This document shows, one piece after another, positions 1-64,000 of a stretch of DNA of 64,000 nucleotides. The notes beneath the pieces were generated by a model. It was not told where the DNA came from. It saw only the letters and a program-made list of their open reading frames with translations, and made no database searches. The position numbers were made by a program, and so were the translations under genes. Origin of the DNA: an uncultured bacterium (lineage in GTDB: Bacteria > Verrucomicrobiota > Verrucomicrobiia > Verrucomicrobiales > DEV007); assembly GCA_963977015.1 (NCBI GenBank), contig CAXBMO010000012.1, positions 122,730 to 186,729 on the forward strand, written 5' to 3'. Each line of letters opens with the position of its first letter. The first letter of the stretch is position 1.

Positions 1-254
1 GTGTTGTGAATCTCGACCAGCTCTCGTCCAAAGCTCACATCCCCTATGTTCACGCTCAAAATCTCCAACTCGGTCAGGTCCTCAAAATCCGCCTGGAAGA
101 CGGGAGGCAGACCGAGGCCGAGGCGGAAATTGAATTCATTTCCCCAATTGTTGAGCCGGCCACCGGAACCGTTGAGGTTCGGCTGGTGGTGCAGAATCTG
201 GAGCGCAGGTATGTCAGTGGACTTCCGTCCAGGTTGCTCGTTCCCATCAAGTAA
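1..254 (+). CDS. Efflux RND transporter periplasmic adaptor subunit, C-terminal part (5'-truncated by window edge)
   Basis: Motif IEFISPIVEPATGTVEVRLVVQN...SG is typical of the HlyD/membrane-fusion-protein C-terminus; stop TAA at 252-254. Confidence 0.7.
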   Translation, partial: VVNLDQLSSKAHIPYVHAQNLQLGQVLKIRLEDGRQTEAEAEIEFISPIVEPATGTVEVRLVVQNLERRYVSGLPSRLLVPIK

Positions 255-348
255 ACCTGGTTGCGGCGAATCTGGAACATCGGGAGGAACTTTTGGGGGT
301 GATGAGAATGTTCATTGGAAGGATTGAGGTTTTGGTGCGTGTTCAAAA

Positions 349-1080
349 GTGGTGACCCCATTCCGGCAATTCCCAATTTCAGATGCAGCTTCAGCGACCC
401 TTTTTGTGTTGGGCCTCGCTGTGTTCGGGATGGGGTCCGCTTTTGCGGAAGAACGTGCCGATGGGCTGGCTTCCGGACTGGCGGCGTCTGCGTTTGCTCC
501 GGAGCCGGTCACAGAGGAGGATTTTGCGGAGTTGAAAGAGCATTCGCCCTTTCTCCGTCCCCTCGATCTCTCGCAATCATTGGTCCTCACGGGATTGGCT
601 GAGGTTGATGGGAAGCTGATCGCGACCCTCCGCCACCGCAAAACCAAGGAAACCCACGTCGTTTCAGGTTCGAGCAGTGCCAACGCACTTGGCTGGCAAC
701 TGGTCGGCGTTGAAGGGGATCAGAACGATCTCCAGACCCTGAGTGCCCGGATTTCGGTTGGGAGAGGGGAGGTCGTTTCGATCGGTTTCGATGATCAGCA
801 GCTTCGTCCCCGCACCGTCCTGATCGGGCCGAAGGTCCCTGCTTCCGAAGCCAAGAGGATCGCGAAAGAGGCGCAGAATTATCGAAGGGGGATCTCGGCA
901 GACGGCTTTTCGGGGGCGCCCCCACGGGAGTTGGCGGACAAGCTGTCGAGGTTGAGCGAAGAACAGCGTGGTCGTCTTATCTACCAAGTTAGTGAGATGC
1001 GAAAGAAGGGGGTGAGCAGCGAGGAACGCCGCAAGGTTTTTGTTCGCATGGTGGATCAGGCGCTACCCAAAGGACGGTAG
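349..1080 (+). CDS. Hypothetical exported/membrane-anchored protein
   Basis: 243-aa ORF with an N-terminal hydrophobic segment (LFVLGLAVFGMGSAFA); co-oriented with the upstream gene; start uncertain. Confidence 0.6.
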   Translation: MVTPFRQFPISDAASATLFVLGLAVFGMGSAFAEERADGLASGLAASAFAPEPVTEEDFAELKEHSPFLRPLDLSQSLVLTGLAEVDGKLIATLRHRKTKETHVVSGSSSANALGWQLVGVEGDQNDLQTLSARISVGRGEVVSIGFDDQQLRPRTVLIGPKVPASEAKRIAKEAQNYRRGISADGFSGAPPRELADKLSRLSEEQRGRLIYQVSEMRKKGVSSEERRKVFVRMVDQALPKGR

Positions 1081-1099
1081 CCACTTTTTACCGGGCCGC

Positions 1100-1597
1100 C
1101 TACTCCCGTTCGAACTTCACAAAACCCTTCAACGTGGTTTGGCCGAGGGCGCTCACGAACTCGAAGTTGACCTCGTAGATGTCACCACGAATCGCCTTTT
1201 GCAATCGGATGAGGGTTCCGCCGGGGAACGGTTCGAGCGTGGCTGTGAGAGCGGCTTGATCGATGCTGACTTGAAACTCGGACACGTTTTCGGGCGAAGA
1301 TGCCGTGACGTATTCTCCCCGATACAGTCCCTCCAGCTCGTGGGCAGTGTAGGTCCAGGAATACTCGACGGGATTGTCATTCGCCACGAGGTTTCCCTGG
1401 ATCGTGAAAACATCTCCTTCGCTGGAAAAGGACGCCACGATCCGGTTGGTGAGCTGGGCGGTTTCGAAGTTGGCGTCGGTCATTTCTCCGGCGCCAGTCC
1501 AGGTTCCCTCCAGCGCTTTAAAAAACGCGTTCTCCCGCAGATCCTCCGCGAAGGTTGGCAGGAGTAAGGCAAGCCAGATCAGTAGAACCCGATTCAT
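1100..1597 (-). CDS. Hypothetical secreted beta-rich protein (LEGTWTGAG N-terminal motif)
   Basis: 165 aa with signal peptide MNRVLLIWLALLLPTFA; an extended -10 (TGA-TAGGAT) lies 6 nt upstream of the ATG. Confidence 0.65.
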   Translation of the reverse strand: MNRVLLIWLALLLPTFAEDLRENAFFKALEGTWTGAGEMTDANFETAQLTNRIVASFSSEGDVFTIQGNLVANDNPVEYSWTYTAHELEGLYRGEYVTASSPENVSEFQVSIDQAALTATLEPFPGGTLIRLQKAIRGDIYEVNFEFVSALGQTTLKGFVKFERE

Positions 1598-1681
1598 TGC
1601 TTCATCCTATCATTTCGAAGGCTCTGACCAAGCTTAAGTTGCTCGCAACGCAATTCCGCAGCGCAAGTGATGACGCCGCGA

Positions 1682-1710
1682 TTGACAAGCCAAGCCATGG
1701 TTCCTAAGCT
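1682..1710 (+). promoter_or_regulatory. Sigma70-type promoter for the esterase gene
   Basis: TTGACA (1682-1687), 17-nt spacer, TAAGCT (1705-1710); ATG at 1731. Confidence 0.6.
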
Positions 1711-1730
1711 GCGCCTCGTTGAAAACCCCC

Positions 1731-2663
1731 ATGAAAAAGACCCTCATCCTGGCCTTCATTTTTGCCAATAGCATCAGTTGGCTCACCGCCCAGCAGGAAG
1801 AAACTGCGCCGGCTCCCGAGCCGCCCACTCACGCCGATGTCGCCTACGGTCCACACACGCCCAACGTGCTCGACATCTGGATCGCCGAAGGCGAAGGACC
1901 GCGGCCGCTTCACGTTTACATTCATGGCGGCGGCTGGACTAGCGGCGACAAGTTCAAGAAAGGAAATCCTCAGAACGCGTGGCTCGCCAAGGGCATTTCC
2001 TATGCGGCCATCAACTATCGTCACACGCCTGGGGCTCCACTCCCGGCCCCGGTTCACGACGCGGCCCGCGCCATCCAGTTTCTTCGCTCCAACGCAGAAG
2101 CGTGGAACATCGACAAGGAGAAAATCTGTCTCAGCGGGGGAAGCGCCGGGGCCTGCACCTCCATGTGGTTGCTCACCCATGACGATCTCGCCGACTCCGA
2201 CGCCGAAGATCCGGTGATGCGCGAATCGACCCGGGTTTCGGGCGCCGCCGTCTCCTCGGGACAGACCTCCATCGATCCCAAGCAGATCGAGCCTTGGCTG
2301 GGGCCCATGGTGCTCCAGCATCGAATGATCAATATGGCCGTTGGTGAGGAGACGATCGAGGGTGCGTTGAAGAACTACGAAACCCACAAGGCCCTGTATC
2401 AGGAATTTTCGGCCTACAATCACGTTAGCAAAGACGATCCGCCGCTCTTCATGACCTACGGCAGAGACATGACGCTCCCTTCCAAGAGTGCCGGTCACGG
2501 GATTCATCACCCGGTCTACGGCGTGAAAATGAAAGAGAAAGCCGACCGTGTGGGGATGGAATGCCATCTCCTCATCGGCGGTGGCACCGTCTCCAAGTCT
2601 GAAACATACAAGAACGCGGACGCGTTTATCACCGCGATCCTGTTGGGGACTGACGAATCCTAG
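1731..2663 (+). CDS. Secreted alpha/beta hydrolase (HSL-like / BD-FAE-type esterase)
   Basis: HGGGW oxyanion motif, GGSAG nucleophile elbow, signal peptide MKKTLILAFIFA. Confidence 0.85.
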   Translation: MKKTLILAFIFANSISWLTAQQEETAPAPEPPTHADVAYGPHTPNVLDIWIAEGEGPRPLHVYIHGGGWTSGDKFKKGNPQNAWLAKGISYAAINYRHTPGAPLPAPVHDAARAIQFLRSNAEAWNIDKEKICLSGGSAGACTSMWLLTHDDLADSDAEDPVMRESTRVSGAAVSSGQTSIDPKQIEPWLGPMVLQHRMINMAVGEETIEGALKNYETHKALYQEFSAYNHVSKDDPPLFMTYGRDMTLPSKSAGHGIHHPVYGVKMKEKADRVGMECHLLIGGGTVSKSETYKNADAFITAILLGTDES

Positions 2664-2729
2664 CCGGGCATCGAATTTTCCGCCCCATACGCGGGGTTGC
2701 GTTTCCACCGTCCTGCGGGTTAGTCGGCC

Positions 2730-4484
2730 ATGCTCCTCCGATTAACCCCCGCTCTTCTCTGCGCACTCTTCGGAGCGTCGCACCTCGCGAACGCCGACGT
2801 TCTTGAAGTCCTCGGCACGCCGTGCCAGGTGCTGCCATCCTCTCAACAAGTCTCGATCCAGCCCGAATCGGATTCCGTCGTCGGGGTCACCACAGCGCCG
2901 GGCAAGGACGGCTATCCCGGTGTTCGCATTGGTCCCGGCAACGGCAAAACTCTCGATGCGTCCGCCTTCAGCCACCTGGCGGCGACGGTTCGCAACACCG
3001 GCGCTGAGCCGTTCACCATTCACCTGCGCATCGACAATCCGGGTGATTGGAGAAAGTCGCCGTGGAATGTCGAAAAACTGCGCGTTGAGCCCGGCGAAGC
3101 TGCCGTCGTGCGAACCTTTTTCGGGTATCAGCACGGGTTCAAGAAAGGCTATGCCCTCGACCCCGCCCGCATTTCGGAGATCCAACTCTTCACCGGCAAA
3201 GCCGACGAAACCCCCATCAGCTTTCGCCTCGAATCCCTCTCCGCCGCCGGAACTCCGGGAGAGTCGCCGCGTCTCGCCGAGGCGATCCTCAACACGATTG
3301 AACCGCAGGACGGAATTCTCTATCAAGCCGGCGTCACCGATCCAAACCAAGTCAACATCACCCGATCTGGTGAGCAATTTCAGGTCCGACCCGTCGAGGG
3401 ACAATGGAACCTGCGCAACTACAACCAGATCACCGTCACCCTGCGCGATGGAACGCAGGTGAACGTCCGCGCCATCGACCACGGAAATCGCGGCACCGCC
3501 TTGATGCCATCCCCCGTGCTCTTTCGTCGCGACGAAGTCTGGCACGGACACATCGGCAAGGGGGCTTCCGAATCGCATCCCGTCTTCGACAGCCGCCGTG
3601 TCAAAGCGATCGAAATCAGTGGCGGCCCGAACGGAGCCGAAATCGAATCCATCATCGCCGGTGTCCACGTTTTTCAACGTCCCGACTGGTTCGGCAAACG
3701 ACCCCCCATTCCCGGCGAATGGAAACTCACCCTCGAAGACGAATTCGACCAACCTGCGATCGACGCCCGAACCTGGAACGTCGCCGGTCCCAACTACTGG
3801 GGCGCCAAAGAACTCACCCATTGGAGCCGCGAAAACGTCATCCTCAAAGACGGCACCGCTTCGCTCTGCATGGAAAAGAAATTCGGCCATCACAACGACG
3901 ACACCAGCCAACACACCAGTCCCTACACCGGCGGCTACCTCGATACCTACGACAACTGGCGCCAACGCTACGGCTACTTCGAGGCCCGTATGAAACTTCC
4001 CACCGCCGACGGACTCTGGCCCGCCTTCTGGCTCATGCCCGACGCCGGTCGCGAACTCGGCCCCATGTGGAAACGCCAGAAGACCGAACCGCACGGCATG
4101 GAATTCGACATCCTCGAGCATCTCACCGGCTGGGGCCCCTACCGCTACCACATCGCCATGCACTGGGATGGCTACGGCAAAAACCATCAATCCACCGGCG
4201 CCTCCAGCATCTACTTCTCGCCGGATGAAGACGGCTTCGTCACCTCCGGCCTTTTGTGGGAACCCGGCCGCGCCGTCTACTACGTCAACGGTCGCGAAAT
4301 TGGCCGTGTTGAAAGCGATCGCATCTCCGACATCCCCGGCATGATCATCTTCACCCTCCCCATTGGTGGCTGGGACAATCGCCCCCTCAACGACGCCCAA
4401 CTCCCCGCCCACTTCACCATCGACTACGTCAGAGTCTGGCAACGAAACGACCTCGCCTCCGAGGCCGATGGCCACTACGAGTGA
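2730..4484 (+). CDS. Glycoside hydrolase family 16 with N-terminal CBM-like domains
   Basis: YGYFEARMKLP...GLWPAFWLMP, catalytic EFDILE (ExDxxE), C-terminal FTIDYVRVWQ; signal peptide. Confidence 0.88.
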   Translation: MLLRLTPALLCALFGASHLANADVLEVLGTPCQVLPSSQQVSIQPESDSVVGVTTAPGKDGYPGVRIGPGNGKTLDASAFSHLAATVRNTGAEPFTIHLRIDNPGDWRKSPWNVEKLRVEPGEAAVVRTFFGYQHGFKKGYALDPARISEIQLFTGKADETPISFRLESLSAAGTPGESPRLAEAILNTIEPQDGILYQAGVTDPNQVNITRSGEQFQVRPVEGQWNLRNYNQITVTLRDGTQVNVRAIDHGNRGTALMPSPVLFRRDEVWHGHIGKGASESHPVFDSRRVKAIEISGGPNGAEIESIIAGVHVFQRPDWFGKRPPIPGEWKLTLEDEFDQPAIDARTWNVAGPNYWGAKELTHWSRENVILKDGTASLCMEKKFGHHNDDTSQHTSPYTGGYLDTYDNWRQRYGYFEARMKLPTADGLWPAFWLMPDAGRELGPMWKRQKTEPHGMEFDILEHLTGWGPYRYHIAMHWDGYGKNHQSTGASSIYFSPDEDGFVTSGLLWEPGRAVYYVNGREIGRVESDRISDIPGMIIFTLPIGGWDNRPLNDAQLPAHFTIDYVRVWQRNDLASEADGHYE

Positions 4485-4510
4485 CCGGTTGGGGAACCGC
4501 AGATGGGAAT

Positions 4511-4561
4511 CTTTGGACTGCGGAAGCCTGCTGCCGCTATTTCAGAAAGCAGCCCTGCTGC
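4511..4561 (+). repeat. REP-like element, left arm of the inverted pair flanking RAYT-1
   Basis: CTTTGGACTGCGGAAGCCTGCTGCCGCT...GCAGCCCTGCTGC; internal hairpin GCGGAAGC-CT-GCTGCCGC; matches the reverse complement of 5233-5283. Confidence 0.75.
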
Positions 4562-4619
4562 TGGACCAATTCCAAATACGGATTCAACTTCTGACAACGT
4601 AAAACGGCCCCTTATCCCG

Positions 4620-5213
4620 ATGATTAACCAGCCTGCTTCACTTCCAACGAATGAACAATCAGGCACGGGTTCCCGCGATTGGCCTCACGCCCCACCACAT
4701 CGATTGGGTGGAGCCGGCGTTTACTTTGTGACGGCTCGCGCCCGCGATCAGCGTCATATCCTCGCTGATGACACGATGAAATCCTGGTTTCAGAAACTCC
4801 TGTTTGTCGTGGTTGATGAGTTTGGTTGGAAACTTGAGGTATGGGCCATTCTATCCAATCACTATCACTTCGTTGCGCATAGTCCCGAGAATGGAGAGGA
4901 TGGTAAAACGCTGAGCCCGTGCCTGCGAAAGCTTCATAGCCTGACGACGAAGGAGTTGAACCGTCGAGAGAACCAGTCAGGCCGAACTCGCCTTTGGCAG
5001 AACTACCGCGAAACTCACCTGACGTATCAACGAAGTTATCTGGCGCGGTTGAATTATGTCCACCAAAACGCGGTTCATCACGGTTTGGTGACGGACGGGA
5101 TTGACTATCCGTGGTGCAGTGCCGCGAAGTTTATGGATTCAGTGACTCCCGCCTGGAGCAAAACCGTTGCGAGTTTTAGGTATGATGAAATTGCGAAGGA
5201 GGACGGCGAGTAA
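4620..5213 (+). mobile_element. REP-associated tyrosine transposase (RAYT, Y1_Tnp HUH family), copy 1
   Basis: YFVT, WAILSNHYHFV (HUH), LWQ, NYVHQNAVHHGLV...YPWCSA (catalytic Tyr region). Start moved from 4503 to ATG 4620 because the upstream extension translates the REP. Confidence 0.85.
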
Positions 5214-5232
5214 GGCTTGCCCTGATGGGGCG

Positions 5233-5283
5233 GCAGCAGGGCTGCCTGCTTGAAGGCGGCAGCAGGCTGCAGCAGTCCAAAAG
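5233..5283 (-). repeat. REP-like element, right arm flanking RAYT-1
   Basis: Reverse complement reads CTTTTGGACTGCTGCAGCCTGCTGCCGCC...GCAGCCCTGCTGC, closely matching 4511-4561. Confidence 0.75.
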
Positions 5284-5291
5284 CAGACAGG

Positions 5292-6203
5292 CTAACCCAA
5301 ATGAGCCGTGAAAAACTCCACCGTCCGCTTCCAAGCCAGCTCCGCCTGTTCCTCATCGTAGCGGCTCGTTGAATCATTGTGGAAGCCGTGGTTCGCGGCT
5401 GGATACATGTGCATCGTGTAAGGCACATCGTTCGCCTTCAAATCCGCCTCATACTCCGGCCACGTCCCATTCACCCGCTTGTCCAGCTCCGCCAACTGAA
5501 TCATCAACGGCCCCTTGATGTTCTTGCGCAGCTCCTTCGCCGCTGGAGTCCCGTAAAACGGCACTCCCGCATCCAGCACATCCGGAATCGCCGCCGCCAG
5601 CATGTTCACCACATACCCGCCATAACAAAAGCCCACCGCACCCAATTTTTCCGTCGTCGACTCCAGCGCGTTCACATATTTCGCCGCTGCGATGAAGTCC
5701 TGCTCCAGCTTCGCCGCATCCATCGACTTCTGCATCGCGCGTCCCTCGTCATCATTCCCCGGATATCCGCCTAACGGATGCAACGCATCCGGAGCAAACG
5801 CCACAAAGCCCGCCTTCGCCGCCCGCCGCGCCACATCCTTCACATACGGATTCAGCCCGCGATTCTCATGCACCACCAGCACCGCCGGCAACTTGCCTTC
5901 CACCGCCGTTGGTGTCACCAGGTAACCACGACCCTCGCCATGGCCATTGGGCGAATCAAACAACGCATACTGCGCCTTGATGTCGGGATCATTGAAACTC
6001 ACCTGCTCGGCTTGCGCATAATTCGGCATCAGCGCACCCATCAACGTCCCCATCGTCAGTCCCCCAACCGTCAGCGTCGAAAGGCGATTTAGAAACGTGC
6101 GCCGGTCAATGATGCCGTGGGCATACTCATCATACCAATCGAAAGCTTCTTGTGGGATTGGCTGGGTGGCGGGTGATTCGGGAGAGAAAGTTGGAGTCAT
6201 CAT
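5292..6203 (-). CDS. Dienelactone hydrolase family protein (YghX-like)
   Basis: YDEYAHG-x-IDRRTFL N-terminus, VVHENRGLNP, nucleophile GFCYGG, HGFHNDSTSRYD. Confidence 0.9.
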   Translation of the reverse strand: MMTPTFSPESPATQPIPQEAFDWYDEYAHGIIDRRTFLNRLSTLTVGGLTMGTLMGALMPNYAQAEQVSFNDPDIKAQYALFDSPNGHGEGRGYLVTPTAVEGKLPAVLVVHENRGLNPYVKDVARRAAKAGFVAFAPDALHPLGGYPGNDDEGRAMQKSMDAAKLEQDFIAAAKYVNALESTTEKLGAVGFCYGGYVVNMLAAAIPDVLDAGVPFYGTPAAKELRKNIKGPLMIQLAELDKRVNGTWPEYEADLKANDVPYTMHMYPAANHGFHNDSTSRYDEEQAELAWKRTVEFFTAHLG

Positions 6204-6459
6204 GAAAGGGGTTGAGATTCGGCATTCACCTTCCAACTCCTTTGCCGAACCTCAAGCAAAACCTGACGAACCAACCTTCGCTGGAAGGAGACCGCCGATG
6301 ACGCACCTTGGACGGCTCGAAAGGTGCCCCGTTGGAACCTTGGGCAACTCATTCTCGATGACAAAGCGAGTCTATCCGTCGGAGTTTCTACACCGATTGA
6401 TGATGCCAACCGTGGTGAAGAACTTCATCAAATAGGGCCACCCGTGACCATGAAATCGG

Positions 6460-8760
6460 TTACTTCGCGGCCAGGCCGGGATCCTTGCCTGCGGCGGCTT
6501 TTTTGAAGGCGGCGATGACCTGGCCGGGAGTGATGACCTCGTCGAGGAAGAGGATCGGTCCTTCCGGTGGGATCACCATGTAATAGGGAATGGTGGGGTG
6601 ATCGAAGTGATGGAGAATCTCATCGACGACTTTGTTCGGCTTGGTGATATCGGCGAGCATCGGAACGATGTTGCGCGCTTCAATTTCGGTGCGGACTTGG
6701 CTGGAATTTACGAAGACAACTGTCTCGTTTTGTTTGCAGGTCAGTCACCAATCTGCGGTGAAGTCGATGAAGACGGTTCGTTTCTTACTTCGATGTTGAA
6801 CGATTTGGACCGGGTTGATTTCGTCCCAGAGAATCCCGTACTTCACGATCTTGTCGGCGACGGCTTTCGGTTTGGAGGCGAGGAGCGCTTCGGCTTCCTG
6901 ACCCTTTTTGAAGCCGGTTTGGGTCAGGAAGATGAAGAGGCCGGCAAGGGCGATGGCGGCGATGCGACCCATCCACTGGGTTTTGACGGATTTGTAGGGC
7001 AGGACGTAGCGCCCATAAATCCAGACGGCCATGGCGAGAATGACGAGGCCGTAGAGAAAGTAGCTGAGGGCGTCGCGACCCGCGAGCTTGGCATAGACGC
7101 TGGTGAGCCAGACGACGGTCGCGAACATGGGGAAAGACATGAACTGTTTGAACGTCTCCATCCACGCGCCCGGTTTGGGGAGCTTCTTGATGAGGGCGGG
7201 GATGTAACTGAGCAGGACGTAGGGAAAGGCGAGGCCGAGGCCGAGCGCGGTGAAGATGGCGAACGAGGCAATGGCGGGAGCGCTGAGCGCATAGCTGAGG
7301 GCCGAAGCCATGAACGGGCCGGTGCAGGGCGTGGCGATAATGACGGCGAGGACACCGGAGAAAAAGGAGCCGGAGTAGCCTTCCTTGCTCTGCAGTCCCT
7401 GACCCGCACCCGTGAGGGAGGTGCCGAATTCGAAAACACCGGCGAGATTGAGGCCGAAGACGAAGAGAATGACGACCATCGAGACGACGAAGAGGGGATT
7501 CTGCAATTGGAAGCCCCAGAGGATGTTGTTCCCGGCCAGTTTAATGGCGACGACAATCGCGGCGAGAATCCAGAGCGATACAAGCACGCCCAAGCCGAAG
7601 ACGAGTCCGTGTTTGCGCACTTTCGCTTGGTCTTCCCCACTTTGCTGGACGAAGCCCATGATTTTGATGCCGAGGACGGGAAAGACGCAGGGCATGAGGT
7701 TGAGGATCATGCCGCCGAGGAAGGCGAAGACGAAGAGTGCGGGGAAGGGCAGGGGACCCGCCTTGGTGTCGGAGGTAGAGCCGGCTTCGACGGCGCCCCA
7801 GCTGAGCATGGTTTGGACCGCTTCCTGTTGAGCGGCGAAGTCGGGCTTGGGAGCGGCGGCTTCCGGAGTTTCGGATGGGGTTTCCGTTTCGGCGATGGAA
7901 GCGGGTTTGGGTTCGGTTTCGGCTGACGAATCGGTGGAGACGAGGAAAACCTGACCGGAGGCGGATTTGAAGAGGGCGTTGAACCCGGCCGGAACTGCAT
8001 CGACACCGCTGGCGATGGGCTGCGTGAAGGTGATAGTTGAACCGGAGACGGCAACGGTTTGGGGCTGATCCGCATCAACGATCCCCGATTCGGTGGGCCA
8101 GAGGAGAAGATCTTTGGGGCTTGAAGCGGCGGAGGCGAGATCGAGCGAAGCGACGAGGTTGCCGTTTTCGATCGCGGCGCTGAACTGGTAGGAATCGGGA
8201 ACTGCGGGAAGTTTGGCGATCGCAGCCTGAATCGCGGGAGACGCAGGCGACGGCGCGGCGGGTTCCGCCTTGATCGGCAAGTCGAGCGTTGCGGCCTGGT
8301 TCTTCGGACTGAGACAGGACTTGTCGTCGCAACTGAGCCAGCTTGCGGTGGCCGAAAGGTTGGCGGTGCCGCCGGGAGCGAGATCCGGTGAAACCTGGAT
8401 TTCCGTAAGGATCCAGGCCTCGGACTCGTAGCCGTAACCGATCTGGCCGGCCGTCGTGAACTGCTTGGGCGTGGAATATCGGCTTTGCCCGGCGGTGAAT
8501 CCTTCGGGGAGATCCAGATTCACCGTGGTTGGCAATCCGCTGACGCCGGGGTTGGTCCAATAAATGTGCCAGGGCTCGTCGATGGTGATGTGGACGGCGA
8601 GTTGAAAGCTGCTGCCAGGCTGGACCGAGGCGACGTCCGCTTTGAGGAATGGGGTGGCGGGCTCCATTCCTCCGAGAAACTGGGCCTGCAGATGGGCGGG
8701 CTGGAGCAGGGCGAAAGCGGCCAGGAGCGTGAAAGGAAGAAAGCGGAGGTTCATCATCAA
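6460..8760 (-). CDS. dsbD: Protein-disulfide reductase DsbD family, probable selenoprotein (UxxC), read through the in-frame TGA at 6747-6745
   Basis: N-terminal domain (WHIYWTNPG, SCDDKSC), TM domain (LNLMPCVFP, TPCTGP), thioredoxin domain FIDFTADW-TGA-LTCKQNE continuing in frame into ORF 6460-6660 to TAA. Confidence 0.85.
6710..6728 (-). promoter_or_regulatory. Candidate bacterial SECIS hairpin
   Basis: mRNA ACGAGAC-AGUU-GUC-U-UCGU: 7-bp stem with one bulged U, G at loop position 2; the loop starts 23 nt after the UGA. Confidence 0.55.
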
Positions 8761-8870
8761 ATCAGATCGGCAAACGTGGGAAAGTGAGCTTCGACAAGAA
8801 TGCTTTCCGGGTTGGTCTAACTGCTGGACGGATCCTTACGATTCGCAAGAAAAATGCTGCGGATGGGGAT

Positions 8871-9272
8871 TCAAGGCTTGGCCACGTTGGCGCTCGATTC
8901 GTCGTCGTCCGTCCCCAGTTTTCCGTCTTTGCCCGCTCCGATTACGGAAATCGTTCCATTTTCATTCGCGTTGAACTCCAGGGGGTGGCCGTAGCTGTCG
9001 ACGAACTTGCCGCCGCCCCGGGTGATCACCATTTTGACCAAGGCGGGGTTGGGGATTCCCGAACCGTCTGATGTCAGGGCCTTGGCCCAGGCTTCGTTGC
9101 TGGTTTCGACCTGTTCATCCGGGTTGTTTTTCTGGTAAATGGCGACCCACGTCTCAACCTGCTTGATGAGGGGGGCATTTCCGACACGGTGCTGCCAGAT
9201 ATAGCCGCCGATCCCGCAAAGCACGATCAGCACAGCAATAACAGTAGAGGCGACGATGCAACCTTTCTTCAT
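8871..9272 (-). CDS. GspG/pseudopilin C-terminal-like membrane-anchored protein
   Basis: N-terminal TM; DSYGHPLEF...VIGAGKDGKLGTDDD resembles the T2SS GspG C-terminal motif DPWG...SAGPDG...GTxDD. Confidence 0.6.
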   Translation of the reverse strand: MKKGCIVASTVIAVLIVLCGIGGYIWQHRVGNAPLIKQVETWVAIYQKNNPDEQVETSNEAWAKALTSDGSGIPNPALVKMVITRGGGKFVDSYGHPLEFNANENGTISVIGAGKDGKLGTDDDESSANVAKP

Positions 9273-9454
9273 GGCAAGGTCGATCAAAGGGAAGAGGTAG
9301 GGTTAGGGCAAGCCAAAAACTTGCAAACTCCGCCCGGCAATGAATGGTCCGTCATTCGAATTCGCGGGGACGGCTTCACCATGGTGAATACGATCCCCAA
9401 ACAACCGCTGAATCTTCATTGTTCGCCCGCGTCAAACGCCCTAAAATCGCCCGG

Positions 9455-10198
9455 ATGTCACGCATGCTCAAATTGCCCGGTTTCGTGCTGCTTCTTCACG
9501 TCGCGCTGCTGCTCAGCGTTGACGCGAAGCCCACCGAGTGGCCGTTGAAGGACGGAAACAGCTATTTTGGCGAGGCGGTGAGCTACAGTTTCACCACGAA
9601 GCAGGTCGGCCTGCGCAAGGCGGATGGCAAGGAGCACCTGTTTCCCGCAAAGGAACTCGCGATTTCCGGCAAGTTGCAGTTGATGGGTTCCCCGGCGTTC
9701 GGCGAGGCGCTCAAGGGATACAAGCCGCCCTTTATTCCCACGCTCGTCTGGATTTTCGGGAGTCTGCTTGCCCTGTGTTTCCCGGTCATTGTCGGGCTGT
9801 GGGGCAGTGCTCATGTCTTGGGAGCGGTCAGCACCATGCCTCGTCATCTGATTGGAGTGGGCAAACTCGTGTTGCTCGTGGTGATTCAGGTCGTGGGATG
9901 GCTGGTTCTTTCGATCGTGCTCGACTCCGAGCGTCCGATTATTCCCGACAAAAACGCGGATATCGTCCTGTTGATCACGGTGGGGATTTTGGGCCTGATT
10001 GTGACCTCGGTGGTGCTTTCCCTGCATTATCACCTGCGATTCATGAAGGGAATGGCGATTGCGCTGCTTTCCGGCGTTTTCGGCGGGATTGTGGCGACGG
10101 CGATGCTTCTCGGCGGCCTGTTTTTGGTCACGCGGATGGAGACGCCGATGGAGACATTGGCAACAAAACTTGTTTTTGAGCCGTTTGGATGGTTTTAA
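9455..10198 (+). CDS. Membrane protein with an N-terminal SHD1-like domain and about 4 TM helices
   Basis: Signal peptide, then EWPLKDGNSYFGEAV...VGLRKADGKEHLFPAKELA (SHD1-like), then hydrophobic helices; promoter TTGTTC-17-TAAAAT sits 7 nt before ATG 9455. Confidence 0.65.
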   Translation: MSRMLKLPGFVLLLHVALLLSVDAKPTEWPLKDGNSYFGEAVSYSFTTKQVGLRKADGKEHLFPAKELAISGKLQLMGSPAFGEALKGYKPPFIPTLVWIFGSLLALCFPVIVGLWGSAHVLGAVSTMPRHLIGVGKLVLLVVIQVVGWLVLSIVLDSERPIIPDKNADIVLLITVGILGLIVTSVVLSLHYHLRFMKGMAIALLSGVFGGIVATAMLLGGLFLVTRMETPMETLATKLVFEPFGWF

Positions 10199-10207
10199 TC
10201 AGGCGCC

Positions 10208-10528
10208 ATGGACGCGCTGCTCACCGATGTTTGGGATCTCTTCCTGTTTTTGTTTAAGAACAACGGCTCACTGCTGCTGACCTTGGTCGGACTATCGGGC
10301 CTCTACCTTTGTCGCAAACATCATGACCGGATGCCGCGGGTTTCGCGTCGTGTCAGCGTGGCCAGCTTCATCCTGCTGCTGCGGAGCGTCTTCATCCCGT
10401 TCATCATTTTCTATATTCCGGTGACGATGCAGTTCACCGGCTTTGAGCAGCTCTACAAGCTGATCTATCTCATTCTCGAGGCGATCGCCTTCTGGCTCAT
10501 CATGTCGGTCGCCTTTCGCGATCAATAA
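10208..10528 (+). CDS. Small hypothetical membrane protein
   Basis: 106 aa with three hydrophobic segments; 9 nt downstream of the previous stop. Confidence 0.55.
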   Translation: MDALLTDVWDLFLFLFKNNGSLLLTLVGLSGLYLCRKHHDRMPRVSRRVSVASFILLLRSVFIPFIIFYIPVTMQFTGFEQLYKLIYLILEAIAFWLIMSVAFRDQ

Positions 10529-10546
10529 CCGGCGCAAACATCGTTC

Positions 10547-10972
10547 TTACTCGTTCGCTCTGAGGGCTTTGAGGAACTGCTGATCTTCCCGCGACAGGTC
10601 GTTGATTTCGTAGCGATATTCGTTTCCGCCCGCCTCCAGGCGAACCTGGGTTTCCGACATTCCGCGGAGAATCGCCGTAATCTTCTGGCCCTTCCGATTG
10701 GTGAAAACGCGCTCAATGTTGTAGGCGGAATAGCCTTCGGTCATGCCTTTGTGCCCCTCCTTTTCCGGCATGGTTCCCGGTTTCCAGAAGCCGACTTCAT
10801 CGCGGTTCCTATCGGCGGCGATCGCGCGCTCCAACTCGACGTCCCGCGTTTTGTTCGCTTCGTGCGCGGCAAGTTGAGTGTCGACTCCCTCGGAGAAAAA
10901 CACCGAGAACGCGTAAAAAGCTCCCAAAACGAGAAGCCCGAGGATGACAGCGCCTCCGATGATCTCTTTCAT
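10547..10972 (-). CDS. Membrane-anchored protein with a C-terminal SHD1-like domain
   Basis: N-terminal TM; RVFTNRKGQKITAIL...VRLE...INDLSREDQQFL matches the SHD1 pattern (RxWTDxxGxxIxA...LSxxDQxYV). Confidence 0.7.
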   Translation of the reverse strand: MKEIIGGAVILGLLVLGAFYAFSVFFSEGVDTQLAAHEANKTRDVELERAIAADRNRDEVGFWKPGTMPEKEGHKGMTEGYSAYNIERVFTNRKGQKITAILRGMSETQVRLEAGGNEYRYEINDLSREDQQFLKALRANE

Positions 10973-11224
10973 GGCGATAGTCTGCCTGTCATTGACCTGC
11001 GTTGGCAACCCTGAATCAGCTCTGCCCTATCAAGTTGCCGGGTTTCCTGATGCTCGTCGATTTCATCCAGGGTTGCGGCCAGAAGTCGCTACTTGCGGCG
11101 AAGGAAGCGGCTGATGGTCCCGTCCAAGCCTGGGAGAACACCCCAAAGTTCAACTTGGTACTTGCAAGGTTCTTCGAAAAGTAGCAATCTCCGGCGTACT
11201 TTCGTTAATCTCTCCTAAATTTCC

Positions 11225-12358
11225 ATGTCGGAAACGTCAAAATCTCTCAAACAGAAGAGTCGCGAGAAAGTGGCTCAGTGGAAAAAACTGGTCGCCGAAT
11301 TCCAAAAGTCCTGTCCGAAAAAGGCTTCCTGGCAACTGGTCAATACCCTGGGTTCCTACGTCGCGCTTTGGACGCTGATGTATTTCGCGCTCAAGGTTTC
11401 CTGGTGGCTCGCCATTCCCCTCGCGATTGTCGCAGGCGGCATCGTGATTCGCGCCTTCATCATTTTGCACGACTGCGGGCACGGCTCCTTCTTCAAATCC
11501 AAACAGGCGAACGACTTCTGGGGCGCGGTCTGTGGGTTCATCACCTTCACTCCCTACCATCACTGGCGCTGGGAACACAGTATCCATCATGCCACTTCGG
11601 GCGATCTCGATCGCCGGGGCGTCGGCGATATCTGGACCATGACGGTGGAAGAGTACAAGGAATCCTCCAAATTGCTTCAGTTCGGTTATCGGCTGGTCCG
11701 CAACCCCATCGTTCTCTTTGTGATCGGGCCGATCTATCTCTTTGTCCTGCGGGAACGCTTTCCTCAGTCGAGAGCGGGTATTCAGCAGCGGAATTCCGTG
11801 TATTTCACCAATATCGCCCTGCTCTGCATCGCGATTGCCTTGAGTTTGACCTTCGGGCTCTGGACGTATCTCATTCTTCAATTCATCATCATCGCGGTTG
11901 CGAGTGCCTCCGGTGTTTGGCTCTTTTATGTTCAGCACCAGTTTGAGGATGCCTATTGGGAGAACTCCGAAAATTGGGACTACACCGAAGCGGCGATCAA
12001 AGGCAGTTCGTTCTACAAGCTTCCCAGGGTTCTCCAGTGGTTCTCCGGAAACATCGGTTTTCACCACATTCATCACCTCAGCCCGGGAATTCCCAATTAC
12101 AATCTGGAGCGGTGTCACCATTCCGACCCAATGTTCAAGAACGTCAAGCCGCTCACGTTCTTCAAGAGTTTCAAGTCGATGACCTATCGTCTCTGGGACG
12201 AGGCTGGGAAGAAGCTCATCACCTTCCAGGAATTCCGGAATCTTCGGAAAGAGGAGATCAAGACTCAAAAGGAAGAGGCGGAAAAAGCTGCCCGCCTTCG
12301 CAAAGAGCGCGCGGAAGAGGATGTTGCGGTGGGAAGAGCCCATCGCGACCTCATGTAG
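11225..12358 (+). CDS. Membrane fatty acid desaturase (Bacillus Des-like)
   Basis: Three His boxes HDCGH, HSIHH, HHIHH; YVQHQFE motif. Confidence 0.9.
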   Translation: MSETSKSLKQKSREKVAQWKKLVAEFQKSCPKKASWQLVNTLGSYVALWTLMYFALKVSWWLAIPLAIVAGGIVIRAFIILHDCGHGSFFKSKQANDFWGAVCGFITFTPYHHWRWEHSIHHATSGDLDRRGVGDIWTMTVEEYKESSKLLQFGYRLVRNPIVLFVIGPIYLFVLRERFPQSRAGIQQRNSVYFTNIALLCIAIALSLTFGLWTYLILQFIIIAVASASGVWLFYVQHQFEDAYWENSENWDYTEAAIKGSSFYKLPRVLQWFSGNIGFHHIHHLSPGIPNYNLERCHHSDPMFKNVKPLTFFKSFKSMTYRLWDEAGKKLITFQEFRNLRKEEIKTQKEEAEKAARLRKERAEEDVAVGRAHRDLM

Positions 12359-12385
12359 AATTATTTCTTCTGCAGCAGCCTGCCA

Positions 12386-14104
12386 ATGCCCAAGAAGCCC
12401 GAAGAGCTCCGCAGCTATCGCTGGTTCGGTCCCGATGACCTTCGGTCCTTCGGTCACCGTTCCCGAGCCAAGCAAATGGGGTATTCCCGCGAGGATTACC
12501 AAGGCAAGCCGGTCATCGGCATTCTCAACACCTGGAGCGATCTTCAGACCTGTCACACCCATTTTCGCGACCGGGCGGAAGAGGTAAAACGCGGCGTTTG
12601 GCAATCCGGCGGGTTTCCGCTCGAGGTGCCGATCATGACGTTGAGTGAAACCTACATGAAGCCGACGTCGATGTATTTTCGCAATCTGGTGGCGATGGAA
12701 GTGGAGGAGACGCTGCGGTGTTATCCGCTCGACGGTGCGATTTTGATGGGCGGCTGCGACAAAACCGTGCCCGCCCTGCTCATGGGAGCGTTGAGCGCGG
12801 ATTTGCCGAGCATCTTTCTGCCCTGCGGCCCGATGCTGAAAGGTGGCTGGAAGGGCAACACGCTCGGAAGCGGCAGTGACGTTTGGAAATATTGGGCCGA
12901 GCGCTGTGCCGGGAATCTTTGCGAAGACGCCTGGCGCGAGCTGGAAGACGGCATCGCGCGGTCGCCGGGCCATTGCATGACGATGGGAACCGCTTCGACC
13001 ATGGGCGCGGTGGCCGAGACGCTGGGATTTTGCCTTCCGGGATCGACATCCATTCCCGCCGTTCATTCGGAACACGCAGCGATGGCAACGCGTTGTGGTC
13101 GTCGCATCGTGGAAATGGTCTGGGAAGACCTGAAGCCGTCGCAAATTGCCACGAAGGAAGCATTTGATAACGCGATTCGCGCGGACATGGCAATTGGCGG
13201 TTCCACCAACGCCATTGTTCACCTCATCGCGATGGCCGGTCGCGCCAACGTCAAACTGACGATTGATCGGTTCGACGAGATTTCACATCAAATCCAGGTG
13301 TTGGCCAATCTCCGTCCCAATGGCGAATTTTTGATGGAGGATTTCTACGACGCGGGCGGTCTTCGCGCCCTGCTCGACCGGATTCGCAATCACCTCGATC
13401 TCGATTGCCTCACCATCACCGGAAAAACGCTCGGCGAGAATCTGGAAGGCGCCGAAGTTTACAACGAAGACGTGATTCGTCCGACGGATCGTCCCATTTC
13501 CAAGGCCGGCGCCACCTTCGTCCTGCGCGGCAACCTCGCGCCGGATGGTTGCGTCATCAAGCCCACTGCCGCTGAACCACATCTCCTCAAGCACCGCGGT
13601 CCCGCCGTCGTCTTCGCCAATTACGCCGATCTCAAGGCTCGGATTGACGAGCCCGATCTCGAAGTGACCAAGGATTCCGTCATCGTCCTACAAAGCGCCG
13701 GGCCGCTCGGCGCGGGAATGCCCGAATGGGGCATGCTCCCGATTCCGAAGAAGCTGCTCGAGCAAGGCGTTCGCGACATGGTCCGCATCTCCGACAGTCG
13801 GATGAGCGGGACGAGTTACGGCACCTGCGTTCTTCACGTTTCGCCGGAAAGCCACATCGGCGGCCCGCTCGCGTTTGTCCAGACCGGCGATTTCATCGAG
13901 CTCGACGTCGAAGCCCGCAAGATCCACCTCGACGTCAGCGACGAAGAGTTGGAGAAGCGCAAAGCCGCCTGGACCGCCCCCGAACGCAAGTTCAACCGAG
14001 GCTACGGCAAACTCTTCGCCGAAGAGATCACCCAAGCTCACGAAGGCTGCGACTTCCGCTTCCTCCACGGGCAGACTCCGGATGCGGAGCCGGATATTTA
14101 TTGA
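12386..14104 (+). CDS. IlvD/Edd-family sugar-acid dehydratase (L-arabinonate dehydratase-like)
   Basis: GGCDKT, GHCMTMGTASTM, GGSTNA, GMPEWG, RISDSRMSGTSYG; C-terminal GCDF motif. Confidence 0.9.
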   Translation: MPKKPEELRSYRWFGPDDLRSFGHRSRAKQMGYSREDYQGKPVIGILNTWSDLQTCHTHFRDRAEEVKRGVWQSGGFPLEVPIMTLSETYMKPTSMYFRNLVAMEVEETLRCYPLDGAILMGGCDKTVPALLMGALSADLPSIFLPCGPMLKGGWKGNTLGSGSDVWKYWAERCAGNLCEDAWRELEDGIARSPGHCMTMGTASTMGAVAETLGFCLPGSTSIPAVHSEHAAMATRCGRRIVEMVWEDLKPSQIATKEAFDNAIRADMAIGGSTNAIVHLIAMAGRANVKLTIDRFDEISHQIQVLANLRPNGEFLMEDFYDAGGLRALLDRIRNHLDLDCLTITGKTLGENLEGAEVYNEDVIRPTDRPISKAGATFVLRGNLAPDGCVIKPTAAEPHLLKHRGPAVVFANYADLKARIDEPDLEVTKDSVIVLQSAGPLGAGMPEWGMLPIPKKLLEQGVRDMVRISDSRMSGTSYGTCVLHVSPESHIGGPLAFVQTGDFIELDVEARKIHLDVSDEELEKRKAAWTAPERKFNRGYGKLFAEEITQAHEGCDFRFLHGQTPDAEPDIY

Positions 14105-14211
14105 TCAATTTGCGTCGGGATACGCGTTATCCTGAGCCATTTCAAATAGGGGCTACCGTTGGTCGTAATTTCCCAGTCCTGTAAGGACGCTCGAAGGTTT
14201 CTGGCATCCTT

Positions 14212-17200
14212 CTACTGATCAACCGTCTCCTTCTTGCCATCATCATCCACACTCGTCTCGACATTCCAAAGCCGGATAGTGTTGTCGTCTGAAGCACTCG
14301 CGAGTCGCGTCCCGTCCGGGCTCCAGGCCACGCTCATGACTGAATTGGAGTGGCCTGTGAGGGGGGCGCCGATGGCATCCCCACTAACTGCGTCCCAGAG
14401 CCGGATCGTCTCATCGTCCGAAGCGCTGGCGAGCCGGGTTCCGTCCGGGCTCCATGCCACGCTGTTGACCGAATCGGAGTGACCGGTGAGAGGGTCGCCG
14501 ATCGCGGCCCCGCTGGCCGCGTCCCAGAGCCGGATCGTGTTATCTACTGAACCGCTCACGAACCGGGTTCCGTCCGGACTCCAAGCCACGCTCATGACCC
14601 AAAAGGAGTGGCCGGTGAAGGGCTCGCCGATGGCGGCCCCGCTAGCTGCGTCCCAAAGCCGGATCGTGTTATCACGTGAAGCGCTCACGAGTCGGTTCCC
14701 GTTCGGGCTCCAAGCCACGCTCATGACTGAATCGGAGTGGCCGGTGAGGGGTTCGCCGATCGGGTCGCCGCTCGCTGTGTCCCAGAGCCGGATCGTGTTA
14801 TCACGTGAAGCGCTGGCGAGCTGTCTCCCATCTGGGCTCCAAGCCACGCTCATGACCCAAAAGTGGCCGGTGAGGGGCTCGCCAATCGCAGTCCCGCTCG
14901 CTGCGTTCCACAGCCGGATCGTGTCATCAACTGAACCACTCACGAGCCGGGTCCCATCCGGGCTCCAGGCCACGCTTTTGACCCAGAAGGAGTGGCCGGT
15001 GAGGGGCTCGCCAATCGCGGCCCCGCTCGCTGCGTCCCAGAGCCGGATCGTCCCATCGTCTGAGGTGCTGGCAAGGCGGGTCCCGTCCGGGCTCCAAGCC
15101 ACGCTGTTGACCGAACTGACGTGGCCGCTGAGGTGCAATGAGAAGCTTCGAAAATTTATCCCTGAATTCGTAGAGAGGAATTGGGCGAAATTCCCGCGTA
15201 TGACCAGTTCCGAACCGTTCGGCGAAAATTGCATGTCGTCGCCCCTCCCATAGACCTCTGATTGCACCAAGTGATCTCCCGCCGGCGTCCAGAAACTCAA
15301 ACTGCCGACCGCTTGCTCATTCTTGGCTTGTTTTGCATAGACTGCAAATACCGTCGGCGAACGGCTTGTAAAGGCCAGATTAACTGCCTTCCTGGTAGGG
15401 TCTTGATTCAGTTCTTCGAGAAAAGAAGGCAGTTCCCGTTCCCGAAGCTGCCCTCCTGGTTCCTTCTCAGGGTTCGGGGTGTGGAAAAACTGAACATCTC
15501 CGCCTTCGTCCAGGCTCGCTAGGAAATCTTCCTCAGGATAATGCGGTATCGGCCGATCTCCTGCAAAAGAACGAGCTCTCGCTCGGAAATCGTCCTCAGG
15601 ATAAAAAGCGATCTTCTTCACCGGTTTGCGGTGCGCCCGGGAAATCGCAACCGGCTTCCGGATATCGGTATTCCATACCTGGATGACCCGATTCTCCAGT
15701 CCCACTGCAACGAGAGGAAGCCGAGGATGGAATGCCAGGCAGCGTACCGGTTGGCGGCTGAGGCGGAACTTTTGCAGTTGGCTTCCGGTCTCGATGTTCC
15801 AGAGGACGAAGAAACCGTTCATGGTCCCTCCCGCCAACTGGGTTGCGTTGCTATTGATGGCGACCGCGGAAAGTTCGCCGGCCGGACTTTTCAGAACTTG
15901 GCGCAGGCGCAACTGACCTTCCGGCGTTTCTAGATCGAAAACGGAAATGATCTGGTAATCGCGAACCGCCGCCAGTATCGCCTGCCTTGGAGGCCCCGCA
16001 GCAACGAAATTCCAGGTCTTGTCTGGAGCGGTCAATTCGCTGAGAAATTCGAACGATTCCAAATCCCAGAGCTTGATCCTCCCATTGTCAACGGCCACGA
16101 ACTGCGAGTTGCCTTGTCCATCCGGTTTTGGAACCACGAAGGCCGTGTTCTCGGCGACATTGGCCTTCGGAATTCTGATGAATTCCTGGTAAATAAAGAG
16201 AGTCAGCAAAAAGACGACACCTCCGAGGAATGCAAAGGAAAGCGCGTCGAGGTTGAGGCGGGCCAGCCTGCCCCGCCGTGCACCACGGCTGGCCCTTAAG
16301 ACAGGACGAAAAGCGAGGAAAGTAGCGACGAGCGTTGCGATAAAGCCCCCCAAGATAACCAGGTCCGAGGACCCGGAGAATCCCCAAACGATACTACCGA
16401 TTCCGCCACTAAATAGAAGCGGAGTGACGAATGCGAGCCGATTTCCTTCGCCAAGCTTTGGTAGACTCAGCGTCGCGATCCGGGAACTCTTCCGAGCCTG
16501 CGCTTCGACATTTTTGCGGTGGTCCTCCAACCAGGATGCTCCCGCCTGCGATGAATCGAGGAATTCTACTTCTTCAACTTTTTTGGTCCGGTTGGGTTGA
16601 ATCCGGGTAAGGACATCGTGGGCTTCTTGCAGAGGCGAGAACGCCTTGTAAAAGCCAAAGAGGACTCCCAACAGAGTGAAAAACAACAATGTGAAGAATG
16701 GTGTGTCTTCGCTTGGCAGGAGGAAGTCGGAAGCCCAGGTCAAGCCAATCAGCAGTGCCAATCCCGCCCATCCTAGGGTGCTCGCTCCGAGCGGATGTTC
16801 GGTGGCGCGGGTCAGGCTGAGGGCAAAAAAAATGGCCGTGGCGCTGAGGAAGACGGCGAAAACCAGGGCCGGATGGGCGAACGGCGAATCCCCCGCCCAA
16901 ATGTCCTCTAGCAGCGGGATGGCCCGGGACTGATGCGAAAAGAAGCCGTAAAACCCGGCCAGAACAATGACGGAAAGGCCGAGCAACTCGGTGCCCCAGA
17001 GGTTTTTTCGGCTTCGGGCCGGGTCCCGAAAGCGCAGCGGCCCCAACATCATCGCCAGGCCGGTGAGCGCCAACGCCGGAGAGAGGACATAGGTGGGATT
17101 TTCTTCCACTTCCACCCTAAACATTGCCAATCCACTGAAGAGCAATCCAGTGATGAACCACCCAGCCCGCTTCAAACCGCTGAGGAGGTTTCGCTTCCAC

Positions 17201-18894
17201 GGAACGTTTGCGGCATCGCGCTCTGCACCTTCATCCTCCGCCAGGCGCTTCGCGGAAGTGGTGACGTGGAGGCTGAGCAGCTCGCGAACCGGTTCCTTCT
17301 CGAAATAAGAGGTGTGGATCAGCTCGTCGCCCCGCAGCTCGTCCTGGACGCTGTGGACGACGGCGGACAACTCCGAGGCGCCCCAGGCCAGTTGGGAGAG
17401 CTCGGCCCGGGTTTTGGCGAGGATTTCGGTGGAGCGGCGCCCGATCGCTTCGTTGGCCGAGTCGATCATTTCCTGGTTCACTTCTTTGGGCAGCGGTGGG
17501 TAGCGGTAGCCTTCGACCACGACGGGTCCTTCGGTTACGTCGACCAAGTCGCATCCCAGCCGATTGTGCCCCTGGGCGCCTTTGGCGACGCGGGAGAGGA
17601 GATAGCCGTCGAGCCGCGGGCTGAGAAAACGATTTACCAACGGGGCGAGGAGCATCCGGACGAAGAAGCGGTAAAACCGGATGAAGCGGTCTGATTCGAA
17701 GACTGTTTCCGTGGGAATGGTGAGCCGGGGGACGATTTGTGCTTTGGTGATTTTGGTGGTGCCGCGTAGACCGCTGATGGCTTCGTCCTGTGTGCACCAG
17801 AGCCCGAGCCAGCGGTCGCCAAACTCAAGCATGGCCTGGTTTTTGGCCCGGATTTCGCGATAGACGTTCCGGGCCTCGGTGCGGACGGCTCGGGTGAAGA
17901 GGTAAACGGCGACAAATGGCACCAAAAGAAGCAACACAGCGAAAAATAATTGTGCAATAGCCCAGAATTTATCCAGCGGTGTCGCCGGATCGATGGTTCC
18001 CGGCTTAGTGCTGCCGAGGGCGGCTCGGGCCATTTCCCCGACCGATATTCGGAGGTTATCCAATGGGTTTGTTCCAGTCTGGAGCTTTCCAGCTGGCCCC
18101 GGTAGCTTGGTGTCCCTTGCTGATCGGGAACGGAGAATTTCGGATTCGGGATCTCGTTCGAAGGCGGATGGAGTGGAGTAGTTCGTGGATTCGGAAGGGA
18201 CCCCGATGGTCTGGACCCATTTGAAGACGGGATTGCTTTCGTCGGTCCACCGCTGGAGTTGCCACCAACCGATGAGAACGCTGACGAGGAGGCTGACGAT
18301 GAGCGCCAGGATGGTGGCGGATTTGCCATACCAACTCCCGATTTTTGCGCCTTCGAAGTGGAGGAAAGGCGTGCCAACCGTGGACCAGGATTTGAGGTGC
18401 TTCAGCTTGAGCTGATCCGCGTTTTTGGCCGATTTCCAGCGGCGAAGAACGGATTGTTGCAAGGCATGCCATATGGCGGACCCGCCGTGGCTATGGCCGA
18501 TGAGGTGGTATTCCCGCCCTTCCTTTTCCAGTTCGATGAGCCGGTCAAGGAGGTCGATGCCAGCCTTGTAGCGCTCGCGTTCGGTGTTCTCGCTGGACCA
18601 CTTGAAAGTGCGGAGATGCGGCTTTATCTGGCCATTTTCGTCGAGAGCGTCAGGTTCGTTGGCGAACGCTTTCTCGTCCCCACCCATGACGTAGCCTTCG
18701 GGCTCCAGCCTTTGTTTGAGATCACTCCAAACCGGACTCTTGACCTGCCACCAATCGTTTCCCTCGTCATTGGTTTCCGGAGCACGAACTCCTTGTTCCT
18801 GCCCGTTATTGTCATCCAGGTTCGAAAACGTTCCGTGGATGAGGAGGACGATCGGCTTCTTCGAGTTCGGGATTGGTTCCTGTTGCGCTGCCAC
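14212..18894 (-). CDS. 1560-aa multidomain protein: alpha/beta-hydrolase (lipase-like) + multi-TM region + two WD40 propellers
   Basis: LLIHGTFS, GHSHGG nucleophile motif, STVGTPF, candidate Asp (QDEA) and His (IHTSYF); many TM helices; degenerate WD40 repeats, then seven highly similar WD40 repeats. Confidence 0.8.
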   Translation of the reverse strand: MAAQQEPIPNSKKPIVLLIHGTFSNLDDNNGQEQGVRAPETNDEGNDWWQVKSPVWSDLKQRLEPEGYVMGGDEKAFANEPDALDENGQIKPHLRTFKWSSENTERERYKAGIDLLDRLIELEKEGREYHLIGHSHGGSAIWHALQQSVLRRWKSAKNADQLKLKHLKSWSTVGTPFLHFEGAKIGSWYGKSATILALIVSLLVSVLIGWWQLQRWTDESNPVFKWVQTIGVPSESTNYSTPSAFERDPESEILRSRSARDTKLPGPAGKLQTGTNPLDNLRISVGEMARAALGSTKPGTIDPATPLDKFWAIAQLFFAVLLLLVPFVAVYLFTRAVRTEARNVYREIRAKNQAMLEFGDRWLGLWCTQDEAISGLRGTTKITKAQIVPRLTIPTETVFESDRFIRFYRFFVRMLLAPLVNRFLSPRLDGYLLSRVAKGAQGHNRLGCDLVDVTEGPVVVEGYRYPPLPKEVNQEMIDSANEAIGRRSTEILAKTRAELSQLAWGASELSAVVHSVQDELRGDELIHTSYFEKEPVRELLSLHVTTSAKRLAEDEGAERDAANVPWKRNLLSGLKRAGWFITGLLFSGLAMFRVEVEENPTYVLSPALALTGLAMMLGPLRFRDPARSRKNLWGTELLGLSVIVLAGFYGFFSHQSRAIPLLEDIWAGDSPFAHPALVFAVFLSATAIFFALSLTRATEHPLGASTLGWAGLALLIGLTWASDFLLPSEDTPFFTLLFFTLLGVLFGFYKAFSPLQEAHDVLTRIQPNRTKKVEEVEFLDSSQAGASWLEDHRKNVEAQARKSSRIATLSLPKLGEGNRLAFVTPLLFSGGIGSIVWGFSGSSDLVILGGFIATLVATFLAFRPVLRASRGARRGRLARLNLDALSFAFLGGVVFLLTLFIYQEFIRIPKANVAENTAFVVPKPDGQGNSQFVAVDNGRIKLWDLESFEFLSELTAPDKTWNFVAAGPPRQAILAAVRDYQIISVFDLETPEGQLRLRQVLKSPAGELSAVAINSNATQLAGGTMNGFFVLWNIETGSQLQKFRLSRQPVRCLAFHPRLPLVAVGLENRVIQVWNTDIRKPVAISRAHRKPVKKIAFYPEDDFRARARSFAGDRPIPHYPEEDFLASLDEGGDVQFFHTPNPEKEPGGQLRERELPSFLEELNQDPTRKAVNLAFTSRSPTVFAVYAKQAKNEQAVGSLSFWTPAGDHLVQSEVYGRGDDMQFSPNGSELVIRGNFAQFLSTNSGINFRSFSLHLSGHVSSVNSVAWSPDGTRLASTSDDGTIRLWDAASGAAIGEPLTGHSFWVKSVAWSPDGTRLVSGSVDDTIRLWNAASGTAIGEPLTGHFWVMSVAWSPDGRQLASASRDNTIRLWDTASGDPIGEPLTGHSDSVMSVAWSPNGNRLVSASRDNTIRLWDAASGAAIGEPFTGHSFWVMSVAWSPDGTRFVSGSVDNTIRLWDAASGAAIGDPLTGHSDSVNSVAWSPDGTRLASASDDETIRLWDAVSGDAIGAPLTGHSNSVMSVAWSPDGTRLASASDDNTIRLWNVETSVDDDGKKETVDQ
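14260..15132 (-). repeat. Tandem array of seven ~129-bp WD40-coding repeats
   Basis: Unit LTGHSxxVxSVAWSPDGTRLASxSxDxTIRLWDAASGxAIGEP; DNA units near-identical (CCAGAGCCGGATCGT, GGGCTCCAAGCCACGCT); unit 3 lacks one codon. Confidence 0.95.
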
Positions 18895-19095
18895 GAAAGC
18901 ATCCCAATCGAATCAACCGGCCCTTGCAAGTGTAAAAGATGGTTCGGGGAGAGTCAAGGGACTCCTTGGAATCTAGTAGCACGAGAGGAATATGGGTAGC
19001 GAAGGATTGGCATCAATTTCATTCAGACCCTTCAGCCATGGTAGTCCACTGAGCCTGTCACTTGCAGAGCTCTGTGCGTCCATCTACGGTCGTTC

Positions 19096-21576
19096 ATGCA
19101 TGCTGTGAAATCCCTTTCCCTGTCGATCTTCCTCATTGCGTTTTCCCTTTCGGCGTCCGCTCAGGAAGACCTGGCGAAACGGATGGAGGATGCGATCGCG
19201 CTGATGCGTTCCAGCGGTCAGGCCCAACCGCAAATTCTGGTGCCGATGCTGACTTCGTGCGCGGAGGGTTACATCCAGAAGAAGGAATTCAAGACGGCGC
19301 TGGCGCGAGTCGAGGAGGCGTTGGGGCTCGCGCTCAAACACGATATCGATCCGACATCGACGTTCTTCACGGCATCCAAGATTCTCAATACCGTCGATGA
19401 TGAGCTTGCGACGCAGTTCCTCCAGAAGCAACTCGAAGCCCCGAACGCATCGAACCAATATAAGAAGGGTGTGCTGAAGGCGCTGGACCTGCATTTGGCG
19501 ATCAACGGGGATCAAAAGCTGGCGATCCAGGCCGGCTACCAGTTGTGGCGCATCACCGCGGAGGAGAATCCGGGTAGCGAGGAAGAATTCTGGGCCAGGT
19601 TCAAATTTGGGAACCATTGTCTGACGGGAAAGCTTTTTGATGTGGCGATGCCGACGTTGAAGGAGGTGCGAACGATGGCGCTGGAGATGAAGCGGCCGGA
19701 TCTGGCGGCGCACTGTTCTCGCGCCTTTGGTTTTGCGCTCGCGGCGGAAGGCGAATACGAACAGGCGCTGGATTTATTTCAGGAGGTTGTGACGTTCACC
19801 CAGGGTTCTCAGAATGAGCAGGCGATGATGGGCTTCGAGTTGGGAAACGTCGCCACGGTCCAGCTTCAGCTCAATCAGCTCGATGCGGCCGAAGAAACGA
19901 TCAAGAAGATCCAGTCGCTGGCCCGGAATGAGATCGAAGAAGGCATCTCTGCTTCCATGGTGGCGGCGCTGGAACTGAAACGCGCATTGGCGCAGGCGGG
20001 GAGAAGGGGGCCCGATCTCAAGGCCGCGATCGCAGCTCAGGAGAAAGCGGTAGCCGCGAAACTCAAGAACAACGCTGCGGGCGAAGCCTTCGCGCTGCTT
20101 GGCGCCACCCAGGATCATGTGGCGCTGGCGGCGATGCGGCTCTTGGCGAACGACCTGGACGGAGCGGAAGCCGCTCTCAAGATGGCTGCGAAAGGGGCCG
20201 ACGCGTGGGAAGAAAATTCGCGCGATGCGCAAAAGGCCGCTGTTTTCAGCGCGGACCGGGTCAACCTGTCGATGGGGGATCTCCGCGCCGCGATCTATGA
20301 GTTTCAGCAGCAGATCGAGATTCGCCGCAAGGATGTGGTGCAGGCGTTGGTGACCGCGGAGAACGGTCGTGGAGCTGCCCAGGCGGAATTGCTCAAGGAG
20401 AAGCTGGGGCTCGCGCCGTCTGAGCGCGTCGTCAAGCAATACACGACGAAGGACATCGGTCAGGTTGCCAAAGATCACCGCACCACGCTTGTGGTTTATT
20501 CGTTGGCCCACGTTCTGGCGCCCGACACCCGGCGCTTCTTCACTCCGCAAGACCGGGTTCAACATCCGCAGAATTTGCTGACTTGGATCATTCAACCGGA
20601 CGGAAAGCTGACGTTTCATTCGACCGAATTAACCGGTCCGATCTCCACGCTTGTCGAATTGGCTCGGGCCCAAATCACCGCGCCAGACGACAAGAAACCG
20701 GAGGGCGATCCCTTGCGCGATCTCGCCAAACTGCTCATCGATCCCATCCGAAAGCAGTTGCCCAAGCAAGAAAACTCCCTCGTGACCTTCATTCCGCAGG
20801 GCGAACTGTTCCTTGTGCCGTTCGCTGCGTTGCCCGACAAGAATGGCGAATCACTCATCGACCGCTATGTGATTGGCATGTCGCCTTCGATCGAGCTGCT
20901 CAACCTCGCCGCGATCCAGAAACAGGCCGTTGCCAAAGTCGGGAATCAGGAGATTCTCATCGTCGGCAATCCCAAAATGCCGGGCTACAAGAGTCGTCCG
21001 GATCGCGAGGCTCACGAGCTCAGCCCTTTGCCGGGCGCGGAGCGCGAAGCCAAATTTCTAGCCAACGGGTTGGGTGTCGAGCCGCTCATTGGCGATGCTG
21101 CCACTGAAGTCGCGGTTGCCGCCCGCATGGGATCGGCGCGCTTTCTCCATTTCGCCACTCACGGGCTGCTCGAAGCTGGTAACGCCTACAATCAGCCCTT
21201 TCTCTCCGCGCTCGCCTTCGCCGCTGGTGAGGGTGAAGACGGTTTCCTCACGGTCAAAGAAACTTCGCGCATGAAACTCCACGCGGAACTCGCCGTTCTC
21301 AGCGCCTGCGACACCGGTCGGGGCCGAATCAGCGGCGACGGGGTGATTGGCCTTTCACGCGGCTACATTACCGCCGGTGTTCCCTCGGTGGTTGTTTCCC
21401 TCTGGCCAGTCAACGACCAGGCGACTGCCATTCTCATGGCCAACTACTACAAATCGATGATGGCCGACAATCTTCCCAAAGCCGCTGCCCTTCGCCAAGC
21501 CATCCTCCAAGTGAAAGAGCAGTATCCGGACCCCAAGCTTTGGGCTCCGTTCGTTCACTACGGGTTGGCGTATTAG
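19096..21576 (+). CDS. CHAT-domain (caspase-like) protease with TPR-like helical N-terminus and a signal peptide
   Basis: FIPQGELFLVPFAAL, LPGAEREA, catalytic HFATHG and LSACDTG, VVVSLWPVND, WAPFVHYG; N-terminal MHAVKSLSLSIFLIAFSLSASA. Confidence 0.9.
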   Translation: MHAVKSLSLSIFLIAFSLSASAQEDLAKRMEDAIALMRSSGQAQPQILVPMLTSCAEGYIQKKEFKTALARVEEALGLALKHDIDPTSTFFTASKILNTVDDELATQFLQKQLEAPNASNQYKKGVLKALDLHLAINGDQKLAIQAGYQLWRITAEENPGSEEEFWARFKFGNHCLTGKLFDVAMPTLKEVRTMALEMKRPDLAAHCSRAFGFALAAEGEYEQALDLFQEVVTFTQGSQNEQAMMGFELGNVATVQLQLNQLDAAEETIKKIQSLARNEIEEGISASMVAALELKRALAQAGRRGPDLKAAIAAQEKAVAAKLKNNAAGEAFALLGATQDHVALAAMRLLANDLDGAEAALKMAAKGADAWEENSRDAQKAAVFSADRVNLSMGDLRAAIYEFQQQIEIRRKDVVQALVTAENGRGAAQAELLKEKLGLAPSERVVKQYTTKDIGQVAKDHRTTLVVYSLAHVLAPDTRRFFTPQDRVQHPQNLLTWIIQPDGKLTFHSTELTGPISTLVELARAQITAPDDKKPEGDPLRDLAKLLIDPIRKQLPKQENSLVTFIPQGELFLVPFAALPDKNGESLIDRYVIGMSPSIELLNLAAIQKQAVAKVGNQEILIVGNPKMPGYKSRPDREAHELSPLPGAEREAKFLANGLGVEPLIGDAATEVAVAARMGSARFLHFATHGLLEAGNAYNQPFLSALAFAAGEGEDGFLTVKETSRMKLHAELAVLSACDTGRGRISGDGVIGLSRGYITAGVPSVVVSLWPVNDQATAILMANYYKSMMADNLPKAAALRQAILQVKEQYPDPKLWAPFVHYGLAY

Positions 21577-21582
21577 CCTCAA

Positions 21583-21927
21583 TCAGTCCTTCACAATCTT
21601 CCCACCAATTCCGAGCACCGTCGCATTCTGCTTCGCGGCTTCGGCTTCCGCGATTTGGCCGTCCTGCACGTACATCTGGGAAAGCGCGGTCCACGCCAAC
21701 TGATCGTTGGGGCAGAGGGTCGTTGCCTGGAGGGCGGCGCCGATTGCGGGCTTGATCTGGTCGGCCTTCATCAAGGCCATGCCGAGGGCGTGCCAGCCGT
21801 CGAAAAACTCGGGATCAAGCTCGACGCATTTCCGATACTTCTCGATCGCGGCTTCGAGATCGCCGACCGCGAGATCACCGTTCGCATCGTCGAACAGATC
21901 GTCACGCTCTGAGGTATCGTTGCTCAT
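21583..21927 (-). CDS. Tetratricopeptide repeat protein
   Basis: AIEKYRKCVELDPEFFDGWHALGMAL...P.DQLAWTALS TPR pattern; directly downstream of the PpiD-like gene. Confidence 0.85.
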   Translation of the reverse strand: MSNDTSERDDLFDDANGDLAVGDLEAAIEKYRKCVELDPEFFDGWHALGMALMKADQIKPAIGAALQATTLCPNDQLAWTALSQMYVQDGQIAEAEAAKQNATVLGIGGKIVKD

Positions 21928-21932
21928 GAACT

Positions 21933-23522
21933 TCAGCCTCGGGCGAACTCTTCCAAGCTCATCGCTTCAAGCTCGCCGTCTGGTCCCTTCATCATGGGAG
22001 GGGTTGGGTTTGCGGCCTCAACCCGCGCCTGGAACCAAGCGCGGAAGGCCTGCTCCGAGGAAAAGGCGTCCATGCTGTCGGCGATGCGCTGACGATCTTC
22101 CGGCTCGGTTTCGCGCGCTGGCAGGCTCCGGTCGGCGAGGTAGGCGAGCAACACTCCGTCGACCAGTGATTCCGGCTCGGAAAGCTCACCCGCTTCGAGA
22201 TCGAAGGCGACGCGCGCCAGGGTCGAGGCAAAATCCGTGCCTTCCGGCGATTCGGTCCGGCTGAACGGCTTGGGGCTGACCACTTCGTAACCGGCGGCCT
22301 TGGCTGCGGTTGGGAAATCGGTGCCTTCCTTGAGGTTTGCGAGAATTTTTTTACGCGCTTCCGCCGCTGCATTGTCGAGGCGGGAGTTGATTTCCTGCTC
22401 GGTCAGCGTTTGAACGATTTCGTCCTTCGCGTCTTCGAGCGTCTTCTGCGCGCGATCGACAACATCGACGATCCAGAACATGTAGATCGCCTTTTCTTCG
22501 TCAGCCGCCAACAACTTGTCGGCTCCGTCGGCTTCGGGATCCGCGGAAAACGCAGCCCGAACCAACTCCGGATGTTCGATCAACTCTTCCGGAGGATCAA
22601 GCTGGGCAAAGGCCGCGACCGTCTTCACCTTGTCGCCCTGGGTTGCGACCGCCTCTTCAAAGGTCTTTCCTTCATCGTCCATTTCCGCGACCAACATCTT
22701 GTAGGTCTCGTTGAACTCCTTGGCTTTCTCGTTGCGGCGCGCCTCAAACTCTTCGTCGGTTTCCTCTTCCTTCTTCTCTTCCTTGGCGAACTTGATGTAG
22801 GCGATCGAGCGCTTGGGATCGGAGAACAGGCTGTCCCGATTCTCGTCGTAGTAGGCCTGGATCGCTTCATCGGTGATTTCGATTCCGTCGGTGTAATCGT
22901 CCCGCTTCAGAACGACCTGATGAGCGGTGAACGTCTCGTATTGAGCCTCGTAAATCTGATCGATCTCCCACTTCGTCGGGCGATGACCAGAGGCGACCAG
23001 CTCGCGCAACTTGTTGTATTTGATGGAATCACCAACAATGGCGTAGAGATCCGATTCGGTCTTGGAATAGCGGCCCAGCTCGTTGGTGAGGTAATTCTGG
23101 TAGAATGTGGGGTCGAACTGATTGGTGGCCGGGTTCTGGAATTTGGGCAGTGACCGAATCACGTCCTGAATTTCCTTGGCCGAGGGTTCGATGCCCAATC
23201 GCTTGGCCTCGTTGCGAAGAACGATCAAGTTGGCCACAAACTGGGTGCGATCGGACGTATTGCCCGAAAGCGCTGCGGCAAATTCACCGAGCGGACTGGG
23301 CTGATACATGGAGGCGCCCATGCCGAGGTCGTAACGGGCAATGTTGAAATTGGTCGCGATGCGGAGCGCATCGGGGATGCGGTAGGTGACGCCATCGACG
23401 GTCATCTTTGCGGCGCTCGTTGCCGGCTCATAACGGTTGTAGAGCCAGGCGAAGGCAACACAGATGATTGCCGTAACGATGACAAGAACGACTTTTTGGA
23501 CTTTGCGGATGGACGTGAGCAT
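21933..23522 (-). CDS. SurA N-terminal domain / PpiD-like periplasmic chaperone
   Basis: MLTSIRK plus N-terminal TM; EAKRLGI...IRSLPKFQ...FD...Y; ITDEAIQAYYDEN...F...P.R; AFDLEAGELSEP. Confidence 0.75.
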   Translation of the reverse strand: MLTSIRKVQKVVLVIVTAIICVAFAWLYNRYEPATSAAKMTVDGVTYRIPDALRIATNFNIARYDLGMGASMYQPSPLGEFAAALSGNTSDRTQFVANLIVLRNEAKRLGIEPSAKEIQDVIRSLPKFQNPATNQFDPTFYQNYLTNELGRYSKTESDLYAIVGDSIKYNKLRELVASGHRPTKWEIDQIYEAQYETFTAHQVVLKRDDYTDGIEITDEAIQAYYDENRDSLFSDPKRSIAYIKFAKEEKKEEETDEEFEARRNEKAKEFNETYKMLVAEMDDEGKTFEEAVATQGDKVKTVAAFAQLDPPEELIEHPELVRAAFSADPEADGADKLLAADEEKAIYMFWIVDVVDRAQKTLEDAKDEIVQTLTEQEINSRLDNAAAEARKKILANLKEGTDFPTAAKAAGYEVVSPKPFSRTESPEGTDFASTLARVAFDLEAGELSEPESLVDGVLLAYLADRSLPARETEPEDRQRIADSMDAFSSEQAFRAWFQARVEAANPTPPMMKGPDGELEAMSLEEFARG

Positions 23523-23633
23523 GTTCGCGAATGCGGGGTAAGGGCTGAGCCGTTTACTGACGGAAGAAAACGACGGAACTCAACCGGAAATTGGTGTTGT
23601 TCTGGCGAAATCGCCCCCTCGTAGGGGGCTGGA

Positions 23634-25076
23634 CTAGGCCTTGGGCTTCTTTGGGCTCCGCTTCCCGACTACTGTGGCGCGTTTGGGATCAAAGTTGGGG
23701 TTTTCGGTCGGCATTTGGGCAGCGACGTCGATTCGCCACTGCTTGAGTTTCTGGTGAAGCTCGCTCGCGACTTCGGGGCGTTGCGCCGCGAGATTGGTGG
23801 ATTCGCCGGGATCGGTGGCCAGATCGTAGAGCTCCAGATCGCCGGTTTCGTGAAACTCAACGAGGCGATAGTTCTTCGAGCGAACCGTGCTGTAAGGACT
23901 GTCGCCACCGGCGTGGTAATGCGGAAAATGCCAATAGAGCTCGCGATTGAACTTCGTATCCGGCTTGCGGAAGAGGGGCGTGAGACTGACGCCGTCGATG
24001 GACGCATTGTGGTTGGCGTCTCCCTCAATCCCGGCGATTTCGAGCAGGGTGGGGTAGAAGTCGATCCCCATGACGGGTTCGTCGCAAACGCTGCCGGCTG
24101 GTGTGACGCCCGGCCACTTGACGATGAGTGGCACCCGGACGCCGCCTTCGTAAGCCGAGCCTTTTCCGCGCCGGAGCGGCAGGTTCTCGGTGAAGTTGTC
24201 GTGAACGCCATAGCGTTGGGTGAGACCGCCGTTGTCCGAGGTGAAGATGACGATGGTTTCGTCGGCGATTCCTTGTGCTTCCAACGCGTCGAGAACGCGG
24301 CCCACCGCCAGATCCATGCTCTTGACCATCGCGGCGTAAACCGGATTGCGATGCACCGCGTCGGGATCGACTTTCCTCTCGAAGTCGGCGACGAGGTCGT
24401 CCCGGCCCTGGATCGGTGTGTGGGGAACGTGAAACGCGAAGTAGAGGAAGAACGGATCGTCGCTCGGCTTCGAGATCTGCTCGACGGCGAGATCCGCGAG
24501 GTGATCGGTCAGGTAATTCGTTTTCTTGCCGAGCTTCTTCACCACATCCTCGGCAAGGTAGTAACCCTTGGTCCTGGGAGGTTTGTCTTCGCTGGAATCA
24601 AAGCCGTGCCGCGTGGGATCGGCAGGTTTCCCAGGATAATTGAGGTGCCATTTGCCGACGTGAAGCGTGCGATAGCCGCCTTGCTTCAGCGCCTCGGCCA
24701 CGGTGGTGAGATTCGGATCGAGCCCCTTGTTCCAATCAGGGATGTTCATCCGGGCGAACGGTCGATCCTGACCCGGAATGAAGCTGGTGAGGTGAAGTCT
24801 GGCCGGATACATCCCGGTCATGAGAGCGGCCCGAGAAGGAGAGCAAACGGTGCAGGCGGCATACGCATCGGTGAACTTCATGCCGTCTTCGGCGAGCCGA
24901 TCGAGGTTCGGGGTTTCGTAAAAATCGCTACCGAAACAGCGTAAGCCGGTCCAGCCGAGGTCATCGGCGAGAAAGAGCACGACGTTCGGGCGATCGCCGG
25001 CCGTCGCGGTAACGATGGGCAGGGTTGCCAGCGCCCAGACTGCGACCGCCAGGGCGAAAAGGGGTTGGGGTTTCAT
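23634..25076 (-). CDS. Sulfatase (formylglycine-dependent)
   Basis: RPNVVLFLADDLG, CSPSRAALMTG, GKWHL, SDNGG, RRGKGSAYEGGVRVP. Real start at MKPQPLF (signal peptide), not at 27101. Confidence 0.92.
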   Translation of the reverse strand: MKPQPLFALAVAVWALATLPIVTATAGDRPNVVLFLADDLGWTGLRCFGSDFYETPNLDRLAEDGMKFTDAYAACTVCSPSRAALMTGMYPARLHLTSFIPGQDRPFARMNIPDWNKGLDPNLTTVAEALKQGGYRTLHVGKWHLNYPGKPADPTRHGFDSSEDKPPRTKGYYLAEDVVKKLGKKTNYLTDHLADLAVEQISKPSDDPFFLYFAFHVPHTPIQGRDDLVADFERKVDPDAVHRNPVYAAMVKSMDLAVGRVLDALEAQGIADETIVIFTSDNGGLTQRYGVHDNFTENLPLRRGKGSAYEGGVRVPLIVKWPGVTPAGSVCDEPVMGIDFYPTLLEIAGIEGDANHNASIDGVSLTPLFRKPDTKFNRELYWHFPHYHAGGDSPYSTVRSKNYRLVEFHETGDLELYDLATDPGESTNLAAQRPEVASELHQKLKQWRIDVAAQMPTENPNFDPKRATVVGKRSPKKPKA

Positions 25077-25202
25077 GGTTCCCATGGTTGGGGCAGCCGA
25101 AAGATTGGGCAAGTGTTTTGCGCCGGCGGGAACGGGCGCGACCGCAAGAAAGTGCAAAAAGAGTTGGCCAGAGCGGCCGCATTCTGGCGTAACAAGGGGA
25201 CC

Positions 25203-26750
25203 ATGTTCAAAAACCTCCCAAACGCCGTGGTCCTCCTCGGTTGTCTGTCTGCGATTCTGGCTCAGGCAACGCTCGGAGCGCAGGACCGCCCCAACGTCAT
25301 CCTCATTTTTGCCGACGATTTGGGATCGGGGATGCTGGGAAGCCAGGGGCAGAAAATCGTTACGACCCCTCACCTCGACCAACTCGCGGCCGAAGGGATT
25401 ACCTTCACCAACTACTACGGCGGCGTGTTTTGCGCGCCCTCGCGCTGGACCTTGCACACCGGGATGCACGATGGTCGAATCGGCGGTTGGAGCCACAACC
25501 AATCCGGTCTGCTGATCCGCAATGACAAGGCAGGCGTGTCCGCTGAAGAATCCCTGAAGCTGCTCAACGAGTTCGTTCCCAAATCTTCCGCGCCAATTCC
25601 GGACCATGAGGTTTTTCTGGCTCAGGTGGCTCGGAACGCCGGCTACCGCACCGCTCAATTCGGAAAGCTCGACGTCGGGTTTCTCACCAATCACGACCGA
25701 ATCAAACGGTTCGGTTGGGATCACTACGAGGGCTACTACAGCCACTCGCGTTGTCACGGATTCTACCCACCTTACCTGTGGCGCAACGGAGAGAAATTTT
25801 TCCTCGAAGGCAACACCCGGCCCGACTGCGGAAAAATGTCGGAAAAGGGCGACGAACCGGTCGGCGAAGGCGGCCAAACCTACTCGCAAAACGTCTTCAT
25901 CGCGGGAATCCTGGACTACCTTCGCGAGAACAAGGACGAGCCCTTTTTTCTCGCGCACCCGACCCAGTTGCCACACGGGCCGGTCGCCATTCCTGAACTG
26001 CATCCCGACTTTGCCGAGGATCCGGGTTTGTCCCTCGCCGAGAAAAAATACGCCTCCATGGTCAAAATGCTGGATGACCACGTGGGTTTGATCATGAACG
26101 AGTTGAAAACCCTGGGGATCGATGACCAGACCCTCGTCGTGTTCACTTCCGACAACGGGCACGAACTCTACTACGGCCCCAAGGGAACCTTCGCAAAACG
26201 CTTCCCGGACGGCACCCCCGCCAATCTCACCGACAAGAAATGGCGCACCTCGGAATGCGGCGACGTTTTTGATGGGGCGGGAGGAAGAGCCGGGCTCAAG
26301 CGCTCCGGTTATCAGGGCGGGATGCAGTGTCCGCTGATTGCGCGTTGGCCGGGCAAGATTGCGCCGGGCGGGAAGACCGATCATCTCAGCGCCCACTACG
26401 ACTTCATGGCGACGCTTGCCGAGGTGGTTGGTGGCGAAATTCCTTCCGGCAAAGACAGCATCTCCTACCTGCCGGTCTTGTTGGGCAAGGAACAGGCGGA
26501 GGTGCATGATCACGTCGTCGTGAACAACAACTTCTCGAGAATGGGACGCAGCGCATTGATCACGAACGAGGGTTGGAAGTTGATCGAGATTGATCGCGGG
26601 AAAAATCACTATCAATTGTACAACCTCCGTGAAGACAATGAGGAACGGTTCGATCTTGCATCCACCCATCCCGAACGGGTTGCGAGTTTGAAGAAGGTGC
26701 TTCTCGGTGAACTGGGCTCGCCTCGGCCTGACTTGGATGTGAGTCGCTGA
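25203..26750 (+). CDS. Arylsulfatase
   Basis: RPNVILIFADDLG, CAPSRWTLHTG, SDNGH, YQGGMQCPLIARWPG; signal peptide. Confidence 0.92.
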   Translation: MFKNLPNAVVLLGCLSAILAQATLGAQDRPNVILIFADDLGSGMLGSQGQKIVTTPHLDQLAAEGITFTNYYGGVFCAPSRWTLHTGMHDGRIGGWSHNQSGLLIRNDKAGVSAEESLKLLNEFVPKSSAPIPDHEVFLAQVARNAGYRTAQFGKLDVGFLTNHDRIKRFGWDHYEGYYSHSRCHGFYPPYLWRNGEKFFLEGNTRPDCGKMSEKGDEPVGEGGQTYSQNVFIAGILDYLRENKDEPFFLAHPTQLPHGPVAIPELHPDFAEDPGLSLAEKKYASMVKMLDDHVGLIMNELKTLGIDDQTLVVFTSDNGHELYYGPKGTFAKRFPDGTPANLTDKKWRTSECGDVFDGAGGRAGLKRSGYQGGMQCPLIARWPGKIAPGGKTDHLSAHYDFMATLAEVVGGEIPSGKDSISYLPVLLGKEQAEVHDHVVVNNNFSRMGRSALITNEGWKLIEIDRGKNHYQLYNLREDNEERFDLASTHPERVASLKKVLLGELGSPRPDLDVSR

Positions 26751-26780
26751 GCCGTCGAATCGGTTGCCGCGATCCACCTG

Positions 26781-27043
26781 CGCGTCAGCGTCCGGGAGTG
26801 CGGAGGCAAGCGCTAGCGCCGACTCCGCTTTCGAACGGCTCCCAAAACGTGGAACGCCAAACCCCTCCTCTGGTCCTGGAATCTTGCGCCACCATCCCGA
26901 AGCGGCGCCCCCGAGAAACGCTGCCGCTCTGAAGTCTGGCCAGGGTGCCATCGGAGGAGCGATGAGAATATTCGCAACTTCTTCCTCGCCACGTAAGCGG
27001 AGTCGGCGCGTTGCTTGCCTCCGCACTCCCGGACGCTGGCGCG
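26781..27043. repeat. REPIN-like element: ~50-bp inverted arms (26781-26830 and 26995-27043) around a ~165-bp spacer
   Basis: Left arm CGCGTCAGCGTCCGGGAGTGCGGAGGCAAGCGCTAGCGCCGACTCCGCTT; reverse complement of right arm CGCGCCAGCGTCCGGGAGTGCGGAGGCAAGCAACGCGCCGACTCCGCTT. Confidence 0.85.
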
Positions 27044-27063
27044 AATCATGAGGCGCTTTATCG

Positions 27064-27639
27064 TCATCCGCGATAGACGTCGAAGTCGTCTTCGGCCTCA
27101 AGCCGGTCGGTCTTGAAACGGTAGATCGAGGTGACCATGGCGGGGGAGGCGGTTCGCTCGAACCACGATGCCGAGCACCAGGGGTATTGATTCGCGACCG
27201 GAACGAGTTCGTGTTTCACGGCGTTGTGATGCACGTAGTTGAGCCGGGCGAGGTAGGAGCGCTGCCGGGTGAGCCGCAACTCCCAGTAGTTGTGCCAGAC
27301 CTGGCGACCCGGGGTGTCATCCAGCAGGTTCATCGCTTCCGCGGTGCCCGAATGGAGTTGCCCGAGGAACGTTGGGAGCGATTCAGCGCCGGATTCCGCC
27401 TTCGGCGAGTGCGCCACAAAGTGGTAGTGGTTGGAAAAGACAGCCCACGCTTCCAGTTGCCAGCCAAAGTGGCTCGCCTTCTCCAGCAAGGCATGGTGGA
27501 GGATGCGCAGGCGCTTCCGGCTGCGAAAAACATGGGTATGGTTGAGGGTCGCGGCCGTGATGTAGTAGGTGCCCGCTTCCTGAAGCACATGAAGCGGCGC
27601 ATGAGGCCAGGGCAGCGTTTCTGATTCCTCCTCCGGCAT
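27064..27639 (-). mobile_element. REP-associated tyrosine transposase (RAYT, Y1_Tnp), copy 2
   Basis: WPHAPLH, YYITA, WAVFSNHYHFV (HUH), NYVHHNAVKHELV...YPWCSA; clear paralog of 4620-5213; adjacent to the REPIN. Confidence 0.87.
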
Positions 27640-27724
27640 GGGGAAGGGTGGGGAGGTGATTCAGGGTTGTCAATCCGCGCATTGACAGGCCTCATCCAAA
27701 ACGCTCAGATAGGTCACCCCACCG

Positions 27725-29158
27725 ATGATCAAAACCCTCTCCTTCTTTCTGCTGCTCTGTGGCTGCAGTCTTGTCTCTGCCAATGACGAACGCCTGAATG
27801 TTGTCTGGATCATTTCCGATGATCTGGGGCCTGAGTTGGGCTGTTACGGGTATCCGGAGGTTGCGACTCCCAATCTGGATCGGCTTGCCGCGGAGGGAAC
27901 TCGCTTCACCCGTGCGTTTTCGACGGCGCCGGTGTGTTCCTCTTCGCGAACCGCGTTTCAGACGGGGCAGTATCAAACGACGGTGGGTGGGCATCATCAC
28001 AATACCCGCGACAAGCGGGAACTCCCTGACGCGTATTCGACGATCACGGAGGTGATGCAGGACGGCGGATATTTTGTGAGCAATGGGAGAGGGCTGGCGA
28101 CGCCGGACAAGAAGCTCGCCAAATCCCACTTCAATTTCGTGTATGATGCGCGGGAGTTTTTTGATGGCGCGGATTGGACGCAGCGAGCCGAGGGACAGCC
28201 GTTTTTCGCCCAGGTTCAGATCAAGGAACCGCATCGGCCGTTTGTGAAAGACAGTCGACCTCGCCCGGATGCGCCGATTCCTCCGTATTACCCGGAACAT
28301 CCGGTGACCCGCGCGGATTGGGCGAATTATCTGGCCAGCATCGAGGTGCTGGATCGAAAGGTCGGGGCGGTGTTGGACCGGCTCGATGCCGAAGGATTGG
28401 CGGAGAACACGTTGGTGATCTTTTTTGGCGATCACGGCCGTCCGCATGTTCGCGGGAAACAGTGGCTTTACGATGGCGGGCTCCACACGCCGTTGATCAT
28501 GCGTTGGCCGGGAACAATTAAGGCGGGCCAGGTGGATGACCGCTTGGTTTCGTTGATCGATCTGATGCCGACGACGATAGCGGCGACCGGTGTCGAGGCG
28601 ATGGAGTTACCCGGAGGTGATCTGCTCGATCCGGAATGGGGCGGTCACGAAATGCTGTTCGCGGCGCGCGATCGTTGTGGTGACGCTGCGGACCGGATTC
28701 GTTCGGTCAGGACGAGCGAGTTCAAATACATTCGCAACTTCCATCCCGAGCTTCCCTATCTTCAGCACAGCGGTTACAAAAAGCTCTCGTATCCGACGGA
28801 GACGGTGATGAAGCAGTTGCATGCCGAAGGCAAATGGGACTCGCCGTTCATGGCGCAAACGCGCCCGAAAGAGGAACTCTACGATCTGACGCGCGATCCG
28901 CATGAAATGACGAATTTGGCTGAGGATCCGAAGTATGCGGAGCAGTTGGCGGCGTTGCGCGATGCGGTGAATCAGTGGATCGAAGCTTCCGGTGACATGG
29001 GGCGAATCGATGAGCGCGAGACGGTGAATCTGGAAGGCGTCATGGCCGAGAAATGGCAGTGGTATGAAAAATCGATGCGGAAACGGGGGCTGGATCCCGA
29101 TGCGTCCGATGCCGAATATTTGAAATGGTGGGAACGCGAATTGGGTGTCGCTCCGTGA
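27725..29158 (+). CDS. Sulfatase
   Basis: NVVWIISDDLG, CSSSRTAFQTG, GDHG...RGKQWLYDGG, ARDRC, EELYDL..DPHEMTNLA. Confidence 0.9.
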   Translation: MIKTLSFFLLLCGCSLVSANDERLNVVWIISDDLGPELGCYGYPEVATPNLDRLAAEGTRFTRAFSTAPVCSSSRTAFQTGQYQTTVGGHHHNTRDKRELPDAYSTITEVMQDGGYFVSNGRGLATPDKKLAKSHFNFVYDAREFFDGADWTQRAEGQPFFAQVQIKEPHRPFVKDSRPRPDAPIPPYYPEHPVTRADWANYLASIEVLDRKVGAVLDRLDAEGLAENTLVIFFGDHGRPHVRGKQWLYDGGLHTPLIMRWPGTIKAGQVDDRLVSLIDLMPTTIAATGVEAMELPGGDLLDPEWGGHEMLFAARDRCGDAADRIRSVRTSEFKYIRNFHPELPYLQHSGYKKLSYPTETVMKQLHAEGKWDSPFMAQTRPKEELYDLTRDPHEMTNLAEDPKYAEQLAALRDAVNQWIEASGDMGRIDERETVNLEGVMAEKWQWYEKSMRKRGLDPDASDAEYLKWWERELGVAP

Positions 29159-29226
29159 GCGGCTCCCCAGGACAACTCGAACGAAATTTCTCGCGCAAAC
29201 CCCATCGCTCTAGCAAACTCCCTTTT

Positions 29227-30786
29227 ATGAAAAACCTCCTCCTGTTTCTTCTCCTCGCAACATTGGCCAATTGGGCCGTTGCCGGTGACGCCAAGGGTTC
29301 TCGCCCCAACATCGTCTTCATTCTGTCCGATGACATGGGCTGGGGGCAACCCGGGTTTCATGGGGGAAACCCGGAGCTGACTCCGAACCTGGATGCGCTG
29401 GCGGGTGAGGGGATGCGGCTGAACGAGTATTATACCCACAGCGTGTGCGCGCCAACGCGAGCCGCGTTCTTGACGGGGCGCTACGCGTTTCGAACCTGGA
29501 GTGATTGGCGGTCCGAGGATTTTGGGAAGCCGAGTTATTTGGCGAAGCTGGGGCTCGAGTTGGCGCATAACGAGCGCGGAGAGCCGACCCGCCGGATTCA
29601 CGCGCTGGATACGGAGGAACGCACCGTCGCGGAGGCGCTCCAGGATGCCGGGTATTTCACCTCGCTCATCGGCAAGTGGCACCTGGGCGAGTGGCTTCCC
29701 GAGCACCTCCCGATGGGGCAGGGGTTTGAGCATCAATACGGGCACTACGCGTGGGGAATCGATTACTACAACAAGACGATTGTCCACAATGCGCCGGCCC
29801 GATTTGCGGTTTACGACTGGCATCGCAACCAGAAACCGATTCAGGAGGACGGGTATGCGACGGACCTGATCGCGGCGGAAACCGAGCGCGTGATTACGGC
29901 GCGGAAGGACGACGATCGTCCGTTCTTCATCTACGTTGCGTTTAACGCGGTTCATGGGCCGCTGAATCCGCCGCCGGGATTTGCGGGTGACGCGGATGAT
30001 CCGCTCGCGATTCGCGATGCGATGCTGGCGAGCCTCGATCAGGCGGTTGGCCGGATCAAACGTGCGGTGGATGACAACGGGTTTCGCGACAACACGCTCT
30101 TCATCTTTTCCAATGACAACGGGCCCGTGCTTGAGGAGATGAGCAAGCCGTTCCGGGGAACGAAGAACACCACGTTCGAAGGCGGGGTTCGGCAGCCGGC
30201 GATACTTCGGTGGCCGGGATACGTCGAGGCCGGAAGCGCCAAGGATGGGCTCGTGTTCATCACGGATTTTTTCCCGACGTTCATCACCCTGGCCGAAGGA
30301 TCACACGAGCAGGAACGGGCGATTGACGGAATCGACATGACCGAAATGCTGTTCGGTGGCGCCAAGAGCGAGCGGACCGAGATCGTTTATGACGTTGCCG
30401 GTAGTGTGCGGCTTCCCACGATTCGGCAGGGCGATTTCAAACTGATGGGCGACGTGCTCTACAATGTCGCGGCTGATCCCGGTGAGCAGACCGACGTGGC
30501 CAAGCAACACCCGGAGTTGGTCCAGAAACTCAAGGCGCGAATCGATGCGGTTGGGAACGAGCGTCCGCCGCTTGGAGATAAGCCGCTCTTGATGGATCCG
30601 CCCTTGCCTTATGTCTATGGGCTGGAAGAACAGGCGGACGTTCCAGCCTGGTTGGTCGAAGCCGTGGACGCCATCCGCGCAACTCAGCCGCAGGAATGGG
30701 CACCCGGAGAGACCCCCTGGCCCAAGGCACCACAGGGAGCGAGTGCGAGCAAGATGGATGGATTGCGCGACGAGGTGACCAAGTAG
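29227..30786 (+). CDS. Arylsulfatase (ArsB-like)
   Basis: RPNIVFILSDDMG, CAPTRAAFLTGRY, GKWHLG, FNAVHGP, FEGGVRQP; start MKNLLLF. Confidence 0.92.
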   Translation: MKNLLLFLLLATLANWAVAGDAKGSRPNIVFILSDDMGWGQPGFHGGNPELTPNLDALAGEGMRLNEYYTHSVCAPTRAAFLTGRYAFRTWSDWRSEDFGKPSYLAKLGLELAHNERGEPTRRIHALDTEERTVAEALQDAGYFTSLIGKWHLGEWLPEHLPMGQGFEHQYGHYAWGIDYYNKTIVHNAPARFAVYDWHRNQKPIQEDGYATDLIAAETERVITARKDDDRPFFIYVAFNAVHGPLNPPPGFAGDADDPLAIRDAMLASLDQAVGRIKRAVDDNGFRDNTLFIFSNDNGPVLEEMSKPFRGTKNTTFEGGVRQPAILRWPGYVEAGSAKDGLVFITDFFPTFITLAEGSHEQERAIDGIDMTEMLFGGAKSERTEIVYDVAGSVRLPTIRQGDFKLMGDVLYNVAADPGEQTDVAKQHPELVQKLKARIDAVGNERPPLGDKPLLMDPPLPYVYGLEEQADVPAWLVEAVDAIRATQPQEWAPGETPWPKAPQGASASKMDGLRDEVTK

Positions 30787-30797
30787 GCAACGAAGCC

Positions 30798-31658
30798 TCA
30801 GCGGTTCATGACCTCGATCTGTTGAATACCGGTCCAGGTTTCGCCGGGCGCCAGCGTGCGTCGGGATTCCACTTGAGCGGGCTCGATGCAGACGAAGCGT
30901 CGCCAGTCATCCGTCGGCATGTCGCCGATTCCATGTTCCGGGCCGGGATTCCAGACGACGAGGTCGGGGAAGTGCTCCGACGTGATGCGGAGGTTCACGG
31001 CTTCGTCCGCGAGAATTACTTCTTGGGAGCCGGCACCGAAATACCCCCGGTCGATTTCCTCGCCGAACGTGATTTCGGCCTTGGGATCCGTTTCACGTTG
31101 CTTCGTTACCTCGTTGACGAATTCCCGTCCAGCCAAGCCGCGAACGACGGAGGTTTCCACGTTGCTGACTTGAAGGTAGGTATGTAGCGCGGCGTGAAAC
31201 TCGAACGATTTCGAACCGAGATTCTGCACGGTCATCTGAATCTGAAGGTCGGAATTCCCCAGCACGACACCGATCTCAAGCGCAGTTTCGTAGGGCCACT
31301 CCGGTTGGCTGGAGGTCGTCGTCTGCAACTTCAGGGTTCCGCTCTCCAAATTGGCTTCCCACTCCGCCTTGCGGGCAAAACCGTGACGCCCGAGCGGGCC
31401 GTGATCGCTGAATTGGGGGAAAATCACCGGGACTCCGCCTCGGATCGCTTTTCCGGTTCCGTAGTCGGCCGTTTCGCTGAGATAAAGGCGTTCCTGACCG
31501 TCCGCCGTTTTCCACGAAATCAGATGCCCGCCGTGTTGCGCAAAGGTCGCCTCAGCGCCGGATTCGTGCGTCAACTGATAGCACGCGATTCCTTGAGGAC
31601 CGGACGTCGGGGAAAGCTGATGAGCAGGCGGGTTTTCGGGAGAGAGATTCGTGTCCAT
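30798..31658 (-). CDS. D-hexose-6-phosphate mutarotase (aldose 1-epimerase family, YeaD-like)
   Basis: AIRGGVPVIFPQF, HGFAR, ALHTYL, VVWNPG, FVCIEP. Confidence 0.92.
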   Translation of the reverse strand: MDTNLSPENPPAHQLSPTSGPQGIACYQLTHESGAEATFAQHGGHLISWKTADGQERLYLSETADYGTGKAIRGGVPVIFPQFSDHGPLGRHGFARKAEWEANLESGTLKLQTTTSSQPEWPYETALEIGVVLGNSDLQIQMTVQNLGSKSFEFHAALHTYLQVSNVETSVVRGLAGREFVNEVTKQRETDPKAEITFGEEIDRGYFGAGSQEVILADEAVNLRITSEHFPDLVVWNPGPEHGIGDMPTDDWRRFVCIEPAQVESRRTLAPGETWTGIQQIEVMNR

Positions 31659-31742
31659 GGCCAGATAATCATAAAAATGGACTAGCTGACCCTAGAATCC
31701 AGACTTTTTCTCGGGTCAAGTTGGGCTCAAGATTGCTCTGCC

Positions 31743-32882
31743 ATGACAACCCCACTTGCAAAACCCCGCATCGCCATCATCGGCCTCGGCTTCGGAGCCG
31801 AATTCATCCCGATCTACCAACGCCATCCGAATGCCGAAATTACCGCCGTTTGTCAGCGCAACCCGGATTCCCTCAAGGAGATCGCCGACAAGTTTGGCGT
31901 CGAAAGGCGCTTCACGGATTACGATGAGCTTCTCGCCGATCCCGAGATCGACGCCGTTCATATCAACACGCCGATTCCGGATCATGCGGAACACACGCTC
32001 AAGGCAATGCGGGCGGGCAAGCACGTCGCCTGCACCGTTCCGATGGCGACGAGCGAGGCAGACTGCAAGGCGATCGTCGAGTTGAGCGCCGAAACGGGGC
32101 TGCGCTACATGATGATGGAGACGGTCGTTTACGCGCGCGAATTCCTCTACATGAAGGAGCTTTTCGATACCGGTGAACTCGGGAAGCTGCAGTTTCTCAA
32201 GGCGAGTCATCAGCAGGACATGGATGGTTGGCCCGGATATTGGCCCGGCCTTCCTCCGATGCATTACGCGACCCATTGCGTTGGTCCAGTGTTGGGTCTC
32301 GCCCGCAACGAGGCGGAATACGTGAGTTGTTTTCCGAGCGGCACGATTCGGGAGGAGATGCATGGATGCTACGGTTCGCCGTTCGCGGTGGAGACGACCC
32401 ATATCAAATTTGCGGACAGCGACCTCAGCGCGCAGGTTTATCGTTCGCTCTTTGATGTCGCTCGCCAGTATCGCGAGAGCTTCGAGGTCTACGGTTCAAA
32501 GAAGGCGGTTGAATGGCCGTTGATCGAGGGAGAGCCGCTGGTGGTTCATACCGCGAAAAAGCCTGAGCCTGAGATTCCCGAGAAGCAGGAGTGTCCGGAC
32601 TACGGCCATCTTCTGCCGGACGAAATTGCGCCGTTTACCCAGGGCGGCGTTTATGGTGGTGAGGAAGGGGAAGAGCACCTCAGCTTTACCCAGGGGGCCG
32701 GGCATGGCGGATCTCACCCGCATCTCGTTCATCAATTCGTCGAGCTTTTGCGGGGAACTGGTGAAGGGTATCCGAATGCGGTGCAATCCGCGAACATCAC
32801 CCTCACCGGCATTCTTTCCCATGAAAGCGCGCTCGAGGGTGGTGCGCTGAAGCGACTCCCGAAGTGGAGCCTTTCCTCCTGA
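31743..32882 (+). CDS. Gfo/Idh/MocA family oxidoreductase
   Basis: IAIIGLGFG Rossmann motif, AVHINTP, AGKHVACTVPM, GHGGSH. Confidence 0.9.
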   Translation: MTTPLAKPRIAIIGLGFGAEFIPIYQRHPNAEITAVCQRNPDSLKEIADKFGVERRFTDYDELLADPEIDAVHINTPIPDHAEHTLKAMRAGKHVACTVPMATSEADCKAIVELSAETGLRYMMMETVVYAREFLYMKELFDTGELGKLQFLKASHQQDMDGWPGYWPGLPPMHYATHCVGPVLGLARNEAEYVSCFPSGTIREEMHGCYGSPFAVETTHIKFADSDLSAQVYRSLFDVARQYRESFEVYGSKKAVEWPLIEGEPLVVHTAKKPEPEIPEKQECPDYGHLLPDEIAPFTQGGVYGGEEGEEHLSFTQGAGHGGSHPHLVHQFVELLRGTGEGYPNAVQSANITLTGILSHESALEGGALKRLPKWSLSS

Positions 32883-32910
32883 GTTTCCCCATTCTGACCC
32901 CTGTAGAGAA

Positions 32911-35900
32911 ATGAAAACCCCCTTCATTGTCCTCCTGGCGATCCCTTCGCTCCTGGTTGCCGAAAGTTCGTGGAAAACCACGCCCTTGATCGGCGACTTC
33001 CATGCGGAAGGTGCGGGAGTCGGTGACATCAACGGGGATGGCAACCCTGACATCGCCTACGGTCCGTTCTGGTTCGCTGGCCCGGATTTCTCGAAACAGA
33101 ATCGCTTTGCGGATGGAGATCCTTTCGATGGCGGAACCGGGTATTCCGACAATTTTTTCAGCTTTGTCAGGGATTTCAACGGCGATGGGAAGAACGACAT
33201 TCTCGTGTTCGGATTTCCCGGAAAGTCAGCGCGGCTTTATCTGAACAGCGCTGCGGAACGTTGGGAAATGATCGAAGTCGCCGATCAGGTTGCGAATGAA
33301 TCTCCCCATCTCATCGATCTGATTCCGGGAGGGGTTCCCGAAATCGTGTGTGCCCGCAGCAAGACCTACGGCTATTACGAGGCGGGTGAGGATGCGACGA
33401 AACCCTGGACCTGGCACACGGTCTCCGGTCCCAACGAAGCGGCGACGCCGTTTGGTCATGGACTTGGGGTTGGCGATATCAACGGGGACGGGCGGGCGGA
33501 CGTCGTCGAACGGATGCACTGGTATGAGCAACCGGCCAATCCCGGCGATGGCCCGTGGAAGAAACACAACTGGGCCATGGTTCCCTACGGCGGCGGTGGC
33601 GCGCAAATGCTGGTTGATGATGTTGATGGCGATGGCGACAACGACATCATCACCTCCCTGAATGCGCACGCCTATGGAATTGCCTGGTTCGAGCAGGTGT
33701 CGCCGGGCAAGTTTGCGCGTCACAACATCGTTGGGCAAACCTCGACCGAGAATCGGCATGGTGTTGCGTTTTCCCAACCCCATGCGCTCGCCCTGGCCGA
33801 CATGGACGGCGATGGCCGGAACGATTTTGTGACCGGGAAACGCTACTTTGCGCACAAGGGCCGGGATCCGGGAGGATTGCAGGATGCGGTGCTTTACTGG
33901 TTTCGGAACACCGTTCGTGGCGGCGAGATTGAGTTTGTGCCTCACCTGGTCGATGATGACTCCGGCGTTGGAGTCGAGGTGAAGGTGGTGGATCTGAATG
34001 GGGACGAGAGGCCTGACATTGTCACCAGCAGCAAGAAGGGGCTGATCGTTCATACGCAGACCGGGGCGGGGCATGCGGCGATGGAGTCCTGGAAGGAGGA
34101 GTCGCGCAGAACCCAGGATACCTACGGAACGAAACTTTCGCCCGAAGCGGCTCGGGATCAGACGGATGTTCCCGATGGCTTCTCGCTCGATCTGATTGCG
34201 GCGGAACCGAACGTCACCCAGCCGATTGCGATGACGTTCGACGCCCGTGGCCGCATCTGGGTGATTGAAGGTCACACGTATCCGCAACGGGCTCCCGAAG
34301 GGGAGGGGCGGGACCGCATCATCATTCTGGAAGACCGCAATGCGGACGGCAGCTTTGAAACGAGGAAGGTTTTTGCCGAGAACCTCAACCTTGCGAGCGG
34401 GATTGAGATTGGGTTCGGGGGCGTCTATGTCGGCGCGGCGCCCTATTTGCTTTTCTTTCCCGACAAGAATCAGGACGATGTGCCTGACGGAGAACCTGAG
34501 ATCCTCCTCGACGGCTGGGGATATCAGGATACCCACGAAACGCTCAATGCCTTCACCTGGGGGCCGGATGGTTGGCTTTATGGATGTCACGGCGTTTTCA
34601 CCCATTCCAAAGTCGGCAAGCCGGGAACTCCCAATGATGAACGGACGCGGATCAATGCCGGAGTCTGGCGGTTTCATCCCGTCAGCAGGCAGTTCGAAGT
34701 TTACGCGCATGGCACGAGCAATCCCTGGGGCGTCGACTTCAATGAATACGGCGACTGGTTTGTCAGCGCCTGTGTCATCCCGCATTTCTATCATCTCAGT
34801 CACGGAGGGCGTTACCAGAGACAGGCGGGACAGCATTTTGATCCGTTCACGTTTGATGACATCAAGACGATCGCAGACCACGTGCACTACCTCGGAAATA
34901 TTCGGGCGCTCAAGGATGTCCGCGGGGGCCGCCTTTCGGAAGAGCAGGCCGATACGGCCGCGTTGGGTGGTGGCCATGCCCACTGTGGGCTGGCGATCTA
35001 CGATGCGCCCGAGTTTCCCGCAGCGTTCCGTGGTGAAGCGTTTTTTCACAATCTTCACGGGCATCGCCTGGTCCGGGAACAACTGGGTCACGACGGTTCG
35101 GGGTATCTCGCCAGGCATCGTCCGGATTTTGTGCTGACCAACAATCATGACTTTGTCGGCGTGGGCGTGATGCAGGGGCCGGACGGCGCGCTGTATTATT
35201 CGGACTGGGTCGATCCACAAACCTGTCATCACCGGGATGTCGAAGTTTGGGATCGGGCGAATGGGCGCATTTTTCGGGTTCGATACGGCGAGGCGAAAAC
35301 GACGGTCACCAACCTGCTGGTCCAGTCCGACGTGGAATTGGTGGCGACATTGGGGCATGCGAACTCGTTTTTCGCGCGCCAGGCCCAGCGTCTGCTTCAA
35401 GAGCGGGCGGCCGCCGGGACTTTGGATGGGGAAGCGGTCGATTTGGCCCTGACACAGTTCGAAAGCCGTCACTCGGGCGATGTCCCGATGCGCCTGCGGG
35501 CGTTGTGGGCCCGCCACGTCACCGGCCTGCTCAGCGGGGAGCTCCTGATGGCGGCGCTTGCCGACCCGAGCGAACATGTTCGCGGCTGGGCCGTGCAGTT
35601 GGCTCAGCCCAACACAGCGATTCTCACTCAACTCGCCACCCTGGCGAAGCATGATGATTCATTGATCGTGCGCCGTTATCTTGCATCCAAACTGCAGTTC
35701 CTGCCGCTCGATGATCGTTGGGACATCGCCCGGGGCCTCATCGCGCATTCCCGCAGTCAATTTGATCGCAATATTCCGTTTCTCGCCTGGTACGGAATTG
35801 CGCCGCTGGTCGAGGCGGACCCTGCCAGCGCGCTTCAACTGGTTGGTCAGACCCCGTGGCCGCAGCTCAAGGATTTCATCACCCGGCGTGCTGCCGTTTT

Positions 35901-37521
35901 CCCGGAAGGTCGAACGGCGATCACGGTTTCGCTCTCGAGGGCTCCCAATGCCAAAGCCTTCAGTGCCCAGTCCAATCAGCTTCTGCTCGCGCTTTCCAAC
36001 TTGCCTCCGGTCGAAACTCCGGATGCCTGGGACAAGGCCAAAGCGAAGGGAAAATCGTTTGGGAAGAATGCGCAGGTTGAGGCGGTTCTCAGCCGTATGG
36101 GGGCTCGGTTTGGAGATGAGGAATTCTTTCCCCAGTGGCGTCGCGTGGCGAGAAATAGTAAGCAGAAGATGGAGGCGCGGATTGAGGCCTTGAAGTTGCT
36201 GACCGTGGGCAAGGATCCCGAGATCGGAACACTCGCCCGCGAAGTTCTGAGTGTGCCAGCTCTTCGGCCCGTCGCCATCGCCGCACTTCGTCAGGATCCC
36301 GGCAAAGAGACGGCGGACGCATTGGTGAGACTGGTTCCGAATCTCTCATTAAAGATGCGCAACGAGGCGATCAATCTTCTCGGGACGAGACCGGAGATGG
36401 CGTTGGTTCTCCTGCGGGCGGTTGATGAAAAGCGCCTGGAGGCGTCCTTGATTTCTCCGGTGATGTTGGATCAATTCGACCGATTCGAGAACGAGGAAAT
36501 TGATGCGATTCTGGATCGGAACTGGGTGCGAGGAGGTGGGGGGATTGATTTGGCCCAACTCACCGTGGCGATTGGCCAATGGAGGAAAAAGCTCAATCCG
36601 AGAGTCATGGCAAGGGCGAACGCGCAACGTGGTCGGCAGACCTACGTCATGACCTGTGGCACCTGTCATCAGCTCTTTGGCGAAGGAATCGCGTTGGGGC
36701 CGGACCTGACCGGATCGAATCGTGCGGACCTGGGCTACATTCTCGAGAACGTTCTCGCGCCAAGCGCCGTGGTGGGGAAAGACTACCTTCTGAACATCTT
36801 TACGTTGAAGGATGGATCAACCGTCAGTGGAATGATCGAGAAGGAGACTCCGGAGTTCATTCAAGTCTCGATGGCGGGAGGCACGAAAACCGATGTTCAG
36901 GTTACCGAAATCAAGGAACGCCAGGAAGTCGCGCAGTCGCTCATGCCTGCCGGTCTCTTTGATGCGCTGCCGCTGGGGCAGGTTGCGGATTTGGTGGCTT
37001 ATCTGGCTAGTCCGACTCAGGTTTCCCCAACGGGGAGAGGGAACGTCGCGGCTTCTCCCCAGAGCGCAGTTCCTGCTCCAGGCAACGGTGTCATGCGAAT
37101 CGAGGCGGAGGATCTTGCCGCGAAATATCAGCCTCAGGGTGGAAACGGGAAGCCGCAGAATATGGAACACTTTCAGGATGCGTGGTCCGAAAATCGGCAG
37201 TTGTGGTGGGTCGGCGGAAAGCCCGGTGAGGTCTATACGTTGAAGCTGGATGGCGTGGGACCGGGGATGAAGAATCTTACCCTGTTTCCCACCACCGCGC
37301 GAGACTACGCCCAAGTGAAGATCGCCATCAATGGCCAACTCCAGGAAGCGGACTTTTACTCAGCAGATGTTCGCCAGGGCACGCCGCTTCGATTCGAAGG
37401 TGTGAACATCAGCCCGAGCGAACCCTTGCAAATCGACATTCACATCACCGGCAAAAACGAAGCGGCGGTTCCCCGTTACATGGTTGGGATCGATCGGATC
37501 GAGATTGAAGGCGCAGACTAG
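32911..37521 (+). CDS. PVC-type heme-binding CxxCH protein: FG-GAP/VCBS repeats + TIGR02604-like dehydrogenase propeller + HEAT repeats + cytochrome c
   Basis: Repeated DxNGDGxxD motifs; VPDGFSLDLIAAEP...FDARGRIWV; WGPDGWLY; CGTCH...GPDLTG...ILENVLAPS...SLMPAGL. Confidence 0.88.
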   Translation: MKTPFIVLLAIPSLLVAESSWKTTPLIGDFHAEGAGVGDINGDGNPDIAYGPFWFAGPDFSKQNRFADGDPFDGGTGYSDNFFSFVRDFNGDGKNDILVFGFPGKSARLYLNSAAERWEMIEVADQVANESPHLIDLIPGGVPEIVCARSKTYGYYEAGEDATKPWTWHTVSGPNEAATPFGHGLGVGDINGDGRADVVERMHWYEQPANPGDGPWKKHNWAMVPYGGGGAQMLVDDVDGDGDNDIITSLNAHAYGIAWFEQVSPGKFARHNIVGQTSTENRHGVAFSQPHALALADMDGDGRNDFVTGKRYFAHKGRDPGGLQDAVLYWFRNTVRGGEIEFVPHLVDDDSGVGVEVKVVDLNGDERPDIVTSSKKGLIVHTQTGAGHAAMESWKEESRRTQDTYGTKLSPEAARDQTDVPDGFSLDLIAAEPNVTQPIAMTFDARGRIWVIEGHTYPQRAPEGEGRDRIIILEDRNADGSFETRKVFAENLNLASGIEIGFGGVYVGAAPYLLFFPDKNQDDVPDGEPEILLDGWGYQDTHETLNAFTWGPDGWLYGCHGVFTHSKVGKPGTPNDERTRINAGVWRFHPVSRQFEVYAHGTSNPWGVDFNEYGDWFVSACVIPHFYHLSHGGRYQRQAGQHFDPFTFDDIKTIADHVHYLGNIRALKDVRGGRLSEEQADTAALGGGHAHCGLAIYDAPEFPAAFRGEAFFHNLHGHRLVREQLGHDGSGYLARHRPDFVLTNNHDFVGVGVMQGPDGALYYSDWVDPQTCHHRDVEVWDRANGRIFRVRYGEAKTTVTNLLVQSDVELVATLGHANSFFARQAQRLLQERAAAGTLDGEAVDLALTQFESRHSGDVPMRLRALWARHVTGLLSGELLMAALADPSEHVRGWAVQLAQPNTAILTQLATLAKHDDSLIVRRYLASKLQFLPLDDRWDIARGLIAHSRSQFDRNIPFLAWYGIAPLVEADPASALQLVGQTPWPQLKDFITRRAAVFPEGRTAITVSLSRAPNAKAFSAQSNQLLLALSNLPPVETPDAWDKAKAKGKSFGKNAQVEAVLSRMGARFGDEEFFPQWRRVARNSKQKMEARIEALKLLTVGKDPEIGTLAREVLSVPALRPVAIAALRQDPGKETADALVRLVPNLSLKMRNEAINLLGTRPEMALVLLRAVDEKRLEASLISPVMLDQFDRFENEEIDAILDRNWVRGGGGIDLAQLTVAIGQWRKKLNPRVMARANAQRGRQTYVMTCGTCHQLFGEGIALGPDLTGSNRADLGYILENVLAPSAVVGKDYLLNIFTLKDGSTVSGMIEKETPEFIQVSMAGGTKTDVQVTEIKERQEVAQSLMPAGLFDALPLGQVADLVAYLASPTQVSPTGRGNVAASPQSAVPAPGNGVMRIEAEDLAAKYQPQGGNGKPQNMEHFQDAWSENRQLWWVGGKPGEVYTLKLDGVGPGMKNLTLFPTTARDYAQVKIAINGQLQEADFYSADVRQGTPLRFEGVNISPSEPLQIDIHITGKNEAAVPRYMVGIDRIEIEGAD

Positions 37522-37531
37522 AATTGAACGT

Positions 37532-38779
37532 ATGAATTATCGAAAACCCCTATTTACATCACTCGCCATGTTTGGCCTCCTGCCCATTCCGCTGGAGGTG
37601 AGCGCGGAGGACGTCAAGCTGATCGATTTGAACCAAGCGCGTCTCGAAAACATCGTTGAGATGGATCGCGACGAGGCGCTGGAGATGTTGGTAAGCAAGA
37701 TTGGGAAGAGTGACGACCCTGCGATTCAAGCGGCGCTGCTGAACGGCATTCTACTGGGCCTGGAAGGACGACGTGACGTTGCCGCTCCTTCGGGGTGGGG
37801 AGAACTCAAAGCGAATTTGCAGGCCAACCCGGATTCACGGGTGCCGGGGCACGTTCAGAAGTTGAGTCAGGTGTTTGGCGATGAGCAGGCAACCCAACGA
37901 GCCATCGCGACGTTGAAGGATTCCACTGCGGATCCGAGCGCTCGCAAAAGCGCCCTTGCTTCGCTGTTGGCGCAACGCCGGATGGAACTGTTGCCGATCC
38001 TGGAGAAGTTGATCGATGAGGAGGCGTTGCGGACGGAAGCGATCCGTGGATTCACCACGATCGAATCTCCAACGGCTCCCGCGTTGCTGTTGAAGCGCTT
38101 TCCCAAATACGACGTGGAGACGCAACGCACTGTGATCGAAACGTTGGCGACTCGAAAGCCGTATGCAGAAGCCTTGTTGGCAGCGCTCGATGCCAAGACC
38201 GTGCCTCGGGATGCGATTCCCGCCTATGTCGCACGCACCATGAGCACACTTCTCGGCGAGAAGTTCTCCTCCAAGTATGGCGTGCAGCCGTTGTCGGAAG
38301 ACAAGGAGGCGATGATTGCCAAGTACAAGTCCATGGCGACAACGGAAACCTTGGCCAAAGCCGATGCCTCGGCTGGGCGCGTGGTGTATCAGAAAGTCTG
38401 CATGGCCTGTCATGTAATGTATGGTGAGGGTGGTTTGGTAGGGCCGGAATTGACGGGCTCAAACCGGGCGGACCTGAACTATCTGCTCCTGAATATTCTC
38501 TATCCCAGCGATGACATTGCCGATGCCTACAAGATGGTCCTGGTGACGACGAAAGACGGACAGACGCTCGCGGGCAGCATTGCGGAAGAAGACGGTCAAA
38601 AGGTGGTTCTCAATATGGTGGGACAGAAAACGACCGTCTCGAAAAGCGACATCCAAAGTCGTGAAACTTCGCCGTTCTCGATGATGCCCGCCGGGCTTCT
38701 TCAAACTCTGAAACCGGAGGAGGTCGTGAACCTCTTCAAATACATGCAAACCAAAGCTCAGGTCAATCTTCCCAAATGA
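37532..38779 (+). CDS. HEAT-repeat c-type cytochrome (TIGR02603-like heme domain) with its own signal peptide
   Basis: CMACH...GPELTGSNRADL.Y.L.NIL.PS...SMMPAGL; no propeller domain. Confidence 0.85.
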   Translation: MNYRKPLFTSLAMFGLLPIPLEVSAEDVKLIDLNQARLENIVEMDRDEALEMLVSKIGKSDDPAIQAALLNGILLGLEGRRDVAAPSGWGELKANLQANPDSRVPGHVQKLSQVFGDEQATQRAIATLKDSTADPSARKSALASLLAQRRMELLPILEKLIDEEALRTEAIRGFTTIESPTAPALLLKRFPKYDVETQRTVIETLATRKPYAEALLAALDAKTVPRDAIPAYVARTMSTLLGEKFSSKYGVQPLSEDKEAMIAKYKSMATTETLAKADASAGRVVYQKVCMACHVMYGEGGLVGPELTGSNRADLNYLLLNILYPSDDIADAYKMVLVTTKDGQTLAGSIAEEDGQKVVLNMVGQKTTVSKSDIQSRETSPFSMMPAGLLQTLKPEEVVNLFKYMQTKAQVNLPK

Positions 38780-41088
38780 ACTTGGACTTTTCTTCAATCC
38801 AGATGACTTCTCCTTCCCATTTTCGATTTCTGGCATGCGCAGTTTGTGCGCTTGTGAGTGTTCCGTTCGCCCATTCCCAGGATCGAGGGAAGCAACATCG
38901 CATCAGTGATGCGCCGTTTCTGACGCCGGAACAGGCGGTTGCCAAGATGAGCGTTCCGGACGGGTTCGAGGTGTCGGTGTTCGCCTCAGAACCGGACATC
39001 GGCGAGCCCATCGCTTTCACGTTCGATGCGCGCGGTCGCGTTTGGGTCGTCGAAAACTACAACTACGTGAACCGGCGTTCTCACAAGATGGAGCAGCTCA
39101 GCCGAATCCAGATTTTCGAGGACACGGACAGCGATGGTCGTTTCGACACGAAGAAGCTCTTTCATGATCAATTGACCTTTGCCTCGGGAATCGCGGTTGG
39201 ATTTGGCGGTGTCTATCTGGGGGCGCCGCCCAACTTTGTCTTCATTCCGGATGCGGACGGCGACGATGTTCCCGATGGCGAACCGGAGGTATTGCTCAAC
39301 GGTTGGGGAATCCAGGATCGGCATGAAACGTTGAACAGTTTTATCTGGGGGCCGGACGGCTGGTTGTATGGATGTCAGGGCGTGTTCACCCATTCGTTGA
39401 TCGGGAAACCAGGCGCCTCGAAAGAGGAGCGCACGTTCCTGGATGCCGGAATCTGGCGCTTTCATCCGGAGAAAAAGGAGTTCGAGATTTTTGCGCGCGG
39501 GCTCTCGAATCCGTGGGGCTTCGACTTCAATGACGTTGGTCACGGCTTTGCAACCTGTTGCGTCATTCCGCATTTGTTCCACGTGGTTCAGGGGGGCGTC
39601 TATCACAAGCAATCCCGCCCGAACCTGAATCCCTACGTTTATGACAACATCAAGACGATTCGGGATCACACGCACCTTTCGGCGCACGGCGGGGCGCGCT
39701 TTTACCTCGCGGACGCGTTTCCCTCGGAATACCGCGATCAGCTTTTTATGTGTAATATCCACGAGCACGCGGTTCTCGTGGATCGGATGGAACCCAACGG
39801 GTCCAGTTATATTGGAAGACATGGAAGCGATTTCATGCCGACGAATGACCTCGCCTGGGTGGGGTTCAGCATGGAGATCGGGCCTGACGGGGGCGTTTAC
39901 ATTCTCGATTGGCACGACACCGACATTTGTGGCAACGCGATCAACTTTCCCGACAGCGGCCGCATCTATCGCATCTTGCCGAAGGACGCGAAGAAGATTG
40001 AGCGTCCCAACCTTCCTGCGATGAGTGATCTCGAACTCACGAAGCTTCAGAATCACGTCAACGATTGGTATGTCCGTCAGGCGCGAGTCGAACTTCATCA
40101 TCGCACCGTGGCTGGGAAACTCGATCAGGCCGCCGTTCACGCCGAACTGGATCGCTACCTGGTTGCGTCAACCACTTCGCCCATACGCCTACGCGCGCTT
40201 TGGGCCATGCACGTCACCGGTCGATTTGCCGGAGCCGGTCAGGAAAAGCTTACCAGCTTGTTGTCCCATGATGATCCTCATGTCCGGGCGTGGGCGGTTC
40301 AGTTATTGTGCGAAAACGGGAACCCCAGCGAGCACTCGAGGCGGCAGCTTGTGGAGATGGCCAAACGAGATGCATCGCCTACCGTGCGGCTGTATTTGGC
40401 TTCCGCGTTGCAACGCCTGTCCTTTGATCAACGTTGGGAGATACTCAGTGAACTGGCCAAACGTGAGGAAGATCTTCAGGACCCCAACATACCGCGCGTG
40501 CTTTGGCTGGCGCTCGAGCCGATGGTTCCGGAACATCCTGAGATGGCGCTGACGACCGCGATTCACGGTGCAATGCCCTTTCTTCAGGAGAGTGTTGCGC
40601 GACGCATGGTCAGTGGAACCCCAGGCTCGTTCAAAAAGCCGAGTCAAGCCATGATCGAGAAGTGGAACAACGCGCTTCAATCCGTCGCGCCGGGGTTTCG
40701 CGTCCTTTCGGTGGGAGAAGGCGGAGTTGTTGCTCTGGAGAGCTTCCGGAACGAGAAGGCGATTCAAACCCATCCCCTCGACCGGAAGAAAGCCTGCACG
40801 TTGTTGCGCAATCTCCGGATTCCGGATGGCAAGGAGACGAGGCTCAAGGCGCGCGTTAGCTATCATCCCCACGGCGATTGGCAACTGCGGGTGATCGCGG
40901 CGAGAGAGGTTCTGCTCGACCAGATCGTGAGTTTCAAAACCGTCCAACAAGAGTGGCTCGAAATTGATGTCGACCTGTCAAAGTATGCCGGTCAGAACAT
41001 CGAGATCGCGCTGGAGAATCGGGCGAACGGCTGGAGCAACGAGTTCGGATTCTGGGGGAAGGTCGAAATCGTGAGCGAGGAGAATTGA
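38776..41088 (+). CDS. PVC-type membrane-bound dehydrogenase-domain protein lacking the heme domain
   Basis: VPDGFEVSVFASEP, FDARGRVWV, WGPDGWLYGC, NPWG, GPDGGVYILDW, HEAT region; no CxxCH; ATGA overlap with the upstream stop. Confidence 0.85.
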   Translation: MNLDFSSIQMTSPSHFRFLACAVCALVSVPFAHSQDRGKQHRISDAPFLTPEQAVAKMSVPDGFEVSVFASEPDIGEPIAFTFDARGRVWVVENYNYVNRRSHKMEQLSRIQIFEDTDSDGRFDTKKLFHDQLTFASGIAVGFGGVYLGAPPNFVFIPDADGDDVPDGEPEVLLNGWGIQDRHETLNSFIWGPDGWLYGCQGVFTHSLIGKPGASKEERTFLDAGIWRFHPEKKEFEIFARGLSNPWGFDFNDVGHGFATCCVIPHLFHVVQGGVYHKQSRPNLNPYVYDNIKTIRDHTHLSAHGGARFYLADAFPSEYRDQLFMCNIHEHAVLVDRMEPNGSSYIGRHGSDFMPTNDLAWVGFSMEIGPDGGVYILDWHDTDICGNAINFPDSGRIYRILPKDAKKIERPNLPAMSDLELTKLQNHVNDWYVRQARVELHHRTVAGKLDQAAVHAELDRYLVASTTSPIRLRALWAMHVTGRFAGAGQEKLTSLLSHDDPHVRAWAVQLLCENGNPSEHSRRQLVEMAKRDASPTVRLYLASALQRLSFDQRWEILSELAKREEDLQDPNIPRVLWLALEPMVPEHPEMALTTAIHGAMPFLQESVARRMVSGTPGSFKKPSQAMIEKWNNALQSVAPGFRVLSVGEGGVVALESFRNEKAIQTHPLDRKKACTLLRNLRIPDGKETRLKARVSYHPHGDWQLRVIAAREVLLDQIVSFKTVQQEWLEIDVDLSKYAGQNIEIALENRANGWSNEFGFWGKVEIVSEEN

Positions 41089-41091
41089 ACG

Positions 41092-41460
41092 TCAGATGCT
41101 CTTGTAACGGACTTTTTTTCCGTCTTTCCCGATTGGGCGATCGTCCCGGCGGGGTGCATCTGGCGACGTCAAATCGTCGGTCAAGGTGGAATGGTTATTG
41201 CGGGGTGGGAGCGTGTTTCCGCGATCTTCAGCCTCGTTAATGCGGAGCGTGCGGCCTTCCCAATCCTTCCCGTCTAGGGCGGCGATGGCTTTTTCTGCGG
41301 TTTCCCGGTCGGCCAGGGTCACAAAGGCAAACGCCCTCGGGGCACCCGTGTCCCGATTCATGGGGCGGTGAAAATCGAGGATGGGCTCGAACTCGGCGAA
41401 CAATTCGCGGATTTGAGCGGTGGAGGCGTCCTGGGAGATGTTTCCGACAAATAACTTCAT
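41092..41460 (-). CDS. RNA-binding protein (RRM / RNP-1)
   Basis: MKLFVGNI (RNP2), RAFAFVT (RNP1), LDGKDWEGRTLRINEA. Confidence 0.92.
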   Translation of the reverse strand: MKLFVGNISQDASTAQIRELFAEFEPILDFHRPMNRDTGAPRAFAFVTLADRETAEKAIAALDGKDWEGRTLRINEAEDRGNTLPPRNNHSTLTDDLTSPDAPRRDDRPIGKDGKKVRYKSI

Positions 41461-41796
41461 GGATCTTTTTCTGGTTGATTGATGGTTGTGGCCAATTCAC
41501 CCCGCATTGCGCTTAAGCCAGCTATCCAGAAGACAAGATCCAACAAACGACCAACGCCCGGTCTCGGGCCTGTTTTTTGTATTGTGAGGCGGGGAAGGTA
41601 AGCGCTGAAAGCATTATTCCAAATCATATTCGCGGGAGTGTTTGGACGGAGCGCGATTTCACGTCTGAAATGAATGAGGAGGTAGGAGCGGCCGGGCTGA
41701 GAAGTCCGCGGAACGGCGGCGATTCCCGTCCAATTTCGCGATTGGTGCAATTCCGCGCTCGCATTTTCAGGGGTTCGTTGCACTCTTTGCGGGGAT

Positions 41797-44700
41797 ATGA
41801 CTCAGGAATCATCCTTGCGGGACCGAATCGGTTTTTCCCAAAACGGCGCAGCTTCGGCGGACGAGAAGCAACGCATGCGGGAATACATCAATCTCAAACT
41901 CGCCTCTCGCGGGTTTCCGATTGTCGGAGATCGAAGTGATTATCCGTTTCTGGAGATGGGAAAATCGCTGATCGCGAATTTTCAGGAGCGAATGCGGTTG
42001 TTGAGCGATTATTTGTGTCCGGCCGATCAATACATCCAGGATTTCTTGGGAAATTATCTGGGCCAGTTCAACACATTCGAGACCGGACAGGCGATGATTC
42101 CAACTGGCGCGCTCATCATGGAACGCCACGGAATCGCCCGAACGCTTTCCTTGCCATCGGATAGCGATGTCTTCAAATCGGACATTGTATCCTCGTTCCG
42201 GGTTGCCCAGGGCGTCTGCCACAATCCGGTCAACGATCGTCGAACCACAAAAGGCGTTTTTCATGTCGCGGAAGGTGGTTACCCAATCCCAGACGATAAA
42301 AAGGCGGTTCCCAAAAGCACCTTCGCGCATTTGTTGAAGTCGGCCCTCAATCCTCCGGATGATTTGATGACGCTGCCGTTCACCGCGAACGAACCAACAC
42401 CTTCCAAGACGTTTGTGAGTCTATTGCTGCGTCCCGTGGTTTGTCCGGCGGTGGAAGGTTTTACCCAGGAAAAGTCGATGGAGATTCGCTTTTTCGCGCC
42501 GGGTAACCTCGTGAGTAACCTGGATTTTGTGGAGTCGATTTTCGGGAATGCGGGCGATCCGTATTTGCCGGAGAATGATGCCCGATTGGATGTCGATCAC
42601 TGGACTGGCCATACCGGGTGCGTGATTTTGGCGCCGCAATTGACGAAACTGCGCAAGAAAGATGTCGGGCTGCCCCATCTGAATGACGCGACCGAGCGCC
42701 AGAAGCGGGATGGAATGTGTTGGGAAAGTGAGGACGAACTCTACAACGATGGCGGCGCGTTCAAGGTGACGTGTCGCGATCAACGCGGGGTCATGGTCAC
42801 GCTGATTGCGGACAACTATTTTGGGTATTGCAAAAAGGAGGTGAAAACGCAGATCAGTTTCGCCTCAAACCTCTTCGGGTTGGTGGAGGAGGAACACGCC
42901 GGTGGCGCGATCGCGTTTCCCGGTTTCGATCTCGGTGAAGACTTTGAGTTGAGCGGCTATCGAACCGAGGTGGACCACACGTTCGAAGGCGTGGTCGAAA
43001 AATTCGGGGATCGCATTGATGTGGCGCCGGAAGGTTACGCGATCGACAAAACCTGGGACGACATTGTCTACCTGCCGGAGAACGTTCACGTCAATCTGCA
43101 TCATCAGCGCATCACCTGGAAGCAGGGCGATGAGGAGCGGGAATTGAAGCTTCAGCCGGAACGAACCTATGTCCTGCCGAGTGGCTACAAGATCGAGATG
43201 GTGAAGCCGAGCGAAGGCCAGCGCTGGCGCTTGATCGGGACGAATGCGGAAGGAACGCTCTGCCACAAGCCCTGTACGGTTTCAGGCGGCGGCAAGTCGG
43301 AGATTTCGAAGTCGCTGGAGGATGCGATGGAATCCGGATCGGTCTTTCTGCCGGACTTTGCGCGCGACCTGGAGAAGGCGATCGAAGTGGTCCATTACGA
43401 CTTCAGCAAGCGTTGGATCAATCCGCACGATCCCAACAAGCATGGCCGGGCGTTGCTCGACCCTTCGCGTTCGCTTGGTTCAACGATTCGATTGCTGGCG
43501 ACGAGTCCGGATTACACGGATGAATTCAACAACTGGGTTAGTGAAATTCCGCGTTCGGTTCGCGAGCTGGTCTTCATCATGAAGCGGTTTTGGAAGCCGG
43601 ATTGGGGTGATGATTGGAAAAAGCGTTTCCGGGTCGATACCATCAACGGGCAACCGGGCTTTGAGCTGAAATATCGCGACTCCAAGATCGTTGCACGTTA
43701 TCTGCGAATTGGATATCACACGGATGGAAGCTGGCGGACGTTCGGACTCCGCAAGGACTTTCACCAGGCGGCAAAATTGCAGCGCGAAGACGACATCACC
43801 TCCTCCATTGTCGTTCCCAGCGAGCAACTGACCGGCCTTCATCCGGACACGAAACGTCCCTCGTTCAAGTTCGTTCAGAACTGTGAATTTCGCCTCTTCC
43901 AGCGTCCTGACGAAGCCATTCATCGTGGTTATGACAAGACGACCGAGCTGGACTTCAGTCGCCAGGGCAATTTCTTCAGTAACTACGAGCCCCTGACGCG
44001 GGAGCAAGCCCGGGAGATGGTCGAGGACACGATTCGGTTTGAGCAGTTCTCCGAGCCGTTGAAGAAGACGATTCTCGATTTCGTGGAAGCCGATGAACCG
44101 GAGTTTATTGTGTGTTCCGCGAATCCGCGACTCGTGGACGGCAAGCCGACCAAGAATCCGCGTTATCTTCAGGACCGCCCGGATTTGCATGCGGCGCGGG
44201 ACGAATACCTGGCTGAGCTGGGTGCACATCTGTATCGCCGAATTCCGTTTGGTGAGCCGGTGCCGAATCCGGTGAACGCCGTTCTTCCCGGCCGTCGCAA
44301 CAATCCGGCCGATTACGATGCTGGGATTCGTCCGCTCGCCGTGTTTGGGCCGATCCACTACCAGGAACTGCCGGAGTTGTTCATGGACTTCATTTCCAGC
44401 CTGACCGGAAAGTCGCCCTCGACGACGGGGGCGGGAAGCGAAGGCGCCCTCACCAAGGGGCCGTTCAATGCGCTGCTGCCGATCGTGGATCTGAACAACG
44501 CGTTGGTGAGTTATCTGTTGACCGACTACCCGGTATATTCATCCGCGGCCGGTTACATCGGGAGCAAGTATCGTGTGGACCACGACATCAGCCTGATCAT
44601 TCCGGAAGTCTGGAGCCGGATGTTCATTCACGAGCGCGATCCCAAGTATCTGCTGGAGCGCGGACATTTGGAGAAGGTGGAAGATGTCGAGCATCATGGG

Positions 44701-45276
44701 AATCAGGTCCTGGCGAGCCGGTTGGGTTATCGGATCACGGAAAGTTTCGTCCACACCTACTTTGGCAGGGTCTTCAACGATCCGGCGACGTTGTTTCCCG
44801 ATGACATGCTGAGGCCGGAGCGACAGAATTTTGACGAATATGTTGATGGGGTGAACAACATCGTGGAAACCCAGCAAAAAGTGGCGAAAACCTACTTTGC
44901 AGACGAATCGATCGAAGTTGCCTGCCCGCCTCTCAAGGCGTTGCTCCACATCATGGCGCACGGGAACTTTGAAGGAAAAGACATTCACGATCCCGAGATT
45001 CGGAAGCTTTTTACCCGCGAATCCCTCGTGGAGAGTGATTGGTATCAGGATCGCCTTCAGGCCAAGGTCGAAGTCGATCGGGAACTGTTGGAACGCCAGG
45101 CATCGCACTTGGAAGCGTTTCTCCGGAAAGACCACTATGCCGAGGAAGGGGAACGGCTGGAGATTCGGAAGAAGCTTGCCACCATCAACGAACAATTGGC
45201 CGCGTTGAAGAAACGCCCGAAAGAAGCTCTCGACCGCCTCATCGGAACACTGGGAGCTGATCCGTCGCTGCTTTAG
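41797..45276 (+). CDS. Pyrophosphate-dependent phosphoenolpyruvate carboxykinase (PPi-PEPCK)
   Basis: 1159 aa; NPVNDRRTTKGVFH, NYFGYCKKEVKTQIS, EEEHAGGA, HKPCTVSGGGKSEISK, TGKSPSTTGAGSEGALTKGPFN match the PPi-type PEPCK family. Confidence 0.82.
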   Translation: MTQESSLRDRIGFSQNGAASADEKQRMREYINLKLASRGFPIVGDRSDYPFLEMGKSLIANFQERMRLLSDYLCPADQYIQDFLGNYLGQFNTFETGQAMIPTGALIMERHGIARTLSLPSDSDVFKSDIVSSFRVAQGVCHNPVNDRRTTKGVFHVAEGGYPIPDDKKAVPKSTFAHLLKSALNPPDDLMTLPFTANEPTPSKTFVSLLLRPVVCPAVEGFTQEKSMEIRFFAPGNLVSNLDFVESIFGNAGDPYLPENDARLDVDHWTGHTGCVILAPQLTKLRKKDVGLPHLNDATERQKRDGMCWESEDELYNDGGAFKVTCRDQRGVMVTLIADNYFGYCKKEVKTQISFASNLFGLVEEEHAGGAIAFPGFDLGEDFELSGYRTEVDHTFEGVVEKFGDRIDVAPEGYAIDKTWDDIVYLPENVHVNLHHQRITWKQGDEERELKLQPERTYVLPSGYKIEMVKPSEGQRWRLIGTNAEGTLCHKPCTVSGGGKSEISKSLEDAMESGSVFLPDFARDLEKAIEVVHYDFSKRWINPHDPNKHGRALLDPSRSLGSTIRLLATSPDYTDEFNNWVSEIPRSVRELVFIMKRFWKPDWGDDWKKRFRVDTINGQPGFELKYRDSKIVARYLRIGYHTDGSWRTFGLRKDFHQAAKLQREDDITSSIVVPSEQLTGLHPDTKRPSFKFVQNCEFRLFQRPDEAIHRGYDKTTELDFSRQGNFFSNYEPLTREQAREMVEDTIRFEQFSEPLKKTILDFVEADEPEFIVCSANPRLVDGKPTKNPRYLQDRPDLHAARDEYLAELGAHLYRRIPFGEPVPNPVNAVLPGRRNNPADYDAGIRPLAVFGPIHYQELPELFMDFISSLTGKSPSTTGAGSEGALTKGPFNALLPIVDLNNALVSYLLTDYPVYSSAAGYIGSKYRVDHDISLIIPEVWSRMFIHERDPKYLLERGHLEKVEDVEHHGNQVLASRLGYRITESFVHTYFGRVFNDPATLFPDDMLRPERQNFDEYVDGVNNIVETQQKVAKTYFADESIEVACPPLKALLHIMAHGNFEGKDIHDPEIRKLFTRESLVESDWYQDRLQAKVEVDRELLERQASHLEAFLRKDHYAEEGERLEIRKKLATINEQLAALKKRPKEALDRLIGTLGADPSLL

Positions 45277-45335
45277 GGCATCTTAGGTGGAGATGTCGCC
45301 AATACTGCGAGGAGGTTTGCCTTCCCGGCTGTTTG

Positions 45336-45605
45336 CTAACGGGACCGGGGTTTGTCCAAGTCATCCGCCTTGGAAAGGGCGGGTTGCTGCAACCATTTGA
45401 TTCCGAAGATGATGAGGGTGAGCGCGACGACGGTGGAGATCCCCGTGGGAAGAGCGAGCGCCTCAAGATATCGGGAGCGTTCCTCGGGATCCTCGAGCGC
45501 GCGGGATTGAAGGATCGCGAAGATTCCGATTCCGGCCGCGACGGATAGCAACCCGCCGAAAATGAGAAGAATGATGCCGATGGGAGCGGCTTTCGTTGTG
45601 GACAT
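45336..45605 (-). CDS. Small two-TM membrane protein
   Basis: 89 aa with two hydrophobic helices; extended -10 (TGA-TAGGGT) 6 nt upstream of the ATG. Confidence 0.6.
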   Translation of the reverse strand: MSTTKAAPIGIILLIFGGLLSVAAGIGIFAILQSRALEDPEERSRYLEALALPTGISTVVALTLIIFGIKWLQQPALSKADDLDKPRSR

Positions 45606-45716
45606 TGATGCACCCTATCACGATTGCAGCGGAGGCAACGATCAATTTCCTGAAACGGAGCGGTTCCAACCTAACACAGTTGCCACAAGCCACTTCCCGT
45701 CTAGAGTCGCCCCAAC

Positions 45717-48500
45717 ATGGCGAATCGGCTTTTTCTTCTCGATGGCATGGCGCTGATTTATCGCGCCCATTTTGCGTTGATCCGTAATCCGGTGTTCACC
45801 TCGCGCGGATTCAATAGTTCGGCGGTTCTCGGGTTCACCAACACCCTGCTCGAGATCATCGAAAAGCGGAAACCGACACATTTGGCGGTGGTGTTCGATA
45901 CGTCCGCCCCGACCCAGCGCCACGAGGAGTATCCCGAATACAAGGCGCAACGTCAGGAAATGCCGGAGGAGTTGAGCGCCGCGATTCCCCATGTGAAGCG
46001 CATGGTGGAAGCCTTCCATATCCCGGTTCTGACGTTGGATGGCTATGAGGCGGACGACATCATCGGCACGCTGGCGCGCCGGTTTGAGAAGGAGGATCCC
46101 GGGGCGGAAATTTTCATGGTGACGCCGGACAAGGACTTCGCGCAGCTGGTGACGGAGCGGGCCAAGATTCACAAGCCGGGCCGGCAAGGCAGCGATGTCG
46201 AGATTCTTGGGATCGAGGAGATTCGCGAGAATTGGCAGGTCGAGGAACCGAGCCAGGTCATCGATATTCTGGGGTTGTGGGGCGATGCGTCGGACAACAT
46301 TCCGGGCATTCCCGGGATTGGAGAGAAAACCGCCAAGAAGTTGATTGGTCAGTTTGGGAGCATCGAAAATTTGATCGCGAACACGGACAAGCTGAAAGGC
46401 AAGCAGAAGGAAAACGTCGAGAAATTTGCCGACCAGGCCCTGCTTTCGAAACGGCTGGCGACTATCATTCTCGATGTTCCGATCGAGGTGTCGGAAGACG
46501 CGCTCGTGCTCAGCGAACGCGATGATGAGGCCTTGAAGAGCCTTTTTGTTCAATTCGAGTTCAACGCGATCGGGAAACGGTTGTTTGGAAGCGATTTCAA
46601 GGCGGGACGCGGTCACATCAAGCCGGCGGCACCCGGCGAGGATCTGGAGGAAGGGCTTGTCGCGCCCGATCTCAAGACAATGGAAGAGGTTGAGCACGAC
46701 TACACGCTTGTCGAAACGGCGGACGCGCGCGCCAAGCTGATCGCAGACTTGAAGAAGCAGAAGTCGTTCGCCTTTGATACGGAGACTTCGGCGCTGAACC
46801 CGCACCAATCCGAGATTGTCGGCATTTCGTTTTCCTGGAAACGCGGTCAGGGTTTTTATGTTGCGTTAACCGGCGATCTCACCACGAAGATCAAGACGTT
46901 GGCGGAGTTTCGCGAGGTTCTCGAGAATCCGGAAATCGAGAAGATTGGCCACAACCTGAAGTTCGATCTGGTGGTCCTGCTCTGGCACGACATTCGGGTT
47001 CGCGGCCCCTTCTTCGATACCATGCTGGCGCATACCCTGGTCGAGCCGGAGCAACGTCATACGATGGACTACATGAGCGAGGCGATTCTGGGCTACACGC
47101 CGGTTTCGATCAAGGCGCTGATTGGCGACAAGAATGACGAGGGCGGGCAACTCAGCATGTTGGACATCTTCGATCAGAAGAAGGAGGAGGTCTCGGATTA
47201 TGCGGCGGAAGACGCGGACATCACCTGGCAACTGAGCGAGAAACTGCGACCTCAGCTGAAGGACCTGGGGTTGGAGCGGGTCGCCTATGAAGTGGAGTTT
47301 CCGTTGTTGCCGGTGTTGGCCGCGCTGGAGTATGAAGGCGTTTCCATTGATGTTGATGCGCTCGGAAAGATCAGCGAATCGCTCGCGGTGCAGATGAAAG
47401 AGTTGGAGGCGCGCATTTACGAATCCGCCGACGAGACGTTTAACCTCAATTCTCCGAAGCAGTTGGGCGAGATTCTCTTCGAGAAGTTGAAGCTGGTCGA
47501 GAAGCCGAAGAAGACCAAGACCGGCCAATACAAAACGGACGAACAGGTCTTGAGTTCTCTCGAAATGCATCACCCGATTGTCGCGGACATCCTCGCCTTT
47601 CGCGAAGCCACCAAGCTGAAGAGCACCTATGTCGATGCGCTGCCCCATTCCGTCCTAAAGAAAAGCGGGCGCGTTCACACCCAGTTCGAGCAGTTGATGA
47701 CCGCGACCGGGCGCCTGGCTTCCAACAACCCCAACCTGCAGAACATCCCGATCCGAACCGAGCAGGGGCGCGAGATCCGCAAAGCGTTCGTCCCCCGGAG
47801 TGCCGACTTCATGGTGTTCTCGGCGGACTATTCCCAGATTGAGCTTCGCGTCATGGCGAGCCTGAGCAAGGACGCCGGAATGATGGGCGATTTTGAAGCC
47901 GGTCACGACATTCACACCACCACCGCCGCGCGCGTTTACGGCGTTGAGCTCGAGGACGTGATTCCGGAAATGCGGCGAACGGCGAAGATGGTGAACTTTG
48001 GAATCATCTATGGCATCACCGGCTTTGGGTTGTCGCAGCGGCTCGGGATTCCCAAGAAGGAAGCCGAAGTGATCATTCAGGAATACTTCAAGCAATACGG
48101 CGGCGTGAAAGCCTACATGGACAACACCATCGCGTTTGCCCATGAACAGGGTTATGTCGAGACGCTGATGGGGCGCCGCCGGTTCCTTCGCGACATCACC
48201 TCACGAAACTGGAACGTGCGCAACGCCGCGGAACGGACCGCGATCAATACGCCGGTTCAGGGAAGCGCGGCGGACATGATCAAGCTCGCCATGATCAACG
48301 TTCAACGCGCGTTGCGCGAAGGCGGTTTCCAAACCACGATGCTCCTCCAGGTTCACGATGAATTGGTCTTCGACCTTCACCGCGACGAAGTCGAGACGGT
48401 TCCGCCTCTGGTCATCGAATGCATGAAGACCGCGCTCCCGCTTGCGGTGCCGATCGTCGTCGATACCGGGAAAGGTGAGAACTGGTTGGAAGCGCATTAG
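45717..48500 (+). CDS. polA: DNA polymerase I
   Basis: LLDG..LIYRA, EADDIIGTLA, GDASDNIPGIPGIGEKTA, FDTET, NPNLQNIP, ADYSQIELR, QVHDELVF. Confidence 0.99.
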   Translation: MANRLFLLDGMALIYRAHFALIRNPVFTSRGFNSSAVLGFTNTLLEIIEKRKPTHLAVVFDTSAPTQRHEEYPEYKAQRQEMPEELSAAIPHVKRMVEAFHIPVLTLDGYEADDIIGTLARRFEKEDPGAEIFMVTPDKDFAQLVTERAKIHKPGRQGSDVEILGIEEIRENWQVEEPSQVIDILGLWGDASDNIPGIPGIGEKTAKKLIGQFGSIENLIANTDKLKGKQKENVEKFADQALLSKRLATIILDVPIEVSEDALVLSERDDEALKSLFVQFEFNAIGKRLFGSDFKAGRGHIKPAAPGEDLEEGLVAPDLKTMEEVEHDYTLVETADARAKLIADLKKQKSFAFDTETSALNPHQSEIVGISFSWKRGQGFYVALTGDLTTKIKTLAEFREVLENPEIEKIGHNLKFDLVVLLWHDIRVRGPFFDTMLAHTLVEPEQRHTMDYMSEAILGYTPVSIKALIGDKNDEGGQLSMLDIFDQKKEEVSDYAAEDADITWQLSEKLRPQLKDLGLERVAYEVEFPLLPVLAALEYEGVSIDVDALGKISESLAVQMKELEARIYESADETFNLNSPKQLGEILFEKLKLVEKPKKTKTGQYKTDEQVLSSLEMHHPIVADILAFREATKLKSTYVDALPHSVLKKSGRVHTQFEQLMTATGRLASNNPNLQNIPIRTEQGREIRKAFVPRSADFMVFSADYSQIELRVMASLSKDAGMMGDFEAGHDIHTTTAARVYGVELEDVIPEMRRTAKMVNFGIIYGITGFGLSQRLGIPKKEAEVIIQEYFKQYGGVKAYMDNTIAFAHEQGYVETLMGRRRFLRDITSRNWNVRNAAERTAINTPVQGSAADMIKLAMINVQRALREGGFQTTMLLQVHDELVFDLHRDEVETVPPLVIECMKTALPLAVPIVVDTGKGENWLEAH

Positions 48501-48849
48501 TTAGGGCGCGTTTAAAGATGATGACGGACGCGCAAGTTGTTCCTCTTTTTTGAAGATTGGCTTCGCGTGATCTTGAGATGCGGCGCTTTTCCCGACTGGA
48601 AATGCGGTTCGGGGCTTTGTGAGCAGGCTCATCGCCGCCCCGAGCCATCACTTCCAGTCGACAAAATCACTCGCAGCGCGTCTCGAGCTCATTTTTAAAC
48701 GCGCATTAGTCCGAGCGCGGAGTTTTTGTAGGTTTGTGAGGGTTCGAGAAAGGTGAATTTCGATTGCAAATTCTCTGAGGTAGCGGAGTCTAACTGTTGC
48801 GCAGATTAGTGGCGCGACCGAAATCGATAACAACAAAGAGGTTAGAAAA

Positions 48850-49311
48850 ATGAGCGTATTTTTGGTTCTTATGTTTACGGCAGTTGCAGCCGTTTTACTC
48901 ATGTCAGTCCTGCTGAGACTTGAGGATGAAAGGCGGATCAAAGCCTATGTGAACGAGAAAGGCGGCAACATCCTTGAGGCGCGGCTCGCGTTGTTTGGCT
49001 CTGAGCCCCACCGCCGGCGCATCGACCGGCCCTATCAGGTGCGATTTCTCGACCGGAATTGTCACGAGCACGAAGCGATGATTTTGGCGGGAACGGATCG
49101 CGGCCCCAGCATCATTCATGACGAAATCGTTCGGGTTGCGGAGCGATGGGATTTTCGGAAGGGGCGTTCCGTGAAGGTAACCGCGGGTTCGAAGAAACCG
49201 CAGGGTGCGGCCGACGGATTTGGAAGTTATCTGACCATGCGGATGCGCTATCAGCCCAAGGGCAAAAGCAAGGCCGCGAAGGGCAACGCCCAATCAACCC
49301 AGGCGGCGTGA
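48850..49311 (+). CDS. Hypothetical membrane-anchored protein
   Basis: 153 aa with an N-terminal TM; AT-rich upstream region. Confidence 0.55.
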   Translation: MSVFLVLMFTAVAAVLLMSVLLRLEDERRIKAYVNEKGGNILEARLALFGSEPHRRRIDRPYQVRFLDRNCHEHEAMILAGTDRGPSIIHDEIVRVAERWDFRKGRSVKVTAGSKKPQGAADGFGSYLTMRMRYQPKGKSKAAKGNAQSTQAA

Positions 49312-49382
49312 TCGAGCCTGACAGATGCATGCCCGTGGCAACTCGGGTTGACCATCACGCTCAACGCGGCGAGTCGTGAGAG

Positions 49383-51599
49383 GTGGAAGAGGATTCTTCA
49401 TTTGAGGCTCGAATTCTGGAGCTGCTCCAGGCGCCGAAAGCCCAGCCCATGACCAAGTCGGAACTGGCGCGTGCGCTGGAAGTTCCGCCCAAGGAACGTT
49501 CCGAACTGCGGGAGGCGGTCAAGGCGCTGGAGTCGAGCGGCAAGATCGAGAAGCTGAAGAAGGCGCGCTACAGCCTGCCGGTGGAGCGGGAGTCCAAACA
49601 CAAGACGATCGTCGGAATCATTCGCTTTACCACGCCTGACAAAGGCAGAACCGCGTTCATCGAGTTGGATGACGCGGCGCGACACCAGGTCGGGGAAACG
49701 GATCGCGATCGAATCTTTGTTCCAGCCAAGTTTTCCGGGACCGCGTTGCCCGGCGATCGGGTCAGGGCGACGTTGCATCGGTCGGTTCCGCCCAAGAATC
49801 AGAAGGGTGGCCGGAAAGTGAGCCGCCCGGGGGAGCCGCGTTGGGAGGCCAGGGTCTGCGAGATTGAATCGCGCAAGCGTTCCTCGTTTGTCGGCACGCT
49901 TTCGCTGCATCGCGGATTTGCCCATGTCGTTCCGGACGATCCTGCGTTTGGGCGGAACGTGGATGTGGATGCGGTTCATCTGCCCGATGGCGCGAAGGAT
50001 GATCACAAGGTTCTCTTTCGAGTGGATGAGTGGGAATCGCAGTTTCGCAATCCGCGAGGAACCGTCTACAAAATCCTGGGATGGGCCGACGATGCCGGGG
50101 TCGACATTCTCAGCATCATCCACGCCTTTGATTTGCCGCTGGAATTTCCCAGTGCCGTGGAGCGGGAGGCGAGTTCGGTGCCGGATCACCTTGAAGAGGC
50201 TGAAATCGAGGGGCGCGAAGATTGGCGGGATCGCGAGGTCTACACGATCGATCCGTTTGATGCGAGAGACTTTGATGATGCCATTTGCGTGACGCCGCTC
50301 GAGGATGGTTGGGAGTTGGCCGTCTTTATCGCCGATGTCGCGCATTACGTTCGGCCGGGATCCGAGCTGGACAAGGAGGCGGAACGCCGGGGCAACAGCG
50401 TTTATCTCGTGGATCGGGTCATTCCGATGCTGCCGGAGGCACTGAGCAACGGGATCTGCAGCTTGAACCCGGACGTTGATCGATTGACGCACGCCGTGAT
50501 CATGGAGTTCGACGAGCGGGGGAAACGACGCAACGTGCGCTTTGCCAAGACCGTGATCTGCAGCAGACGGCGTTTTTCCTATGAGGAAGCCTTTGCCTTG
50601 CTGGAGTCCGGGAACAACGCGGCGAACGACGCGTGGACCCAGCGCTTGCAACAAGCCTGGGATCTGGCGAGCAAGCTACGGACGCTTCGCATGCATCACG
50701 GGTCGCTCGATCTGGATTTTCCCGAGGTAAAGGTGATTCTCGACGAGCGTGGCAAGCCAACCGAGCTGCGGATTGTGAAATACGACATTTCTCACCAGTT
50801 GATTGAGGAGTTCATGCTCGCGGCGAATGAAGCGGTGGCGGAATTCATCAAGCATCAACGGGGTGGGGGAATCTACCGCGTGCATGAGGATCCGGATTTG
50901 AACAAGCTCTTTGAGTTTCGGGAACTTGCCCGCGCCTATGGTCACAACGTGGGCGACTTGAGCCAGCGTGGCGAAATCCAGAAACTGCTGGCGTCGGTTC
51001 GCGGAAAGCCGGAGGAACATCCCTTGAAACTCGGGTTGTTGAAAAGCCTGAAACGCGCCGCCTACAGCGAGATGCCGTTGGGTCACTACGGGCTGGCGAA
51101 AGTCAACTACACCCATTTCACGAGCCCGATTCGGCGTTATGCCGATTTGGTCGTCCATCGCGTGCTCGAAAAGCTGGAGACCCGGAAGGATGACTCACCG
51201 CGCCTGCCCCGAAAAACGGAGCTGGCCGAGATTGCGGAGCATTTGAGCGTGACCGAGCGCACCGCTGGCGATGCCGAGAACGAGTCCAAATTGCTCAAGC
51301 AGTTCGAGTATTTTCTGAACATCGCCCGCGGCAAAGAGCGCGTGATTTTTGATGCGGTGATTACCGAGGTGCTGCCACGGGGAATCTTTATCGAGCTGAC
51401 CGACTACTTTCTCCGGGGAATGATCCGGCGTGACGATCTGCCGTTGCGGGATTATTACCTCGTTCCTCAATCCCAGCGGATTGTCGACGATACCGGCCAG
51501 ACGCTGGCTCATTCCGGGAGCCGGGTGCGGGTTGAGGTCCGGCGGGTGAATCTCGCGCGGAAACACCTGGACTTCGTTTTTGCCGAATATCCGCGCTAA
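49383..51599 (+). CDS. rnr: Ribonuclease R
   Basis: N-terminal HTH, TIDPFDARDFDDA, IADVAHYV, LIEEFMLAAN, HFTSPIRRYADL, C-terminal S1 domain. Confidence 0.95.
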   Translation: MEEDSSFEARILELLQAPKAQPMTKSELARALEVPPKERSELREAVKALESSGKIEKLKKARYSLPVERESKHKTIVGIIRFTTPDKGRTAFIELDDAARHQVGETDRDRIFVPAKFSGTALPGDRVRATLHRSVPPKNQKGGRKVSRPGEPRWEARVCEIESRKRSSFVGTLSLHRGFAHVVPDDPAFGRNVDVDAVHLPDGAKDDHKVLFRVDEWESQFRNPRGTVYKILGWADDAGVDILSIIHAFDLPLEFPSAVEREASSVPDHLEEAEIEGREDWRDREVYTIDPFDARDFDDAICVTPLEDGWELAVFIADVAHYVRPGSELDKEAERRGNSVYLVDRVIPMLPEALSNGICSLNPDVDRLTHAVIMEFDERGKRRNVRFAKTVICSRRRFSYEEAFALLESGNNAANDAWTQRLQQAWDLASKLRTLRMHHGSLDLDFPEVKVILDERGKPTELRIVKYDISHQLIEEFMLAANEAVAEFIKHQRGGGIYRVHEDPDLNKLFEFRELARAYGHNVGDLSQRGEIQKLLASVRGKPEEHPLKLGLLKSLKRAAYSEMPLGHYGLAKVNYTHFTSPIRRYADLVVHRVLEKLETRKDDSPRLPRKTELAEIAEHLSVTERTAGDAENESKLLKQFEYFLNIARGKERVIFDAVITEVLPRGIFIELTDYFLRGMIRRDDLPLRDYYLVPQSQRIVDDTGQTLAHSGSRVRVEVRRVNLARKHLDFVFAEYPR

Positions 51600-52169
51600 T
51601 CAGCGGCGGTAGACGGTCGCGGCAAGCTTCAAGACCCCTGAATCCATCTGCACGTTTCGCTTCCGCAAGAGGGCGAGGTAGACGTCGAATTGCATGCGAT
51701 TGCTCGCCTCAAACAGCGAAACGCAGGCATTTGCGCCCGCGTCGCGATCCATTCCGAGATGGACCAGCATGACCGGTGAGCCGGTGGTCGCCTTCGTCAC
51801 TCTTTTCAAATCGGCGGTTTCAGTCGTGAAGACAATCGCGCATTTCCGAATCTCACCAGCTGGCGAGGACGAATCCAGATTCACCACCCGGATCTGGCCG
51901 GTCTTCAATTTGCCACCATCAACAGCCGAGAACGCCCGGGCGCTATTTCCACCGAAAACGCCAACGAGAAAGGCTCCATCCTGTTCCACGCCCTCGGGCC
52001 AGGTGGAAAATTTGGCGATGGAGTAGGTGATCCGCGCGGCAAGATCATAGCGGTCGGCAGCGTAGGCCGCGTTTCCGATTCCGCTGACCAATCCCAGCAC
52101 CAACGCAATGCGCATCCCAATAACTGGGAGGCTCTGAAACTGGTTTTGGAATCGCTGGCGGATGACCAT
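51600..52169 (-). CDS. YfiR-family (DUF4154) periplasmic protein
   Basis: LAARITYSIAKFSTWP, C.IVF, RMQFDV...L....V.MDS.VLKLA match the YfiR/HmsC pattern. Confidence 0.75.
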   Translation of the reverse strand: MVIRQRFQNQFQSLPVIGMRIALVLGLVSGIGNAAYAADRYDLAARITYSIAKFSTWPEGVEQDGAFLVGVFGGNSARAFSAVDGGKLKTGQIRVVNLDSSSPAGEIRKCAIVFTTETADLKRVTKATTGSPVMLVHLGMDRDAGANACVSLFEASNRMQFDVYLALLRKRNVQMDSGVLKLAATVYRR

Positions 52170-52472
52170 TCTAAATTCTTCCCGGAGGTAAGGTATCGAT
52201 CAGTAAAGTGTTCAACTTAACATAGTGAGACGGTTCTGTCCCTGTAAAGTCAATACGATTGAGACGTGGATTGATGACAATTCGTTTCCCCAAATGGAGA
52301 TTTTTGCAGGGATTTCCGGTTTTGGTTTTCTAAAAAAAGTAGCCCGTAAACTCTGTCAGGCAGGTTATAAACAAAAATTTTAATAACATATTCATTGCTT
52401 TTTCACAGCGTTTCTTCTCAAATTCGGATTGCTGTCATTGGGTGATGGCGAAACAATTCAACCTGCGAAACA

Positions 52473-53546
52473 TTGAAACTTACAATCTCTAATTCTGTCA
52501 GGAGGGTTTGGGCCTCCTCCTTTCTCGCCGCATGTGGCATGGTGCAATTGGCTCATGCAGAGCCTCCAACGGCTGACCTTGCCAGTATGGACCTCAGTCA
52601 GCTGCTTCAAGTCACCGTGACTGAGTCCGGTGAACTGACCATGGATGACATGGGCAAGCCGAGCCAATTCTTGTCCTTTAACTCAGGTGGAAAATTCACC
52701 TTTGGTTATCAATATCGCCACGTTTTGTCCGAAGGTTATTACCAGGGATCGAACGAGATTTCCGACTTGGAGACGTTGGCTCTGTTCCCCGTCGTTCCCA
52801 CCGAGATTACGCAGCAGGCGCACCTGTTCTCGATCGGTTACATCGCCAACCCCAAGTGGGCCTTTCAGGTGACGATTCCACGCCTTTACCAGTCGACCTT
52901 CCACATTCGTCGGGGAGGTGAGCCCTTTACCCTCGAGTCCAAGGGAATTGGTGACATTACCACGCAGATTCTGCGCAGCTTCCACCTCGAAAGCGGAGTC
53001 TACGTTTACGCCGGACTCGGAATCGGGCTTCCTTCCGGAACGATCACCGCAACAGGGGACACGCCTCGTGGTCCCGATAGCCAACTGCCCTACGCCATGC
53101 AACTGGGTTCCGGGACCGTTGACCTCAAGCCAACCGTCGGAATGTCCACGGACCTGGGCAGCCGGGCCGATGCCGGAGCCGACATCCACGGGGTGATTCG
53201 CCTCGGGGAAAACGATCGCGAATACACCTTGGGCAATCTGCTCGAGCTTGATGCCTGGTATTCCTACGATCTCACTACTTGGTTGAGACTCCGGCCTGAA
53301 CTTGGCTTCCGCGTCTGGGGCGATATCGATGGAATGGATCCCGAAGTGGCGCTGGGAATTGCGCCGGTGGCCGAGCCCGACAACTACGGTGGAACCCGCC
53401 TCGACGCCTCTCTTGCCGCCCAGATTCTCCTCACGGATCAGCGCTTTGTTGAGATTGCTGCGAAAACGCCACTTGCTCAAGACCTCAACGGAACCCAGAT
53501 CGGCAACGATTGGATCTATTCCGTTGGCTTGAAGTGGGCTTTCTAA
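52473..53546 (+). CDS. Outer-membrane beta-barrel (MetA-pathway/phenol-degradation transporter-like)
   Basis: Signal peptide; GIGDI...GIGLPSG...LPYAMQLGSGTVD; C-terminal GLKWAF (terminal Phe). Confidence 0.7.
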   Translation: MKLTISNSVRRVWASSFLAACGMVQLAHAEPPTADLASMDLSQLLQVTVTESGELTMDDMGKPSQFLSFNSGGKFTFGYQYRHVLSEGYYQGSNEISDLETLALFPVVPTEITQQAHLFSIGYIANPKWAFQVTIPRLYQSTFHIRRGGEPFTLESKGIGDITTQILRSFHLESGVYVYAGLGIGLPSGTITATGDTPRGPDSQLPYAMQLGSGTVDLKPTVGMSTDLGSRADAGADIHGVIRLGENDREYTLGNLLELDAWYSYDLTTWLRLRPELGFRVWGDIDGMDPEVALGIAPVAEPDNYGGTRLDASLAAQILLTDQRFVEIAAKTPLAQDLNGTQIGNDWIYSVGLKWAF

Positions 53547-53666
53547 AACACGGATTGCTCTAAAAACTTTCAAGACAGCATCGGCGGATTTGTTCGCGCC
53601 GGTGCTGTCTTTGTTTTAGAGAACAAGCCAACCGTGTTGAAGTCTGCACGTAACCCCCCTCTTTTC

Positions 53667-55193
53667 ATGCGTTTCTCCCTTTCTCTCGTTCTCTTCCTTG
53701 CTGGAATGCCTGGCCTTTTCGCCGAGGCGCCCCGTCCCAACATCATCTTGATGATGGCCGATGACATGGGCTGGTCGGACATTGGCTGCTACGGTGCTGT
53801 CCACATCCAGACACCCAATATCGACCGCATCGCCGCCGAAGGCATGTTGTTCACGCAGTTCTACAACAATGCCAAATGCACCACGACGCGGGCCAGCCTG
53901 CTCACCGGTCTCTATCCTCGAAATGGCGGGAGAGGTTCGGAACTGATCTCGAACGAAATGATCACGCTGGGGGAAGGGATGCGCCTGGCCGGGTATGCCA
54001 CGGGAATGAGCGGGAAGTGGCACAATGGAAGCAGCGCTCCGCATCGTCCGTTCGAGCGCGGATTCGACGAGGCCTACGGACTCTGGGATGGTTGCTGCAA
54101 CTTCTTTGATCCCTCGAAACCAGATCCCAAGTTCAAGGGTGGGCGAACCCGGAAGTTCGGTCACAACCTCGACTACATCACGGAGTTTCCCGACGATTTC
54201 TTCACGACCGACGCGTTCACGGACCACGCCATCGCGACGATTCGCGCGCAGGTGGCGTCCGGGAAACCCTTCCTGCACTATCTTCCCTACACCGCGCCGC
54301 ATTACCCGATTCACGCCAAGCCGGAGGACATTGCCAAATACAAGGGCAAGTTCTCGGCCGGATGGGACGCATTGCGCAAAGCGCGCCGAGAGCGCCAGAT
54401 CGAGATGGGGTTGATCGATCCCGAAATTTGGCCCGAAGCCGAACCTGAGCCGAAGGCCACCACCTGGGAAGAGGCGAAATCGATCGGCGAAGAGTGGCAG
54501 AATCTCCGCATGGAGGCCTACGCCGCCATGGTCGACAACATGGATCAGAACATCGGGCGGGTGCTCGATCTGCTTGACGAATTAGAGATTGCGGACAACA
54601 CGCTCATCCTGTTTTTGAGCGACAACGGCGCGTGCGCGGAAACTCCCGGGGGCAATGATCCGGAGCAGGTCCCGGGTCCCGGGGAGTTCTATTCGCACGT
54701 CGGGCCGGGTTGGGCCTCCGCTCAAAATACACCGCTCCGTCGCTACAAGGCCCACTGCCATGAAGGTGGTGTCGCGACTCCGTTGGTGATTCGTTGGCCC
54801 GCAGCCATCGCGCCGGGAACCAAAACCGACGCGGTCGGTCACATCATCGATTTTCTGCCGACGTTCCTCGAGCTCGGCGGTGCGGAATATCCGTCCGAGC
54901 ACCGGGGAACGCCCCTCATCCCGGTGGAGGGCCGTTCCTTGCTCCCGGTTTTGGAAGGCCGCCCCGAAGAGCGGATCGCTCATGAGAAACTCTTCTGGAA
55001 TTGGTCCAAAACCAGGGCCATGCGTCAGGGCGATTGGAAGCTCGTCGGCGAAAGAGATCGCTGGAGTCTCTATGACCTCAGCCGCGACCGGACCGAAACC
55101 CGGGATCTGTCCGCCAAACACCCGGAACGTCTCGACGCGATGATCCGCGATTGGGAAGCATGGGCGAAGTTGACCGGCGTGGCCCGGAAATAG
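53667..55193 (+). CDS. Arylsulfatase
   Basis: RPNIILMMADDMGWSD, CTTTRASLLTG, GKWH, APHYP, SDNGA, HEGGVATP. Confidence 0.92.
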   Translation: MRFSLSLVLFLAGMPGLFAEAPRPNIILMMADDMGWSDIGCYGAVHIQTPNIDRIAAEGMLFTQFYNNAKCTTTRASLLTGLYPRNGGRGSELISNEMITLGEGMRLAGYATGMSGKWHNGSSAPHRPFERGFDEAYGLWDGCCNFFDPSKPDPKFKGGRTRKFGHNLDYITEFPDDFFTTDAFTDHAIATIRAQVASGKPFLHYLPYTAPHYPIHAKPEDIAKYKGKFSAGWDALRKARRERQIEMGLIDPEIWPEAEPEPKATTWEEAKSIGEEWQNLRMEAYAAMVDNMDQNIGRVLDLLDELEIADNTLILFLSDNGACAETPGGNDPEQVPGPGEFYSHVGPGWASAQNTPLRRYKAHCHEGGVATPLVIRWPAAIAPGTKTDAVGHIIDFLPTFLELGGAEYPSEHRGTPLIPVEGRSLLPVLEGRPEERIAHEKLFWNWSKTRAMRQGDWKLVGERDRWSLYDLSRDRTETRDLSAKHPERLDAMIRDWEAWAKLTGVARK

Positions 55194-55205
55194 ACTCGCC
55201 AATCG

Positions 55206-56441
55206 TTACACCGCTTCGACCTGCTCTTTGCTGATTCCGCGGAGTTCGAACACTTTCATGATCGTATCCTCGATCAGATTGTTCGGGCAGGAAGCGCCGG
55301 CGGTGATGCCGACCACGACTTCCTTCTCCTGGTCGAGAATGTTCGGGGACGACGTTTGCTCGGTCTTGGAGTCGAGATCGTAGTGCAGAATCTCGGTGAG
55401 CGAACGGAAACATTCGGAATTCCGGATGAAGAACGAGGGAACGTGCTGACCGCCGATTTTCACCAACTGACTCGTGTTCGAGCTGTTGTAGCCGCCGACC
55501 ACCAGCAGCATGTCCATGCGGTCCTTCAGCATGTCGTGCAACGCATCCTGACGCTCCTGCGTCGCGCCGCAAATCGTATCAAAGTTTTGAAAGTTCGTCT
55601 CCTCGTTGTGGTCGCGATCAAGGATGGCCTGACGCAGGCGCCGTTGCATCTCCTCCGTCTCGCTCTTCAGCATCGTCGTCTGGTTCGCCACCCCAATCTG
55701 AGTCAGATGCAAATCCGGATCGAAGCCCTCGCTGTAGGCGTCCTTGAACTTCTTCAGGAACTCCTCGCGATCACCACCCTCGCGAATGTAGTCGCACACG
55801 TAATCGGTTTCCTCCAGATTCAGCACCACCAGGTAGTGGCCTTTCCCGTCCTTGCCCATGGCGCGCGACGCCGTCGCCTTCGTTTCCTCGTGATACGCCT
55901 TGCCGTGAATGATCGATGTCGCCTCATCCTTGGCGTACTTGCCGACCCGCTTCCAAACGCTCATCACATCGCCACATGTCGTGTCGATCGTCTGCACTCC
56001 GCGATCCGCCAGCTTGTTCATTGTCTCCACCGTCGTCCCGAACGCGGGCACAATCACCACATCCTCCGGTCCCAGGTCCTCGATGTCCTTGTCCCGATCC
56101 GGACCAACGACATTCTTTATTCCCATTTCGACAAGCTGCCGATTCACCTCCGGGTTGTGGATGATCTCGCCAATCAAATAGATGTCCTTGTCCTCAAACA
56201 CCTTGCGCGCCGCATAGGCCAAATCAATCGCCCGCTCCACCCCGTAACAGAAGCCGAACTCCTTCGCCAAAACCACCGTCGTCTTCCCAATCGTCAAATG
56301 TCCACCCCGGGCGCGAACCTTCTCCACCGTCATGCTGCGGTAGTGGACTTCCACCTCCGCCTGGACCCGTTCCATCACCTCGGGGCGACGAACGTTGACT
56401 CGCTTGGGCTTCTTCGCTTGGGATTGGGCGCTGGTAGACAT
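55206..56441 (-). CDS. ispH: 4-hydroxy-3-methylbut-2-enyl diphosphate reductase
   Basis: FGFCYGVERA, IIHNP, DTTC, HEET, NQTT, DTICGATQERQ, NSSNT, GITAGASCP. Confidence 0.97.
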   Translation of the reverse strand: MSTSAQSQAKKPKRVNVRRPEVMERVQAEVEVHYRSMTVEKVRARGGHLTIGKTTVVLAKEFGFCYGVERAIDLAYAARKVFEDKDIYLIGEIIHNPEVNRQLVEMGIKNVVGPDRDKDIEDLGPEDVVIVPAFGTTVETMNKLADRGVQTIDTTCGDVMSVWKRVGKYAKDEATSIIHGKAYHEETKATASRAMGKDGKGHYLVVLNLEETDYVCDYIREGGDREEFLKKFKDAYSEGFDPDLHLTQIGVANQTTMLKSETEEMQRRLRQAILDRDHNEETNFQNFDTICGATQERQDALHDMLKDRMDMLLVVGGYNSSNTSQLVKIGGQHVPSFFIRNSECFRSLTEILHYDLDSKTEQTSSPNILDQEKEVVVGITAGASCPNNLIEDTIMKVFELRGISKEQVEAV

Positions 56442-56449
56442 TTTCGCAG

Positions 56450-57127
56450 TTAGTAAACAGTCGGAGCCGGGCCCTCGGAGAAGAGGGGCCGCGGTGGTGA
56501 GGTGAAAACCTTGTCCGTAATCAGGAAACTTCCCGGCGGATCCGGATCCGCGTAATCGGAGGGACGAACCACGCCTTTTCCGATCGTCTGATCTTCGGGC
56601 TGGCGATCCGCAATGTAGACCGGCGTTCCCACCTTCGTCAGCTCAAACAACTTGGGCGCCACCGTCTTGTGCACCCGCAAACAACCGTGCGAGCGCGGCA
56701 CCGGCCAAACCCCTCCGCTATGAAATCCGTAACCCGGGTGAAACTCCACCCAATACGGCATTGGAAACCCCACATACCGCTGGCCACTCGGCAACTCACG
56801 GCTCGTTCCCGGCCGAATCACCGTATCACTCACATGAAAGCCGTACGTATAGCTGCGCTTCTTCTCGATCTTCTGGAACACCTTGAACGTGCCCTTCGGA
56901 GTTGGATTCTCCGGCGTTCCAATCGTCACCGGCGTCACCAGCAGCGCCTGGTTGCCTTCCATCACATACGCCATCATGTTCTCCAGGCTCACTTTGATCA
57001 CCACCTTGTTCAGGTCGGATGCCTGATACGCCGTGGAATCAAATTGACCAACGCTGGAGCAGCTCGACACGCCAATCGCGATCGTTGCCAACGCGGTTGC
57101 GGTCAGGATTTGAGAGAGGAATTTCAT
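56450..57127 (-). CDS. L,D-transpeptidase (YkuD family) lipoprotein
   Basis: Lipobox VSSC; PTPKG.F, MPYW, GFH.G...SHGCLR. Confidence 0.9.
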   Translation of the reverse strand: MKFLSQILTATALATIAIGVSSCSSVGQFDSTAYQASDLNKVVIKVSLENMMAYVMEGNQALLVTPVTIGTPENPTPKGTFKVFQKIEKKRSYTYGFHVSDTVIRPGTSRELPSGQRYVGFPMPYWVEFHPGYGFHSGGVWPVPRSHGCLRVHKTVAPKLFELTKVGTPVYIADRQPEDQTIGKGVVRPSDYADPDPPGSFLITDKVFTSPPRPLFSEGPAPTVY

Positions 57128-57213
57128 GGGGCGCTAGAATGCGTGATAGGGAGCCGGGTGTAAACCAGAATTCCCGATTGATTGTCGCGATCAACCGGCC
57201 ATTCCTTACCCCC

Positions 57214-58137
57214 ATGACTACGCGCAAAACCCTGCTTTCGACGCTTCTCCTCACCGTTTTCATCGCCACGGCAACCGCCAAAGACTACCACGTCTACTTC
57301 CTTGGCGGTCAGTCCAATATGGACGGCTATGGCTTCGTCAACGAGCTTCCCTCCGAATTCGCCAAACCCATGCCCCGCGTCCCCATCTTTCACGGAAACA
57401 TGGGGCTCGACGGCAAACCCGTCGACGGACGCGGAATCTGGAGCCCGCTCCAACCCGGTCACGGCCGCAACTTCAAATCCGACGGCAAAACCAACACCTA
57501 CTCGGATCGCTTTGGCGTTGAACTCAGCTTCGCCCGCCGCCTCCAGACCACCTACCAGCGCCAAAACATCGCCATCATCAAGTATTCGCGCGGCGGCACC
57601 TCCATCGACGCCGATTGCCCCTCCGCCGACCGTTTTGGCTGTTGGGAAGTCGTCTACGACCGGGGTGAAGGGGAGGGCAGGGGCATGAATCAGTTCGATC
57701 ACTTCCTCGCCACGCTCCAGAACGCCCGCAAAATCAAGGACATCGACGGGGATGGCGAGCCCGACCGCCTCATCCCCGCCGGCATCCTCTGGATGCAGGG
57801 TGAGAGCGACGCCACCGGCACCCTCCAGGTCGCCCAGGAATACGGCAAAAACCTCACCGAACTCATGACCGCCATTCGCGATGCCTTCGACGCTCCTGCC
57901 ATGCCCATCATCATCGGCCGCATCACCGATTGGGAAGTTTGGACCCACGGCGACGTTGTCAGGGCCCAGCAAGCCGCCTTCGCGGCCAAAGATCCCAATG
58001 CTGCGTTAGTCACCACCACGGATTCCTACGGAAATTCTGACAAATGGCACTACGACACGGCCGGTTATCTCGACCTCGGCGTCCAATTTGCCGACGCCAT
58101 CGTCCATTTGCGCCGAAAATCCTTGAACGACCAATAA
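57214..58137 (+). CDS. Sialate O-acetylesterase / CE6-like SGNH esterase
   Basis: GGQSNM, FGVELSFA, GGTS, WMQGESD, DKWH; signal peptide. Confidence 0.88.
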   Translation: MTTRKTLLSTLLLTVFIATATAKDYHVYFLGGQSNMDGYGFVNELPSEFAKPMPRVPIFHGNMGLDGKPVDGRGIWSPLQPGHGRNFKSDGKTNTYSDRFGVELSFARRLQTTYQRQNIAIIKYSRGGTSIDADCPSADRFGCWEVVYDRGEGEGRGMNQFDHFLATLQNARKIKDIDGDGEPDRLIPAGILWMQGESDATGTLQVAQEYGKNLTELMTAIRDAFDAPAMPIIIGRITDWEVWTHGDVVRAQQAAFAAKDPNAALVTTTDSYGNSDKWHYDTAGYLDLGVQFADAIVHLRRKSLNDQ

Positions 58138-58229
58138 ATCCGTAATTTTTTTTCGAGCCCCTCACCGCATTCTCAATGCGACATGCACAAAATTCCGGAA
58201 AACATCTTTTAAAAAGTGACCTTTTTGTT

Positions 58230-58257
58230 TTGACGAATAATTAGGCTGTGTTAACCT
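58230..58257 (+). promoter_or_regulatory. Sigma70-type promoter with extended -10
   Basis: TTGACG (58230-58235), 16-nt spacer ending TGT, TAACCT (58252-58257); AT-rich upstream tract. Confidence 0.55.
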
Positions 58258-58263
58258 AACACA

Positions 58264-58344
58264 TAGTTACAAATTGTAACTGTTGTTTGTGTTTCATGTT
58301 TCTAGGTTTCGCCGGGCCCGTTCACGCGGGCCCGGTTTTCTTTT
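58264..58344 (+). ncRNA. Candidate small regulatory RNA (~80 nt)
   Basis: Promoter, 5' hairpin AGTTACA-AAT-TGTAACT, U-rich unpaired region, strong intrinsic terminator; no plausible ORF. Confidence 0.5.
58311..58344 (+). terminator. Rho-independent terminator
   Basis: GCCGGGCCCGT-TCAC-GCGGGCCCGGT followed by TTTCTTTT. Confidence 0.75.
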
Positions 58345-58510
58345 GCCCGGGCATCGGCATTCACCACGGGGTTTCGGATCGCCCTCCACCGGCAGGCTCC
58401 AGCTCCCCTTCGCGCAACATCGTAATCGTAGCGTCGTGTCATGGCGCTAGCGGACCTGGCGCGATTTTCCACCTGCAAGTCGCCTCCGGCCAGGTAGTTT
58501 CTCCACTGCC

Positions 58511-59386
58511 ATGACCACACGTCTTCTCTTTGTTCTTTGGGTTTCCCTTCACTTCCTTGTCCCGACCCTGGCGAGTGCCCGGATATTTACCGACGATACG
58601 GGACGAACGGTCGAAGCTGACCTGGTGGGAGTGCAGGGCGACGACGTCGTCATCTCCAAAAACGGGAAGGCTGCGCGATGGCCGATCGCCAAGCTATCCA
58701 AGCCGGATCAAATCTACGTGAGCGCCTGGGCCAAAAACCCGCCCCAAACTCCGCGCCTGCGGGTCCGCCTCTTCGAGCGCGACGGCGTCGGCCCATCGGG
58801 AGTCTTTCAAGGAGAAACCGGCAAAGCCCCGGTCGGAATCCCGATTCTTCAACAAACGGAAGCCACCGCCAACTACAAGCACTACGAAGCGGACATCGCC
58901 AACGACAGCAACGTCGACGCCACTCAGGTCCTCGTCTCCTACATGCTCTTCATCGTCAATTTGCAAAACCAGGTCGTCGCCGAAACCGGCGCCCAATCTC
59001 TCAACCAAATTGCTGCGGGCACCCGCGAAACTGTCGCGACCGAAGGCATCACCTACCTGCGCACCAAAACCACCTCACTCACCCTTGGCACCAATCCGTT
59101 GGGCAACCTCAACCTCGGATCGGACACCTCCCGCAACAAGGAACGCTTCGGCGGCGCCTGGGTTCGCACCTACTCACCCAGCGGCGAACTCCTCGGCGAA
59201 GCCCGCAACCTCATCCCGGAAATCGAGCGCCTCAACCCGGCCTGGCAAGGCTCAACCGGCGAACGGGAATTCCCCCTCCTCGAAGCCCTGAACGCCTTCG
59301 AAAAGCTCCTCGAGAATCTTCCCGAACTACCGAAACCACCCGCCGGCCTTCCCAAACCTCCCAAGCCACCATTCGGCCCAAAGTAA
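58511..59386 (+). CDS. Secreted protein with an N-terminal SHD1-like domain and Pro-rich tail
   Basis: Signal peptide; RIFTDDTGRTVEADLV...PIAKLSKPDQIYV; C-terminal LPKPPAGLPKPPKPP. Confidence 0.72.
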   Translation: MTTRLLFVLWVSLHFLVPTLASARIFTDDTGRTVEADLVGVQGDDVVISKNGKAARWPIAKLSKPDQIYVSAWAKNPPQTPRLRVRLFERDGVGPSGVFQGETGKAPVGIPILQQTEATANYKHYEADIANDSNVDATQVLVSYMLFIVNLQNQVVAETGAQSLNQIAAGTRETVATEGITYLRTKTTSLTLGTNPLGNLNLGSDTSRNKERFGGAWVRTYSPSGELLGEARNLIPEIERLNPAWQGSTGEREFPLLEALNAFEKLLENLPELPKPPAGLPKPPKPPFGPK

Positions 59387-59563
59387 GCGCGGCAAATCTC
59401 ACGACCGAAGCCTCCCGCTCCAGCCAAATCAATCTGCGAAAATCTGCGCCATCTGCGGTTGATCCTTGGGAAACCAAAACAACTCCCCGGGACAGTCGTG
59501 CAGATGCTCGGCCAGCCCCGCAACTGGTAAAACTCGGCCCCAATGCTCTTAAGATCGCAAACG

Positions 59564-59748
59564 AAAAAAGGGAGCGACCGGGCCACCGCAAAGTACCGTT
59601 CAACCTTGCTAAACCTGGACGACAACCCTCCGTCGTCGCCAATTCCAAAGAATTTCTGTGGACCAGAGTGATTCCGAAAGGTCCCCGGAGTCCCGAAAGA
59701 ATCCTAGTCACTACACGAAACGGACTGACCTGTGATAACGGACACTCC
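59564..59748 (-). ncRNA. Structured ~180-nt RNA, 6S RNA-like
   Basis: 5' GGAGUG-UCCG-UUAUCAC pairs with 3' GCGGUGG-CCGG-UCGCUCC using G-U pairs (favours the minus strand); central bubble with hairpin GCGACGAC/GUUGUCGU; terminal stem CCGGGG/CUCUGG; ends in U6. Confidence 0.55.
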
Positions 59749-60016
59749 GCATGCGATTTTTGTCAATTTCAAGATTTTGAGTAGACAAACGCGGTCAAAC
59801 AGTGGACGGACATTCTCATTCGGGCAGAAACTGGAGCCTAACATGTCAATAATCAGGTTAATGTTACGGTCGGATTTGTGCCACGGAAAAACCGTTAGAT
59901 TGATTGATGACGCATCTTCATTTCAACCGCGCCAATTTCTGAAACGGCGCGAAAAGCCACGAACAGGTAGACTAATCTGCAATGTTTGTATCCTCCCTTT
60001 TCTAGATATATAATTC

Positions 60017-61261
60017 ATGGAATCTATTCTAAAAGTTTGGTACAGTCTTTGGGCACCTCTTAGTTGGCCCTTTACAGTAGCCATTCTCCTGTTGATGACA
60101 GTGGATCTGATTAGCTACTATTCGAAAGGCGGGAAGAATCATCGCTACTTTACCGGATTAATGACCGGTATTGGAATTCTTGGAACATTCTTTGGTGTTG
60201 TGGTAGGTCTTCAGGACTTTGATCCACAGAATGTGGGTGGAAGTATAGGACCACTTTTGGAGGGCTTGAAGGTGTCATTTGCGACCTCAGTTGGCGGGCT
60301 TTTTGCAGCGATTTTTACCGAGGTGATAGAACGTGCGTTTCCTTCAAAAAGGGCTTCGGTAGGTGACCCAATTGTCGATACTTTGAATCAGCATATGCAT
60401 GGTTTAAGCGACCTTATTGAAGGGGCCCAGAAAGCGAACGAAAGTGTAGCTAATAACGTTGCCGGGCTTAGGACAGAAATGAGAGATGAGTCAACCAAGG
60501 TCAGGAAGGCCCTCGAGATGGCGCTGGAGCAATTATCAAAGGGTGCTACCGAGGAAATCATCAAGGCTCTTGAAAACGTCATCGAAGATTTCAACCGGAA
60601 TCTTTCCGAGCAGTTTGGTGAGAATTTCAAGCAGTTAAATGAGGCTTGCTTGAGGCTTGTCGAATGGCAAGGAGCCTACAAATCGGCTGTCGAGTCAGCA
60701 ACTGATGCAATCACGAGCGCAAAAGGTGCAATTGATGGCTCGAAAGAGCAACTAGAAGCGGCAGTTCCGCAGAAGGAACGCTTCTACGAAATCGTTCAGA
60801 GCACGGGATTAAGCATTAAAGCTCTGGCTTTGTTGAATGACCGTCTTGAAACGCTTTCGGAAACACAGAAAATGGTAATTGAAGGTTTTTCCATGGCGCT
60901 GGAAGATGTGAGAACAAAAGCACACTCTCTCGAAACGGATCTTAAACTGGCCGCGGTCTCCGTCTCTGCCGAACAGATGGAAGTCATCAACAACTTCTCG
61001 AGTTTGGCAAAGATTGCGGAGGAAAGCAGCGGGCGAATCGAGGTAATGCTGGGTGAGCATGCTCGTGGACACAAAGAAGTCTCTGATAATATTGCGGAGG
61101 TCGTGAAGAAACTCGATTCAGGGAACCAGGAACTTCAAGGGCATCTCGGAAAGGCGTTGAATGAGTTGGAAAGAAACTTGTCATCTCTAACAGGGGACTT
61201 TGGCGCCGCTTACAGCCGGTATATCGAATTGATGAGAACTCTTACTGCTAGCGCAAACTAA
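60017..61261 (+). CDS. zorA: Zorya anti-phage protein ZorA (MotA-like TM domain + long helical tail)
   Basis: GIGILGTFFGVVVGL.DFD...SIGPLLEGLKVSFATS..G (MotA/ExbB), then IIKALENVIEDFNRNLSEQFGENFKQLNEA..LVEWQ..YK and a coiled-coil tail. Confidence 0.85.
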   Translation: MESILKVWYSLWAPLSWPFTVAILLLMTVDLISYYSKGGKNHRYFTGLMTGIGILGTFFGVVVGLQDFDPQNVGGSIGPLLEGLKVSFATSVGGLFAAIFTEVIERAFPSKRASVGDPIVDTLNQHMHGLSDLIEGAQKANESVANNVAGLRTEMRDESTKVRKALEMALEQLSKGATEEIIKALENVIEDFNRNLSEQFGENFKQLNEACLRLVEWQGAYKSAVESATDAITSAKGAIDGSKEQLEAAVPQKERFYEIVQSTGLSIKALALLNDRLETLSETQKMVIEGFSMALEDVRTKAHSLETDLKLAAVSVSAEQMEVINNFSSLAKIAEESSGRIEVMLGEHARGHKEVSDNIAEVVKKLDSGNQELQGHLGKALNELERNLSSLTGDFGAAYSRYIELMRTLTASAN

Positions 61262-61270
61262 TCGATAGCG

Positions 61271-62116
61271 ATGGCTCGTTCCAATTCATATCTTGGGAGT
61301 GTTTCCGATCTAATGGCTGGCCTGATGATCGTTTTTCTCTTTATTGCGATCAGCTATATGGTTGAAGTAAGATCTCAAGAGGCCGATGTGAGGGACAGGG
61401 CGGAGAGTTTGGAAGGTGCCCTTGCAGAAACCAGCAAAGCCCAAAAAGCTGCAGATGCCGCACGAAAGGAAGCCGAGGAACTGAACCAACAGCTGGAACA
61501 ACAGCAGGGGCAGCTGCTGAAGACAAACGAAACAATCCGAGAGATTGCTGCCTCTTATTCACAGATTCAGATCGCGCTCTATGAGGAGCTTGCCACCGAG
61601 TTTAATTCAGATCTCCCCAAATGGAACGCAACGTTAGAACGTGACAATACGATCCGCTTCAACGAACCTGACGTACTTTTTCTGGTGGGCGAAGCTAAAA
61701 TTCGTGACCGATTTACCGAAATTCTTGATGATTTTTTTCCGAGGTATCTTGGCATCATCTATTCTGACAGTTTTCGAAATGAGATTGATGAAATCCGAAT
61801 CGAGGGGCACACAAGCTCAATATGGAAAGACGCCACTAACGAGAATGAGCGCTATTTGAAAAACGCTGACTTGTCACAGCAAAGGGCATTGGAGGTACTT
61901 GCCTACTGCTACCAGCTACCTGCGTCCGGATCAAAACGACAGTTTCTAGTCCGCGATATGCGGGCAAATGGACTCTCATTTGCCAAGCCGATTTTCACTG
62001 AGAATGGTGATGAAGATGTAAGGCGCTCTCAACGTGTGGAATTCAAGGTGGTAACTAAAACCCAAGAGCGCATTCTTCGTATTCTTGAGGCAGGAGAGAA
62101 GGGGGATGTAAAATGA
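61271..62116 (+). CDS. zorB: Zorya protein ZorB (MotB/OmpA-like)
   Basis: SVSDLMAGLMIVFLFIA (conserved TM Asp); OmpA-like IRIEGHTSS...LSQQRA...SQRVEF. Confidence 0.88.
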   Translation: MARSNSYLGSVSDLMAGLMIVFLFIAISYMVEVRSQEADVRDRAESLEGALAETSKAQKAADAARKEAEELNQQLEQQQGQLLKTNETIREIAASYSQIQIALYEELATEFNSDLPKWNATLERDNTIRFNEPDVLFLVGEAKIRDRFTEILDDFFPRYLGIIYSDSFRNEIDEIRIEGHTSSIWKDATNENERYLKNADLSQQRALEVLAYCYQLPASGSKRQFLVRDMRANGLSFAKPIFTENGDEDVRRSQRVEFKVVTKTQERILRILEAGEKGDVK

Positions 62117-62943
62117 GGTTCACGGACTTTGGAAAGCTTCGCCTAATGATCGAATCAATAGGGGTGGACTATGTTGGGAAGACAAAGGAGAGACAAAAAG
62201 TCTTATGGGAGGGAGAGCTTATCGATGGGAAAAAGGATTTATTGGTGCTGTCCGAAGGGCTTTTTGAGATTCTTCCCGATGGAAATGTTATTCGAGTTAT
62301 TGTCCATGCTCCCCAGGGGCCTTATCAAAATCGAAATATCTCAGAGAAAGTTTTAATGATAGATCCGGTTAAGGGGTGGCACAAGTTTCACGTTCTCTGG
62401 TGTAACACTGTGGGCAAATGGAAGCACCGCCTTCGAAAGACAAACCGAAACGATGGGGCGTTTACCTACCCTCTTTTTTGGAGAGATGGAACCGAATTTA
62501 AGCCTGAGCTAAGAGACGGTGGGCGGCGGCTTCATTTGTGTAGAAACTGCGCGAATTTATTGAAGTCGAAGGGGGTGTCGGTTGAGGTTGAGAATTTTGA
62601 CGTCCAAGGGTTTCTTTGTAATGAACAGTTAGGCGGTTCCTTTCCCAATATGAATTACTCTTCAGACTTTGATCTGATTCCCAACGTATATGCAGATGAC
62701 TGGGACCGGATCAGTCATCGTTTCAAATCCATGAGAAGGTGGACCTGTGAACAATGCTACATTAATCTGTCTGATCACCGGAAGTTTCTACATGCCCACC
62801 ACAGAGATCACCACAAAGCGAACAATGGTATGTTCAATCTCCAGGCGCTTTGTATCCGTTGCCATGCGAATGAACATCCAAACGATGCTCGATTAAATGA
62901 TTCACAAGAACTTCGCGAGTTTACGAAGCGCTTCCCCCGTTAG
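62113..62943 (+). CDS. zorE: Zorya type II effector ZorE (HNH endonuclease)
   Basis: KFHV..C, CRNC, W..IS..FK..RRWTCEQC...LHAHH...NN...NLQALCIRCHANEH; ATGA overlap with zorB. Confidence 0.78.
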   Translation: MRFTDFGKLRLMIESIGVDYVGKTKERQKVLWEGELIDGKKDLLVLSEGLFEILPDGNVIRVIVHAPQGPYQNRNISEKVLMIDPVKGWHKFHVLWCNTVGKWKHRLRKTNRNDGAFTYPLFWRDGTEFKPELRDGGRRLHLCRNCANLLKSKGVSVEVENFDVQGFLCNEQLGGSFPNMNYSSDFDLIPNVYADDWDRISHRFKSMRRWTCEQCYINLSDHRKFLHAHHRDHHKANNGMFNLQALCIRCHANEHPNDARLNDSQELREFTKRFPR

Positions 62944-63034
62944 TCGAAGGTGCGATCGTGGTGCCCTATTCGGAGCAAGACTGAGAAGTTGCGACACACA
63001 GTTTCTCGAATGATAGATAGTGGAAGTTGATACA

Positions 63035-63817
63035 ATGACTCGCCCACCCAACTGGTCACGAGAGGAGCATATCCTTGCCTTCAACCTCTACTGCCAAATT
63101 TCCTTTGGGACTATCCATATCCATAATCCCAAGGTCCACCAACTCGCCAAGCTCCTAGGTCGTTCCGTTGGGAGTGTTTCCTACAAACTGGCTAATTTTG
63201 CGCGCCTCGATCCCGCTCTCCAAAAACGAGGAATCCGTGGAGCAACACACGGAGCAAAGGGAGATGAAGAGGTTTGGCGAGAATTTGCTCATGACGCAGA
63301 GTCTTTGGCCTTCGAGAGTCAGCAGTTGATGGCGCAACGGCTTGGTGAGGATGTCACGGAATATTCGACGGTTGAGACCCGCGACTTACCGAAGGCAGGA
63401 ATCGAGCGGGATGCCATCGTAAGACTGCGGGTGAACCAAAGTTTTTTTCGTCGTCGTGTTCTTTCCGCCTACGACAATCGTTGCTGCATCACTGGCTTGG
63501 CCGTTCCTGCCTTATTGAACGCCAGTCATATTGTTCCTTGGGCGACTGATGCAAAGAATCGCCTCAATCCAAGGAACGGTCTTTGCTTGAATACGCTTCA
63601 CGACCGAGCGTTTGACCGAGGATTGCTCTGGGTGGATGACGATTTTGTGGTCCGCTTTTCTCCAAAGCTTCTTAGCGGTAGCATGGGCGAGTTTGAGGGT
63701 GCGCGGTGGATTGTCGAATATGATGGACAGGCTTTGCGGCTACCGCAGAGATTTAGGCCTGATCCGGAATTGCTCCGTTCGCATGCGTTGGCGGCGCAGA
63801 AGGGAAATGAACCCTAG
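63035..63817 (+). CDS. HNH endonuclease (putative restriction endonuclease, HNH_2-like)
   Basis: WSREEHILAFNLYC N-terminal domain; RVNQSFFRRRVLSAYDNRCCITG...ASHIVPW...NGLCLNTLHDRAFDRG. Confidence 0.88.
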   Translation: MTRPPNWSREEHILAFNLYCQISFGTIHIHNPKVHQLAKLLGRSVGSVSYKLANFARLDPALQKRGIRGATHGAKGDEEVWREFAHDAESLAFESQQLMAQRLGEDVTEYSTVETRDLPKAGIERDAIVRLRVNQSFFRRRVLSAYDNRCCITGLAVPALLNASHIVPWATDAKNRLNPRNGLCLNTLHDRAFDRGLLWVDDDFVVRFSPKLLSGSMGEFEGARWIVEYDGQALRLPQRFRPDPELLRSHALAAQKGNEP

Positions 63818-63854
63818 GAAAGTGGTCGAACCTTGTGGGTGAGCGATTTCGATG

Positions 63855-63924
63855 GTAGCGGCGACCTCCGATCGCCTCCGAGATGAGATTGGTAATTAGT
63901 CAGCGAGCGGAAGCTCGCGGCTAC
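63855..63924. repeat. GTAG-type REP pair in inverted orientation
   Basis: GTAG-CGGCGACCTCCGATCGCC (63855-63876) and reverse complement GTAG-CCGCGAGCTTCCGCTCGC (63924-63903); each is a GTAG foot plus hairpin. Confidence 0.55.
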
Positions 63925-63938
63925 GGTGAGGGTTGTAA

Positions 63939-64000
63939 GACGATGGACGATGGACGATGGACGATGGACGATGGACGATGGACGATGGACGATGGACGAT
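63939..64000 (+). repeat. Heptamer tandem repeat (GACGATG)n, at least 8 perfect copies, running off the window end
   Basis: Directly visible GACGATG x8 + GACGAT. Confidence 0.95.

Follow-up and report, generated by a model that had tools for sequence, protein, structure and literature searches.

An apparently broken dsbD gene from a PVC bacterium is very probably a single gene whose internal UGA, codon 672, encodes selenocysteine (Sec) at the active site of the gamma domain, as judged from sequence comparison. DsbD sits in the membrane and transfers reducing power from cytoplasm to periplasm, and UxxC thioredoxin-fold proteins are the commonest kind of selenoprotein. On the minus strand of the window, by which we mean the whole 64,000-nucleotide stretch of DNA that was analysed, the frame from 8760 to 6463 has a TGA as its sole interruption, around which the codons TTC ACC GCA GAT TGG TGA CTG ACC TGC AAA read F-T-A-D-W-U-L-T-C-K. 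Under translation table 11, this frame is split into an ORF of 671 aa (6745..8760) and an ORF of 66 aa (6460..6660); 94 codons lie beyond UGA672 up to the TAA. An earlier note on this DNA had proposed that the two ORFs form one TGA-interrupted minus-strand frame, which re-reading of the sequence bore out, and that the product is a DsbD of about 766 aa from a PVC bacterium, for which length, DsbD architecture and PVC origin all hold. The source genome is a 95%-complete draft in 51 contigs, and the dsbD of the window is the only DsbD_TM gene found in it. Its neighbours are a dienelactone hydrolase, a GH16 protein and unnamed ORFs, which are uninformative as context. A promoter scan of dsbD found none, and terminator-like sites were no better than those of shuffled sequence. 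The features on which the analysis relies are as follows.

6460..8760, minus strand: complete dsbD gene of 766 codons, interrupted by one in-frame TGA and closed by TAA at 6460-6462 (sequence, Pfam domains).
8284..8649, minus strand: alpha domain DsbD_N, residues 38-159 (PF11412, 47.9 bits, E 1.6e-12).
7099..7734, minus strand: beta transmembrane domain DsbD_TM, residues 343-554 (PF02683, 62.6 bits, E 4.3e-17).
6565..6798, minus strand: gamma thioredoxin-like domain Thioredoxin_7, residues 655-732 (PF13899, 37.5 bits, E 2.6e-9; E. coli DsbD-gamma chains; AF2; Foldseek).
6745..6747, minus strand: in-frame TGA, codon 672, first position of U-L-T-C, predicted Sec (opposite TGY in 37 Cys-form loci).
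6736..6738, minus strand: resolving Cys675 (TGC) of the UxxC motif (column invariant in the domain alignment).
6711..6727, minus strand: SECIS-like hairpin CGAGAC-AGUU-GUCUUCG inside the codons N-E-T-V-V-F, +21..+37 from the U of the UGA (fold and comparison).
6586..6588, minus strand: codon of P725 in "TIP", at the position of the thioredoxin-fold cis-proline (invariant in the 68-sequence domain alignment; opposite a Pro of E. coli DsbD-gamma).

The encoded protein has the alpha / transmembrane beta / thioredoxin-like gamma order of E. coli DsbD (DipZ) and, in the expected motifs, its three redox pairs. Only six Cys or Sec residues occur among the 766, and they make up exactly these pairs: C144 (8329-8331) with C149 (8314-8316) in alpha, C358 (7687-7689, MPCVFP) with C479 (7324-7326, TPCTGP) in beta, and U672 with C675 in gamma. 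Residues 1-19, ahead of DsbD_N, are hydrophobic and signal-like by hydropathy. A crude hydropathy profile of the membrane part gives seven clear segments and one weaker segment, and two more hydrophobic segments follow DsbD_TM, reaching residue 615. In the AF2 model of the C-terminal 135 residues (pLDDT 92.9), the Sec position (U41 of this segment) immediately precedes the first long helix, spanning 42-53. In a Foldseek search with the gamma model, 10 of the top 14 ranks were taken by DsbD-gamma structures of E. coli or N. meningitidis (1uc7, 2fwe-2fwh, 1vrs, 6dnu), and alignment with PDB sequences placed U672 opposite the leading Cys of the E. coli DsbD-gamma motif CVAC. Fold, W-C-x-x-C position and cis-Pro position of the gamma domain are shared with the solved DsbD-gamma domains (1uc7, 2fwe-2fwh, 1vrs, 4ip1/4ip6 and N. 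meningitidis 6dnu), and the cis-Pro-like TIP motif that had been noticed at the outset proved sound, P725 being invariant across the 68 aligned domain sequences. The window protein differs from E. coli DsbD in that the first Cys of the gamma CxxC is replaced by Sec, gamma identity is only about 20% (Foldseek alignment) and a long Pro/Ala/Glu-rich linker lies between alpha and beta. The NCBIfam DsbD model NF001419 scored 126.9 bits, below its curated cut-off of 330 bits. By these sequence measures, the window protein is a distant member of the DsbD family, outside the E. coli subfamily.

Alternation between TGA and a Cys codon at this position, with a conserved domain downstream, was found across many species, as the earlier note had suggested it might be. 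Each of the 60 relatives, which belong to the same family or order, has a DsbD homologue, and the active-site codon was readable in 53 of them, reading TGA in 17 and TGY (TGT/TGC) in 36; the other seven (G003, G010, G012, G035, G040, G044, G055) were left unscored owing to a contig end, an N-terminal match only, or a locus that was not retrieved. The codon was TGA in 16 of the 29 first-mapped loci and in two further loci. Within the window's own family of 36 species, 16 carry the Sec form, 16 carry the Cys form and four are unread, so that Sec accounts for 16 of the 32 readable species. When relatives and the motif-scan matches listed were taken together, the same alignment column held 138 TGA and 37 TGY codons. 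The C, N and cis-Pro columns were invariant in the 68-sequence gamma-domain alignment. The selA gene was present in all 17 TGA-form relatives and in 9 of the 36 TGY-form relatives. One genome (G021) was considered as a TGA genome lacking selA and rejected as a counter-example; the codon in its CxxC motif is TGC, and its TGA is found at another place.

The genome itself encodes the machinery for Sec insertion. Matches to selA (498 bits), selB (293 bits) and selD (376 bits) were identified, the last itself containing an in-frame TGA that places U in the motif CAGUASK. A match to the Rfam tRNA-Sec model scored 61.8 bits (cut-off 47) and has a UCA anticodon in the anticodon loop CUUCAAA. The earlier note had named the Sec genes and a UCA-anticodon tRNA as the elements to search for, and selA, selB, selD and tRNA-Sec are all present in the same genome. 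ARAGORN called no tRNA at the tRNA-Sec locus, although the Rfam model matched there. By our own reading of the tRNA-Sec alignment, a G follows the acceptor stem at the end, and a G after the acceptor stem is typical of Ser-charged tRNA-Sec. Since TGA is the ordinary terminator of 17 of the 35 long frames within the window, a genome-wide reassignment of this codon is not indicated.

The alternative that survives best, although we consider it improbable, is that Cys or some other standard residue is inserted at UGA672, either through a UCA-anticodon tRNA dedicated to this codon or through near-cognate read-through, to give an ordinary Cys-DsbD. Some bacteria have tRNAs that decode UGA as Cys, and Sec and Cys at a recoded UGA are indistinguishable from sequence alone. 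In addition, UGA-C is a leaky stop context, and the base following the UGA is C in 72 of 127 sequences and G in 45. Against Cys decoding stands the strict co-occurrence of the TGA form with selA, which serves Sec synthesis only and would be superfluous for a Cys-tRNA route. The full selA/B/D set, with a SelD that itself contains U, and a tRNA that exceeds the tRNA-Sec cut-off and bears the G after its acceptor stem argue in the same direction, and plain read-through would have no need for a conserved SelB-type hairpin.

Such a hairpin is present in the Sec forms, and the case for it rests on comparison between species. The hairpin of the window, taken alone, is weak evidence: it begins 17 nt past the UGA and folds at -6.3 kcal/mol (z -2.27), with 7 of 200 shuffles folding equally well, and a 71-nt fold of the window sequence alone was not significant (z -1.42). 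Bacterial SECIS elements follow rules on their usual distance from the UGA and on a loop G. Of 128 distinct Sec sequences, 116 have a hairpin with a stem of 5 bp or more and a loop at +25..+34 that contains GU, a structure seen in none of 37 Cys sequences; mean MFE was -6.9 kcal/mol in Sec forms versus -2.85 kcal/mol in Cys forms at similar GC, and the commonest loops were CGUGU, GGUC and AGUU. Across 50 ungapped sequences, 96.3% of cells were paired, compared with 35-63% when the partner strand was slid, and none of 500 shuffles reached as high a value, a count that overstates significance because the Sec sequences are related. Compensatory pairs in this set (UA20/CG19, GC32/CG17 and GC45/AU4) arose in several cases through synonymous third positions. 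In the window's own register, 97.4% of cells were paired and one pair showed GC34/AU4; covariation there is thin, with both-side changes in five cells and three of the six pairs invariant. These pair counts were taken from alignments A1 and A4 and exclude alignment A2, which mixed two hairpin registers. Because the codons that contain the hairpin are themselves conserved, some of its conservation reflects the protein. A search of Rfam with the hairpin, at E values up to 10, returned no family and two chance matches only.

A slightly less probable alternative still is that the TGA is a true stop, in which case the gene would encode an alpha-beta DsbD without gamma, and the downstream frame would be a decaying remnant or a small gene starting from the ATG at 6660. 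Public gene calls do end there: of the best 120 database matches, 25 stop exactly at ..TAxW, their last residue being the W that precedes the UGA, and some of these are NCBI and JGI entries bearing the name DsbD or CcdA. Termination at the UGA probably competes to some extent with insertion of Sec, above all under selenium shortage. Nevertheless, the 94 downstream codons are conserved in frame in more than 100 species, with the C, N and cis-Pro positions unchanged, and a separate protein starting at 6660 would be without the UxxC motif. Comparison with a 98.6%-identical strain listed nine differences, none at the TGA and all at third codon positions, including the two downstream of the TGA. 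A true stop would also leave the genome's only DsbD_TM gene without gamma, and a gamma-less DsbD cannot pass electrons on, as known from E. coli. A sequencing or assembly error, or a recent private nonsense mutation, has a negligible probability: nothing in its favour was found beyond the draft state of the genome, whereas the same codon is TGA in 17 relatives and at least 119 DsbD loci of the motif scan, and contigs of two studies span the TGA unchanged, one with 0 differences and the other with 11, one run possibly being the source sample. The concern that the TGA might be private to this assembly is thereby removed.

Selenocysteine at UGA672 therefore remains the preferred reading, and the placement of Sec at the nucleophilic first Cys of WCxxC, as first proposed, is supported by the machinery, the codon alternation, the hairpin and the downstream conservation alike. 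Under this reading, a ribosome reaching UGA672 would meet the AGUU-loop hairpin, which would recruit SelB with Sec-tRNA(Sec), so that Sec is inserted and 94 more codons are translated. The predicted product would have its alpha and gamma domains exported and would cross the membrane with about eight helices. Electrons would pass from cytoplasmic thioredoxin to C358/C479 in beta, then to U672/C675 in gamma, then to C144/C149 in alpha, and finally to partners in the periplasm, for example disulfide isomerases and the reductases of cytochrome c maturation; this is the order of the electron path in E. coli DsbD. A selenolate at the hub may be both a better nucleophile and a better leaving group than a thiolate and could thus favour both exchange steps.

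To gauge how widely the Sec form occurs, prokaryote species, each represented by one genome, were scanned with the degenerate motif D-[FY]-T-A-x-W-UGA-x-x-C-x-x-N. At least 120 loci were matched, with TGA as the codon in all 120 listed, and only a few chance matches are expected by our own estimate from the motif's information content. Counted from record titles, the matches listed include at least 63 from Planctomycetota, at least 47 from Verrucomicrobiota, at least two from Acidobacteriota and at least one each from Kiritimatiellia, Pseudodesulfovibrio, Omnitrophota and Crocinitomicaceae. One listed match, from Litorilituus (L087), was set aside as a chance match, its protein not being a DsbD. 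A regular expression recovered 119 of the listed loci, all 119 of which matched the window protein by blastp. The frame is open for 300 codons or more upstream of the TGA and for 70 or more downstream in at least 114 non-redundant Sec loci. The earlier description of an "unusual" exported selenoprotein was thus overstated, given the Sec form in half of the readable species of the family and in at least 119 species with a DsbD-type locus overall.

The active-site column was masked in a quick FastTree phylogeny of 114 Sec and 116 Cys rows, for which 32 of the 175 loci had been left out as short, cut or duplicate. Five changes of Sec/Cys state are needed on this tree, where the Sec forms fall into clades of 48, 40, 20, 4 and 2, the window protein lying in the clade of 20. 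Within the clade of 48, 28 Verrucomicrobiota are intermixed with 16 Planctomycetota, a mixture to which binning errors may contribute; most Planctomycetota Sec forms belong to the separate clade of 40. Owing to the biased Cys sample and the quick tree method, no direction of Sec/Cys change is drawn.

The Sec-containing DsbD belongs to an already catalogued kind of selenoprotein and does not constitute a new category. A UxxC "Thiol:disulfide interchange protein" has been catalogued as a selenoprotein in Geobacter and Syntrophus, according to the accessible parts of the sources (PMC1794560, PMC13188914). With the catalogued UxxC thiol:disulfide interchange families, as far as the accessible parts describe them, the window protein has in common thioredoxin-fold exchange, the UxxC motif and many Cys homologues (PMC13188914, PMC1794560, PMC2398784). 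In those same parts, the families are tabulated without a full alpha-beta-gamma DsbD, Verrucomicrobiota, Planctomycetota or SECIS, and family identity with the window protein is compared by description only (PMC13188914, PMC1794560, PMC2398784). The catalogue's domain model, PF13098, is absent from the Pfam matches of the window protein and is listed for some of its full-length relatives. For cd02953, also attached to the catalogued family and taken here to be the DsbD-gamma model, the literature search found no other paper naming it. The literature searched yielded no description of a Sec-containing three-domain DsbD or of its spread in PVC bacteria, although supplementary tables lying outside the accessible text (S9 Table of PMC4807772, with planctomycete selenoprotein candidates, and those of the GOS paper) may list the gene.

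The best NCBIfam selenoprotein match was TsoB (NF045694, rhodanese/DsbD fusion-like), likewise a DsbD-related membrane selenoprotein, at 126.5 bits. In the part of the catalogue accessible, TsoB has a UxxxxU motif, two Sec residues and a rhodanese-like domain (PMC13188914), whereas the window protein has one Sec, a UxxC motif and no rhodanese domain. Identity with TsoB was rejected on these grounds and because the score lies far below the cut-off of 805 bits. None of the NCBIfam models, selenoprotein models included, reached its cut-off with the window protein.

Gene calls truncated at the UGA, combined with the lack of a covering model, make DsbD look broken and cause the selenoproteomes of marine Verrucomicrobiota and Planctomycetota to be undercounted. 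A dedicated Sec-DsbD model would mend the annotation in at least 119 species genomes, and the correction of this systematic error is the main practical value of the finding. Beyond annotation, the gamma Cys of E. coli DsbD that corresponds to the Sec position exchanges with both the membrane and alpha domains. The Sec form may therefore serve as a natural experiment that asks whether an intramolecular thiol-disulfide relay runs faster with selenium, and it may tie periplasmic redox capacity to the supply of selenium. More tentatively, and with more doubt than confidence on our part, the Sec form could be the sole membrane reductase of the DsbD type in roughly half of the family's sampled species and in many marine Planctomycetota, the gene and its hairpin having moved between PVC phyla as a unit. 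If so, the whole periplasmic reducing branch, comprising cytochrome c maturation, disulfide isomerisation and peroxide defence, would hinge on selenium supply. Two observations lend support to a selenium-dependent and transferred Sec-DsbD, namely the single DsbD_TM gene of the source genome and the Sec clade of 48 in which two phyla are mixed.

The position of the hairpin that follows the selenocysteine (Sec) codon of dsbD may vary among relatives. Six of their loci (L036, L037, L048, L101, L159 and L172) carry an extra "xPGS" stretch 3' of the UxxC motif, and no strong hairpin was found in these six variants at the usual place, +21 to +39 counted from the U of UGA; half of them lack even a 4-bp hairpin there. 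Instead, a long hairpin with a GGUUC/GUU loop lies further 3', at about +33 to +62 after the TGA, and the fold energy of the L048 variant was -20.9 kcal/mol. This more distal hairpin may represent a second SECIS position within a single family.

The base following UGA was also compared between Sec forms and forms with cysteine at the same position. Among 127 distinct Sec sequences, this fourth base was mainly C (72) or G (45) and seldom A (7) or T (3); the 37 Cys forms had G (19), T (7), C (6) or A (5) at the same place. This pattern may be attributed to selection on termination context or, alternatively, may simply reflect a preference for Leu or Ala at that residue.

The Sec clade of 48 rows in the FastTree tree was found to be taxonomically mixed, with 28 Verrucomicrobiota, 16 Planctomycetota, one Bacteroidota and one Acidobacteriota record. 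Lateral transfer of dsbD together with its embedded hairpin could account for this mixture, as could binning errors in the metagenome-assembled genomes.

Four open frames in the genome of the window's organism were also noted:

Window 6598-7926, plus strand: 442-codon ORF antisense to dsbD
Window 5292-6236, minus strand: downstream neighbour of dsbD, a member of the dienelactone hydrolase family whose N-terminal segment is YqhI-like
G000:C5:255715-256644: selD (locus L018), whose CAGUASK motif contains an in-frame TGA
G000:C1:377795-378259: separate 360-aa open frame matching the DsbD alpha domain only (residues 10-166)

The antisense ORF is, in our judgement, a shadow frame of the GC-rich dsbD rather than a separate gene, and no evident link to dsbD was seen for the dienelactone hydrolase neighbour. 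By virtue of its in-frame TGA, SelD is predicted to be a second selenoprotein of the organism. Two Planctomycetota loci have only 73 (L062) and 46 (L134) open codons upstream of the TGA and may encode stand-alone gamma-like Sec thioredoxins or else be frameshifted DsbD genes. Many relatives also have separate alpha-like ORFs, roughly 300 aa long, that resemble the alpha-only frame listed here.
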